Shown: piece by piece, positions 1 through 64,000 of the stretch | How the letters are laid out: each line of letters opens with the position of its first letter | How positions within the stretch are numbered: the first letter of the stretch is position 1 | Position numbers and translations under genes: made by a program | NCBI GenBank assembly: GCA_965218095.1 | Contig: OZ244587.1 | Coordinates: 1,568,001-1,632,000, forward strand | Length of the DNA stretch: 64,000 bases | DNA from: Candidatus Poribacteria bacterium | GTDB taxonomy: Bacteria; Poribacteria; WGA-4E; PCPOR2b | Direction of reading: 5' to 3' | The notes under the pieces: generated by a model | Databases searched by the model: none | Seen by the model: the letters and a program-made list of their open reading frames with translations, nothing else | What the model was told of the DNA's origin: nothing

Positions 1-2137
1 GTGCTTGGGTGAGCCAGCCCTCTACATCGGCAGGAGTGATCATCGCCAGTGCCTGTGGATGCGCCGAAGGTGCGGCTGCCGCGTTGCCTATTGCGCCGGC
101 AACCTGAACCAAGTCTGCAATATCCACAACGCCATCCCGGTTGACATCCGCCTCATTTTGTCCCGTCTGTCCCAAACGCAATGCAACCAGGGCTAAATCC
201 AAGATGTTCACCGCCCCATTCCTGTTGACATCCTCAGCAAGTGTCGGCGGTTTTTCCCCGGTGTCCGGTGGCGGTGCAATATCCCACAGAAGCACCGTGC
301 CGTCCACACTCCCACTTGCGAGGGTTCTGCCATCGGAGCTGAAAGCAACGCTATTGACCCTAGACGTATGTCCGGTAAGGGTTTTGATGTGCTTGCCCGT
401 GCCAACATCCCACAAGCCAATCGTATTATCCCACCCCCCACCTGCGAGGGTCTTGCCATCGCGACTGAAAGCAACGCTTTCAATAACGCTTTCGACGCCA
501 TACTGACTCCCGTGGATGGTTCTCACTTCCTCACCGGTGGTAACATCCCACAGGCGAATGGTATTGTCCCACCCCCCACTTGCGAGGGTCTTGCCATCGC
601 GACTGAAAGTAACGCTGAGGACATGACCTCTATGGCCGAAGAGGGGTTTCAGGACATCCCCGGTGGCAACATCCCACAGGACAACGGCAGAGTCTCGCCC
701 CCCGCTTGCGAGGATCTTTCCATTGGGGCTGAAAGCGACATTCTCGACGCCAGCACCGTGTCCGTAGAGGGTTCCCAGGCGTGCCCCGGTGGCGACATCC
801 CACAAGCGGATGGTATCGTCCTCACTTCCACTCGCCAACCTGCTGCCATCGGGACTGAAAGCAATGGTTATCAGATAAGCGCTATGCGCGACGAGGGTTT
901 TCAGGTGCGCCCCGGTGTCAGCATTCCACAGGCGAACGGTATTGTCCTGACTTCCACTAGCGATTGTGCCCCCATCCGGGCTGAAAACAACGATGTCCAC
1001 ATCATCCGTGTGCCCGACGAGGACGTGCTGGAGTTGTCCTGTTTCGGTATTCCACACGCGGATGGTTTGGTCCCAGCTCCTACCGATGAGCGGGCGGTCA
1101 TCCGGACTGAAAGCAACGCTCAGGACACCACTCTCATGCCCAGTAATGGTTTCGATGGGCTCACCCGTATCAACATCCCACAGGCGGACAGTCGCATCCC
1201 CCCCCCCACTTGCGAGTGTGCGGCTATCCCGACTAAACGCAACTCTGTAGACATCAGCCGTATGTCCGGTAAGGGTTTTGACGGGCTCGCCCGTGACAGC
1301 ATCCCACAAGCGGATGGTATCGTCCTCACTCGCACTCGCCAGCGTGCGGCCATCCGGAGAAAAAGCGAGTTTGTAGACAATGGAGGTATGCCCGGTAAGG
1401 GTTTCGATGGGCTCGCCGGTGTCAACATCCCACAGACGGATGGCCGCGTCGTAATCTCCACTGGCGAGCGTGCCTCCCCGACTGAAAGCAACCGTCCGGA
1501 CAAGAGACGTATGCCCGGTAAGAGTTTTGATGGGCTCGCCGGTGTCAACATCCCACAGACGGACGGTTTGGTCCCAACTCCCACTGGCGAGCGTACCCCC
1601 ATCCGAGCTGAAAGCAACGCTAGTGACCCAATCCGCATGTCCGGTAAGAGTTTTGATGGGCTCGCCCGTGGTAGCATCCCACAGGCGAACTGTCGCGTCG
1701 TAACTCCCGCTGGCAAGCATGCCCCCATCCGAGCTGAAAGCAACGCTCCGGACACCACTCTCATGCCCGGTAAGGGTTTTGATAGTCTCGCCCGTTGTAA
1801 CATCCCACAAGCGAACAGTATCGTCCCAACTCCCACTGGCAAGTGTACCCCCATCCGGGGAATACGCCATAGCAGAAATCGTTTCCGTATGCCCAGTGAG
1901 CAAGTCAACCTCTTGAAGGGTCGCCGCATCATAGAGCCAAATACCGATGGAACTGGCGACCGCGAGCCGAGTGCCGTCCGGAGGCGAATACTGAAGCCCA
2001 GATATCCACCCTTTACCAAATCGCGCAGTGGCACCTTCGGGTAACTGCCACTGAGGGTTATCTTGGGCAAAGCTGTTTGATAGAAATAGAGCAGAGACTA
2101 ACAATAGGGTAAAGGTAAAAAACATCCTCTTTTTCAT
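1..2137 (-). CDS. Secreted WD40-repeat protein with C-terminal dockerin-like domain (runs off the left edge; absent from the ORF track)
   Basis: Manual translation from ATG 2137: MKKRMFFTFTLLLVSALFLSNSFAQDNPQWQLPEGATARFGKG (signal peptide), then many GH..V.SVAFSPDG.TLASG..D.TIRLWD repeats, then dockerin pair EDVNRNGAVNILDL / ADVNRDGVVDIADL near 100-235. Confidence 0.9.
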   Translation of the reverse strand, partial: MKKRMFFTFTLLLVSALFLSNSFAQDNPQWQLPEGATARFGKGWISGLQYSPPDGTRLAVASSIGIWLYDAATLQEVDLLTGHTETISAMAYSPDGGTLASGSWDDTVRLWDVTTGETIKTLTGHESGVRSVAFSSDGGMLASGSYDATVRLWDATTGEPIKTLTGHADWVTSVAFSSDGGTLASGSWDQTVRLWDVDTGEPIKTLTGHTSLVRTVAFSRGGTLASGDYDAAIRLWDVDTGEPIETLTGHTSIVYKLAFSPDGRTLASASEDDTIRLWDAVTGEPVKTLTGHTADVYRVAFSRDSRTLASGGGDATVRLWDVDTGEPIETITGHESGVLSVAFSPDDRPLIGRSWDQTIRVWNTETGQLQHVLVGHTDDVDIVVFSPDGGTIASGSQDNTVRLWNADTGAHLKTLVAHSAYLITIAFSPDGSRLASGSEDDTIRLWDVATGARLGTLYGHGAGVENVAFSPNGKILASGGRDSAVVLWDVATGDVLKPLFGHRGHVLSVTFSRDGKTLASGGWDNTIRLWDVTTGEEVRTIHGSQYGVESVIESVAFSRDGKTLAGGGWDNTIGLWDVGTGKHIKTLTGHTSRVNSVAFSSDGRTLASGSVDGTVLLWDIAPPPDTGEKPPTLAEDVNRNGAVNILDLALVALRLGQTGQNEADVNRDGVVDIADLVQVAGAIGNAAAAPSAHPQALAMITPADVEGWLTQA

Positions 2138-2192
2138 TGAGATTCATTCTCCGTTTTGAGTCGTTGGTTCTGAGGTATATTCTTAGGAGTCA

Positions 2193-2236
2193 GAGCAGGG
2201 AAGGAAGCAGCGCACCCGCTCCCCTGCTCGCTTTTT
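2193..2236. terminator. GC-rich hairpin between the DUF5069-like gene and the WD40 gene; possible intrinsic terminator
   Basis: gagcaggg...ccctgctc inverted repeat, followed by a T run on the + strand. Confidence 0.35.
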
Positions 2237-2242
2237 CGATAC

Positions 2243-2488
2243 TTATCGATTGAGTGTTTTCATCGCGGCAATCATGTCGTCGTCTGACGGGTTGCTTTTC
2301 ACCATCTCAACAAACTCGTCAGCGTCTAGCTTGTGTTCCTCCAGGAACTTTTTGTCCTGCGGTCACGGGTAGATGTATTCACCGATAGTACCGTTCAACT
2401 TGGCGCGCGCCTTATCGGTAACCCGCGCCAACCACCAGTACCCTCCAATGAGCATATCCCGATGCCGTGGTTTCCAATCGAGTCCCAT
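2243..2488 (-). CDS. DUF5069-like small protein (81 aa) with in-frame TGA at codon 42; candidate selenoprotein
   Basis: RBS AAAGGAGGTG upstream; MGLDWKPRHRDMLIGGYWWLARVTDKARAKLNGTIGEYIYP[TGA 2365-2363]PQDKKFLEEHKLDADEFVEMVKSNPSDDDMIAAMKTLNR*; matches recalled pattern PR...GGY..L.R..DKARA...GT.GEY.YPCP.D..FL. Confidence 0.8.
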
Positions 2489-2517
2489 TTAATTCACCTC
2501 CTTTATCAGGTATTAAG

Positions 2518-2555
2518 TTCTCTCAGAAAATGGAAAAGCCTGAAAACACTGAATT
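2518..2555. repeat. Partial copy of the MITE end found between secD and secF
   Basis: tctcagaaaatggaaaagcctgaaaacactgaat matches the reverse complement of 17661-17698. Confidence 0.6.
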
Positions 2556-2639
2556 TGTCGAACTGTCAAATGATTCCTTCCCCCCACTTACGATCCGACT
2601 TGCTGAGAAAGCTCAAGACGTTTGTAATGAGACAATTCA

Positions 2640-3200
2640 TCGCTATCTGAGATGCGTAAGGTATGCACTACGGCAAACCAAGAATTTCTTCGGGGCGTTG
2701 AACTTGAGGCAGCAGCATATCGTGAAAGGCGGATGCAGATTTTACTGCATGTCCGCAAGCCGCTGTTGGATTGCCGTCTGTCGTGCGTTCCACAGGTTGA
2801 TCATCGGCTAATCGAACATCACTACAACGTGCATGCCCAAGATTAACGGATTTAAACCTTTCCCGAAAGTGGCAAGGGCTAACACGCTCGCATCTTCGGA
2901 CGTAAACCTATAGTTGCGCAACCGTCTCGCCCACCTCTTAAAGTACCGCATCGGCTGTGCGACTTGTACGCGACTGCGAAAGAGGCGAATGAGTGCAGCA
3001 TAGCGTAGAAAGTGTTCCAAACGTCGCAATAGCTTCTCCGTTTGCGGCACAACAAACAGATCAATGCCTTGAGCATTTGCGCGGCTTAATAAGTCGAATG
3101 CCAGCAACTTCGCATCAGTTTGTCAGTTTTAACAATCCTTGCAAGATGTATTACGCTGTGACTTTATCGAGCAGGCACTGCCTCCGGTGAAACCTCCACT
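2640..3200 (-). pseudogene. Degraded PIN-domain-like toxin gene
   Basis: Fragments CLLDKVTA*YIL..., ORF 2808-3107 with FTSEDASVLALATFG and VVMFD*PMI; several stops and frameshifts; overlaps the end of the upstream small gene. Confidence 0.45.
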
Positions 3201-3543
3201 TCCTCAAGGTCTTCGAGGTCAGTTTCTGTCCATTTCTCCCACAGTTTAGTCTGCTCAGATTCGGGAAGATCAAGATATTCCCCTAATGTCAAACCATCTA
3301 AGAACGGCTCGTCGAGACTGAGCGGTTGGCCCCAATGGCTTGCAAAACCTCCTCTTTCAGAGATTTGACGGTCCCACGAGCGTTTTCTATCGTTCTCTCC
3401 GTTTGGATTACGTCCTTCTGTAACTCCGGCGCCAGCTTGAGCAGTTGCTGTCGATCTTCGGAACTCATCTGTTTAATCAAAGCCGCAATCTGTTTGAGAC
3501 TGACGGGTAAGGCGAATACTGTCTCTGGCTCCCGCCTTATCAT
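3164..3543 (-). pseudogene. Putative antitoxin partner, frameshifted near 3330
   Basis: ORF 3298-3543 continues in another frame after a G run as PLSLDEPFLDGLTLGEYLDLPESEQTKLWEKW...PAR*. Confidence 0.45.
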
Positions 3544-3597
3544 TACAAGGCATTAGGGTAAAACGCCTCCTAAGTACCTAATACCTAACACCTACTT

Positions 3598-6500
3598 TTA
3601 TTGTACACTCGCCTCAAGCTGCTTCAAGGTTTTCTCCAAGAGATCTAGATAGCGTCCATATTCCGTCCAATTTCCCGCCCGTTGCGCCGCTTGGGCTCCG
3701 TCATAATGTTGTCGTGCCTGCTTCACAAGTTGGGAAATTGGCATCTGGTTCAAGAGGAGTGTTTCTCCCTGTTCACCCATCATCGCTGAAATAGTGGGAG
3801 TTTCCTCAGTCTCAAGACCATCTTGTGCTTCTGCTACTGCCAAACGTCTACCGAACATATTAATCAACGCTTCATCAAGACTTGCGCCCCATGCAACGTT
3901 TTCTTTATAACCGACGACAACACGACGCAGTTCAGGAATTGCAGATTCTTCGTTCTCTGCCTGGATGTAGATTGGCTCAACATACAGGATGGAATCATTC
4001 ATCGGGATGATCAGCAAGTTGCCACGCAGTACGCGCGATCCTTGCGTATTCCACAAACTAATCTGCTGGGAAATTTCAGGTTCCTGGGTGATGAAATTTT
4101 CGACCTGCATCGGACCGGGGGCAAGTTTCCCTTTTGCGAAGCCATAAACTAACAGTTGACCATATTGCGGCAAATCACATCTTGCCGCGATCCAAGCCCT
4201 GAGATTTGGCTTATTTTTCGGCGTGAAAGGCAACATCAGTACAAATTCCGCACGTTCCTCTCCCGGAATTTTGACGACTACATAGTAAGGGGCGACCTCT
4301 TGCACATTCGAGATGGTCCCCGGCAAGCTCTGCTGGCGCGGGGCGAATGGGCTGGTGGGTGGCGTTTGAGGACGCAGGCGTTCCGTGTTGTCGTAAAGTT
4401 CCTCGCCGATCTGCCACTGATCTTCGCTTGCGTAGAAAGTAATTGGATCCTTCATGTGATAATCTTGGTACGCCCGTGCCTGTATGAGAAACATTGTGGT
4501 GGGGTATCGGATATGCTTTTTGAGTTCTTCGGGCATCTCGTCGAACGGTTTGAATAGGGCTGGGAAGATACGGCGGTAACACTCGACAATTGGATCCTTT
4601 TCTCGTTCCATCAGGTAGAAATTCACAGTACCATCGTAGGGGTCAATTGTCACCTTGACGGCGTTTCGGATATAATTGCCCCACGGACTTTCACCCCCCA
4701 TGATACGGCCGGCAACACGTCTACCACCACGTTCAGCAATTCTCGCGCGGGTAACGTCTTGCATCGGTGCGGAATAAGGGTAACGTGCAGTCGTTGTGTA
4801 AGCATCAACCATCCAGATGAGCCTACCATTGTAAATAACAAGGTAAGGATCGTCATCGTAGCGCAGGAATGGGGCAATTTTTTCAACACGCTCTTTAATG
4901 TGCCGATGGTAGAGAACACGGCTTGTTGATTTGATTTCGCCCGGCAGGATGAACTTGAGCTCGTTTCTAAATTTCAGCATATACACGAATTTGCGTAAGA
5001 AAGAGGAAAGGCGGACGCCTCCTTTGCCTTGATACGAATATTTGGCGAAATCTTGTCCGAATGTTTCAGGGTAATCAAACTCAAGGCTCACCGGGCGGTC
5101 TGGATGGACAATGACATAATGGTTCGTGCGTTCCCCGTAGTAAATCCGAGGACCTGGATTTTCGTTAAACCGATACGACCATTCGGGCTCGTAGTTAATT
5201 GGATCAATGTCCCGTATGTACATTTTCGGCTTTCCGTCGAGAGCCTCGTTGACCGGACTCATCACCGCCCCATAGCCATGGGTGAAAACGTAAGTTCGCT
5301 TAAACCAATCGTTACGTACCTCACGCGGCAGATCATCGATATTCAGTTCACGCCCAGAAAGCATCACCTGCCGTAGTTCATTGTTTTCCATTGGATAGCG
5401 ATCGATGTCAACGCCAGAAAAATCGTATTGTGAGCGCAACTCCTGGAGTTGGCGGAAAGTACGCCGTAGCGGTCGCTCATCCCATAGCCGAATGCTATTA
5501 ATCACCGGTGCATTTTCCTGCCCCATGATACTCTCATAAGACAACTCTCCTGTCAAGGGATACTGTGTCTCCGTCACGGTGTTGTCCTCTAGATCATAAG
5601 CATGCAGTGTCGCCCTGACGTTATAGTTGATGTATTTCGCCTCAAGTTCCTGCTTGCTGGGCTCAACTTTCAGATTTTGAACAAGACGAGGATAGGCCTG
5701 CCCAATAAAAGCAACAAGCAAAAGAACGACGACGCCCCCAACCGCGAAAGAGATGCGGCGTAAAAAGATGCTGACGAAGAAAATCAGCGCGCATATAACC
5801 GAAAGCCACATTAAAATCATTAATACCGGTAACCGGGCCTGAATTGCTGCATAGCCACCCCCACCACGAACAATATCGTTCATCGTGTAGAGGAGGTCAT
5901 ACATCACAAACCGATAATTCCAGGCGCGAAACAGCAGTATTAACCCGATCAGCACAAATAGGTGTGTCTTAACACGCTGCGGCGGCTCAAAGCGATTGTT
6001 CTCACTGATCAGTAGCCCGTGAAAAAAGTAGATGACAGCCGTAAACAGGGTGATTAGCATGAACAGACCAAATAGATAACCGCAGATTAAGCGTTCCAGG
6101 GGCATTCGAAAGACATAGTAGCTGACGTCCTTATGGAAGATTGGGTCGCGCGCAGCCGCAACCAAAATCGCTTTTTGTGACGCATCGAACTTAAGGCCCT
6201 GGCTCAATTGAATTTTCGCTTGCCCATTCGTGCCAGGGACAATCGATTGAATTTCTGCCGCGTGGCGGTTATCTCCTTCTTCGATTGTGACATCATCACC
6301 TCTTTGAAGTCCTTTGGCATTGAGCTCCAACTGAGAGATGACAATTTCGGTAGTGTCCTGATTTGCTGGTGCAGCGAGCGACGTTGCTGATTGGAAGGAA
6401 AGTCCGCTGGCCTTGGAATAGCGGAGAAAGCGTTCCCAGTAGTTTGTCGCAGTATAACCGCCTAAGAGGCTGCCCCCGACAGCCAAGAGTGTGAGTACAA

Positions 6501-6813
6501 CATAGACCGCCTTCCGGAGGTCAAAATCAAGCACTCCCTCAAGTGGGATTGATTCCATAAGGGTTGGACTCAGTCGAGAGGGGGTGAAACGATGGAGGAG
6601 ATAGAGGTTGGTAAGGGTCACGACAAGCAAGAAACCAGCGACAATAATCCCCAAGCCAATTTGCGTCAATAGAATCTTCTTATAAATCGCGACATAACCG
6701 ACCATATCAAACCAGAGGAGGTCGGGATAGATTTTTACGAGGATCGTTCCCACTCCAATGATTACTGCTAAAAGCACAACAAAAATAATAAGTCGAGTCA
6801 AAGATAGTTGCAT
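3598..6813 (-). CDS. UPF0182 family membrane protein
   Basis: 1071 aa; DLLWF, DPIFHKDVSYYVF, IRLWD.RPL, YTHGYG-like FTHGYG, RIYYGE, APFLRYDDDPY, NYIRNAVK, VLRGNLL, PELRRV. Confidence 0.93.
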   Translation of the reverse strand: MQLSLTRLIIFVVLLAVIIGVGTILVKIYPDLLWFDMVGYVAIYKKILLTQIGLGIIVAGFLLVVTLTNLYLLHRFTPSRLSPTLMESIPLEGVLDFDLRKAVYVVLTLLAVGGSLLGGYTATNYWERFLRYSKASGLSFQSATSLAAPANQDTTEIVISQLELNAKGLQRGDDVTIEEGDNRHAAEIQSIVPGTNGQAKIQLSQGLKFDASQKAILVAAARDPIFHKDVSYYVFRMPLERLICGYLFGLFMLITLFTAVIYFFHGLLISENNRFEPPQRVKTHLFVLIGLILLFRAWNYRFVMYDLLYTMNDIVRGGGGYAAIQARLPVLMILMWLSVICALIFFVSIFLRRISFAVGGVVVLLLVAFIGQAYPRLVQNLKVEPSKQELEAKYINYNVRATLHAYDLEDNTVTETQYPLTGELSYESIMGQENAPVINSIRLWDERPLRRTFRQLQELRSQYDFSGVDIDRYPMENNELRQVMLSGRELNIDDLPREVRNDWFKRTYVFTHGYGAVMSPVNEALDGKPKMYIRDIDPINYEPEWSYRFNENPGPRIYYGERTNHYVIVHPDRPVSLEFDYPETFGQDFAKYSYQGKGGVRLSSFLRKFVYMLKFRNELKFILPGEIKSTSRVLYHRHIKERVEKIAPFLRYDDDPYLVIYNGRLIWMVDAYTTTARYPYSAPMQDVTRARIAERGGRRVAGRIMGGESPWGNYIRNAVKVTIDPYDGTVNFYLMEREKDPIVECYRRIFPALFKPFDEMPEELKKHIRYPTTMFLIQARAYQDYHMKDPITFYASEDQWQIGEELYDNTERLRPQTPPTSPFAPRQQSLPGTISNVQEVAPYYVVVKIPGEERAEFVLMLPFTPKNKPNLRAWIAARCDLPQYGQLLVYGFAKGKLAPGPMQVENFITQEPEISQQISLWNTQGSRVLRGNLLIIPMNDSILYVEPIYIQAENEESAIPELRRVVVGYKENVAWGASLDEALINMFGRRLAVAEAQDGLETEETPTISAMMGEQGETLLLNQMPISQLVKQARQHYDGAQAAQRAGNWTEYGRYLDLLEKTLKQLEASVQ

Positions 6814-6932
6814 TTATTTCCTCTTTTCTTTTTATGAAGGGTACCACATGTTGACAGAATACCCATTCGGAAAACCGCTAAAAACTCAGCGCCGCAACAA
6901 TGCGACAAAACCTACCTGTTGAATCTGAAACC

Positions 6933-6970
6933 GCCACATGACAATGAAACTGCCACATGACAATGAAACT
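6933..6970. repeat. Exact 19-bp tandem duplication
   Basis: gccacatgacaatgaaact x2. Confidence 0.9.
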
Positions 6971-6984
6971 CCATTTAAGGTTGC

Positions 6985-7262
6985 TATCTCGATTTTGAAC
7001 AGTTCCCAGGCTTCTTCCTGGAGATTTTAACCAATATAGACAACGCGAAGAATTTGAGAAACTCTCACTTCCTCACCTAACTCGACAGCGATTCACGTCT
7101 CAAAACGGTATAAGCCTCATTGAGGACAAAATTGGTTGTAATGAATCGCGTCTGTGCTGCGCTGCGATTAAGGACTGATGGATCTGCTGGGCGACATCAA
7201 AATGACGATTGGTATTTCAATGCCACCCAACCTTGCGCGTCAATAAAGGCTCGTTGGTTCAT
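6985..7262 (-). pseudogene. VapC/PIN toxin pseudogene
   Basis: MNQRAFIDAQGWVAL ... RFITTNFVLNEAYTVLRR ... NLQEEAWELFK in shifting frames; truncated. Confidence 0.65.
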
Positions 7263-7538
7263 AAGTGTTTTGTTTGCCTTTCCCATAGAGGTAGTCATCC
7301 AATCACTCGGATAAATCCGCCGGAGCATCGGTTTTGTGCGATTTGATTTGAGAAATGGAATCCTGAAATTTACATCTTCAGCTAACTCTTCCTTGAGCTA
7401 TTGCGCGGCTTCTTCAACATCAACGAAGACAGATTCCTTGGACAGTTGTTTCTCGAAAAACTCAGTTGGTACGATTACATGTGTCCGTTTGCCTGCTGCA
7501 TCAACTACATATTGTGCCTGAAATGGTATGGTTTCCAT
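7245..7538 (-). pseudogene. Antitoxin-like small gene, disrupted
   Basis: RBS AAGGAG; METIPFQAQYVVDAAGKRTHVIVP... internal TAG, frameshift, then DAPADLSE*LDDYLYG, a tail typical of VapC-adjacent antitoxins. Confidence 0.55.
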
Positions 7539-7561
7539 TTTTGTTCTCCTTATTTTGTTAC

Positions 7562-10519
7562 CTAAAACGCTTGTCCCAAGCCAAAGTGGAACATTACATC
7601 CGGATCGACACGCACAAGGTCTGTGCGACGGGCTACATCGAAATCGAGCGAAAAAAGTCCAAGCTGTAATCGAAGCCCAATGCCGATTGAACCTTTGACA
7701 TCATCAAGGCGATACCGATTTCCGTCACGCTTAAAAACGTGATACGGGTTATCGGCATTAAACTCTTCCTCCGACCAAACTGTGCCGAAATCAGCGAAGA
7801 TGATGCCACGAATGCCTCCAATCGCCCATGCGAAGGGCCAACCGAAACGCAGTTCGTCAATAAATGGAATCCGGATCTCAAAGTTCAGCAGCCCCATCTG
7901 TGTACCGATGAGTTCTTCATAACGATAGCCTCGCAAAGTATCAATTCCACCGAGATAGAAGAGGGAGTGGTCTTGTCCGAAACTCCCACCCAAAAGCAGA
8001 CGGGTTGCAAATGTTGAACGTCTGCCGAGCTTAAAGTATCGACGGACGTCCAGAATAGCATTGGTCAACTCGAGATCGCTCCCTAACCCACGGAACGACT
8101 TCTCAAAGCTGAGATTATAACGTGTACCCGTGTAGGGCCCAAACTCTCTCCACATTGTCGTATCGCCAACCAGAGAAAACACCCCGAGCATCAGGAATCC
8201 CCGATCATCTTCGCGATCGGTTTCAAACCGAAAGGCGAAGGGGGTAGAGTACATCATCAGTTGTAACTCAAAGCGGCGATAACGATTGAACGGATAGTTG
8301 AGAAATCCTACCATTCCCGTTAAGCGCTGCAAGACGCGGCGACGATTGCGTGTCGTCCCTAACAGGTGATACTCATGATAGTTGAAGAGTGCCGCGCCAA
8401 AATCCGCACGACGCAAAAGATAACCGTATCGAGCCACAAAATCCGGAGCTAGAAAACCGGACTGATTCACGACACTTAACCCCAGACGATGATTTCCCAT
8501 CATATCGCTGGCGACGAGCTCCGTTGAGTTGCGCAGTAAACCATCAGCACCAAGGCTAAAGTTCGTGAAGATCGCATCTAAACCGATCTTCGTACTATAC
8601 TTCCGGCGGGCGATTCGATGTGGTGATTTCTGTGTAGATTCCATGGAAACCGGCTGGAAATCCAGAGGCAGCATGTCAATCTTTTCATTAATCGCCTTCT
8701 CTGTTTCCATGACATAAATGTCTTGCTTGCCCGATTGGTAGGCGCCAAATACGATCTGTTTCCGATCCGGCGAAAAACTGGGATTGAAACAGCCGGTTAT
8801 GATATTGGTCAGGCGGGTGAGCTCTGTCCCGTCCGGTCTCACTGTGTACAGGTCATAAACGCCATGCAGATCTGAGCAGAAAGCCAGTTGTTCACCGTCG
8901 GCAGTCCAAGTCCAATGTGGGCTGATGGCATTGTGCTCTCCATAAGTCAATTGCCGCTGCGTGCGACGGTTAACATCAATGATGATCAGCCTATACCTGC
9001 CTTCTCGCTCCGAGGCGTAAACAATTTCTTCCTCTGTCGGATGCCATGAGGGGTAGCTATCATCAAAGGTGTCATCTGTTAAACGGGTAATATCTTCTGT
9101 CGCCAGGGATATAATAAACAGATCAGTTTGTCCGTTTTTCAGCGCAGCAAAAACAATGCGTTCACCGCTTCCATCGTAGCTTGGCGAATGAGTGGCGTCA
9201 AAGTCGAGTTTGATGCGGCGTGTTAGCTTTTTGGTGATAATGTTAACCTCAAGGAGATAATCTGAGCCACGATATTTCGCAATGAAGGCGATGCAATCTC
9301 CGTCGGGGGACCAGGCCAGCCCATTACCCTCCGTCCGAATCTCTTCGTATTTACTTCGGAAAAAAGATTTGCTGATGCGATCTAATCGGTTTCCATCCTT
9401 GACAGACATGAGAACAATTTCACCAAATCCATCGTTACCCGTCACGTATGCGATGATGTCACCGCTAGGGGACCAAATGGGTTTCGCATTATGGGAGTAG
9501 CGTGACTTTTTCGTGAGATGCCTAGCAATCGAGTCAGGTATATCCTTACGCTCAATCATGGGCCAATACTTCTTCTGAACGATCAGGCGCCATTCTTTAT
9601 CAAATTGCTCAAGGCTAACTCCAAGTACATTCTGAAACGCCTCATCGAGATCTTTGGTCCGGATGTGTCGTAGTTCGTGCATGAGTTGTCCCACTTTGTC
9701 CCGGCCGTAAGCGTCAACCAGGTACCCGATTGCGGACTGACCAAGCTTATATCCCAAAAAGACCTGTGAACCCAGGATACGAAAATCCTGAAGGTGGGTC
9801 AGGGGAATAATCTGATCTGAGATACTTGCGTCTCTTAAAACCATTTCCCCGGTCGCATTATTGTCTTCGCCGAAATAATCCGCCATCCCCTCGATAAACC
9901 AGACCGGGGGACTATAGAGAAACTCACCGCTATAAATATGTCCGGCGGGTTTCTGATAGATGATGTCATACTGAAAGATATGCACAAGCTCGTGAAAGAT
10001 CACCTCACGAAACGTCTCCATCGAGCCAGTAAAAGGGATGACAATACGCCGCTTGAAAATCTCTGCAAATCCACCGATTCCCTCATGAACTTCCTGCAAA
10101 ATAATATTGGTCTCTTGAAAGTCTTTGTGGGAGCGGTATAAGATTAGCGGGGTCTGATCCTTGAGCTCGTGCTGAAAGTCCTCACTATGCTTCTCATAAG
10201 CTTCTTCAGCAATGTCTGCCATAATGGAGACAAGCCGCTCTTCACTGGGGTAATAATGGATGTCAAAATGATCCGTTTGATGGATGAGCCAATCGAACTG
10301 CTGATCGGTGACCTTATTTTTGCCGAAGCCCTGCCCCCAACTGCTTGTGACCAGAAGAAACAGGGAGACAACAAAAAAGAAGAACACGAACGGGTAAGAG
10401 AGTGAGCCGGTGGGTGAGTCAGCGGTGATATGCGACACACAATTCGAGATCTTGCTCCCTCGGATAGCAGCAGGACGCCATTGAATCCGTTTGGTCAATC
10501 CACTTTGTTGGGCTGTCAT
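7562..10519 (-). CDS. Omp85/BamA-TamA family protein with N-terminal zinc peptidase (MA) domain and TolB/PD40 propeller
   Basis: QGFGKNKV, HELVH plus WFIEGMADY gluzincin motifs, WSPDG/PD40 repeats, LGGIDTLRGY, C-terminal FHFGLGQAF; true start may be downstream. Confidence 0.88.
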   Translation of the reverse strand: MTAQQSGLTKRIQWRPAAIRGSKISNCVSHITADSPTGSLSYPFVFFFFVVSLFLLVTSSWGQGFGKNKVTDQQFDWLIHQTDHFDIHYYPSEERLVSIMADIAEEAYEKHSEDFQHELKDQTPLILYRSHKDFQETNIILQEVHEGIGGFAEIFKRRIVIPFTGSMETFREVIFHELVHIFQYDIIYQKPAGHIYSGEFLYSPPVWFIEGMADYFGEDNNATGEMVLRDASISDQIIPLTHLQDFRILGSQVFLGYKLGQSAIGYLVDAYGRDKVGQLMHELRHIRTKDLDEAFQNVLGVSLEQFDKEWRLIVQKKYWPMIERKDIPDSIARHLTKKSRYSHNAKPIWSPSGDIIAYVTGNDGFGEIVLMSVKDGNRLDRISKSFFRSKYEEIRTEGNGLAWSPDGDCIAFIAKYRGSDYLLEVNIITKKLTRRIKLDFDATHSPSYDGSGERIVFAALKNGQTDLFIISLATEDITRLTDDTFDDSYPSWHPTEEEIVYASEREGRYRLIIIDVNRRTQRQLTYGEHNAISPHWTWTADGEQLAFCSDLHGVYDLYTVRPDGTELTRLTNIITGCFNPSFSPDRKQIVFGAYQSGKQDIYVMETEKAINEKIDMLPLDFQPVSMESTQKSPHRIARRKYSTKIGLDAIFTNFSLGADGLLRNSTELVASDMMGNHRLGLSVVNQSGFLAPDFVARYGYLLRRADFGAALFNYHEYHLLGTTRNRRRVLQRLTGMVGFLNYPFNRYRRFELQLMMYSTPFAFRFETDREDDRGFLMLGVFSLVGDTTMWREFGPYTGTRYNLSFEKSFRGLGSDLELTNAILDVRRYFKLGRRSTFATRLLLGGSFGQDHSLFYLGGIDTLRGYRYEELIGTQMGLLNFEIRIPFIDELRFGWPFAWAIGGIRGIIFADFGTVWSEEEFNADNPYHVFKRDGNRYRLDDVKGSIGIGLRLQLGLFSLDFDVARRTDLVRVDPDVMFHFGLGQAF

Positions 10520-11361
10520 TATTTCGCCAAGAACCTTTCTTCTATTTCATAGTGCGGTGCAATTTGTCGCGTGAATTCCGAGATTGCTTGTTTCGCCAAA
10601 CTTTTTAAGATACCCGCATGCGGTGTGACTTCTGAGACGAGGAATGAACTGGCCGTATGTGCCTGAACAGCACGCCGTTCATACCGATCGTCCCGTATGA
10701 TTTCTCTTGCGTCTACTGCAGCAATCACGATTCTCAGCGAGAGGATGTAGACCTTCTCAAGGTAATACTGGTAGTCAGTGACATACCGTTGAAGTGTTCT
10801 CGAATAACGTTCGCCATAGTAAGGTCTCGGCTCACTCATTGAAAAGAAGGTATAACTTCCTGCAATGACGGCATCAGCTTCGAAATACTGACCAAGGTGG
10901 ACGAGACCATCCACATCCGATAACAGGTTATCATCAACGGCTTCACCAGTCAGCATCCGCATCGTTTCCTGTGTACTCACGACACCCAGGTTCTGATGTC
11001 GCCCCAATCCAATCCGCATCAAGGAAGCAATTTCCTGCCCTGTCTCTTCGGCAACTTCGATCCGGCGATGATCTGAATGTTGCTCCTCAATAAATGGCAG
11101 CACAGCGAAACCGGAATACTTCGTGACATCAACTGTAGATTCAACTTGAATTTGAATTGGTACCCGCGTGACTGAACGCCCACAACCCCAATAGACGCTT
11201 AGACAGATCATGATCATCAGAACTTTAACTGCTCGATCTCCCCTGCACTGCCATTGAGACGACAGGAGGAGGGTAAACTTTGGGGCACTTTTAGCCAACT
11301 TTCTCAAGTGGATGGGCCCGGTCTGATTAGGAAAGCGGAGAACACGCGTGCAAGTCTGCAT
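10519..11361 (-). CDS. Putative lipoprotein (CsgG/LpoB-like fold); true start probably near 11230
   Basis: Hydrophobic stretch then YWGCG lipobox-like site; FAVLPF and LG..FEADAVIAGS motifs; stop overlaps the Omp85 ORF start. Confidence 0.6.
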   Translation of the reverse strand: MQTCTRVLRFPNQTGPIHLRKLAKSAPKFTLLLSSQWQCRGDRAVKVLMIMICLSVYWGCGRSVTRVPIQIQVESTVDVTKYSGFAVLPFIEEQHSDHRRIEVAEETGQEIASLMRIGLGRHQNLGVVSTQETMRMLTGEAVDDNLLSDVDGLVHLGQYFEADAVIAGSYTFFSMSEPRPYYGERYSRTLQRYVTDYQYYLEKVYILSLRIVIAAVDAREIIRDDRYERRAVQAHTASSFLVSEVTPHAGILKSLAKQAISEFTRQIAPHYEIEERFLAK

Positions 11362-11544
11362 GATAAGTCACTTAGCGCCGGCGGAAGTTTCCCAACTCTT
11401 TAAAAAGTCGGATATCCGCCGAATTTTCGGAAGTACTTCACACCGTAAAACACCTAGATTGCGGAAAGATATGAAAAAACTAATAATCTCTGATTATTGA
11501 TTTTTTTCAATAGATTTATTGATTTTCCAGTGCCACTCTTACCC

Positions 11545-12618
11545 TTACCTGCCTCTCCCTCGGAAAAGTTTGTCCAGATAGCGTTGGCCTTGCTGTGCAT
11601 AACCCTCTCCCGGCAATTTCTTGATTACGAATTCGATGGGATCTGTAATCAAGTATGGCAACTCGAATTCGCGATTGGCTATGAATTTCGCGCCATCGCA
11701 GCCGAGATAACGCACATAAAAAAGTCCTTGGTTCATTGCTATAATTGGACGTGTCCCCTTAATCGTCCCCTCAATTCTCATGAGGTTGGCTTCGCGTGTA
11801 GAGCCAACCTTCGGAAACGGAAACAGATCTTGATAATTCCATGCAGGTGTGGGAAATACGTCCGATATCGCACTCCCATATTCAATAATCGCTATCCGTA
11901 ATACAGCAACTGCTTCTGCGAGTTCGGGGCATTGCGTCGTGCCGAGCTTTTGATCAATTTGCTCAATCGTACCGATAAAAACGCTCGTGTCGATACCGGC
12001 TTTAAGCAAAATGTCCACCTGCTTCTCGATGACGCCAAGCGCGACTAGCGTCTTTTCTCGACCGACCGCCTTCTTCCGCTCCCAGTTGTCGCTCTTGTCC
12101 TTTACCAACTTCGCCAAGGTCGCTTTGGTGATATTGTAATTTGCATCATTGCTCTTTTGATCGAGTTGCCAAGCATTTACAACCAACTACATTTTAACTA
12201 ATTGCAAATTGGGCATCGAATTACTTGTTACCATATTCAATCCGGATCGCACCGCCAGCGGCAACTCACTCAACTCTGCCCACAGGGCCTCTCTATCGGT
12301 CTTTAGAGCACCTTGTACCGCGAACTTCACCGCATTTTCAGACCACCTATCGAGGAGTCCTTCTTTTAGTTCAATCACCCTATCCGATGGGATTGTTCCT
12401 GCTTTTTCTTGCGCCGTCAGCCAAGCGAGTAGCCGCTCTATTTTCAGTTTAGCTTCTTCTTCGCCGGGCGTCACCCTCAGTGTCCGTTGAAAGAGTTGAA
12501 AGCGTTCCTGTTCCCGATCACTATCCGCCACCCGACTTTGGGAAAAGGCATACCAGGGCGTTACTAAAACCATTGCGGCAATTACATAAAACAGTCGTTG
12601 CTTGAAAAGCCCGTTCAT
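11545..12618 (-). pseudogene. Exported hypothetical protein split by one in-frame TAG (12187-12189)
   Basis: ORFs 12187-12660 and 11545-12186 abut in the same frame; RBS AGGAG and signal peptide at MNGLFKQRLFYVIAAMVLVTPWYAFS. Confidence 0.6.
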
Positions 12619-12838
12619 AAATTTTTCTCCTAAAAGTGAGGATCTTCGCCTTTGAAACATTCCGGGCGAATTGCCAATTCTCGCTCGTACAGCATATCAG
12701 CAAACAATGGAAGGAGAAAGAGTACTGAGATTTTCGCAACCTGGTGTGACGCTAGAACTGATGAGCGATTGCGCCTCAGACGTCGATGCCAGTTATCATC
12801 TGGGCGCGTTCACCAAATAGAAAATCTCAGTCGTAGAT

Positions 12839-13243
12839 TTAAGATTCAGATTTATCTGTGGCCTCCGCTCCATCCACAGAAGGCGGCTTCATGCGATTGC
12901 GACGGACATGAAGACGACATTTTCTATAGTTGAAGCGATAGAACTTATTACTTGGATCCAGCTCTGTCGCATGCTTGTATGCTTCGATGGCTTCATCAAT
13001 TTTTCCCAATGCTTCGTAAGCGACCCCTAAATTATTGTATGCCTGAGCATTTTGTGGGTGGATTTCTAAGATGTGCTGCCAGCGGAAAATGGCTTCGTTC
13101 CAGAGCTGTAATTCGGCGGATTTAATCGCGAATTCATTGTACTGTTCAATTGTCGGCTGATTCTGTAAGGTAGCACACGCAAATACCACAAAGGGAAAAA
13201 CCAGCAGGAGTAATAAGAGACGGGTTGACAAATTTAATCCCAC
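12839..13243 (-). CDS. TPR-repeat lipoprotein
   Basis: Lipobox VFAC; AYNNLGVAYEALGKIDEAIEAYKHATELDP TPR consensus. Confidence 0.85.
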   Translation of the reverse strand: MGLNLSTRLLLLLLVFPFVVFACATLQNQPTIEQYNEFAIKSAELQLWNEAIFRWQHILEIHPQNAQAYNNLGVAYEALGKIDEAIEAYKHATELDPSNKFYRFNYRKCRLHVRRNRMKPPSVDGAEATDKSES

Positions 13244-13257
13244 CTTTCAATAGTAAT

Positions 13258-13286
13258 ATTCTACACAAACCTAATCAGATCGTCAA
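13258..13286 (-). promoter_or_regulatory. Sigma70 promoter for the TPR lipoprotein gene
   Basis: TTGACG-17 nt-TAGAAT on the minus strand. Confidence 0.6.
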
Positions 13287-13505
13287 GCCAAAAAGGGAAC
13301 GTAGGATTGCAGTTGGTAGTGAACTCGGCGAAAATCCATAAACGGCAGAGACGTATACCACGTTTCTATGAGGACATCAAGCATCACATGGTCCCACATT
13401 TCGGCGTAACGAATTTTCTGAATCATTTTTCTGAATCATGTTGATAATTGATGACGTTATTTGCTTTGAACTGCTAAAACTTAATTCATTCAATCAAAGG
13501 AGAAT

Positions 13506-14129
13506 GTGATGCAAGCACGCCGTCAGCTATTAATGTGGGCCTTAGTGATTTTAGTGTTGAATTTGGTATTGTGGGATAGGTTACGTGACAACTCAGTAAA
13601 TGTGGATGCGTTCGATGGTGAAGCGCAACCGGATATGGCACAAATAGATCTCACAAGTCTTTTTGAATCGAACGCCTTCACTTCATACATGAATTTCAGT
13701 GAAGAATTGCCGTACAAAAGACGATTCAGTGAAGTTACAACAGAGAAATCCAGAGCGCAACCGGAATCTTCTTCGCTTTATCGAAGTATCTCCGACGTTT
13801 CAATGAACGTTTACTACGCACGCGAACATGACACGCTCTGGGAAATCTCACGGGCACACAACCTTGACCTGTATACTTTGTTAAGCATCAACAAACTGGA
13901 GAACCCAAACCTCATCCGTCCTGGGCAGGCGATTAAAATCCCGAGGTAACGGGGCGTCCTGTACCCAGTCCAGAGGGGGAAAACCCTGCAAGGTATCGCC
14001 TTGAAATACGATGTTCCTTTACAAAGAATAATCGATGCGAACACGATCACACATACCAATATGATTCAAGCGGGAACAGAGATCTTTATTCCTGGCGCCA
14101 AAATGTCCAAAGTATTGCGCAAATATTAG
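13506..14129 (+). pseudogene. LysM-domain protein with in-frame TAA between two LysM domains
   Basis: DTLWEISRAHNL...NPNLIRPGQAIKIPR*RGVLYPVQRGKTLQGIALKYDV...IQAGTEIFIPG; TAA at 13947-13949. Confidence 0.75.
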
Positions 14130-14172
14130 GTGGCTAATTAAACACGGATATGCTATAAACCTTTGGTGCTAG

Positions 14173-14312
14173 TTGGCGCAAAATGTATAGAATCCGGCAC
14201 CCCCTTGAGCGCCTCCGCGCGAAGACTCCGCGCGAAGAAGCGTGCCATCCCGCACCGCACAAGGCTGCGCGTCCTATGATTGAGTGCCGGATTTTATACA
14301 CTTTTGGGCCAG
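14173..14312. mobile_element. MITE-like element with ~28-bp terminal inverted repeats
   Basis: tggcgcaaaatgtatagaatccggcac ... gtgccggattttatacacttttgggcca; internal 13-bp tandem duplication at 14213-14238. Confidence 0.6.
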
Positions 14313-14440
14313 CGGTGTAAGTCCATAGGTTGATTCTCTAATTTTATGTCATTCTCGAGGTATCCGACACCTTACGCTCACCATTCTACCACCCACCAAA
14401 AATGAACCATAGAATGAACTTGCCAACAACATCTTTATCA

Positions 14441-14469
14441 TTGCTCTAAACAGCGATCTCTGGTATACT
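14441..14469 (+). promoter_or_regulatory. Sigma70 promoter upstream of apt
   Basis: TTGCTC-17-TATACT with extended -10 TG. Confidence 0.5.
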
Positions 14470-14603
14470 AAATCTTGTCTGACAGCACATCTTTGGACAG
14501 AATACTCTTAACATTCGGTTTATGATGCCGGGGTACCATTTCTATCCTTTTATCGTCTTTCAATTATATTCAACACTGCGTCAAGATGCGCTTTTAAGGG
14601 CAT

Positions 14604-14669
14604 CTGTCATCCTGAACGAAGTGAAGGATCTCTGACGCTGAGATTCTTCGCAAAGCCTCAGAATGACAG
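14604..14669. repeat. TGTCATCCTGA...AGAATGACA palindromic REP-like element
   Basis: ctgtcatcctgaacgaagtgaaggatct ... agattcttcgcaaagcctcagaatgacag, flanked by tgcgctttt / aaaagcgca. Confidence 0.8.
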
Positions 14670-14724
14670 CCGAAAAGCGCAGTTTCTGGCGGTGGGTAGT
14701 ATACATATAGATCGGAGCGAATAT

Positions 14725-15240
14725 ATGACCGATTTTTCCAAATTTATTCGAGATATTCCCGGTTTCCCGAAACCAGGGGTCGTTTTCAAAGATATTACCC
14801 CACTACTCAAAGATCAACGTGTCTTCCGCGATGCGGTGGATACGATGGCGGCTTACTACGAGCCGAAAAATGTTGACACTATTGTGGGGATTGACGCACG
14901 AGGCTTTATTTTCGGCGGCGCACTTGCCTATCGCCTGGGTGTAGGTTTCGTTCCCATCCGCAAAAGCGGAAAACTCCCCTACCATACGCACGAAGCCAGT
15001 TATGACCTTGAGTACGGGACCGATACGCTGGCAATTCATCAGGATGCTTGTCCGGCAGGGAGTCGAGTCCTCATCTGCGATGATGTTATTGCGACCGGCG
15101 GTACAATCGCTGCCTCTATCGATCTCGTGGAGAAGCTCGGGAGTCAAGTTATCGGAATCGCCGTCCTCATTGAGCTAACCTTCCTGAAGGGGCGTGAAAA
15201 ATTTGCAGTTCACGATATTTTTTCTCTAATTGAATTTTAA
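14725..15240 (+). CDS. apt: Adenine phosphoribosyltransferase
   Basis: IPGFPKPGVVFKDITPLL, GIDARGFIFG, YDLEYG, PRPP-binding VLICDDVIATGGT. Confidence 0.97.
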   Translation: MTDFSKFIRDIPGFPKPGVVFKDITPLLKDQRVFRDAVDTMAAYYEPKNVDTIVGIDARGFIFGGALAYRLGVGFVPIRKSGKLPYHTHEASYDLEYGTDTLAIHQDACPAGSRVLICDDVIATGGTIAASIDLVEKLGSQVIGIAVLIELTFLKGREKFAVHDIFSLIEF

Positions 15241-15258
15241 CCCTTGATATGCTATACT
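15230..15258 (+). promoter_or_regulatory. Sigma70 promoter for tRNA-Arg / secDF
   Basis: TTGAAT-17-TATACT with extended -10 TG. Confidence 0.6.
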
Positions 15259-15280
15259 ATACCCTCGTTGTAGGATAGAT

Positions 15281-15356
15281 GCGCCTGTAGCTCAGGGGAT
15301 AGAGCAGGGGCTTCCTAAGCCTCGTGTCGGGGGTTCGAATCCTCCCAGGTGCACCA
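15281..15356 (+). tRNA. tRNA-Arg (anticodon CCT)
   Basis: 76 nt; acceptor gcgcctg/caggtgc, D arm agctcaggggatagagc, anticodon stem ggggc-ttCCTaa-gcctc, T loop gttcgaat, encoded CCA. Confidence 0.97.
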
Positions 15357-15376
15357 TTTACTTTTAGGAGAAATTG

Positions 15377-17557
15377 ATGTACAAAGTCAGTGTGTGGAAA
15401 CTCGTTTTAATCATCACAGTATTGGTATTCTCAGGGTTGTACCTGATCCCCACCCCCGATAGCCTCTACAATCCCTTATACGGGAACCTTCCCCTCTGGA
15501 TGCAAGAGAAACTCCCCAAATTTGAAGCGACCGATGAGAGTTCGTTAAAGATGAATCTGCAAGGGGTTGAATTTCCAGAAGGCGTCAATTTTAATGAGGC
15601 AACAACGCAGCTTCAGGAAGTCTTGAAGGCACGGCTGGATAAAAATGGTTTTGAGCTAGAAAAAGATTATGAATTTAATTCGACAGCAGACCGTGAGTTT
15701 CGCCTCAAGTTTACCCCAGAAAAGAGCAAAGCGGAACTAGAAACGGTTTTAGTAAATCTCCATCTTTACGGCAGTATCCCGACGATCGTACGTCGACTTA
15801 TACCGGATAATCGCTTGAAGCTCGGTCTCGATCTGAAAGGGGGCGTGCATCTCGTTCTTGAAGTCGATCTCGATGAGTCGAAGATCGAGTTACTGAAGGA
15901 ACGTGCGACTTCTATTCCTGAACGATTACGGACAGATAAAATTCATTGCAGAGAAGCGGAAATTGTCTTAGAGAAAAATGCGTTGAACGTTGTCGTGGGC
16001 ATCCCTAAACGGCTCTCGGCCCCAAATGAGCGGGCGGAATACCTGAAAAAGGCACAGGATAACCTTCAAGCGTTAGAGTTCTTTGATGACCCGCAAGAGG
16101 ATGAACCCGATACGTTGTTGTTTAGCACCGAATTAAAGTTTCAAACGGATTTAGACAAAGGTAATATCTCACAGGATTTACGAAAAGCCTTTGACAATCA
16201 AGCAATCTCACTCTCTCAAAATGTTATGATTTCGATTGAAAAGAGAGGGGGTAAGTGGCTGATAACTGATGAAGGCAACAATCAAACTTACGCCGTTAGG
16301 AAAGATGAGAACAAACTCAACATTTACCCCGGGACCCAAGTCACCTACCAGATTCGCCTCGACGAATCCGGACTGAAGCAGTATGGTGAACAAGCGATCG
16401 AGCAGGTCATGGTGGTCTTACGAAACCGTGTTGATGCCTTTGGCGTTGCTGAACCGTCGATTCGTCGCGAAGCCAACCGACCACGGATCATCGTCGAATT
16501 GCCCGGCGCAAAGAATTCTTCAAAACCACTCCAGATTGTCAAAACGATGGGACGGCTGGAATTTAAGCTGGTGCAAAAAAGTCCAAGCGGTGCAATTGCC
16601 TGGTCCGGATCGGCTGACACGCCGCCTCCCGATGATATTCCCGAGGGCACGGAAGTCCGAGGCCACCACGATGATGGAACACAGTTAGCAAATAGCTGGT
16701 ATGTGTTGCAGAGTCCAGTCCTGCTGAGAGGCGATCGAATCACGAATGCGCGTCCCACCCAGGGTAATACGAGTTTCGAGGTTGTCGTGTCTATGAGTTT
16801 CGACTCCCAAGGGCGTCGGAAATTCGCTGAAATTACCAGTAACCACGTCGGTGAACTTCTAGCCATCCTGCTCGATGGAAAAATCCAATCGGCGCCGAGG
16901 ATTAATGAACCCATCCTGCAAGGCAACGCGCAAATCTCCGGAGACTTTACTTTTGAGGAAGCCAATTACCTTGCGAATATCCTCAAAGCCGGCGCTTTTC
17001 CTGTCGGGGTAAAACCTGCCGAAGAACGTACTGTTGGTCCAACGCTCGGTCAGGAAGCAATTAACAACGGGATCTGGGCCGCGATTATTGGCATGGGAAT
17101 CGTCCTGGTCTTCATGATAATTTACTATAAGTATTCAGGCTTCATCGCGATTACCGCACTGTTCTTTAATATGCTCATCATTTTGGGGGCGCTTGCCGGA
17201 TTCGGTGCGGCTTTGACGCTGCCTGGACTTGCAGCGCTTGTTTTAACCATCGGCATAGCAGTTGATGCAAATGTTCTCATTTTTGAGCGAATTCGTGAGG
17301 AACTGTGTACCGGCAAAACCGTATGGTCTGCAATTGGTACCGGTTACCAAAAAGCCTTTTGGACCATCCTTGATGCGAATGTAACCACGTTAGCTGTTGC
17401 GCTGGTACTCTACCATTTTGGAACGGGGCCCATCAGGGGGTTTGCTGTCACGCTGGGAATCGGTATTGGTGCGAGTATGTTCACGGCAATTATCGTCACG
17501 CGAGAAATCTACGGCTGGATACTCGGCAATCGTGATGTTAAGACCTTGAGCATTTAA
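15377..17557 (+). CDS. secD: Protein translocase subunit SecD (with extra inserted segments)
   Basis: LKLGLDLKGG, RNRVDAFGVAEP, TVGPTLG, LTLPGLAALVLTIGIAVDANVLIFERIREE. Confidence 0.96.
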   Translation: MYKVSVWKLVLIITVLVFSGLYLIPTPDSLYNPLYGNLPLWMQEKLPKFEATDESSLKMNLQGVEFPEGVNFNEATTQLQEVLKARLDKNGFELEKDYEFNSTADREFRLKFTPEKSKAELETVLVNLHLYGSIPTIVRRLIPDNRLKLGLDLKGGVHLVLEVDLDESKIELLKERATSIPERLRTDKIHCREAEIVLEKNALNVVVGIPKRLSAPNERAEYLKKAQDNLQALEFFDDPQEDEPDTLLFSTELKFQTDLDKGNISQDLRKAFDNQAISLSQNVMISIEKRGGKWLITDEGNNQTYAVRKDENKLNIYPGTQVTYQIRLDESGLKQYGEQAIEQVMVVLRNRVDAFGVAEPSIRREANRPRIIVELPGAKNSSKPLQIVKTMGRLEFKLVQKSPSGAIAWSGSADTPPPDDIPEGTEVRGHHDDGTQLANSWYVLQSPVLLRGDRITNARPTQGNTSFEVVVSMSFDSQGRRKFAEITSNHVGELLAILLDGKIQSAPRINEPILQGNAQISGDFTFEEANYLANILKAGAFPVGVKPAEERTVGPTLGQEAINNGIWAAIIGMGIVLVFMIIYYKYSGFIAITALFFNMLIILGALAGFGAALTLPGLAALVLTIGIAVDANVLIFERIREELCTGKTVWSAIGTGYQKAFWTILDANVTTLAVALVLYHFGTGPIRGFAVTLGIGIGASMFTAIIVTREIYGWILGNRDVKTLSI

Positions 17558-17561
17558 GAGG

Positions 17562-17699
17562 TCTCTCAGAAAGTCCATCCGTAGCCGAACTTGTGAGAGC
17601 TCAGGTATTTGGCCCGAATTCGGCTACGAAAATGGGGGGAAGGCGTCAACAACGACCACCGAATCCAGTGATTTCAGGCTTTCCAATTTTCTGACAGAA
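17562..17699. mobile_element. MITE containing a GTAG-type REP hairpin between secD and secF
   Basis: Ends tctctcagaaa / tttctgacaga; internal cgtagccgaa...ttcggctacg; related pieces at 2518-2555 and 30377-30516. Confidence 0.65.
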
Positions 17700-17724
17700 C
17701 TTAGAACAAAAGGGAGATAACAGG

Positions 17725-18894
17725 TTGGAATTAATCAAAAATACAAATTTCGATTTTCTCAGCAAAAGGCGGACAGGTTTTCTCTTATCCGCGATTCTCA
17801 TTATTATTGGCGGGGTTTCGCTCATTCTTCGCAATGGACCGAATTTTGGTATTGACTTTCGCGGCGGCGTTAAAATCCACGCTAAATTCAACCGCGCTGT
17901 TACGCAATCGGAGCTCAATTCTAAACTCAGACAACTTGGCTATGAACGCGCAAAAATTCAAGTAAATGCGGAGAAACAGGAAGCATCGATTGACATTGGT
18001 TACAGTAAGAGCCTTGAAAACCAGAAGGTTGTCGTTCCGCTGATTGAAGATCCGGGGGATTCAACGGCGACGAGCATTCCGGTCAGCAGCACGGCAGAAA
18101 GAGTTCATGTATTTCAACCCGGAGATGCGATTCAGTTAATCGAAGGAGAACATCGACTCAGAAATGAGATTCGCGAAATTGTACAACAAGATAACATAAT
18201 CACGTTTGCGCTCGCCAACGAGATTGGCGTTGACTTGACACAAGAAGCTGAAGTACAGATACAGGCAAGTGTCCGTCGAATCCTCTCCGACGCGCTTTTG
18301 CAAGGGGGCGGTGGCTGGCACGCGATGTCAGGAGCAGTGAATGTAGATAATGTCGGAGCGAGCGTTGGCAAAGATCTCAAATGGGATGCGCTGTGGTCAA
18401 TATTCTGGTCAATCGTTATTTTGCTTTTGTATATTTCCTGGCGGTTTGAATTTCGTTTTGCCATTGGCGCCATTGCTGCCTTGATTCACGATGTTCTAAT
18501 TACATTGGGGGTTTTTTCGGTGTTTGCAAAGGAAATTAACTTGCCGACAGTGGCGGCGTTTCTGACAATTATCGGTTATTCCTTAAACGATACGATCGTT
18601 GTGTTTGATCGCATCCGTGAAAACACCAATCTCCTTAAAGGGACAAGTTATGCCGATATTATCAACAGAAGCATCAATCGATCTCTGAGCCGCACTGTGA
18701 TCACTTCCTTGACAACCTTCTTTGTCGTCCTCACAATTTTCGCTCTGACTTTCGGGGAGATTAATACATTCGCATTTGCACTCATTGTTGGCGTCATCGT
18801 CGGAACTTATTCATCAGTTTTCATTGCCAGCCCAATTGTATATATCTGGCATCTAAAAACCCAACATCTACAAACCCAACGAGGTACCGCCTAG
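17725..18894 (+). CDS. secF: Protein translocase subunit SecF
   Basis: NFGIDFRGG, YISWRFE, IHDV, IIGYSLNDTIVVFDRIREN, GTYSSVFIASP. Confidence 0.96.
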   Translation: MELIKNTNFDFLSKRRTGFLLSAILIIIGGVSLILRNGPNFGIDFRGGVKIHAKFNRAVTQSELNSKLRQLGYERAKIQVNAEKQEASIDIGYSKSLENQKVVVPLIEDPGDSTATSIPVSSTAERVHVFQPGDAIQLIEGEHRLRNEIREIVQQDNIITFALANEIGVDLTQEAEVQIQASVRRILSDALLQGGGGWHAMSGAVNVDNVGASVGKDLKWDALWSIFWSIVILLLYISWRFEFRFAIGAIAALIHDVLITLGVFSVFAKEINLPTVAAFLTIIGYSLNDTIVVFDRIRENTNLLKGTSYADIINRSINRSLSRTVITSLTTFFVVLTIFALTFGEINTFAFALIVGVIVGTYSSVFIASPIVYIWHLKTQHLQTQRGTA

Positions 18895-19017
18895 TACTTG
18901 CGGAAACCTAACGCGGATTGCCCCTACAAGATGTTACCTCATCAGTTGCAAATTGGTATAAGGCCACTCTCCGCCTGACGAAACCTCCTTTCCCTGAAAT
19001 TTATCCCGTCAAATCGT

Positions 19018-19800
19018 ATGAATAGCTTCTGGTGGTTTGTTCTGAGTGGATTTATTCTTATTCTTGCGGTTGGCGTTGTGATCATCGCCGCCCGAAGACA
19101 GAGGTTTGTTCATGCCGGAAAATCGAACCATGATAAGAATTTAAATCAGGTTAATGTCCTCGCCCAAGAATTAGTCCATGAGATTCGCAATCCATTAAAT
19201 AGTATTAACCTGAACCTCCAACTCCTGGAAGAAGACCTGACGGAAGGTCAGGGGAACGCGGACGATCTGCAACAGCGCGTTCGCCGTATTCGTGGGGAAG
19301 TTGAGCACTTAGATCGAATATTAACCGATTTCCGGCGCTACGCGCAATTAGCACCTGTAACGGTTGAAACCTGCGACCTCGCCATGCTCATCGAAGAAGT
19401 TTTGGACTTCAATGAGCCAGAAGCGCAAAGACAAAATATCCAGGTTATTCATGAGATTCAAGAACTTCCCTCCATTGAACTTGATCGAGAACAGTTCAAG
19501 CAGGCGCTGCTCAATTTAATTCTCAACGCGAATCAGGCAATGGAGGATGGCGGTCAATTAACAGTTCGTGCAAAACCCCTGAATGGTCAGATACAGATTG
19601 ACGTAGAGGATACAGGCCGGGGCATTCAGCCAGACCGTATTGACAAGATCTTTGATCTGTTCTTTTCCACGAAAGAAGATGGGACTGGGGTCGGACTCAC
19701 GATTGTGAAACAGGTTATCGAAGGGCACGACGGGTATGTAAGCGTAGAAAGCGTCCCTGATCAAGGCACGAAATTCTCTATCTTGCTGCCTGCCAAGTAG
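19018..19800 (+). CDS. Histidine kinase (one TM, HisKA, HATPase)
   Basis: H box LVHEIRNPL, N box NLILNA, DTGRGI, GTGVGL. Confidence 0.93.
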   Translation: MNSFWWFVLSGFILILAVGVVIIAARRQRFVHAGKSNHDKNLNQVNVLAQELVHEIRNPLNSINLNLQLLEEDLTEGQGNADDLQQRVRRIRGEVEHLDRILTDFRRYAQLAPVTVETCDLAMLIEEVLDFNEPEAQRQNIQVIHEIQELPSIELDREQFKQALLNLILNANQAMEDGGQLTVRAKPLNGQIQIDVEDTGRGIQPDRIDKIFDLFFSTKEDGTGVGLTIVKQVIEGHDGYVSVESVPDQGTKFSILLPAK

Positions 19801-19917
19801 GGCGTTCAAGGGTTCAAAAGTTCAGATTGGAGCGAAGTGGAAACCCCCCGATCCGTGATCGGGACAGGCCGATCTGTCGGGGAGTTCATTTACGTTTTAC
19901 GCAAGTCAGGTGATGAG

Positions 19918-21297
19918 ATGAACCCAAAAATTCTTGTTGTGGATGATGACCCAGCAAGTGTCGAGGCGACCGTCGAAGCGCTCAAACGTGAAGGCTATGA
20001 TCTGTTTTCTGCGTCGGGTGGACGTGAAGCCCTGAAGATTTTAAACGCGGAAAATGTCGATGTGGTGATCACAGACATCAAAATGCCAGATCTGAGTGGG
20101 ATTGATCTGCTTAAGTATATCCACCACAACAATCCCTACACGCAGGTTATCATCTTAACTGGCTACGGCACGGTTGATAGCGCAGTCGAAGCCATAAGCA
20201 CCGGAGCGGTCTCTTACCTTGAGAAGCCGATAAAAATTAACATCCTGCGCCATTGGGTCAAAAACGCCCTCGAAAAGCAGTCGCTCTTCCTTCAAAACGT
20301 CAATCTCAGAGAGCAAATCGATGAGAAGTTTGGGTTTGCAAACATTATCGGCACATCAAAACCGATGCAGGAGCTTTTCCGCATGATCCGGCTTGTTGCG
20401 CCGACGAATGCAACGGTCTTGATTACCGGAGAGAGTGGGGTTGGCAAGGAATTGATTGCGAAGGCCATTCACAATCACAGTCCTCGGAGACACAAACCGT
20501 ACAAAGCTATCAATTGTGGCGCACTTTATCGAGAACTTCTCGAAAGTGAGTTGTTCGGCCATGAACGTGGTGCTTTCACGGGCGCGACTGCCCGTAAACT
20601 GGGCGTGTTTGAACAGGCAGATGGAGGCACGCTGTTTCTCGACGAGATTGGAGAAATGGGTCCGGAAACGCAGGTGAAATTCCTACGTGTTTTAGAAGAG
20701 CGTGAATTCACGCGACTCGGGGGCGATCAGACCAATCGAGTTGATGTCCGGGTCATCGCTGCATCGAATAAAGACCTCGAAGAAGCGGTACAAAACAAAG
20801 AGTTCCGAGCTGATCTTTACTACCGAATCAACCGATTTCGGCTACGGGTTCCGCCGCTAAGAGAGAGGCGAGAGGATATCCCCCTCCTTATCAGTGCGTT
20901 CATCAAAGAGTTCAGCAAAGAACATGATCGACCTGTCACGGAGATCACCCCCGAAGCGATGAATTATCTGAAAAACGCTGATTGGCCCGGCAACGTCCGT
21001 GAGCTACGCAATGTCATCGAAACCGCGGTCATTTTAGCGACAACGCTAACCATTAAGCTCAGCGATCTCTCATCTGAGTTTCAAAATGAAGTTTCCACAT
21101 CGTTGCTCATCTCCGATGAGACCGTGGGAAAAGTTGGAATGACAATGGAAGAAATCGAGAAAGAGGCTATCGGCAAAACGCTGGAGGAGACGAACGGCAA
21201 TAAGAAGCGAGCGGCGGAGATGTTGGGAATCGGTCTGCGGACGCTTTACCGTAAACTCGAATCTTATGGCTGGCTGAATAAAAGAGATCAAGAGTGA
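19918..21297 (+). CDS. Sigma54-dependent response regulator (NtrC/AtoC family)
   Basis: Receiver [34 protein letters not shown], Fis-type [15 protein letters not shown]. Confidence 0.96.
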
Positions 21298-21673
21298 AGG
21301 TGATACGTGATTGTAGAAATTTGCAAATGAGCAAATGAAGCAAGACTTTTCCCGAGAAAAAAAGGTCCCACCAGAATGGATTTCAAAAGGATATTTTCCA
21401 GGGATTTGGCTGGCGATGTTTTATCCTCATAATACATACAGCCTTCATATCGGCCCGCTTTGTCTGATTCGATTTTATTTTAAGGACGGTTATCGGATTT
21501 ATGATGGACAAAATCCACATCACCAGGATTTATGGGCGCATTGGGAAAGGTGATACGGTTCTTCAGGCGGGCGATGTGGTCGAGGTTCTTGGCGCAGCGG
21601 ATGAATTGAGCGAGGCGGAGTTGTGTCTGTCGCGCTGAAAATTCTGTAAAGTGATGAAGAAAGGAGATCTAAT

Positions 21674-22603
21674 ATGTCGAAACAACACGATAGTGGGCTC
21701 ACCCAAGAGCAGGTCAACTTCTTTAAGGAGAACGGGTACCTCCATGTCAAGAATGTGATGGACTCTTGGGAACTTGAGCGCTTGGATGTGGAGACGATGC
21801 AGATAATCAAGTCCTGTAGGAAAGCTATTGTGCCAAATGAGGAGTACATGTATAGTATGGATCCGGTGACAGGCGCCATGGTCTTGCGGCGTATTAATAG
21901 TATGTTCACAAAGGGCAATGTCTTTTTCGCCTTATACGGCCACCCCCGTCTCCTGAGGATTGTCGAATCTATCCACGGTCCCAACATCGTTACCTGGCAG
22001 GACACGATGGTCGTCAAATTGCCCGAGTATGGCGTACCCGTTCCATGGCATCGCGACCCAGGAAATGCCCGTGTCCAGCCTCCTTTCGATATCGATGTCT
22101 ACCTCGATGCTGCTACACCGGAAAACGGGTGTCTCTACGTCGTGCCGGGAAGCCACCTGTGGCAGGGCTTTGACTTACAGGATATGCTCGATAATCATGG
22201 GTTTAATTTACCCGGAGCCATCCCAGTCGTCACTGAACCGGGGGATGTCCTGTTACATAGTCCTAACCTGCTCCACGGCTCACGAGTGACTCGGGGCAAG
22301 AAGGTCCGGCGGGTAATTTACTTTGCCTTCTTCACCATTGAAGAGATGCTCAGTCGAGGTGGGAAGTGGGATGCGGACTACGTGCGCTCATGGATCAGCG
22401 TCATGCTTGAGGCAATTGAGAGCCGCGCCAAGCTACCCGAAACCGCCGATGAGGTGCCCTTTGAGTACAACCCGACCCTGGAGGAATTCAAGCTAGATCC
22501 ACAGAATCTTGGTTATGTGGAGAGGCAGATCAGACGTATTCCAGATACCTTTGAGCCAGTCTACAAATATTCTCCCCTGAACCCCGTTAAGGCCAAAATC
22601 TAA
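21674..22603 (+). CDS. Phytanoyl-CoA dioxygenase (PhyH) family protein
   Basis: F.ENGY, WHRD, ENGCL.VVPGSH, GDVLLH...LHGS. Confidence 0.9.
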   Translation: MSKQHDSGLTQEQVNFFKENGYLHVKNVMDSWELERLDVETMQIIKSCRKAIVPNEEYMYSMDPVTGAMVLRRINSMFTKGNVFFALYGHPRLLRIVESIHGPNIVTWQDTMVVKLPEYGVPVPWHRDPGNARVQPPFDIDVYLDAATPENGCLYVVPGSHLWQGFDLQDMLDNHGFNLPGAIPVVTEPGDVLLHSPNLLHGSRVTRGKKVRRVIYFAFFTIEEMLSRGGKWDADYVRSWISVMLEAIESRAKLPETADEVPFEYNPTLEEFKLDPQNLGYVERQIRRIPDTFEPVYKYSPLNPVKAKI

Positions 22604-22626
22604 TTTAGCAGAGGAGGAAATAACTC

Positions 22627-23667
22627 ATGTCCACTTCAAAGTTTATTCCGTTTAAAGAGGCAAACCCTTACATAAACGATGCGCAGACCTTAGCCGCAAG
22701 GTTTTCCGATGACGGCTATCTCTTCTTCAGAAATTTGCTTGATAGGCAAAGGGTTGAGACCGTAAGGGACAGTATCATTGATGTCCTCAAGGAACATGGT
22801 TTTGTCGATCAAAACGCGATCTCAGACCCAATCTGGTCAGGCAAATGGCCCGAGACAAATGAGTTGTCACCTGACGGCGTCGTCACAAAAGACATCGTCA
22901 AGCTGGAGGTTCTGGGCGAACTGGCTGTGGCGCAAGAACTCATAGAAGTTCTGGGACGGGTGCTGGGAGGAGAGGTTTTCTGTTGGGAAGACAACAAAGG
23001 TAGACTCAGAATGATGCTCAGTGGTAAAAAGAGCATGCAAGTCGCAGATGGTCCCAAATTTTCTTTTACGACCCCACCCCATCAAGATTACTATTTTTTT
23101 CGACCGGTGCAATTCTGTACCGTCTGGATACCCCTGATGGAGATCGATGCGTCCCTCGGTGGGTTGGCGATCGGGGCTGATTCCCATAAAGAGGGTTTAC
23201 ATGAGGTTTGGTGGAAGGGCAAAGAGTATCTTGGCGTGGCTGAAAGTCTTGAACAAGCCGGGGCATGGCGAGAGGAAGAGGCTGTCGTCGTTGCCGGTAC
23301 GACAAAGCCTCTTACCGGGGATAGAGTCTGGCTGAGATCGGATTATCGGCTTGGAGATGTCCTCATCTTTCATCCGCTGATGATGCACACAGGCGTGGCA
23401 AACAATTCCGACAAAGTGAGACTTTCGACCGATTTCAGGTACCAGCGGAAAGGGACCCAAACGAATTGGGAATCCCACACACCCATGGTCGAATCGTCGA
23501 GATACTTCGGCGAAATCTTGAAAACTCTGGATGAACTCGGCGTGAAAACGGGGGTATACGAAAAAGTGTGGGAAACTATGCGTCTAGAAGGTCCGAGTCC
23601 CAAAGCGGATTGCGATATATCTAAGCGCGTGAAAGAACTGGTCGAGCAGGTGGCCGGCTCAGGTTAA
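22627..23667 (+). CDS. PhyH family dioxygenase
   Basis: DGYLFFR, TPPHQD, TVWIPL, GDVLIFH..MHTG..N, RLS.DFRYQ. Confidence 0.88.
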   Translation: MSTSKFIPFKEANPYINDAQTLAARFSDDGYLFFRNLLDRQRVETVRDSIIDVLKEHGFVDQNAISDPIWSGKWPETNELSPDGVVTKDIVKLEVLGELAVAQELIEVLGRVLGGEVFCWEDNKGRLRMMLSGKKSMQVADGPKFSFTTPPHQDYYFFRPVQFCTVWIPLMEIDASLGGLAIGADSHKEGLHEVWWKGKEYLGVAESLEQAGAWREEEAVVVAGTTKPLTGDRVWLRSDYRLGDVLIFHPLMMHTGVANNSDKVRLSTDFRYQRKGTQTNWESHTPMVESSRYFGEILKTLDELGVKTGVYEKVWETMRLEGPSPKADCDISKRVKELVEQVAGSG

Positions 23668-23823
23668 CGAGTTTAACAATAGGGGGTGTGTACTATCACT
23701 AAATCTTTGAGAAGCCACATCTGTTAAAAGTTTCAACCGGCTTTGATTCAGGGTATAGTTCCCTTGAATGGACAGTACCAAAAGCACAAGCAGACATACT
23801 GAAAAGTACCGATGCAACAACAT
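23659..23823 (-). pseudogene. Remnant of an exported protein gene (signal peptide only)
   Basis: RBS AAAGGAG; MLLHRYFSVCLLVLLVLSIQG then ends at the convergent PhyH stop. Confidence 0.35.
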
Positions 23824-23937
23824 ATTTGTCTCCTTTCTTTTCCTAAACGTCCGCGTGCAATACCGCGTCACTTGTTTTCAACAGTTACCATTATACTGAA
23901 TGTTTACATCATAATCAGTAAAACTTTAAGGAAGATG

Positions 23938-23966
23938 TTGACATAAATATAGGATTGTGATATAAA
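23938..23966 (+). promoter_or_regulatory. Near-consensus sigma70 promoter
   Basis: TTGACA-17-TATAAA. Confidence 0.7.
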
Positions 23967-24138
23967 TGATGCTCAAGTGATGGGCAAGTAGCCTTGAATA
24001 AGTCTGACCACAAAACTTATTAGCCTTGCCTTTGTTATACCATTTTGCGTTTCAATGAGTAACATTAGTAACACATGTCTCCCGATTTGTGATCTGTGAA
24101 ATAAATTCTGATGGATGTTGTACAGCGATCAGTCCGAT

Positions 24139-24155
24139 CGCTAAACGATTTAGCG
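24139..24155. promoter_or_regulatory. LacI-family operator-like palindrome
   Basis: cgctaaacgatttagcg (AAACGnTTT core), with a second partial site gaatcgttta next to it. Confidence 0.5.
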
Positions 24156-24209
24156 AATCGTTTACGTTCAAAATTTATTTCACAAGGCGCCAGGATTTTA
24201 AGGGGCATA

Positions 24210-24792
24210 ATGAAAATAAAAAAGACTGATATCAGATGTTGCTTCTTGTCCTCGTGTTTCCTTGTCCTCTTGTCCTCTTGTCCTCTGCTTATGCCTCCTC
24301 CCCTATCCCAATTGGTCGCGCCAAAGTGGATCCGCGTTTGCGCTGGAAACTGAGCGTTTTTTCATCCACTTCCATCAAGGTGGAGCGTACCTCGCCCGCC
24401 AGACGGCCTTTCTCACCGAAAAAATCCATCTGCGACTGACCCATGAGATGAGTTGGCAGCCTCATGGGAAAACCCAAATCGTGATTAATGATAGCATTGA
24501 CGTTGTGAACGGGGTTGCAACCCCCTTACTCTACAACCAAATCTCAAATCTTCAACTATCCCACACAGCCCCTTTTAGGGCTTGGGCATTTTGAGGATTG
24601 GCTGGAGTAGCTGCTCATCCACGAGTACACGCACACCCTGGACATCGGGCGAGTCGATGGCTTCGCAAAAGGGATGCAGTCAGTTTTTGGAAAGATCTGG
24701 TTTCCGAAAGGATTCGTCTCTTCACTGTTCACGGAAGGATACGCAACCTACAATGAGACGCACTACACCGGTGATGGGCGAGGACCTGCCTA
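24210..24792 (+). pseudogene. Decayed peptidase-MA N-terminus (related to the N-terminal domain of the Omp85 protein at 7562-10519)
   Basis: ETERFFIHFH, NGVATP, LLIHEYTH, FTEGYATYNET in different frames with stops. Confidence 0.7.
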
Positions 24793-24954
24793 GTTTGGCT
24801 CAAACCTTGCCATATCATCTGAAGGTAAGTGGAAACGCTTTGGGGAAGGATGAAGTCCCCATGAAAATCATTGGAATAGTGTCCAAACTTTATTAAAACC
24901 TGCTTGAATCGCTATTCCTTAACTCTAAATCGCCTAAAAGAAGGGATACTCATT

Positions 24955-26409
24955 ATGAGACAACATCGAACGATCTACTTTAATGACGCACGCCACTACT
25001 ACCTGTTTGTCTTCGAGCCGCCGATGCGGTTGGAAGATGCCTGGCGCCCTGTCGACGAGGTAGCTGGCACAGCTGTCGATACCTTCATCTACGGGGTATC
25101 GCGCACGGATGGGCTATTCTATCCCTCCAAAATTGGTCTTCGCTTTGGGGAAGACATGCGTCCCTTTGACTTCTCAGCCTACTGGCGCGTCTGGGAGAAT
25201 ATGCAGAGTTTGATCGACCGTGGGCTCGATCCGTTGACTGTTCTGATTGACCGGGCCCACCAGAAAGGTATGGACTTTTTTGCCAGCCTGCGCATGGGCG
25301 GCTACGGCGGCATGGCCCCGCAGCACGCAATCGCTGCCGGCGGGCGGGGATTCGTGCACCCCGAAGTCCGCGACCACCAGTTTGCTGTGCTGGAGGAGCT
25401 TGCCACGCGGTACCCGGTCGAGGGTGTCGAAATGGACTTCGCCGCGGCTCCAGGTGGAAGTCCATTCTGGCTGAAACCTGAAGACGCACCGGAATATACG
25501 CCGGTGATGACCGATTTTGTCCGGAAAGTCGCTGATGTGGTGCGGAACCGACCGGGCGAGCCTGGCCAGATAGGAGCGCGTGTCTATCCGACTGAGGAAC
25601 TGAATCGGAAGACGGGATTGGATGTACACACTTGGCTTGAAGAGGGGCTGATTGATTTTGTGGTGCCTATGGTCTATGTGTTTTTTGTCCTCGACGCCAA
25701 CATGCCCATTGACTGGCTGGTGCAGGCTGCCCACGAAAACAACATCTCGGTATACGCCATGATGCAGCCTTATTATAGTGAAGAGAGCCGTCAGTTCCAT
25801 TCGGTGGAGAATGCCTCTCCGGCTATGATGCGGGCGGCAGCCACCAATTTCTGGGAACTTGGCGTCGATGGGCTTTACACGTGGTTTCTGTCCTGGCCTT
25901 TGGGCAATAGGGAACGCCGTATCCTCACGGAGTTGGGCGATCCTGAGCTGGCGAAGGAAGGGGATAAGCACTACTTTTTGCGCCGGCGTTCCGACGCGAC
26001 TAGCGGGCACGATTACGAAGCGTTCCTGCCGGTCGAAATCCCCTCGGCGGATGCGAGCAAACGCTATCAGATTCCCTTTTCCATCGCCGATGATACTGAG
26101 AATGACCGTGTGCAGGCTATCCAACTCCGGCTTATCGTGAGCAACCTGGTGACGGCGGACACATTTGAGATCCTGTTGAACGGGAAGTCGCTGGCTGGAG
26201 AAAACTGCAAGCGCAGCACTATCAGAACAATCGATCCGTATGCCGGTCAGTGGCTGGAATTGCACTTGGAACAAGTGCGTCCACAGAAGGGGCGAAACGT
26301 GCTGGAGGTCGCACTGAAAGCACGACCCGCCGGTTTTGCAGGTGGGGTGACGGTCGAAGATGTGGAAATTATCATCGAGTATAGCGCATATCCGGGCGGT
26401 CTTGCATAA
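24955..26409 (+). CDS. GHL10-like (family 10 glycosyl hydrolase-like) TIM-barrel protein
   Basis: YFNDARH, DPL.VLIDRAH.KGM.FFASLRM, YPVEGVEMDF, W..EGLIDFVVP, GVDGLY. Confidence 0.75.
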   Translation: MRQHRTIYFNDARHYYLFVFEPPMRLEDAWRPVDEVAGTAVDTFIYGVSRTDGLFYPSKIGLRFGEDMRPFDFSAYWRVWENMQSLIDRGLDPLTVLIDRAHQKGMDFFASLRMGGYGGMAPQHAIAAGGRGFVHPEVRDHQFAVLEELATRYPVEGVEMDFAAAPGGSPFWLKPEDAPEYTPVMTDFVRKVADVVRNRPGEPGQIGARVYPTEELNRKTGLDVHTWLEEGLIDFVVPMVYVFFVLDANMPIDWLVQAAHENNISVYAMMQPYYSEESRQFHSVENASPAMMRAAATNFWELGVDGLYTWFLSWPLGNRERRILTELGDPELAKEGDKHYFLRRRSDATSGHDYEAFLPVEIPSADASKRYQIPFSIADDTENDRVQAIQLRLIVSNLVTADTFEILLNGKSLAGENCKRSTIRTIDPYAGQWLELHLEQVRPQKGRNVLEVALKARPAGFAGGVTVEDVEIIIEYSAYPGGLA

Positions 26410-26462
26410 AACTCTCCGAAGGACAGATTGAGCAATTTAACAGAAGCGTCGGTGAAATCCCG

Positions 26463-26590
26463 CAGGACTTACGCAGTTGATTCTACGGACTCAAGCTATA
26501 TCTGCATCCTGTATCTTGCATCTTGTTCTGGATTCAGGATTCAAAATGCAGGCACAACACGGTTTGTTCAATTTGAAGTGCGTAACTCCT
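26463..26590. mobile_element. MITE with AGGACTTACGCA-type inverted repeats
   Basis: caggacttacgca ... tgcgtaactcct. Confidence 0.7.
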
Positions 26591-26658
26591 ATCCTGATTA
26601 AAGATAGGGTTAGAGATCTGTGAGAGGAGATTTCAGAAAGGAAATTTCTGTTGACCTG

Positions 26659-26709
26659 AAGTTGACGAATTGGTAAGATAAGTTGACGAATTGGTAAGAT
26701 AGCTGACGA
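26659..26709. repeat. 21-bp tandem repeat (two exact copies plus a partial)
   Basis: aagttgacgaattggtaagat x2 then agctgacga. Confidence 0.85.
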
Positions 26710-26815
26710 GCTTTGAATTTCCCGTAAACAGGAACGGGATTCCACTACGCTCAACTTGCCCTCATGAACTTACGTTTCTCGCACCGCGTTTCACACAATC
26801 CTAGGGGGCGTTAAA

Positions 26816-27877
26816 GTGAACTTTGATCCAACAGATCAAGATATTGTTGTCAGTGCTGATGAATTGAGAGAATTCGCCAGCCAATTGTATCAGAAAGGCG
26901 GCGTTCCCAAAACCGATGCCGATGCGGTTGCTCAGTTGCAAGTCGAAACAGATCTGCGAGGCATTCATTCACACGGCACTCGCCACCTGCCAGGCTACAT
27001 CCGAGGCATTCTGGCTGGAAACACTAATCCAACCCCAAACCTCACGATTACCCGCGAAGGTCCAGCGTTTGCGCGGGTTGACGGCGATCGAGCGTTGGGG
27101 CATGTCGCCGGCAAGTTCTCAATGGAATTAGCGATTGAAAAGGCGAAGGTCGCTGGCATTGGTGCGGCGGGAGCATACACCACCAATCACTTTGGCGCCG
27201 CCAGCGCCACTGCCATGCTCGCCCTCGAACACGGAATGATTGGGTTCAGCACATCAACGAGTGGTCGAGGAGTTGCACCGTATGGTGGGAAAACAGGGGT
27301 CGTTGGGAATAACCCATTCGCTTATGCCATCCCTGCGAAAACCGAACCTCCCATTGTTCTTGATATGGCGTGCGGCGTTTCGGCATGGGGACGTGTTGAC
27401 ACAATGCGGTTATATGGACAAAAGCTAGGCCCCGGTTGGGTGTTGGATGAAAATGGCAAAGAAACGGATGACCCCAATAAAGCGCATGTCCTGTTGCCAA
27501 TAGGTGGCGCAAAGGGGTACGCCCTCGCATTATCGGTGGACGCATTGGCAGGTCCGTTGACGGGTATGCTCGCAACCGTCAATAAGAAAGGTGGCCTTCC
27601 CTCTGACAAACAGGGCTCGGGGCTTTTCTTCTATGCGATCAACATCGACAGCTTCGTCCCGCTCGATGAATTCACTGAGGAGATTGATCGGGAAATCCAC
27701 GAGCTTCGTTCAAGTCCGCCCGCCGAGGGGTTTGATCAGGTTTATTTCCCTGGTGAGTTGGAAGCGCTGAAGTACGAACAGTGGAGCCAAAACGGACTCC
27801 CGCTCCACCGCGATCACTTAAAGGGATTGGCGGATTTAGCAGCTAAACTGGGCATTCCCGTGTTTTGGGGAGCATAA
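26816..27877 (+). CDS. Ldh_2 family (malate/L-lactate/ureidoglycolate-type) oxidoreductase
   Basis: DLRGIHSHG, NHFGA, GNNPFAYAIP, VLDMA, GGAKGYAL, VYFPGE. Confidence 0.92.
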   Translation: MNFDPTDQDIVVSADELREFASQLYQKGGVPKTDADAVAQLQVETDLRGIHSHGTRHLPGYIRGILAGNTNPTPNLTITREGPAFARVDGDRALGHVAGKFSMELAIEKAKVAGIGAAGAYTTNHFGAASATAMLALEHGMIGFSTSTSGRGVAPYGGKTGVVGNNPFAYAIPAKTEPPIVLDMACGVSAWGRVDTMRLYGQKLGPGWVLDENGKETDDPNKAHVLLPIGGAKGYALALSVDALAGPLTGMLATVNKKGGLPSDKQGSGLFFYAINIDSFVPLDEFTEEIDREIHELRSSPPAEGFDQVYFPGELEALKYEQWSQNGLPLHRDHLKGLADLAAKLGIPVFWGA

Positions 27878-27896
27878 GTTGAAAGGAGAAAAAATC

Positions 27897-38095: not shown

Positions 38096-39355
38096 ATGAG
38101 GCGTTATCCTGAATATAAAGAGAGTGGTGTGGAGTGGATTAGGGAGATACCAGCGCATTGGGAAATAGGGGAAATAAAACACATCGCAACTTTTGTAAGT
38201 CAGAAATCGACTCCTGAGACAGATGCTATAAAAATTTCACCTGAAAATATTGAATCGGAAACAGGCAAAGTTCTCGATTTTTACAGTTCCTATGATTCAG
38301 TTGGCGTGAAATTCCAAGCTGGGGATGTGTTATTCAACAAACTTCGCGTCTACCTCAGCAAGGTGGTCTTTGCAGAATATAGTGGTTACTCCCTCGGTGA
38401 AATGATAGTAATAAGACCCTTTTTACAAGACACAGGTAAACATCTCTTCTATCTGATGCTATCCTGTCGTTTCATTGAATACTGCAACTCTATATCCGAG
38501 GGGGTGAAAATGCCACGAACAGACGTTAATGACATTCTGAATGCACAAATCCCCATTACTTCACATCAGGAACAAACCCAAATCGCCAACTTCCTCGACC
38601 GCAAGACGCGACAGATTGACGAACTCATCCGCATCAAAGAACGAAAGATAGAACTGCTGCACGAACAACGAACCGTCCTGATAAATCAGGTAGTGACGAA
38701 GGGGCTTGACCCGAATGTGGAAATGAAACCATCGGGGGTCGAGTGGATTGAGGAGATACCGGCACATTGGGAAATGATAAAAACAAAGTACCTATTTCGG
38801 CTGGTTACAGAACCGGCACCCCAAAACAATGACTATGAACTTTTATCAATTTATACAGAGATTGGTGTTAAACCCAGAAAAGAACTTGAGGAAAGGGGGA
38901 ACAGAGCTACCACAACGGACGGATATTGGTTAGTCAAAAAAGGCGATTTCATCGTCAATAAACTTCTCGCATGGATGGGTGCGATTGGCTTATCTAATTA
39001 TGAAGGCGTAACAAGCCCTGCTTACGACATTTTAAGAAAGATTCGTCCCCTAAATGAACGTTTCTATGAATATCTATTTCGGTGTGGACTTTATTTCACA
39101 GAATTTAAGAAACGGTCAAAAGGTATTATGGAAGTCAGATTAAGATTGTATTTTGATCAATTTGGTCAAATCCCTTTAGTGTTTCCATCAGTTGACGAAC
39201 AGGATAAAATCGCCAGCTTCCTTGACCGCAAAACCGAGCAGATCGACGAACTGATATCCGCAGAACAGCGAAAAGTTGAACTCCTCAAAGAATACCGTCA
39301 ATCCCTCATCTCCGAAGTTGTCACCGGCAAGATAGATGTCCGAAGCGAGGTTTAG
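38096..39355 (+). CDS. hsdS: Type I restriction-modification specificity subunit (orphan)
   Basis: Two YK.SGVEWI.EIPAHWE repeats, two EQ..IA.FLDRKT.QIDELI spacers, two variable TRDs, C-terminal VTGKIDV. Confidence 0.93.
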   Translation: MRRYPEYKESGVEWIREIPAHWEIGEIKHIATFVSQKSTPETDAIKISPENIESETGKVLDFYSSYDSVGVKFQAGDVLFNKLRVYLSKVVFAEYSGYSLGEMIVIRPFLQDTGKHLFYLMLSCRFIEYCNSISEGVKMPRTDVNDILNAQIPITSHQEQTQIANFLDRKTRQIDELIRIKERKIELLHEQRTVLINQVVTKGLDPNVEMKPSGVEWIEEIPAHWEMIKTKYLFRLVTEPAPQNNDYELLSIYTEIGVKPRKELEERGNRATTTDGYWLVKKGDFIVNKLLAWMGAIGLSNYEGVTSPAYDILRKIRPLNERFYEYLFRCGLYFTEFKKRSKGIMEVRLRLYFDQFGQIPLVFPSVDEQDKIASFLDRKTEQIDELISAEQRKVELLKEYRQSLISEVVTGKIDVRSEV

Positions 39356-39358
39356 ACC

Positions 39359-39588
39359 ATGCCCACGTATACCGAAACAGACTTTGAAAACCACATCGAA
39401 GCGCAGTTGAACCCGTCGGGCTAAAGGTCTCCTACCTGTGGGAAGACATCCTACAGCCTGATAACCTGATGGAGTTAATCAACAGTTTTATCCATGAGCA
39501 GGAAGTTACAGACACGGTTTACGACCCCGAACTCGGCGCGGTGAAAGATGTGAAGTGCCCTGTACTCAAACTGAACTTGGGTCGTTAG
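39359..39588 (+). pseudogene. Type I RM HsdR remnant
   Basis: MPTYTETDFENHIEAQL..SG* joined to internal YLWEDILQPDNLMELINSFIH. Confidence 0.7.
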
Positions 39589-39606
39589 CGTGTAAATGGA
39601 GGATAT

Positions 39607-39873
39607 ATGTTTTTTACATTACTGTTAGTCACATTCGTCTTAGCGGCTGTTGTCTCATTTTGGGTTGTGAAGGTCTTTAATAAGCCAATATCCACCATCT
39701 TTAGGCGCATCATTCAGGACGAGATCAGCAGTGCGTGGCATAAGTATGTGAAATTTGCTGCTTATGTAGTTGGTATTTCCGGTGGTGTGAGAATACATGA
39801 GCTAGAAAGATATATAAGTGCACCTACCAAAGATTCTCAGGTTTTAGAGTTGAATAGTGATCAATGGATACTA
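39607..39873 (+). pseudogene. Small membrane protein truncated by an IS
   Basis: Two hydrophobic segments; last codons (GSVDI*) come from the IS end. Confidence 0.7.
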
Positions 39874-40674
39874 GGTTCTGTTGACATTTGAGTATAAGGT
39901 TGTGGCATAATAGAAGAATGATGCCAATAACTTTACCCGATGACCCATGGAAAAAGATATACAGATTTCTTCTAAGTTGCCCCAACATCTATGTTGGCAA
40001 CGAAGCGACAACGCGCCGCTTTGTCGAAGCGGTTCTGTGGGTGACTCGTAGCGGCGCTCAATGGCGGCTTCTGCCAGACACCTATGGTAAATGGAACACC
40101 CGCTACAAGCAGTTTGCTCGATGGTGCGACAAAGATGTCTTGACACAGATGCACCACCACTTCGCCTCTGCGAGTCGATTATTATTGACAGTACCATCTC
40201 ACCCGTGTGCGGCGGGCGCCTTAAAAAAAAGGGTGGGACTGAAAACCAAGCATTAGGTCGCTCTCAAGGTGGCTTCAGTACAAAAATTCACATCGCAGTT
40301 GACGGACTAGGCAATCCCCTAAGAATTCATCTGACACCCGGTCAGAGACACGACATAGTTGAGGCGGAAGGGTTGATAATCGGATATAACAGCGAGATGT
40401 AATTGGAGACAAGGGATACGATTCAGACGCTTTTATCGCGGTTATCAAGACGAATGGAGCGATTGCGGTGATACCGCCCAAAAGTCATCGTCTCGACCAA
40501 AGAACGTATGACAAACATTTATACAAAGAGAGACATCGGGTTGAATGTTTCATCAACAAGATAAAATGGTATCGTCGTATCTTCTCTCGGTTTGAGGAGC
40601 TAGCTGTCCGTTATTTTGGATTTCTCAGCTTTGTCTCCACTCTTATATGGCTCCCTTGAAATGTCAATAGAACC
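39874..40674 (+). mobile_element. IS5-family element (IS427-like), degenerate copy
   Basis: TIRs ggttctgttgacattt / aaatgtcaatagaacc flanked by TA; [47 protein letters not shown]; small deletions. Confidence 0.92.
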
Positions 40675-40706
40675 TATTACTACAACGTAAAGAGGAGGTA
40701 ATAACG

Positions 40707-41625
40707 ATGACTGACTACCGTTTCAAAATTGGGATGTTTCTTCAAATGACGGGCTTATCTTTTGACGAGGAGCTTGCCCTCGCGGAGGAGCTCGGCGCGG
40801 GGTATGGTTGGTTCACTGACCTCGACTGGGCAATCGGCGGCGAGATATGTTGATAGGCTTGGCGAACGAGCTGCCCGGCATGGGGTCAAGCCGTTTACGA
40901 TTGGCACTGGCGGCACCTTTAGTAAACTTCACCTGGCCGATCTGGAATTGGAGACGCTGCAGGACCATCCAGAGTTTTGCACAGATTTCAACCGCCTCAT
41001 TCAGAGCATGCAAGCTGCCAACCGTCTCGGCTCGGATTCGGTGTTGGCTTACACTTTCGCCTGGCCTGGCGAATACTTTGCCGGCAAGCCGACTTGGCCA
41101 ATGCGTTGGCTGACCCGGGGCGGCGCCATCGCCGACGTTGACATGGAGAAACTGGTCAAAGTGTTCTCCCTCGTGGCAGAGCAGGCTGAAAAATACAACA
41201 TTGATGTCGTCCTCGCCAATCTGCCGTGGCACTATACCAACACCACTAGCCATTGTCGCGCTCTGGTTGAGCGGGTCGGCTCCAAGCAGATTAAAATTAT
41301 GTGGCACCCGTCCAATAACCTGACCGCCGGTGAGTCGGATTCAGCGACGGCGGGCTTCATTAACGTGCGTCCTTACCTCTATTCGCTCCATGTGAAAGAT
41401 TTGCGCGTCATTGACGGTCTGAAGCTCAATTTCGAGTACTGCCCCTTGGGCGAAGGTGACGTTGATTACCTGACTGTGCTGCGAAATCTTCGTGACCACC
41501 GCTGTGATGTCATTTTTGCAGTCGCCACGCATTTCCTACCACCTAGCGGTTCTGGTGCAGACGCAATGCGAATCAACTTTGCCAATCTCAAGCCGCTCAT
41601 CGAACAGGTGGAGGCGGGCGGATAA
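40707..41625 (+). pseudogene. Sugar phosphate isomerase/epimerase, frameshifted near 40845
   Basis: RBS GAGGAGG; MTDYRFKIGMFL...FDEELALAEELG in one frame, LHVKD / PLGEGDVDY in ORF 40762-41625. Confidence 0.75.
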
Positions 41626-41635
41626 GGAGTACGCT

Positions 41636-42035
41636 GTAATACCACCCTCTTAGAAATACGCCTTTTCGTTCCCCCTCACCCGGCCTCTCCCACCGGGCTA
41701 ATCCTTATCCACAAATTTGCAACGCCTTGTGGGGCGTGGGTTTGCGCCCGACGATGAATCGTCGGGCTACAGGGCTGCGTCCGATGAATCGGACTTTTCG
41801 GACCGGCTGAAAGCCCGATTTATCGGGCGTCTGTACCTCTAACTCGGCGACTTCATCGCCGAGCAAAAAGATGTGGGTAAAGATAAGCCCACCAGGGGGA
41901 AGGAGAGTTGGTGTGCCTTCTCCCCCCCCATGGATCGGGATTCAAAGCAACTTGATGGGGGAAGGTTGGGATGGGGGTGATAAAAGTCTGATTTCAAACT
42001 ATAAGTCGAATTAGACACCCCTGAAGGTATAATAC
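41636..42035. repeat. Outer CCCC-hairpin repeat element hosting two nested insertions
   Basis: ccccctcacccggcctctccc..ggggga and tccccc..ttgatgggggaaggttgggatgggggtg hairpins; ends gtaatacc / ggtataatac. Confidence 0.6.
41698..41887. mobile_element. IS50/IS4-like MITE (190 bp), copy 1
   Basis: TIR ctaatccttatccaca / tgtgggtaaagataag; flanking 9-bp near-duplication cccaccggg / cccaccagg; internal GATGAATC hairpins. Confidence 0.85.
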
Positions 42036-42323
42036 CAGGGCGCTTGGCCAGATCCATTAACCGTCCAAGCTATGGTGTTGGAAGACGCCGGCGGTCTGCG
42101 CGTGCTGTGGAGATTGCCGAGGCATTGAATGACTTCATTCCACCCGCCGCAGCGTTCTGGTCGGTCGAGAGCGCGAGGACTGTCCGCTCCAGATCCGATA
42201 CCCAACTGCTCTGCTATCCCCAAAGAACCGGCAGAGTCTACCCTCCTTGGACATGTGCGTGGCGTGTTTACCGGGGCGAATACGTCTAAGATCAAATCAA
42301 AACACCGACACTGAGGCAAAATC

Positions 42324-43505
42324 ATGTCAGAACGGAAGAAAATCGCTGCCATCATCACCGAGTACCGGGTGCCGGCCCACGCCGACGTCATCGTCGGAAA
42401 GTTCATCAAAGGCTTTCCAACCGACGACGGGCTGCTCGAACCCCGCGTGGACATCGTTTCCATGTACCTGGATCAGATCCCCGAGAACGACATCGGCCTG
42501 ACGGTGTCCGAAAAATACGGCATACCCGTGTATCGCAGTATTCGGCTGGCCCTGTGTCTTGGTGGTGATGAACTGGCCGTCGACGGGGTTCTCGCCATCG
42601 GCGAACACGGCAGTTATGCCTTCAACGAGAAAGGGCAGCATCTGTATCCGAGGCGCTTTTTCTTCGAGCAGATCTGCGGCGTCATCGCCACCTCGGGTCG
42701 CCCGGTCCCCGTGTTCAATGACAAGCACCTGTCCTACAACTGGCGCGACACCAAATGGATGTACGACCGGGTGGCCGAGCTGAACATTCCTTTTATGGCC
42801 GGCTCTTCGGTGCCCCTGTTCTGGCGCGACCCCCGGCTTGAGCACGAACTCGACTCGCCCATTGAGGAGGCCATCGTGCTGGGCTTCAAGGGGATGGACG
42901 GATACGGTTTCCACGGCTTCGAGGCCTTGCAGGCGATGGTGGAACGCCGCCGTGGAGGGGAGCAGGGGATCGCGGCCCTCCAGGTACTGGAGGGAGATGC
43001 GGTTTGGCAGGCCGGCGACGACGGTCTGTGGTCGCGGGATCTGGCCGAAGCCGCTTTGGCGTTGGTAAAGAAGGAGAAACAGGGCGTTATGGAAGAGGGC
43101 TGCGGCCATCCCGTCGTCCTCCTCCTCGAATACAACCACGGCTTCAGGGCGGCCATGCTGCTGCTGAAAGACTACATCAGCGAGTGGGGGTATGCCGCCC
43201 GGGTTGACGGCAGGGTGCAGGCCACAGCGATGAACACCTATGGCCGACCAGACCCCAGCTTCAGCTATCTGGGACTGAACATTCAGGAAATGTTTCTGAC
43301 CGGGGTGCCCCAGTACCCGGTGGAGCGTACACTGTTGGTAAGCGGGGCGCTGGACGCAGCCATGGACTCGATGTATCGCGGGAATGTACGCCTGGAGACA
43401 CCCCATCTGAACGTGGTTTACCGGGCCCCTGAAAGGGCACCCATTCGCCCGTACGCTCCCAGGCCGCACGGGGCAAGCACAGTACCTTTCGAATCGGATG
43501 TGTGA
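42324..43505 (+). CDS. Conserved hypothetical protein, Gfo/Idh/MocA-like fold
   Basis: KIAAIITEYR..HADVIVGKF, VDGVL.IGEHG.Y, VFNDKHLSY, MAGSS, YGFH..EALQ; high-GC codon bias. Confidence 0.8.
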   Translation: MSERKKIAAIITEYRVPAHADVIVGKFIKGFPTDDGLLEPRVDIVSMYLDQIPENDIGLTVSEKYGIPVYRSIRLALCLGGDELAVDGVLAIGEHGSYAFNEKGQHLYPRRFFFEQICGVIATSGRPVPVFNDKHLSYNWRDTKWMYDRVAELNIPFMAGSSVPLFWRDPRLEHELDSPIEEAIVLGFKGMDGYGFHGFEALQAMVERRRGGEQGIAALQVLEGDAVWQAGDDGLWSRDLAEAALALVKKEKQGVMEEGCGHPVVLLLEYNHGFRAAMLLLKDYISEWGYAARVDGRVQATAMNTYGRPDPSFSYLGLNIQEMFLTGVPQYPVERTLLVSGALDAAMDSMYRGNVRLETPHLNVVYRAPERAPIRPYAPRPHGASTVPFESDV

Positions 43506-43675
43506 AGGATACAACCCCATACGCAGCAAGCCAACAAATTAACGCCATAATAATAGATTGATAATTAACATGAGAATTCTGCGCTAGCGAGGGAGCGAGG
43601 AAGAGCCTCCCCCGATAGATTGGGACTAAGAAGCCTCACACACTCGCATCCTCATCAGATGAAGGAAGGCAACCA

Positions 43676-43830
43676 ATGGAAGTGCAACTCTCCCAGGAAC
43701 ATATCGAGGCCGTCGATCGCCAATGGCGGGTGGTCGTCAACTTCGACGCGATCATCGGGGACGCTGAAAGCTTCACCACCAAGGAGGTCGCGGAGCTGGT
43801 GAAGTGGAAGTTCATGTACATCTTGACGGC
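43676..43830 (+). pseudogene. N-terminal fragment of a GHL10-like protein
   Basis: MEVQLSQEHIEAVDRQWRVVVNFD resembles MSTIKLSNQHIADLNRRRRTVVNYD at 55103. Confidence 0.55.
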
Positions 43831-44175
43831 GCGATCTTTACGGTTTATTACATCACCGGCAGTGATGGGATGGCCCATGCAGCCGCTACCAAGTAGCGAC
43901 TGCATGGCGACCTATAATCGGAGATTCAATATAGTTCAGAAAAGCGTCTTGAATCAGTGAGCAGAACAATTTTTGTGTGAAAATACAAATGACGACAAAC
44001 GATGAACACTGAATTCAAAGCACAGATGAGCGCAGCCATACGAGAAATGCTGTCGCTGTTCGTCCGGTACGTCTCCGCTACGCGAGAGTGCAAACACCTG
44101 TGGTCGTATGGAACCGGAAATGTGGGCGTACACGGCCGCGTCGTGGCCGCGCGGAAATAGAAAGGATTCCTGATC

Positions 44176-44961
44176 ATGACGGTCAACGAAGCCCTCAGGA
44201 ACCTGGGCGTCCGCGATGACACCCTGTCGCCAGAACAGAAGGAGTTTCTCGACGAGAACGGATATTTGCCGCTTCCCGGGATACTAGCGGAGGAGCAGGT
44301 GCGGTCCTTCAACGGACAGCTGCAGAAGCTTGTCGAAGAGCAGGGCAGCGTAGAGGAGCCCACGGAATTTCAGGAGGGAACCCAAATCATCAGAGATTTG
44401 GTCTCCAAAGACACCCTCTTCAACGTCTGCTTCACCGATGCTCGCATTCTCGCCTGCATAAAACACGTCATCGGCGACGACTTCAAACTCTCCTCACTAG
44501 TCTTTCGCTCGGTACTCCCCGCGGCAGGCCAGCAGGAGTTGCATCCGGATTGGCACCCGGAGTGGTGGCGAGACCGCAAGACGCCGTCCGATCGGTTTTC
44601 CTGCAATTCTATCTGGATGCTGGACGACTTCACCACCGAGAACGGCGGCACGCGGATCGTGCCGGGGTCGCACAACAGATTAACGTTTCCCGAAGACGAA
44701 ATGGATGATCCCAAGCAGCCGCACCCGAACGAAATTCAACTGACAGGGAGGGTGGGGACGGTGGGGGTATTCACCGGTCACACCTGGCACGGCGGCGCCC
44801 ACAACGGCACCGACGCCCCCCGCCGCGCGGTATTGGCCTATTTCTGCCGTAGCGATCAGCCGCCACAGCAGGATTACAGGAATACCATTTCGTCTGAGGT
44901 TTACGCCCGGTTGAGCAGGGAAGTCAGAGCCATTCTGGACGCGGGTAAGGAGGACGAATGA
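44176..44961 (+). CDS. PhyH family dioxygenase
   Basis: DENGY, LHPD, IWMLDDFT.ENGGTR.VPGSH, WHGG..N. Confidence 0.9.
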   Translation: MTVNEALRNLGVRDDTLSPEQKEFLDENGYLPLPGILAEEQVRSFNGQLQKLVEEQGSVEEPTEFQEGTQIIRDLVSKDTLFNVCFTDARILACIKHVIGDDFKLSSLVFRSVLPAAGQQELHPDWHPEWWRDRKTPSDRFSCNSIWMLDDFTTENGGTRIVPGSHNRLTFPEDEMDDPKQPHPNEIQLTGRVGTVGVFTGHTWHGGAHNGTDAPRRAVLAYFCRSDQPPQQDYRNTISSEVYARLSREVRAILDAGKEDE

Positions 44962-45024
44962 TTAGGAGGAATGAAAATCCAGCTAGAAAGGTCGCCGACA
45001 ATTTCTACCTTGATACAAATTCGC

Positions 45025-45053
45025 TTGACAAAGTTCAGGCACAGTGATAACAT
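45025..45053 (+). promoter_or_regulatory. Possible sigma70 promoter
   Basis: TTGACA-17-TAACAT. Confidence 0.45.
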
Positions 45054-45357
45054 TGGTGGAAAAATTCGTATTCTTGAGCGAGACACCGCAATCACTAATT
45101 TTACTCAATCGGCGTTTGCGGATCCCTAAATGTTCCTATGAAAGCCATCTGTTCTATTTTATACCGTCGAAGCATCCCTCGTCGGTTTTTAGCCTTGAGA
45201 CAATCATTGGGGGCGTAGGTTGTATTGACCCGCTGTGCAGATGGTGAATGTCACCTGTGGCAAAAATCCTTTTACTACAAGGAAGAAACCAGCGGGACGT
45301 CACTTGCTGAGCCGCTTGTGGCCTCGCTACAGAACAGATATGGAGCTCAGGAGAATA

Positions 45358-47700
45358 ATGCGCAAACCAAGGCTGATCTATTACAACGACGCCCGCCATT
45401 ACCTCATGTACCGGTTCGACCCACCGATGAGTCCCTACCGCCTCCGGCAGCCAGTGGACGAGATCCTGGGCACCGGCGTCAATACGCTATCCTTCGGCTT
45501 GGCCTCTGGGCAGACGTTCTGGCACGACACAAAAGTGGGGAGAGAGAATCGAGAGGCATAACAACGGCGTCATGTGGTGGCGCGCCGGCGAGAACTTGAA
45601 CCATGCGCTCAAGGCAGGCATTGACCCGCTGAAGCCGGTGGTGGACCGTGCGCACGAAAAGGGAATCCAGGTCTTTTGCAGCCTGAAAATGAATGACGCA
45701 AGCTATCCGGGCGGAGAGAGACTCTACTGGTTGGGCCGGCTCAAGTGGGATCGCCCTGAGGTGATGATCGGGGAGGAGAATCCTAATATCCCTGAGCGTG
45801 CGGCCGCCTGCTCCGACTACGCCCGCCCCGAGGTCCGACAGGAGCGTCTGGACGTTATCGAAGAGGTGTGCGACCGATACGGCGCCGACAGACTGGAGAT
45901 GGACGACTGTCTCAAGGACAGCCCATCGCGGGTATTCTTCAAGCTCTCAGAGGCCCGCCAGAACGCCCCGATTCTGACTGACTTTGTGCGACAGGTCCGG
46001 ATGCTGCTCGACAGAATCGGCGACAAGAGGGGGGAGCAGTTATGTCTGGCAACGCGCGTGCACCCGGTGGAAGACGCGAACTTGGCAGTTGGGATGGATG
46101 TGCGGACCTGGCTGTCCGAGGGACTGGTGAATCTAGGTTCTGTTGACATTTGAGTATAAGGTTGTGGCATAATAGAAGAATGACGCCAATAACCTTACCT
46201 AATGAACAATGGAATAAGATATACCGGTTTCTTCTAAGCTGTCCCACCATCTTACACGCCGCTTCGTCGAAGCCGTCCTGTGGGTGACTCGTAGCGGGGC
46301 TCAATGGAGACTTCTACCAGACACCTATGGCAAATGGAACACCCGCTACAAGCGGTTTGCTCGATGGTGCGACAAAGGTATCTTCACACAGATGCACCAC
46401 CACTTCGCCTCTGACCCCGATATCGAGTCGCTTATTGTGGACAGTACCATCTGCCGCGCTCACCCGTCTGCGGCGGGCGCCGAAAAAAAAGGGTGGCACT
46501 GAAAACCAAGCATTAGGTCGGTCTCGGGGCGGTTTCAGTACAAAAAATCACATCACAGTTGACGGACTAGGCAATCCGCTAAGAATACATCTGACACCCG
46601 GTCAGAGACATGACATAACTGAGGCGGAAGGGTTGATAATCGGATATAACAGTGAATATGTGATTGGAGACAAGGGGTACGATTCGGACGCTTTTATCGC
46701 GGTTATTGAGGCGAATGGAGTGATTGCGGTGATACCGCCAAAAAGTCATCGTGTTGACCAAAGAACGTATGACAAACGCTTATACAAAGAGAGACATCAG
46801 GTTGAATGTTTCATCAACAAGATAAAATGGTATCGTCGTATCTTCTCTCGGTTTGAGAAGCTAGCTGTCCGTTATTTTGGATTTCTCAGCTTTGTCTCCA
46901 CTCTTATATGGCTCCCTTGAAATGTCAACAGAACCTAGTAATTCCGTTCCTCGGCGGAATGGAAGACAAGCTAGTTGACTCTCAGCAGTCGTCCGGGTGG
47001 CTCGTAGAGTCCGCCCACTAGGCAGGGGCCTGGGTCTACACCCCTGTGGGAAACGTACCTTACGACGATCGATACGACACCGCCACGACCGAGATGTACC
47101 GGTCCGCCGCGACCAACGCCCGGGCACGGGGCGCCGACGGGCTCTACCTTCAGGACCTTCCTTGGCCGCACACCGAGAGGGAGTACCAGGTTTTGCGTGA
47201 GTTGGGCGACCGGGACATCTACGAACGGAAGGCGAAACATTACATACTAGCCCCTGGCAGTTCGGGCCCAGACAACGCCCCGCTGGGACGACATCTTCCC
47301 ATAACGTTGGAGGAAGGGGCGCCGGCACGCGTACCCATCTTCCTCGGCGATGCGCTGGACGCAGCGCGAGCGGACAGTGAGCTGGAGCGGGTAACGCTGG
47401 GGGTACGGATAATGGCAACCTGCCCCGAGGATCGCTTCACGTTCCGCTTCAACGGCCAGAAACTGCCTCTGGATGATGCGCGAATCACAACCCACTATGG
47501 CGGGATCGTCCCGTACGTGGCGCATCGAGGATAGCTGCCTCAGCGTATAGACACCTACTACCTGTTCGATTTTGACCTGCCGCCGGACCTGGCGCGCGAG
47601 GGTGAGAACGAGTTTGAGATAACTATGGACCACCACTTCAAGGCACTGACTGATGATCACGTGCTCCTCCAGGTCGAGTCCGAATATCCTATGTAGAGCC
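45358..47700 (+). pseudogene. GHL10-like paralog, frameshifted and interrupted by IS5
   Basis: MRKPRLIYYNDARHY; DPL..VVDRAHEKG; WLSEGLVNL|IS|VIP; GADGLY; later TAG at 47532-47534. Confidence 0.85.
46136..46935 (+). mobile_element. IS5-family element (IS427-like), clean insertion with TA duplication
   Basis: Perfect TIRs ggttctgttgacattt / aaatgtcaacagaacc; target cTAg; two-ORF transposase with A8GGG slippery site near 46483-46493; small 5' deletion versus copy 1. Confidence 0.93.
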
Positions 47701-48026
47701 GCCTGTGAGAGTGCAGGGACAGATATAGAAAGGGAAGTGAAATGGCGAGGTATCGGGGTGGAATTTTGGCCTGGGATGGACAGGATTGCTCTACGACCTG
47801 GCTGAGAGGCATTACGGTCCAAAGGGCGTCAGCGGCCTGACCCTTATCAGGCGAGGGAGGGAGGATTAGTTTTTAGCGACTTTTCTACAACGAAATCCTT
47901 AAATCCGTGCCATTCCTCGGATATGGGGTTATGTTCATTCTAATTACAAGTTAGTCTGCCTTCAGGCGGTTTACGGCTACGATCAGTGGCTGGAGGTCTA
48001 TGCTAGCGATTCGAGAGGAGGCTAAA

Positions 48027-48863
48027 ATGTCGAAACTTCTGAATGAAAATGCCATCGCACAATACAATCGGGATGGATACTATTTCCCGGTCAGGATACT
48101 AGACGACGACCAAGTGGCAGCCAACCGAACATTGCTCGAGAATTTCGAAACTACTCAAGGCAAACCAATTGAGGGAGCACAGCGGAGCAAGTCTCATTTG
48201 CTCTTCACATGGGTTGACGATCTGATGCACCATACAAAGATTCTTGATGCGGTCGAGGATCTGATTGGCCCGGATATCCTTTGCTGGAATACGTTCTTCT
48301 GGATCAAGGAGCCGCGAAGCGAGAGTTTCGTCTCGTGGCATCAGGATCTGCGTTATTGGGGCCTCGATACCAACGACCTGGTCAGCGTATGGTTGGCGCT
48401 TTCACCGGCAACACTCGAAACCGGCTGTATGCGGGTTCTACCGGGCAGTCACAACGGCGATCTCCTGCCTCACAAGGATGAGTATAAGCCGAACAGTCTC
48501 TTGACCCGGGGGCAGGAAATTGCAGTGCAGGTTGATGAAGCGAAGGCTGTGGCCATGCCGCTGCACCCCGGTGAAATTTCGCTTCACAATGTGCGGTTGG
48601 CGCACGCGTCGGGTCCCAACCGGTCAAAGGGTCGTCGTATTGGGCTTTCGATGCATTACATGCCCACCCGCACCAAGCAAATCGTCGGTGAATGGGACAG
48701 CGCAGCGCTTGTCCGCGGCTCTGACCGGTTCGGTCACTTTAAGGACACCCCCCGCCCAGTCAGGGACCTGGATCCTGCTGCGGTTCAGTTTCACGAGAAG
48801 GCAACCAATGCCGTTCGCGAGATCCTTTTCAATGATGCTGAGAAAGTGCGTCATACACTCTGA
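48027..48863 (+). CDS. PhyH family dioxygenase
   Basis: RDGY, VSWHQD, WLALS, GCMRVLPGSH, SLH...AHAS.PN..RRIG. Confidence 0.92.
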   Translation: MSKLLNENAIAQYNRDGYYFPVRILDDDQVAANRTLLENFETTQGKPIEGAQRSKSHLLFTWVDDLMHHTKILDAVEDLIGPDILCWNTFFWIKEPRSESFVSWHQDLRYWGLDTNDLVSVWLALSPATLETGCMRVLPGSHNGDLLPHKDEYKPNSLLTRGQEIAVQVDEAKAVAMPLHPGEISLHNVRLAHASGPNRSKGRRIGLSMHYMPTRTKQIVGEWDSAALVRGSDRFGHFKDTPRPVRDLDPAAVQFHEKATNAVREILFNDAEKVRHTL

Positions 48864-48968
48864 TCCGCCTGTACGTTTATATATTCAAGCTGCCTGTGGA
48901 CGCTGGCAGGGCGATACAGAAACCAAGTAAGTCGTTTGTGCAATCTTCTTAGTCCCGATCTATCGGGG

Positions 48969-49077
48969 TGACGGCGGGATTTTGTGGTTTTATGACTGTT
49001 TTTGGGGTTGTGGTGGGTTTTGGTTTGTCGGACGTTTTTCGGCAAATTCCCGCCGTAGCTGGACTTTGTCGTTAGCA
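48969..49077 (+). other. attC-like site, left part lost
   Basis: tgacggcggga...tcccgccgtagctggactttgtc-GTTAGCA inverted-repeat arm. Confidence 0.5.
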
Positions 49078-49157
49078 GCAAGGAGAGAGAGGCTATGCTG
49101 GGAATGCGGGTTAAGTACAAGCCTTTGATTGGTCAGTTGTGAATACGAGAGGATTTC

Positions 49158-49256
49158 ATGAGTCTCATTCAATGGATTATCACTGGCGTATCCAGCGGAG
49201 GAATCGGAGGTGTACTCGCTGGGGTCATCTTGGGAGTTTTCCTCGGAAGATATTGA
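49158..49256 (+). CDS. 32-aa hydrophobic glycine-rich peptide (cassette-like)
   Basis: RBS GAGAGGA; MSLIQWIITGVSSGGIGGVLAGVILGVFLGRY*; followed by GCCTAAC..GTTAGAC. Confidence 0.4.
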   Translation: MSLIQWIITGVSSGGIGGVLAGVILGVFLGRY

Positions 49257-49307
49257 GTCGTAAACGCAACGGTATCGCCTAACCAGTCGTTAGACGGCTT
49301 GAATAGT

Positions 49308-49633
49308 ATGAAATTAACTATCCTAATCATTATTCTTGCCTTTGTGATATCTTGCTCTCGATCTCGGCAAGATGAAATTTCTCCAGATGCCGTAGAAGCA
49401 GCAGTGGGATGGATCTGATTTATCACATGAAACTTGTGAACCTGAACGCATCAGACGTTGACCAAGACGAGTTTTCTCTAGAGATGCGTGACCGACTGAC
49501 TTCGAACGCGTGTGGCCAACACAACTACGTAAAATTCCTCCGAGCAGGGGGCACTTTGGTTATCGCATACCGAGCGTCAGGTGGCAAGTTACTAGCGAAA
49601 ATCCGAGTACCACCTTCGTTGTGCGGATTCTAG
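49308..49633 (+). pseudogene. Small lipoprotein (pilotin/PA3611-like), frameshifted; cassette-like
   Basis: MKLTILIIILAFVISC lipobox; second frame C...FL..GG....Y...GG.LL..I.V.P..C; followed by ACATAAC..GAGCTGAC. Confidence 0.5.
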
Positions 49634-49772
49634 GTTGGTACGGCACATAACAAGCAGCTAGAGCTGACGCGATAGCGTTCCATGGTATTCTGAAAAGCGG
49701 GTTGGACTTCGAGCGCGCCTTTTACTCATAGTTGCAGTCGGAAGTCTGCGAAACCACGGAAAAGAGCACAAC

Positions 49773-50840
49773 ATGAACTCCAACGAAATCAGCACGGTCG
49801 TCTGCCCTGCATCGCTCGAAACCTGTCGAATGGTTGAAGCGGCGATTCTGCCGTTTGATGACGGGCGGCTTTATCTCGCTTACAGCGCCGGTGAGCGCGC
49901 CAGCTTTGCGGATGGCGAGATACGTATCATGGGAAGGTGGTCACATGACGAAGGTGAATCGTGGTCGAAGCCGTTCCTCATTCGGGAGTGCGCCGGCAAA
50001 CCCAACGTCATGGAACCCTCGTTCCTGCGCTTACTCTCCGGACGGATCCTTCAGGCTTATATGCGGAGGGACGGCTATCTTCCGGACGGTGAGTTCTTCG
50101 GTGACCTGTATCCCATGATCACCTGCTCGGACGATGAATGTAAGACCTGGTCGGAGCCGAGGCGCATTACCGGGGGCGAGAACATCTATTTCTCTACGAA
50201 TGATCGCCTCGTGTCCCTGGGCATGGGCCGAATCATCCTTCCGGTGCTCACCGCCCCAGCAATGACTAGTGTTCGTGCGTGGCTCACCGATGACGAAGGA
50301 ATGACCTGGCGAGCAGGCGCCGGGTCTATTCAAGCGGCCGACGGGGTGACTTATGGCTATCCGATGGCTGCAGAACTGGCCGACGGCACTGTTGCCATGT
50401 TCCTTGTGAACTCCACCAGCAGCATCCACGTCGCCCACAGCAGCGATGGCGGCGATACATGGACTCTTGTCAGCGAATCGGGTCCGGTGCCGTGTCCGGC
50501 GCCTGTCATGGTTCGCCGAATTCCGGACTCGCCCGACCTTCTGCTCATCTGGGACAATCACACCCAGCGTACCAACCTCACGGCGGCCGTCAGCCGCGAC
50601 AACGGTCAGACCTGGACAAACTACCGGTTGCTCGAGGAGCAGGAAGGCTGGCCTGTCCTTCGGCCCCATGCGTATCCGAGCCTGGCCTTCATGAATGGTT
50701 ACGCGCACATGACCTGGTACGAGTGCCACTCACACCCGGAGACAGGTAGCATGTTTGACCTCATCTACCGACGGCTTCCGATTTCGTGGTTTTACGAGCA
50801 GCGCGTTCGCCGCTCGCCCTGGCGGACAACAAACGAGTGA
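49773..50840 (+). CDS. BNR/Asp-box exo-alpha-sialidase-like protein
   Basis: SHDEGESW, SDDECKTW, TDDEGMTW, SSDGGDTW, SRDNGQTW, AYPS. Confidence 0.87.
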   Translation: MNSNEISTVVCPASLETCRMVEAAILPFDDGRLYLAYSAGERASFADGEIRIMGRWSHDEGESWSKPFLIRECAGKPNVMEPSFLRLLSGRILQAYMRRDGYLPDGEFFGDLYPMITCSDDECKTWSEPRRITGGENIYFSTNDRLVSLGMGRIILPVLTAPAMTSVRAWLTDDEGMTWRAGAGSIQAADGVTYGYPMAAELADGTVAMFLVNSTSSIHVAHSSDGGDTWTLVSESGPVPCPAPVMVRRIPDSPDLLLIWDNHTQRTNLTAAVSRDNGQTWTNYRLLEEQEGWPVLRPHAYPSLAFMNGYAHMTWYECHSHPETGSMFDLIYRRLPISWFYEQRVRRSPWRTTNE

Positions 50841-51101
50841 CAACGGCGTGAGAATGGCGAGGCTCGCGAAAACAGGATTTGGACAGTGGGGCCCCGCTGT
50901 TGATCAGATTGACGACCTGCTTCTCATGTGAAGGGCTAGCAGCCGTAGTTGAGGCTGAAAAATTGCGTAAAACCGATGGCTAAAAACAAAATTCCGTCTA
51001 ATTACAAGTTTGGAGGCTGTCACATGCAACGTACAGTTTTCGTCCTAGCCTTTATTCTCAGTTCACACTTGCTGTCTCGAACTTAGGAGGAGGAACATAG
51101 G

Positions 51102-51663
51102 ATGAGTCGCCTTTTCGGCCCGATGCGACAAATCGCGTTCGTGGTTCGTGACCTCGACGTCGCGTTACGATACTGGACGGAGGTTCTGGGTGTTGGCCCA
51201 TTCTTCGTCTTGCCGAATTTCTCGCCCGAGAACTACCACTACTGCGGAAACCCATCTCCCCCACCGGTACTAAGCATTGCGCTCGGTAATTCTGGCGACG
51301 TGCAGGTGGAACTAATCCATCAGCACGATGACCGTCCTAGTGCGTATCGAGACTTCCTGGAGGCGGGTCAGGAAGGGTTCCAGCATATGTCGGCATGGCT
51401 GAACCCTGACGACTATGACGCGGCTGCTCGCGGCTAGCGTACCCGTGGCGCACGAGGGAAGGATTCCCGGTCGTGGCGTACGCTTTGCCTATTTCGCAAC
51501 TGATGTTCCCGGTAGCCTCATGTACGAAATTGCAGATCTGATCCAGCCGGAGACCTACCCGCTCCATCAAATGATTGCAGAGGCCACACGGCAATGGGAC
51601 GGCTCAGATCCGGTACGGGAACTCCGAAATCTAGCAATGACGAAGCAATACGATGAAGCTTAA
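51102..51663 (+). pseudogene. VOC/glyoxalase family protein, frameshifted near 51430
   Basis: QIAFVVRDLD.A..YW...LGVGPF, QVELI, GFQH; C-terminus RFAYF...YEIA...WDGSDPVR in another frame. Confidence 0.8.
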
Positions 51664-51723
51664 CCAGCGGTTGGAGCCGACCACATGACGTTAGACCGCC
51701 GTGGAATGGCAAAAGGGAAAACA

Positions 51724-52575
51724 ATGGATAACGCAGTACGCCGCAACTATCGCTACATCAAGGTGCGCCCGATCGCCGGTGCGCTCGGTGCCGAGATCCA
51801 AGGCGTGGATATCGCGCGGCTCCTGGAACCTGAAGTCGTTTCAGAGATCCGCCAGGCCTTCCTCGACTATCTGGCGATCTGCTTCCGCAACCAACAACTC
51901 ACCCCACAGGAGCAGCTCGCCTTCGCCCAGCACTTCGGCCAGCCAATGGAATACCCACAGATGAAGGGACTGCCCGAATGTCCGCTGATCACAGCGGTGA
52001 TCAAGCTGGAGCACGAGCGGGTGAACTTCGGCGGCGTCTGGCATTCTGACACCACGTATCTGGAGCGTCCACCGATGGCGAGCATGCTCTATGCGGTCGA
52101 GATTCCGCCCTACGGCGGCGACACCCTTTTCGCCAACCAGTACATGGCCTACCAGACCCTCTCGGAGGGTCTTAAGAAGACGCTCGACGGCCTGGTCGGC
52201 GTCAACACCTCGACGAAACCCGAGGTCGCCAGGACGCGGGAGGATCGCTTACGCGAGGCAGGCGCGGAACTGAAAGTGCTGGGTGCAACGCATCCTGTGG
52301 TTCGCACGCATCCGGAGACTGGGCGCAAGGCGCTTTACGTCAACACCGCCCACACGACGCACTTCGAGGGTTGGACAGAGCAGGAGAGCCGGTCTCTGCT
52401 CGATTACCTGTTCGAGCACCAAGTCAGGCCAGAGTTCACCTGCCGCTTTGGCTGGGGGCAAGGCTCGCTCACCTTCTGGGATAATCGCTGCGCCCAGCAC
52501 AACCCGGTGAATGACTATCAAGGATTCAGGCGCATAATGCATCGCGTCACGCTGGCCGGCGACAAGCCGTGCTAA
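51724..52575 (+). CDS. TauD/TfdA family Fe(II)/2-oxoglutarate dioxygenase
   Basis: LGAEIQGVD, WHSDT, GGDTLFAN, HPVVRTHPETGRKALYVN, WDNR..QH, R.MHRVT. Confidence 0.95.
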   Translation: MDNAVRRNYRYIKVRPIAGALGAEIQGVDIARLLEPEVVSEIRQAFLDYLAICFRNQQLTPQEQLAFAQHFGQPMEYPQMKGLPECPLITAVIKLEHERVNFGGVWHSDTTYLERPPMASMLYAVEIPPYGGDTLFANQYMAYQTLSEGLKKTLDGLVGVNTSTKPEVARTREDRLREAGAELKVLGATHPVVRTHPETGRKALYVNTAHTTHFEGWTEQESRSLLDYLFEHQVRPEFTCRFGWGQGSLTFWDNRCAQHNPVNDYQGFRRIMHRVTLAGDKPC

Positions 52576-52756
52576 GCACCGGTCAACATTGGGGGTACCG
52601 GACGATCAAGATGAGGGACACAGAGCAGAATCAACAAGTCGAAATGCGCCGATGGACAGAAGAAACAGGGAAACTAAATTATATCCTTGACTTTACGGGT
52701 AGAGAAGAACCAGATGGAAAATATTGGCTTAAGGAGACAATACTGCACTTACCATT

Positions 52757-52945
52757 CTAATCCTTACCCACAGATTTGCAACGCCTTGTGGGGCGTAGGT
52801 TTGCGCCCGACGATGAATCGTCAGGCTACAGGGCTGCGTTCGATGAATCGGACTTTTCGGATCGGCCGAAAGCCCGATTTATCGGGCGCCTGTACCTCTA
52901 GCTCGGCGCTTCATCGCCGAGTGAAAAGATGTGGGTAAAGATAAG
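52757..52945. mobile_element. IS50/IS4-like MITE, copy 2
   Basis: Near-identical to 41698-41887; flanks acttaccatt / acttaccacc. Confidence 0.85.
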
Positions 52946-53061
52946 ACTTACCACCTGGGAGCGTATCATGTACATCACACCATACTGGATGAGCTGTGGC
53001 GGAGTGACAGGCAAGGATGACTGCCAAATACTTGTTTCACAGGACAGCGGAGGGACAGCCT

Positions 53062-54651
53062 ATGCCGAAACCACGCATGATGTTTGAAAACGATTCGCGT
53101 CACACACTGATCTACATGTATGAGCCACCCATACAGCAGGAGGAGCACGAAGCGGCCGTAGATGAGTTGCTGGGAACGCCGATGGAGGCATTGGTGTTCA
53201 ACCTTGGATACGGAAACGCATTCCTTCACGCCACCAACGTTGGTGACCGGTGGGGGCCGGACGCAGCGGCCACAGAGCCGTTTCGCCCGGACAGAGGACG
53301 TCAGTGGGAGCATATCGTGTTCCAACGCGCTTATCGGAATGCCAAAAAGCTCATTGACGAAGGGAACGACCCACTGCGTATCATCTGTGATCGGGCGCGC
53401 GCCAATGGCTTGCTAGTGTACCCGTCCCTTCAGGTACAGGCAAGCGGCGACCAACACCTGAGCATTGGTGCCGGGGGCGATGTCCTTCCTAATTTTCCGG
53501 GGTTTGCAGGTGCTGACTTCAAGCACAAGGAAGTCCGGGACCAGCGGTTCGCCCTAATCGAGGAGGTGCTGATGAACTACTCCATCAACGGCTTTGAGCT
53601 CAACTTCAACCACTACGCCGGGAACCACTTCTTCCATCCCAATGAAGTCGAAGCCGGACGCAGAATTATGACGGACTGGATCGGCCGTGTCTACGATGCT
53701 GTCAAGCAGAACGACCCTGAAAGAGAGCTGGCCGTCCGTATCCCGACAAGCATAGCAGGCTGCCGGTCGGTTGGGCTAGATCCGGAGGAATGGGTCAGAC
53801 GGGGCCTCGTGGATGTCCTGATAGGTGAGAACTTCGGCCTGATGTCACTCGTGGACCCGACCGCCGATTTCCGTCCCCTGGTAGAGGCTGCCAAGGGCGC
53901 TGACTGCCGCGTCCATGCGGTTATCCGGAATAATGTGGACTCGGACCGATTAGGAACGGCGCCGATCGAAATGATCCGCGGAACAGCTTGCAATTACTGG
54001 GCACAAGGCGTTGATGGGCTGTGTCTCGTTCATTGGTACGGAAACTGGCCTTACGGTCCATCATTCTATGAGCAACTCCGCGAACTGCCGTATCCGCAAG
54101 TCATGGCAGTTAAGGACAAGTTCTACTCTATCCCAACCCCACCTGGACGCCACATCGAACAGCCGATAATGGAACCAGGACTGACGATGCAGCTTCCAGT
54201 CGACCTAGAGAAAGACAAACCCGTTCAACTGAATCTTCCCATCAGCGATGACCTTCCCCGGTGGGACCAGGTGGGCCGGGTACACGAGGTGCTCCTTCGC
54301 ATCCGCGTGATGCGCGCAACCGAGCGAGACAGCTTCAGCTTCAAGCTGAATGGAAGCGAACTACCCACCAAGCTCATGCGAAAGATCAATCACGTGTACA
54401 TGATGAACGCGCCACGCTACCGGTTGCACTCCAGCTACTGGTTCATCTTTAAGCTGGATAGCAACCACCGGCCCAACAATGGAGATAACACCGTGACGGT
54501 AACATTGCACGGCCGAGACCCGGAGGCAACCCCACGAATCTTCGTCCGGGATGTGGAACTGGAGCTCAAGTACCTTCGAGGCAAGAGCTACTATCGAGGT
54601 CTCCACAACACCGACCCGGACTTAGGGCCACATGAGCACACGGGGATGTGA
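53062..54651 (+). CDS. GHL10-like protein
   Basis: MFENDSRH, DPLRIICDRA, YSINGFELNF, WVRRGLVDVLI, GVDGL; paralog of 24955-26409. Confidence 0.75.
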   Translation: MPKPRMMFENDSRHTLIYMYEPPIQQEEHEAAVDELLGTPMEALVFNLGYGNAFLHATNVGDRWGPDAAATEPFRPDRGRQWEHIVFQRAYRNAKKLIDEGNDPLRIICDRARANGLLVYPSLQVQASGDQHLSIGAGGDVLPNFPGFAGADFKHKEVRDQRFALIEEVLMNYSINGFELNFNHYAGNHFFHPNEVEAGRRIMTDWIGRVYDAVKQNDPERELAVRIPTSIAGCRSVGLDPEEWVRRGLVDVLIGENFGLMSLVDPTADFRPLVEAAKGADCRVHAVIRNNVDSDRLGTAPIEMIRGTACNYWAQGVDGLCLVHWYGNWPYGPSFYEQLRELPYPQVMAVKDKFYSIPTPPGRHIEQPIMEPGLTMQLPVDLEKDKPVQLNLPISDDLPRWDQVGRVHEVLLRIRVMRATERDSFSFKLNGSELPTKLMRKINHVYMMNAPRYRLHSSYWFIFKLDSNHRPNNGDNTVTVTLHGRDPEATPRIFVRDVELELKYLRGKSYYRGLHNTDPDLGPHEHTGM

Positions 54652-54794
54652 ACACGGGCAGTGACATACACAACCTGTCAGTCAGAAAAATTGACGATTG
54701 ATGCGTAAAAATGCGACACTAATGGCGTTTTCACGTAATGGGATTCTTTGAGAAGCGATGGCTGACCAGCCTGACGACAGAAAGGAGAGAAAAC

Positions 54795-54989
54795 GTGGAG
54801 ATAAAAGTTCACAATAATAACGTCGAAAAAGCACTTAGAGACTTGAAACGAAAACTCCAGAGGGACGGTTTTATCAAAGAACTCAGGAACAGACGTTTCT
54901 ATGAAAAACCTTCCGAAAAAAGGAATCGAAAACAAAAAGAAGCAAAAAGGAAAAGGGCAAAAACTCGGAGATTTGAACGTTTGCGGTGA
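54795..54989 (+). CDS. rpsU: 30S ribosomal protein bS21
   Basis: RBS AAAGGAG, GTG start; NNVEKALRDLKRKLQRDG.IKELR.RRFYEKPSEKR. Confidence 0.93.
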   Translation: MEIKVHNNNVEKALRDLKRKLQRDGFIKELRNRRFYEKPSEKRNRKQKEAKRKRAKTRRFERLR

Positions 54990-55102
54990 GTTTTTGTACG
55001 AATGGGGTCACTTCACATTGGCGCTCTTAAGGTCGGTGTAAAGCGTCTGTTTTGAGATACGCATTAGGGGGTATCTGACCAGATTTAGTGGAAGGTTCAA
55101 TC

Positions 55103-55981
55103 ATGTCCACTATCAAGCTCTCAAATCAGCACATTGCGGACCTTAACCGTCGCAGACGGACCGTGGTCAACTACGATAGCCAGTGCCATGCGCCTCCGTT
55201 CATCTGCGAGGGCGTGGAGCCTCAACAGCTCGTCGAGTTTTCGTTCAGCCTAATCGACACCGGCGAGCACGGCATTGATGCCATGTGGTGGTGTTTTGGC
55301 CCGGGGGACGAGGCAGCCTATCCGAGCAAGGTATTGCCCACTTACAAAGCAGCGAAATATAAAAAATGGATCGAAGCGGGCGTCGACATCGTGCGCCTCT
55401 ACATCGAACAGACCCAAAAACGTGGGCTGGAGGTGTTTATCTCTTGGCACATGAACGGGGGGCCCGCCTCCGCCCTGTGGACAAACAAGTTTATCGTAGA
55501 CTACCCGATAGCCGGCGATCTGGACCGAGATGAGATGGAGCCACAAAAGAAAGCCCATCCCGACTGACTTATGGAGGTCTAGCAGGGGATGCACTTTTGG
55601 AACTACGCCGTACCGGGCGCACACAAATACCGGTTGCGTTGTCTTCGAGAGGTGGCGGAAAACTATGATCTGGATGGGTTCGAGTTGGACTTTTGTCGAG
55701 GGATTCCCTTTCTACCCGTGGGCCACCAATGGGAGAACCGCGACCGACTGACGGACTTCGTTCGCTCCGTGCGCTTTATGTTGCTGGAGCTCGAGGAGAA
55801 ACGCGGTCGGCCGTTGTTGCTGGCAGCGAGGGTGCCGGACCATGTGGAAGGGGCCAAGATAGATGGCCTCGATCTGGAAACGTGGGCGCGAGAACACTTG
55901 GGCGACATCTTTGTCCCCGGTGCCCAATCGCTCGACAACGACGTGGCAAGCTTCCGCCAGCAGATAATGAAGAAGACCTGA
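55103..55981 (+). pseudogene. GHL10-like protein with two stops, truncated
   Basis: HPD*LMEV*QGMHFWNYA; YDLDGFELDFCR; TGA 55565-55567, TAG 55580-55582. Confidence 0.8.
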
Positions 55982-56026
55982 ATCAGGTAGACGCTCTCAA
56001 CAGATGTTGGTAAAGACGGTGCGACG

Positions 56027-56817
56027 ATGCGTCTTATCCCCGACGATGCGTTTGCGATGGGCGAGCATCCCAACGAAAGCGACAGCGACGACAAACCCGT
56101 CCACACCATCTTCCTTGATGCGTTCTACATTGATGTGTATGAAGTGACCGGCACAATGTACGCAAAGTTCCTCAACTCCGTTGGGCGGCATGTAGGGGAT
56201 GGCGGGGAGGCATGGTTAGACATAGGCGACGTCAATACGCTGATTGAATTGGTTGGCGGCCGGTACCGTCCGAAGGCGGGGTTTGAAGATCATCCTGTGA
56301 TTAGAGTGAGTTGGTACGGTTCAGCGGCCTACGCCCAATGGGCCGGCAAACGTCTCCCCACGGAAGCGGAGTGGGAGAAATCCGCCCGCGGCGGCCTGGT
56401 TGGAAAGCGTTACCCGTGGGGCGATGAAATCTCTCATGACGACGCCAATTATTTAGGCGCTGGGGGCGCAATAAATGGGGACGAAGTTCCCCTGTCGGTA
56501 GCTTTCCACCCAACGGATATGGCCTGTACGACATGACGGGGAACATCTGGGAGTGGTGCATGGACGAATACGATCCTGGCTTTTATGCCAGCAGTCCGAA
56601 AAAGAATCCGGTGGCAGGCGGCTTAATATCTTTCGTGAATAATAATCTTACAAATGCCAAAACTGTTCGCGTCCTTCGCGGTGGGTTGTGGTACAACGAT
56701 CCGAACATCCTCCGCGTAGCGAACCGCGGATGCCTCGAACCAGCGTTCATGTTCTTCGACTACGGTTTTCGTTGCACCGTGCGCTCTGAAGAGATTTCAG
56801 ACAATGGAGAAATATGA
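56027..56817 (+). pseudogene. Formylglycine-generating enzyme (SUMF1/FGE-sulfatase) domain, frameshifted
   Basis: FYIDVYEVT, HPVIRVSW, KRLPTEAEWEK; next frame [25 protein letters not shown]. Confidence 0.85.
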
Positions 56818-57033
56818 GTTTAATTCTCACCCGCAGCGAAAGTTGTAATCATTGATACCCCCCGTCAATATCAATGAATGGGGCGCCTGTCCCCATGTGT
56901 TTTACCTCAACTGCGGTATTGGAAACGATGCGGTGGTACAGGTTTAACAAGGTTGAATATAGATTTTGATGAGGAATCGAATCATTGGAATCTCCATCTT
57001 GCTGAGAATTAGGATCAAGGAGGAGTGGTGCTT

Positions 57034-57765
57034 ATGCTTACACCTGACGAAAAGCAATTCTACGACGAGAACGGTTATATTCTGAAGCAAGGACTTGTCT
57101 CGTTTGAGGAGATAGAAAAGATCCGAGAGGAAATCAACAACATCCACAACCGCATGGCAAAACAACCGATTGAGGGGGTCGAAGTCTCGTGGGAGGAATT
57201 CGATGACCCAAACACGCCGCCGCGGATCAAGCAACTGATGCGAAGCGACCTGGTCAGTCCGACCCTGAACAAAATCTTGCGCTCTGATGCAATGCTGGAT
57301 ATTCTCGAACAACTGATTGGGCCCGACATTTCATTGTTTCACACCAAGCTGCTCCCCAAAGACGCCAAAGACGGCACGGCGATTCCCTGGCATCAGGATT
57401 ATGCCTACTGGAATCAGGACGATAACCGCCCGCTGATGGTGAACTGCCAATTGGCAATTGACGCAACAACACGGGAAAATGGATGCATACAGTTTGTCCC
57501 TGGCAGTCACAAATGGGGGTTGCAGGAGCACGAGTGGGGACAACAGAAGTTTCGCCTGTTTCTGCCGGGACACTACTATGAACGTGATGATGCGGTCACA
57601 GTGGAGATGGAGACGGGTGATGGCGTTTTTTTCAATGCGCTGATTATTCATGGCTCTGCTGCCAACACATCAACGCGCTCCCGACGGATGAATACCCTCG
57701 CTTATAATGTCACGGGCAACGGCGTGACTCAGTGTCGGGAGGCGCTTCGGGGCAAACCGCTCTGA
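57034..57765 (+). CDS. PhyH family dioxygenase
   Basis: FYDENGY, PWHQD, ENGCIQFVPGSH, IHGS.AN.S..SRR. Confidence 0.92.
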   Translation: MLTPDEKQFYDENGYILKQGLVSFEEIEKIREEINNIHNRMAKQPIEGVEVSWEEFDDPNTPPRIKQLMRSDLVSPTLNKILRSDAMLDILEQLIGPDISLFHTKLLPKDAKDGTAIPWHQDYAYWNQDDNRPLMVNCQLAIDATTRENGCIQFVPGSHKWGLQEHEWGQQKFRLFLPGHYYERDDAVTVEMETGDGVFFNALIIHGSAANTSTRSRRMNTLAYNVTGNGVTQCREALRGKPL

Positions 57766-57880
57766 AGCGTTCAGCCGCGAAGGATTGGGGCATTCGAGCC
57801 TTGAAGTGTTCAGGTCTTGGAGTGATGGTGTATTGGGTATTGCTGTGCCCTGCCGTATGATCCTAGACGCCGTCTGGCGA

Positions 57881-57909
57881 AATGCGCAATGAATTGCGCT
57901 ACTACGAAC
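57881..57909. repeat. REP-like palindrome
   Basis: gcgcaatgaattgcgc followed by tactacgaac. Confidence 0.6.
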
Positions 57910-58402
57910 TAAACTAGCACCAAAAGTCGTAATATATGGCAGATTGAAAGCAATCCTCAAAAAGGAAGGGCTTTGAAATGAAATCAACGGTCAGAAAATT
58001 AACCATAGGGACTGCACTATCAACCGACATCAGTTCTGTTAATCTGCCCTTGTCCGATTTTGATGGAATGAAAATACGAATCGGTTATCGGACATGAATT
58101 ATCCTGAATTTCACTTTAGTGACACGGATGTAGCGCGGATTTGAGATTTTAGTCTTACATAAGGCACAAACGGTGATTATTGATATATTGTCGTAATGTG
58201 AGATATCCATGAGCCGGCAAGGTGTCTGCGGCTGGCCAAGGACCGAGTCTCGCATAACTACGAGATGGTGCCGATCTGCTAGGCTTCGGGTCATCCGAAC
58301 TCCTGTTTCCGATGCGACCGGCTATAAACACCTGTCATTGCCACACATAGAGCGGAGAAGATTTGAGGAGCCTCTGAATCATCCGAATAGAAAGGTCTAC
58401 AT

Positions 58403-59422
58403 ATGAAAGTGAATTGGGTTAGAAAGGTCTATGCTAACGGTAGAGGTTGGCACGTCGGGAGTATGGTCAAGTGGAAAGGCGCCTACTACATTTGTTTCGT
58501 TGATGGCACCGGCCACGGGACTGAGGACTCCCAAATCAGGATAAGTGGCTCAATCGACCTGGAGAATTGGACATCTCAAATTGCAATTGGAAAGACAAGT
58601 ATCGACCCGCAGCTTCTACCTATTGGAGATGAGCTCTTCCTCTATGCGGTAACACTTGATTATGCGGTAACACTTGATCAGAAAACAGAATCTGATTTCG
58701 GGTTTCCATCATGGGAAGTAGTTGCATCAACAGAAGATGGGATGACCTGGACTAAACCGAAAAGATGCTTCTCGATGAACCATGACTTTTGGCACCCAAC
58801 AGCATATGGAGGCCGCTATTATGTGGCATGTGATAATGCTGGGCATGTGCCAACAGGCATTCATGCTAAGGTTGACCTTCTCACTTCAGAGGATGGTGAG
58901 CGGTGGAGTTGGGTCTCAGAAATAGTCCATGGGACTGAGGAACCTGAGCATTATGATATAGAGAGATCACGCTATTTTGGCACGCCGATGCCAAGTGAAA
59001 CAGCACTCTGCTTCTTTGACGACGGCCGCGTGTTAGCAGTCACACGGGCAAGGGGATGTTGTGCTTTGTTTTCCACTTCAGACCCACCCTATGAAAGGTG
59101 GGAGTATCACCTCTCTGAAACCTCACGTTGCTACGGCGCTACAATAGCAAAAGTTGGTGCTCATATCGTGGTGACCGGCCGATACTTCCAGGATGAAGCT
59201 GACGCTTCACTAGAAGTTGATGGCGCAGCGACCGGAGTCCACCTGTACGAGGATGGAGATATTAGGCTGCAAACGCTGCTCCCTAGCGGAAAAGACACAG
59301 GTTACGCCGGGATTCTCCCACTCAGTGATAACGAAGCTCTCATTGCTTATTACTCAAGCCATGAATATCCCGAATCAACCGGTTCCAACGTCTACCTCGC
59401 CTCAGTATCCCTTGAAGCTTGA
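58403..59422 (+). CDS. BNR/beta-propeller (sialidase-like) protein
   Basis: SIDLENW, TEDGMTW, SEDGERW, LPSGKDTGYAG, YYSSHE; in-frame 18-bp duplication YAVTLD x2 at 58643-58678. Confidence 0.75.
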   Translation: MKVNWVRKVYANGRGWHVGSMVKWKGAYYICFVDGTGHGTEDSQIRISGSIDLENWTSQIAIGKTSIDPQLLPIGDELFLYAVTLDYAVTLDQKTESDFGFPSWEVVASTEDGMTWTKPKRCFSMNHDFWHPTAYGGRYYVACDNAGHVPTGIHAKVDLLTSEDGERWSWVSEIVHGTEEPEHYDIERSRYFGTPMPSETALCFFDDGRVLAVTRARGCCALFSTSDPPYERWEYHLSETSRCYGATIAKVGAHIVVTGRYFQDEADASLEVDGAATGVHLYEDGDIRLQTLLPSGKDTGYAGILPLSDNEALIAYYSSHEYPESTGSNVYLASVSLEA

Positions 59423-59817
59423 AGCCCTATCAGCCCTTGGACGATACGCACATGGCCGACTCGACACCCGCACGAAGGGGATTGCGTCTTAACAGAAGCA
59501 CTGGTCAAAACCCCATCCCGTTTCTTGATATTTGTACATTCTTGGTATGTATATAAAAAAACAGTGACGGCAAAAGGATGGTACAAACCTCGTCATCCGT
59601 GAAGCGAATTAGAGTGATCAGATGCTCGCAAGGGACAGATTCTCGCCCGAACATCTTCGGATCGTCATGGACGGCGAGGTCGTCATTGCGCCGCTCGACA
59701 ACAGGGGCTACGCCAACAACATGATCATCGGTCCAGACGGCGCGATCTGGCTGATGATGCGAAGGCTATTTACCAAAGTCAAAGAGCTAATCGCCTTAAA
59801 AAGAGAGGATGAGAGAA

Positions 59818-60984
59818 ATGGCAGTCGCCCAAAACAATCTCGACTCTTATCTCACGGCAGCTCGTGAACTGGCGCCCCGTGTGGCGGCTGCTGCAGACCG
59901 CATCGATCGGGAGCGAGCGCTGCCGCCAGAGCTTTTTATGGAGATTGCGGACAAGGATTTTTTCCGCCTGCTCGTGCCTCGCTCCCTCGGTGGTGGGGAG
60001 ATCGACTATCTGGAGTATCTTCGCATCATTCATACCTTTGCTGAAGCCGACGGTAGTACCGCTTGGTGTATCAACCAGAATAATGTCTTTGCGACCGTCT
60101 CTGCCAAAATGCCCGAGCGGCTAGCGCAAGAGATCTGGGGTAACCAACATGCGGTGGTCGCAAATGGTCCCTCGACAAATGCCTTTGCCGTTCCTGTCAG
60201 TGGGGGTTACCGTCTGACGGGGCGGTGGAATTTTAGCAGTGGATGCCGCCATGCGACCTGGATGGCTGCGGTCGCTCCCATCAGGCACCCCACCCCTGAC
60301 ACAGACGCTTCGACGGACAAGACGGATGTCCGGATGCTGATCATGCCGAAGAAAGATGTGGACCTCGTAGACGTTTGGCAGGTCAATGGGCTTCGTGGGA
60401 CTGGGACTTTCAGCTTCGAGGTCGAGGATGTCTTCGTCCCCGGCCTCCGGACGTTCAACCCGTCCGACACCCCTCGCGAAGGTGGCGCACTGTATGTGAT
60501 GCCAATGTTGCTACTTTTCGCTTCGGGATTTGCATGCGTGGCACTCGGTGTCGCCCGTACGGCTCTTGATGGCGCCATTGAACTCGCTGGTGGTAAGCGG
60601 CCCCGCTTGGATCGAGACCTGCTGCGAGACAAACCTGTCGTCCAGCGGGAGATAGGCAAAGCAGAGGCAGTCTGGGGCTCGGCGCGAGTGTTTCTTCTCG
60701 ATACCGCATCCGCAGCGTGGGAGAGCGCGTGTCAGATTCACGCCTTGACGCTTGAGGAGCGCATTCGATTACGACTGGCTTCGACCCACGCCATCCGCAT
60801 GGCGGCCGAGGTGGTTGATATTGCCTACAACGTGTGCGGTTCCGACGCCATTTTCGAGAGCAATCCGATTCAACGCCGATTTCAGGACGTACACGTCATC
60901 ACGCAGCAGATTCAGGGGCGTATGGCCCACTATGACACGGCAGGGCAGTTCTTCCTGGGTTTGGAACCTGAAGGCATGTTCTGA
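59818..60984 (+). CDS. Flavin-dependent monooxygenase, acyl-CoA dehydrogenase fold (HsaA-like)
   Basis: VPRSLGG.E, DGSTAW, G.WNFSSGC.HA.W, W.V.GLRGTG, IQRRFQDVH. Confidence 0.9.
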   Translation: MAVAQNNLDSYLTAARELAPRVAAAADRIDRERALPPELFMEIADKDFFRLLVPRSLGGGEIDYLEYLRIIHTFAEADGSTAWCINQNNVFATVSAKMPERLAQEIWGNQHAVVANGPSTNAFAVPVSGGYRLTGRWNFSSGCRHATWMAAVAPIRHPTPDTDASTDKTDVRMLIMPKKDVDLVDVWQVNGLRGTGTFSFEVEDVFVPGLRTFNPSDTPREGGALYVMPMLLLFASGFACVALGVARTALDGAIELAGGKRPRLDRDLLRDKPVVQREIGKAEAVWGSARVFLLDTASAAWESACQIHALTLEERIRLRLASTHAIRMAAEVVDIAYNVCGSDAIFESNPIQRRFQDVHVITQQIQGRMAHYDTAGQFFLGLEPEGMF

Positions 60985-61125
60985 CGGCGTCGTGAGTTGA
61001 GCGCGTTAGCTAAACCTTATAGAAGCTGAAAAGAGAGACCATTAGATCGGGGCAGGATCGTCTGCCCAACTTGCACCAAGCCTTTAATATAAGCCAACTT
61101 TATCAGGATAACTCCCCCAATCGCC

Positions 61126-61443
61126 CTATTGCATTGGTGAGAAAGAGGTCGGAACGAGCAGGTGTGAGATGATTTCCTCGACGATGGGACCATTGGCTTC
61201 GGTCTGTTCCTTGGCTTTTATCCATTCCGGATCCGCCCGAAAAGCATCCCATGCCTTGTCCATCGCCGCTTCGTTTTCAAATCTGCAGATGTAGACCAGG
61301 TCGTTGGCATCCGAGCGAGTCCAGAAGCCGACGACTTCGATACCGTGCTTCTCGAAGAGGTTGAAGGTGATAGTTTCAAACCGGTTGAGGATGTCCGGCA
61401 TCCGACCTTCGGGAATTTTATAGGTTCGGAGTTCGTAAATCAT
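61126..61443 (-). CDS. NIPSNAP family protein
   Basis: MIYELRTY, LFEKHGI..VGFW, WDAFRADPEW, L.PTSFSP. Confidence 0.92.
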   Translation of the reverse strand: MIYELRTYKIPEGRMPDILNRFETITFNLFEKHGIEVVGFWTRSDANDLVYICRFENEAAMDKAWDAFRADPEWIKAKEQTEANGPIVEEIISHLLVPTSFSPMQ

Positions 61444-61482
61444 TGTCAATCTCCTTTCGATTTTAAAAAGCATCCGTTCTCT

Positions 61483-62541
61483 CTACACATGAAATACATA
61501 CAAATCCCGATTCTGCATCGGCAACTCGACCCACCGGCCGCCCTGCCGATGGCTCTCCGCCACTGTGATGCACGCCTCTGTGATATGGTGTGTGACTTCA
61601 ATATTGCCGAGTGATGGTCGTCCCGACTCATACGAGTCTATTAGGTCTTCCAAGCAAGAAACGACCGTGCGCACCGGTGCGACCTCTGGAAATGACTGCC
61701 CCTCCCATTGCAGCGGCCAGCCTTCGGTCGTATTTCCCTTCCGGAACGTCACCGCCGCGCCATCGCGCATCGATCGGATAGTTCCTTCCGTCCCAACGAC
61801 CTCATACTCCCGTCCACCCGCTGGCGCCGACCACGCCTCTATTCCGTTGGCAAAGGAGAGTTGAAACATTCCCTGCGGATCTTCCTCAAGCCGGTTGTCC
61901 TCAATCTTCAGATTTCGGGGTAGCAGATCTCCGCGTACCGTCGCAATCCGTGGATCGCCCAGCAAGTAAGAAAGGGTATCCATCCAATGAATGTGCACAT
62001 GCATCAGACTCGCAGCCCCATAAACTACCGCCGCTTGAGGTTCACCTATGTCTCCTCGCGCAATCATCTGTCGTATTATTTTGTACTGTTCGCTAAACCG
62101 CCTCAACACGCCGGTATTGAACACAGTTCCATGTTTGCGACAGGCTTCAAGGACTTCATCAGCCTTCTGCACGGAACAGGACATTGCCTTCTCAACGAAA
62201 AGCATCGGCGCCCCGGCGTTCGCCGCATGGACCGCCATATCTGCGTGTGCATCGTCTCGAAAGGCTGTTGATGGCGCTCGACTGCCAGGTTTGGGCAAGC
62301 CGGTTGCGGTCGTACACACCGCCACTAGATCTGGCTGCTCCTGCTCGATCATTTCCTGGTAGTCTTCGTAAACCGCCGCTATGCCCCATTTTTCTTGGAA
62401 TGCCTCCCGCCGCTCCGGGAGGGTCTCCGCCCCCGCCACGACTTGAAGCCGTTCACTCGCCTGGGACGCCGACGCAATCGATTGGTCAAGTGTACTGCCC
62501 ATACGCCCTAGCCCCACAATCACTACTCGGTAGGTCTTCAT
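61483..62541 (-). CDS. Gfo/Idh/MocA family oxidoreductase
   Basis: IVGLGRMGS, PDLVAVCT, EKAM, GDIGEP. Confidence 0.88.
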   Translation of the reverse strand: MKTYRVVIVGLGRMGSTLDQSIASASQASERLQVVAGAETLPERREAFQEKWGIAAVYEDYQEMIEQEQPDLVAVCTTATGLPKPGSRAPSTAFRDDAHADMAVHAANAGAPMLFVEKAMSCSVQKADEVLEACRKHGTVFNTGVLRRFSEQYKIIRQMIARGDIGEPQAAVVYGAASLMHVHIHWMDTLSYLLGDPRIATVRGDLLPRNLKIEDNRLEEDPQGMFQLSFANGIEAWSAPAGGREYEVVGTEGTIRSMRDGAAVTFRKGNTTEGWPLQWEGQSFPEVAPVRTVVSCLEDLIDSYESGRPSLGNIEVTHHITEACITVAESHRQGGRWVELPMQNRDLYVFHV

Positions 62542-62664
62542 TGTATCTTCCTCCACGTATAAACTATGAAAATGTGCAAAGGTGTTGCACGGTGTATCTT
62601 TAACCGCTCGGATGTTATCACAAATACAGGTGGGAGGCTATGAAAAACTTCAGCCTATATTGTA

Positions 62665-62680
62665 GGTTCTGTTGACATTT
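62665..62680 (+). mobile_element. Isolated left TIR of the IS5 element
   Basis: ta|ggttctgttgacattt identical to 46136 onward. Confidence 0.7.
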
Positions 62681-62720
62681 GACAGATTGAACCCATCTCC
62701 GTTCCGGGAGTCAGCATTTT

Positions 62721-62810
62721 GGGCAGGCACAAGACCTGCCCCTACATTTGGTTGATTCCTGTAGGAGCAACCCCCCGATGGATCGGGATTCAAAGCAACT
62801 TGTGGTTGCC
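62721..62810. repeat. Two GTAG-type REP hairpins, the second carrying a 26-bp insert
   Basis: gggcaggcacaagacctgcccctaca; gtaggagcaaccc[insert]ttgtggttgcc. Confidence 0.7.
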
Positions 62811-63006
62811 ATGCTATCGGTCGATTTTCCAAAATCGACATTTTTGTGTCGAGATATGAATCTCGACTTACTATATTGGCTATCAACTTTATGCTTGACT
62901 CCGTGTAGGGGGCGTGGTACAGTAATTTTGCTTTTTCTTGTATCAGTTTATCGAAACTCACTCAGATAGTTATGCCCCGTTAACGTGGGCAAAAAGGAAT
63001 TGAGAA

Positions 63007-63627
63007 ATGAGTCGAATACCATACATCACGTCCGAAAGCTTTACTGAAGCGCAACAGCGTCTCTTCAAAAGTATCACCGGCGGCAAGCGTAGTGAAGGAC
63101 GGGCTCCCGAAGATCTCCTCAACTCAGAAGGGGGGATGAGCGGTCCCTTCAACGCGTGGCTCAAAAGCCCCGTGTTAGGTGAAGCGGCACAACGGCTCGG
63201 CGAGACGGTCCGTTTTGAAAGCGCTATCCCGCCGCAGCTTCGAGAACTGGCAATCTTAACGGTTGCGGCCAAATGGAAGGCGCAATATGAGTGGTGGGCG
63301 CATGAGAGAATTGCGAGACAGGAGGGCCTGGACGAACGGATAATAGAAAGCCTCAAGGCGGAGGTGCTCCCAGATTTCTCCAATCCAACCGAGGCGGTGG
63401 TCTATAACTTTGCCCGAGAATTGCTTGAGGTACATCGGGTATCGGGGCATCTATACGATGAGGCAGTCGAACTGCTCAGTGAAGCAGGGGTTGTGGAGCT
63501 AGTGGTCCTGCTCGGTTACTACACGTTGGTGTCAATGACGCTGAACGTATTCGAGGTGCCGGTGCCCGCCGGTGAGAAAGCGCCCTTCGTTAGCACTGAA
63601 GCGGGAAAAGATCGCGCGGATGCCTAA
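63007..63627 (+). CDS. Carboxymuconolactone decarboxylase (CMD) family protein
   Basis: GPFNAWL.SP, RELAIL, YEWWAH..IA...G, VELV.L.GYY. Confidence 0.9.
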   Translation: MSRIPYITSESFTEAQQRLFKSITGGKRSEGRAPEDLLNSEGGMSGPFNAWLKSPVLGEAAQRLGETVRFESAIPPQLRELAILTVAAKWKAQYEWWAHERIARQEGLDERIIESLKAEVLPDFSNPTEAVVYNFARELLEVHRVSGHLYDEAVELLSEAGVVELVVLLGYYTLVSMTLNVFEVPVPAGEKAPFVSTEAGKDRADA

Positions 63628-63658
63628 CAGGGATGTGAAGGACAAAAGGAGATTGTTT

Positions 63659-64000
63659 ATGTGGCTCAGTGGTAAGGTCGCAATCATCGTTGGAGCCGGT
63701 CAGACGCCGGGGGAAACCATCGGCAACGGCAGGGCAACCGCGATTCGCTTCGCAAAGGAGGGAGCGCGGGTGCTTCTCGTTGACAAACGACCCGATTCGG
63801 CAGAAGATACCGCCCGGATGGTAAAAGAAGCCTCCGGTGAAGCCTCGGTCCTCGGTGCAGATATAACCGTTGAGAAGGATTGTCAGGTCATTGTCAAAAC
63901 CTGCGTTTCTCTCTACGGGCGCGTCGATATCTTGCATAACAACGTTGGGGTCTCAGCAGGTGATGCTGGCGCGGTCGATTTGACCTTGGAAAATTGGCAG
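63659..64000 (+). CDS. SDR family oxidoreductase (runs off the right edge)
   Basis: MWLSGKVAIIVGAGQTPGETIGNGRATA.RFAKEGA.V...GRVDILHNNVG. Confidence 0.9.
   Translation, partial: MWLSGKVAIIVGAGQTPGETIGNGRATAIRFAKEGARVLLVDKRPDSAEDTARMVKEASGEASVLGADITVEKDCQVIVKTCVSLYGRVDILHNNVGVSAGDAGAVDLTLENWQ

Follow-up and report, generated by a model that had tools for sequence, protein, structure and literature searches.

A conserved in-frame UGA, very probably read as selenocysteine, in a short DUF5069 gene of Candidatus Poribacteria

A small gene on the minus strand of a Candidatus Poribacteria genome (window 2488..2243) is very probably a real selenoprotein gene, in which the TGA at codon 42 would be decoded as selenocysteine (Sec) to make an 81-residue short DUF5069 protein. 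The window is a stretch of 64,000 nucleotides (C1:1568001-1632000) in the one-contig 6.35 Mb assembly of this sponge-symbiont bacterium. Computed evidence carries the reading and consists of a conserved UGA, a Sec/Cys pair among homologs, selection on both sides of the UGA, nucleotide constraint on a downstream hairpin, and Sec machinery in the genome. In the proposed mechanism, the intragenic hairpin GUUCC-UGGA-GGAAC would act as a bacterial SECIS element and recruit SelB with Sec-tRNA(Sec) to the ribosome, and the product is predicted to be a domain of four helices that resembles the N-terminal half of PDB 3OMD, with Sec placed before helix 2; SelB binding to the hairpin and the chemistry of the Sec residue are steps that we infer. 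The gene would add a well-supported family to the prokaryotic selenoproteome, present in 160/176 genomes of a sponge-symbiont candidate phylum, and would give a first functional lead for DUF5069, an orphan family with a solved structure. Such families still turn up by computation; this case is unusually clean and its putative SECIS minimal. The features of the locus are as follows.

2243..2488, minus strand: probable selenoprotein gene, 81 codons plus TAA, short DUF5069 form (profile match and orthologs in 41/41 genomes)
2495..2503, minus strand: Shine-Dalgarno sequence AAGGAGGTG, with a gap of 8 nt from GGAGG to ATG
2488-2486, minus strand: start codon ATG
2363..2365, minus strand: TGA, codon 42, candidate Sec codon, aligned with the Cys of 3omd_A
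2335..2348, minus strand: bSECIS-like hairpin GUUCC-UGGA-GGAAC (RNAalifold consensus), stem from 15 nt after the UGA, loop at +20 to +23
2245-2243, minus strand: stop codon TAA
3598..6813, minus strand: UPF0182 membrane protein gene, same-strand upstream neighbour (PF03699, E 4.8e-238), context only
2-2137, minus strand: WD40-repeat protein of more than 712 residues, downstream neighbour

The coding frame reads ...GEYIYP-TGA-PQDKKFLEE... around the UGA and stops only about 105 nt short of the next gene; the read-through protein of 81 residues is MGLDWKPRHRDMLIGGYWWLARVTDKARAKLNGTIGEYIYP-U-PQDKKFLEEHKLDADEFVEMVKSNPSDDDMIAAMKTLNR. The original prediction had described a strong ribosome-binding site and an 81-codon frame reading GEYIYP-TGA-PQDKKFLE, and both are borne out at window 2488..2243 on the minus strand; GGAGGTG also lies 5' of the ATG in 36/41 orthologs (counted by eye). 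Its assignment of the protein to DUF5069 holds in a profile search (PF16798, E 1.7e-16, 61 bits against a gathering threshold of 27), and the family motif that it gave as GEY.Y.CP.D..FL appears in 3omd_A as GEYTYNCPLD, with Cys opposite the TGA. PF16798 is the sole significant Pfam match of the read-through protein, and NCBIfam has no family that matches it at E <= 1. The PF16798 match covers only profile positions 4-75 of 133, so the gene lacks the full DUF5069 domain, and this short form is common to all orthologs, those with Cys included.

The TGA was expected to recur in relatives while others have Cys, and both forms occur: 160 genomes have TGA and eight genomes, all of one family, have Cys. 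A six-frame search of a first set of 41 genomes (the source genome and 40 relatives from four families and 14 genera of one order) gave an ortholog in 41/41, at identities from 99 down to 65% and each with exactly one TGA; all of these orthologs start with ATG, have the TGA at codon 42 and are 80-98 residues long. For public genomes, one per GTDB species was scanned and the best 80 of 181 relatives were kept; TGA occupies codon 42 in 80/80 of these loci, whose titles name Candidatus or uncultured Poribacteria, or an uncultured bacterium. Because the TGA stands at the same codon in 41/41 relatives and 80/80 public loci, the frame that contains it is beyond chance. Across the phylum, 168/176 genomes have an ortholog match at E <= 1e-16. 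One TGA is present in all 150 of the phylum-wide matches listed, and the other 19 comprise five already typed as TGA forms, the TGA forms of G047, G113, G160, G164, G068 and G069 (that of G113 is cut by a contig end) and eight stop-free forms in family f8. The phylum totals are 160 genomes with the TGA form, eight with the Cys form and eight without a match at that threshold; the last are two of family f2 (81% complete), three of f5, two of f10 and one of f11. The UGA is conserved in 160/168 ortholog-bearing genomes, and the TGA form persists down to 56-65% identity. Orthologs are confined to one candidate phylum in the searches made here. The orthologs of G069 (L164) and G068 (L167) contain several X residues, which are ambiguous bases in their assemblies.

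Comparison of dN/dS on the two sides of the TGA, proposed as a check on the prediction, gives purifying selection downstream as well as upstream. Nei-Gojobori dN/dS for the 41 sequences is 0.082 upstream (codons 2-41) and 0.134 over the 40 columns 3' of the TGA, or 0.098 when the four hairpin codons are left out; with pS at 0.63-0.71 and dS near saturation, these values are rough, and the contrast between pN and pS is plain on both sides. Since constraint after the UGA is similar to that before it, the codons after the UGA must be translated. The Pfam DUF5069 match likewise extends across the TGA, and no conserved internal start was found in the 41 sequences, eight of which have Ile in place of Met at column 63.

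Bacterial SECIS elements are hairpins within the coding region, immediately 3' of the UGA, with an apical loop that carries G. The hairpin given in the original prediction (GTTCC-TGGA-GGAAC, with 19 nt from the TGA to the loop and G at loop position 2) is exact in every detail; its loop starts at +20 from the TGA, and the second and third loop bases are both G. With the 41 sequences as input, RNAalifold gives GUUCC-UGGA-GGAAC as the sole consensus structure, at -5.6 kcal/mol. Invariance at synonymous sites is the strongest evidence for the hairpin: synonymous variation occurs in 26/30 degenerate codon columns with an invariant residue, and the F-L-E-E codons (TTC CTG GAG GAA) are identical at every nucleotide in all 41 sequences, being fixed, it would seem, because they form the hairpin. 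The exact 12-mer at +15 is found in 78/80 public loci (best 80 of 181), and in each of the two exceptions (C>U in L126 and A>G in L140) a Watson-Crick pair is replaced by G.U. The five inner pairs form in all 81 distinct sequences, with the few changes wobble or compensatory; the fifth and outermost of them is GC in 79, AU in one and GU in one. Of the two outer pairs, one is UA in 51 sequences, AU in two and unpaired in 28, and the other is AU in 43, GC in seven and unpaired in 31, so that many lineages have a 7-bp stem (ATG...CAT, GTG...CAC) and the source genome one of 5 bp. Conservation of the hairpin, the absence of which would have told against a SECIS, was found at the nucleotide level and in TGA forms only. 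The Cys forms of the eight f8 genomes have no hairpin and read FLEK, WLQK, FLER, FLQR, FLKQ or WLRK in varying codons. As the Cys forms have neither the hairpin nucleotides nor the residues, the EE pair appears to be imposed by the RNA and not by the protein.

This hairpin, UGA-specific and conserved as it is, has a weak stem. True covariation is thin because four of the five inner pairs hardly vary, and it could be the sequence and not the structure that is kept invariant. Two copies of the 12-mer are present in the genome, where 0.76 would be expected, and the second copy is out of frame with its nearest upstream TGA. An alternative stem, CAGGA/TCCTG, which had also been predicted, is present in the window sequence as described, but it is not conserved across relatives and was rejected, its middle pair being broken in 28/81 distinct sequences with no excess covariation. 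RNAalifold gives the hairpin as consensus, whereas folding the single sequence favours the alternative stem (CAGGA/UCCUG) as the minimum-energy structure, and the stability of the region in this one sequence does not exceed that of shuffles (z -0.38). An Rfam scan of window 2100-2700 returned no family match, only a chance lncRNA match at E 0.87. The criteria applied to the hairpin (distance and G in the loop) are generally known values and not bSECISearch scores. By these, it resembles the E. coli fdhF SECIS and the bSECISearch model in being an intragenic hairpin after the UGA with G in a loop at about 20 nt, and resembles bacterial SECIS elements in being present only where the codon is UGA; it differs from the fdhF type in being very small (5-7 bp and a tetraloop), with no bulged U seen.

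A similar apex follows in-frame UGA codons elsewhere in the source genome. The selD gene (C1:5447425-5448348; L021) has an in-frame TGA in CG-U-AAK, and the hairpin after it is CAGUCC-AGUU-GGACUG, with the loop from +18. When the genome was scanned for TGA-N(10-19)-TCCNGNNGGA flanked by open frames, 25 matches came up, three of which are protein-like by eye: selD, the DUF5069 gene and a gene at C1:3538764; the remaining matches, not protein-like, were judged by eye to be chance. The third is an AhpC/TSA-like gene (C1:3538389-3539180; L163) with an in-frame TGA in FWRGQY-U-PKD, a PF00578 match that spans the TGA (E 7.7e-19, profile 2-122) and a hairpin UUCUCC-AGUU-GGAGAA 13 nt after the TGA; it is probably another selenoprotein of the source genome. 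In all three genes the stem is short and is topped by the pairs U-A, C-G and C-G, the loop is a tetraloop whose second base is G, and 13-16 nt separate the UGA from UCC. Only the AhpC/TSA-like gene is an independent instance of the apex, because the pattern was derived from selD and the DUF5069 gene. The DUF5069 gene is thus like selD and the AhpC/TSA-like gene in its apex (UCC-NGNN-GGA), in its stem of 5-7 bp at 13-16 nt from the TGA, and in having a family-model match (Pfam or NCBIfam) that spans the TGA; it differs in its loop, which is UGGA where the other two have AGUU. The hairpins of the three genes, of which that of the DUF5069 gene is 14 nt long, give a compact consensus, UCC-NGNN-GGA, that could serve in searches of poribacterial genomes for further selenoproteins.

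Sec insertion competes with termination, and the alternative that survives best builds on this: translation would mostly end at the UGA to leave a 41-residue peptide, the hairpin would serve mRNA stability or regulated read-through, and Sec would be a minor product. A hairpin as short and weak as this one would suit such an arrangement. The 39 codons after the UGA are nevertheless constrained like the 40 before it, orthologs with Cys make the full protein, and the same apex follows the UGA in both selD and the AhpC/TSA-like gene, and we regard predominant termination as improbable. Decoding of the UGA as Sec remains the preferred reading, and the source genome holds the machinery for it, as was to be checked: selA (605.7 bits), selB (353.7 bits, adjoining tRNA-Sec), selD (371.1 bits, with the one in-frame TGA of its own) and tRNA-Sec (76.6 bits against a gathering score of 47, anticodon tca by ARAGORN) are all present and all above curated cut-offs. 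Across the phylum, selA is found in 163/176 genomes and in 130/133 high-quality genomes. A selA match at E <= 1e-100 is absent from the TGA-form genomes G006, G048, G070, G077, G080, G082, G112 and G125, all of which are in at least 140 contigs and 73-95% complete; none of the one-contig TGA-form genomes among the 176 is without selA. Three genomes of family f5 (G044-G046), two of them 92-95% complete, have neither selA nor the DUF5069 short form, and the Sec trait may have been lost in this lineage.

Decoding of the UGA as another amino acid (Trp, Cys or Gly), whether through a reassigned code or near-cognate read-through, is suggested by database entries, as W stands at the Sec position in 10/16 close homologs. 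TGA is a normal stop here and not a general sense codon: among the 1373 open frames of the source genome with 400 codons or more, it ends more than either of the other stops (TGA 536, TAA 470, TAG 367), and it terminates 6/41 orthologs of the DUF5069 short form itself. The residue aligned with the UGA in relatives is moreover Cys and not Trp, a dedicated hairpin accompanies the TGA forms only, and the genome has the full Sec machinery, which together leave this alternative very little room. We infer that the entries with W, and the 2/16 that end at ...YIYP, are gene-calling artefacts, the W coming from a table in which TGA=W. A last alternative, that a TGY>TGA nonsense mutation lies in a decaying DUF5069 fragment, has in its favour that the frame spans only profile positions 4-75 of 133 and that the seven further DUF5069 domains of the source genome are free of stops, but it is negligible given the same-codon TGA in 160 genomes down to 56-65% identity, downstream dN/dS of 0.10-0.13, a conserved start codon and Shine-Dalgarno sequence, and a short length common to all orthologs, Cys forms too; the caveat of nonsense decay that was attached to the prediction accordingly does not apply to this gene, with the TGA at the same codon in 41/41 relatives and 80/80 public loci.

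Cys homologs align to the UGA in the f8 genomes, in metagenomic proteins, in 3omd_A and in the wider family, and so the claim that Sec replaces a functional Cys stands as far as a Sec/Cys pair is concerned. The eight f8 orthologs read ...YIYP-C-PADK..., with codon 42 TGC in seven and TGT in one, and the metagenomic proteins P0009, P0013 and P0014 are further Cys short forms. A profile search against 1.84 billion representatives gave 497 proteins at E <= 0.001; among the best 150 of these, the aligned column is C in 113/170 DUF5069 domains and S in 27/170, so the aligned Cys is common and not universal, and with Ser in its place in those 27 domains it is not essential to the fold. Thirteen of the best 150 proteins stop directly before the Sec column, which looks like frames cut at the TGA, and two further rows are short fragments. 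The systematic mis-annotation that is exposed here takes the form of database entries cut at the TGA or with W there. Entries with W at the TGA, or cut at ...YIYP with spurious N-terminal extensions, are among P0002-P0016, and mis-annotated representatives are P0015, P0023, P0025, P0026, P0042, P0048, P0065, P0085, P0115, P0129 and P0149. In a maximum-likelihood tree, a branch with values of 82/88 (present in 80% of bootstrap trees) has the 11 Cys short forms together on one side, a pattern that fits a single Sec/Cys switch; the tree is midpoint-rooted and built on only 84 columns, and the direction of the switch is not readable from it. The same tree separates the short forms from four full-length DUF5069 proteins as a clade of their own, with support of 100/96. 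Seven of the eight Cys-form genomes keep selA, and from this it follows that the Cys form is not simply a consequence of loss of the Sec trait and that Sec is dispensable in the short DUF5069 protein.

AlphaFold2 models the protein from a 100-row alignment with mean pLDDT 83.8 and pTM 0.69, and predicts helices at 20-32, 43-51, 56-65 and 69-79. In the model, Sec42 lies directly before helix 43-51 and is followed by Pro43 and the invariant Asp45 (motif Y-P-U-P-x-D). Arg22, Asp25 and Lys26 in helix 1 are invariant or nearly so, and the protein has no other Cys, so that Sec is its sole Cys-type residue. Foldseek against the PDB matches 3omd_A (TMq 0.85, rmsd 1.0, 73 columns) and nothing beyond it, all other hits having E > 2; 3omd_A is also matched in sequence at E 1.2e-14, and the title of PDB 3OMD is 'unknown function protein from Leptospirillum rubarum'. 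The short form shares with 3OMD and PF16798 the same fold and the motifs LARxxDKARA and GxYxYPCPxD, and differs in having Sec for Cys and in comprising the N-terminal half only (81 aa versus about 133-145). The source genome also has one single-domain DUF5069 paralog with the CPxD motif. Tandem DUF5069 proteins at C1:2200777-2202027 and 4807952-4808770 (L025-L028, L030) have three and two domains, in which the motif is GEDSGxD, with Ser in place of the CPxD Cys.

Sec almost always marks a catalytic residue, which makes the single Cys of DUF5069 a site of functional interest. As Sec replaces a catalytic Cys in nearly all selenoproteins, and as a thiolate at a helix N-terminus is activated, Sec42 would be a nucleophilic or redox-active selenolate at the helix N-cap. 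The redox or metal chemistry put forward in the original prediction stays at the level of a hypothesis. The protein would most likely act as a one-Sec oxidoreductase or carry sulfur, selenium or a metal. Four activities would be compatible with this: a peroxidase-like cycle of the one-Cys type, the transfer of persulfide or selenide, catalysis at a Cys/Arg/Asp site like that of arsenate reductase, and metal binding between subunits. A bolder suggestion, which we hold to be rather unlikely, sees in the short DUF5069 proteins a new class of helical, non-thioredoxin, one-Sec redox or transfer enzymes of unassigned chemistry, with the selenolate flanked by invariant Asp, Lys and Arg.

As far as the sources show, the short DUF5069 form is an unlisted selenoprotein family. 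A search of about 8.4 million papers and preprints did not find the name 'DUF5069', and literature on Poribacteria with selenoprotein or selenocysteine has nothing on DUF5069 by title and abstract. The 2026 review PMC13188914 gives, in its main text, 119 prokaryotic selenoprotein families with domain identifiers, most of them defined by NCBIfam models; 'PF16798' has 0 occurrences in that text, and the families of selD and the AhpC/TSA-like gene are listed there as selenoproteins, whereas the DUF5069 form is not. The protein matches none of the Pfam and NCBIfam family models in Table 1 of PMC13188914, a comparison limited to these two kinds of model. It is similar to the DUF-named single-Sec proteins of that table in being small, with one Sec and with Cys homologs, and differs from them in lacking a CxxU or UxxC motif as well as a second Cys, and in being helical rather than thioredoxin-like. 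In the passages covered of the BSepDB paper, the families of which are tabulated in a supplement, there is no mention of PF16798, 5069 or Poribacteria, and the deep-Sep paper, in the part of its text that presents nine new families, has only others than DUF5069. The unlisted status follows from the lack of PF16798 in the main text of PMC13188914, of an NCBIfam match, and of a paper naming DUF5069 among those searched; supplements (e.g., Table S2 of PMC13326102 and that of PMC12013277) could list the family under a different name. A literature search for '3OMD' was irrelevant, as the matches listed concern 3-O-methyldopa or 3-O-methylglucose.

The upstream UPF0182 protein has 1071 residues (PF03699), and a homolog lies upstream on the same strand in 79/80 public loci (best 80 of 181). 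It was not found within 1.5 kb of ten loci (L153-L162), which are the eight Cys forms, the distant Sec form of G047 and the contig-end fragment of G113, and the synteny may be plain inheritance. As part of the bolder, rather unlikely suggestion above, the short DUF5069 protein may work together with the UPF0182 membrane protein, which if true would be a first functional handle for both orphan families, DUF5069 and UPF0182. Downstream frames in the 80 loci resemble, by eye, prephenate dehydratase (60/80) and epoxyqueuosine reductase (44/80), and the WD40 gene is present in 18/80. The neighbours of two DUF5069 paralogs are, by eye, argininosuccinate lyase-, beta-propeller- and methyltransferase-like. 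Assignment of a function from context was rejected, with UPF0182 missing at L153-L162 and no hint from the neighbours of the paralogs.

In four sponge metatranscriptome runs, all of one study, there are contigs over about 2152-2506 of the window, on both sides of the TGA, with no cover in bins 2520-2645; being contigs only, they show presence and not translation, transcript ends or level. At 90% likeness, no single contig has at least 31 letters on each side of the TGA, except for a diverged contig of 170 nt. The stretch between the DUF5069 and UPF0182 genes (window 2489-3597, about 1.1 kb) contains small minus-strand frames (99 aa at 2808-3107 and 81 aa at 3298-3543) without a Pfam match; it may be an insertion, since UPF0182 ends about 107 nt upstream of the DUF5069 gene in some relatives (e.g., L110). 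The region of the WD40 gene also has long overlapping frames on the other strand or in other frames (e.g., 368-2044, plus strand, 558 aa), which probably arise from the repeats and are not genes.
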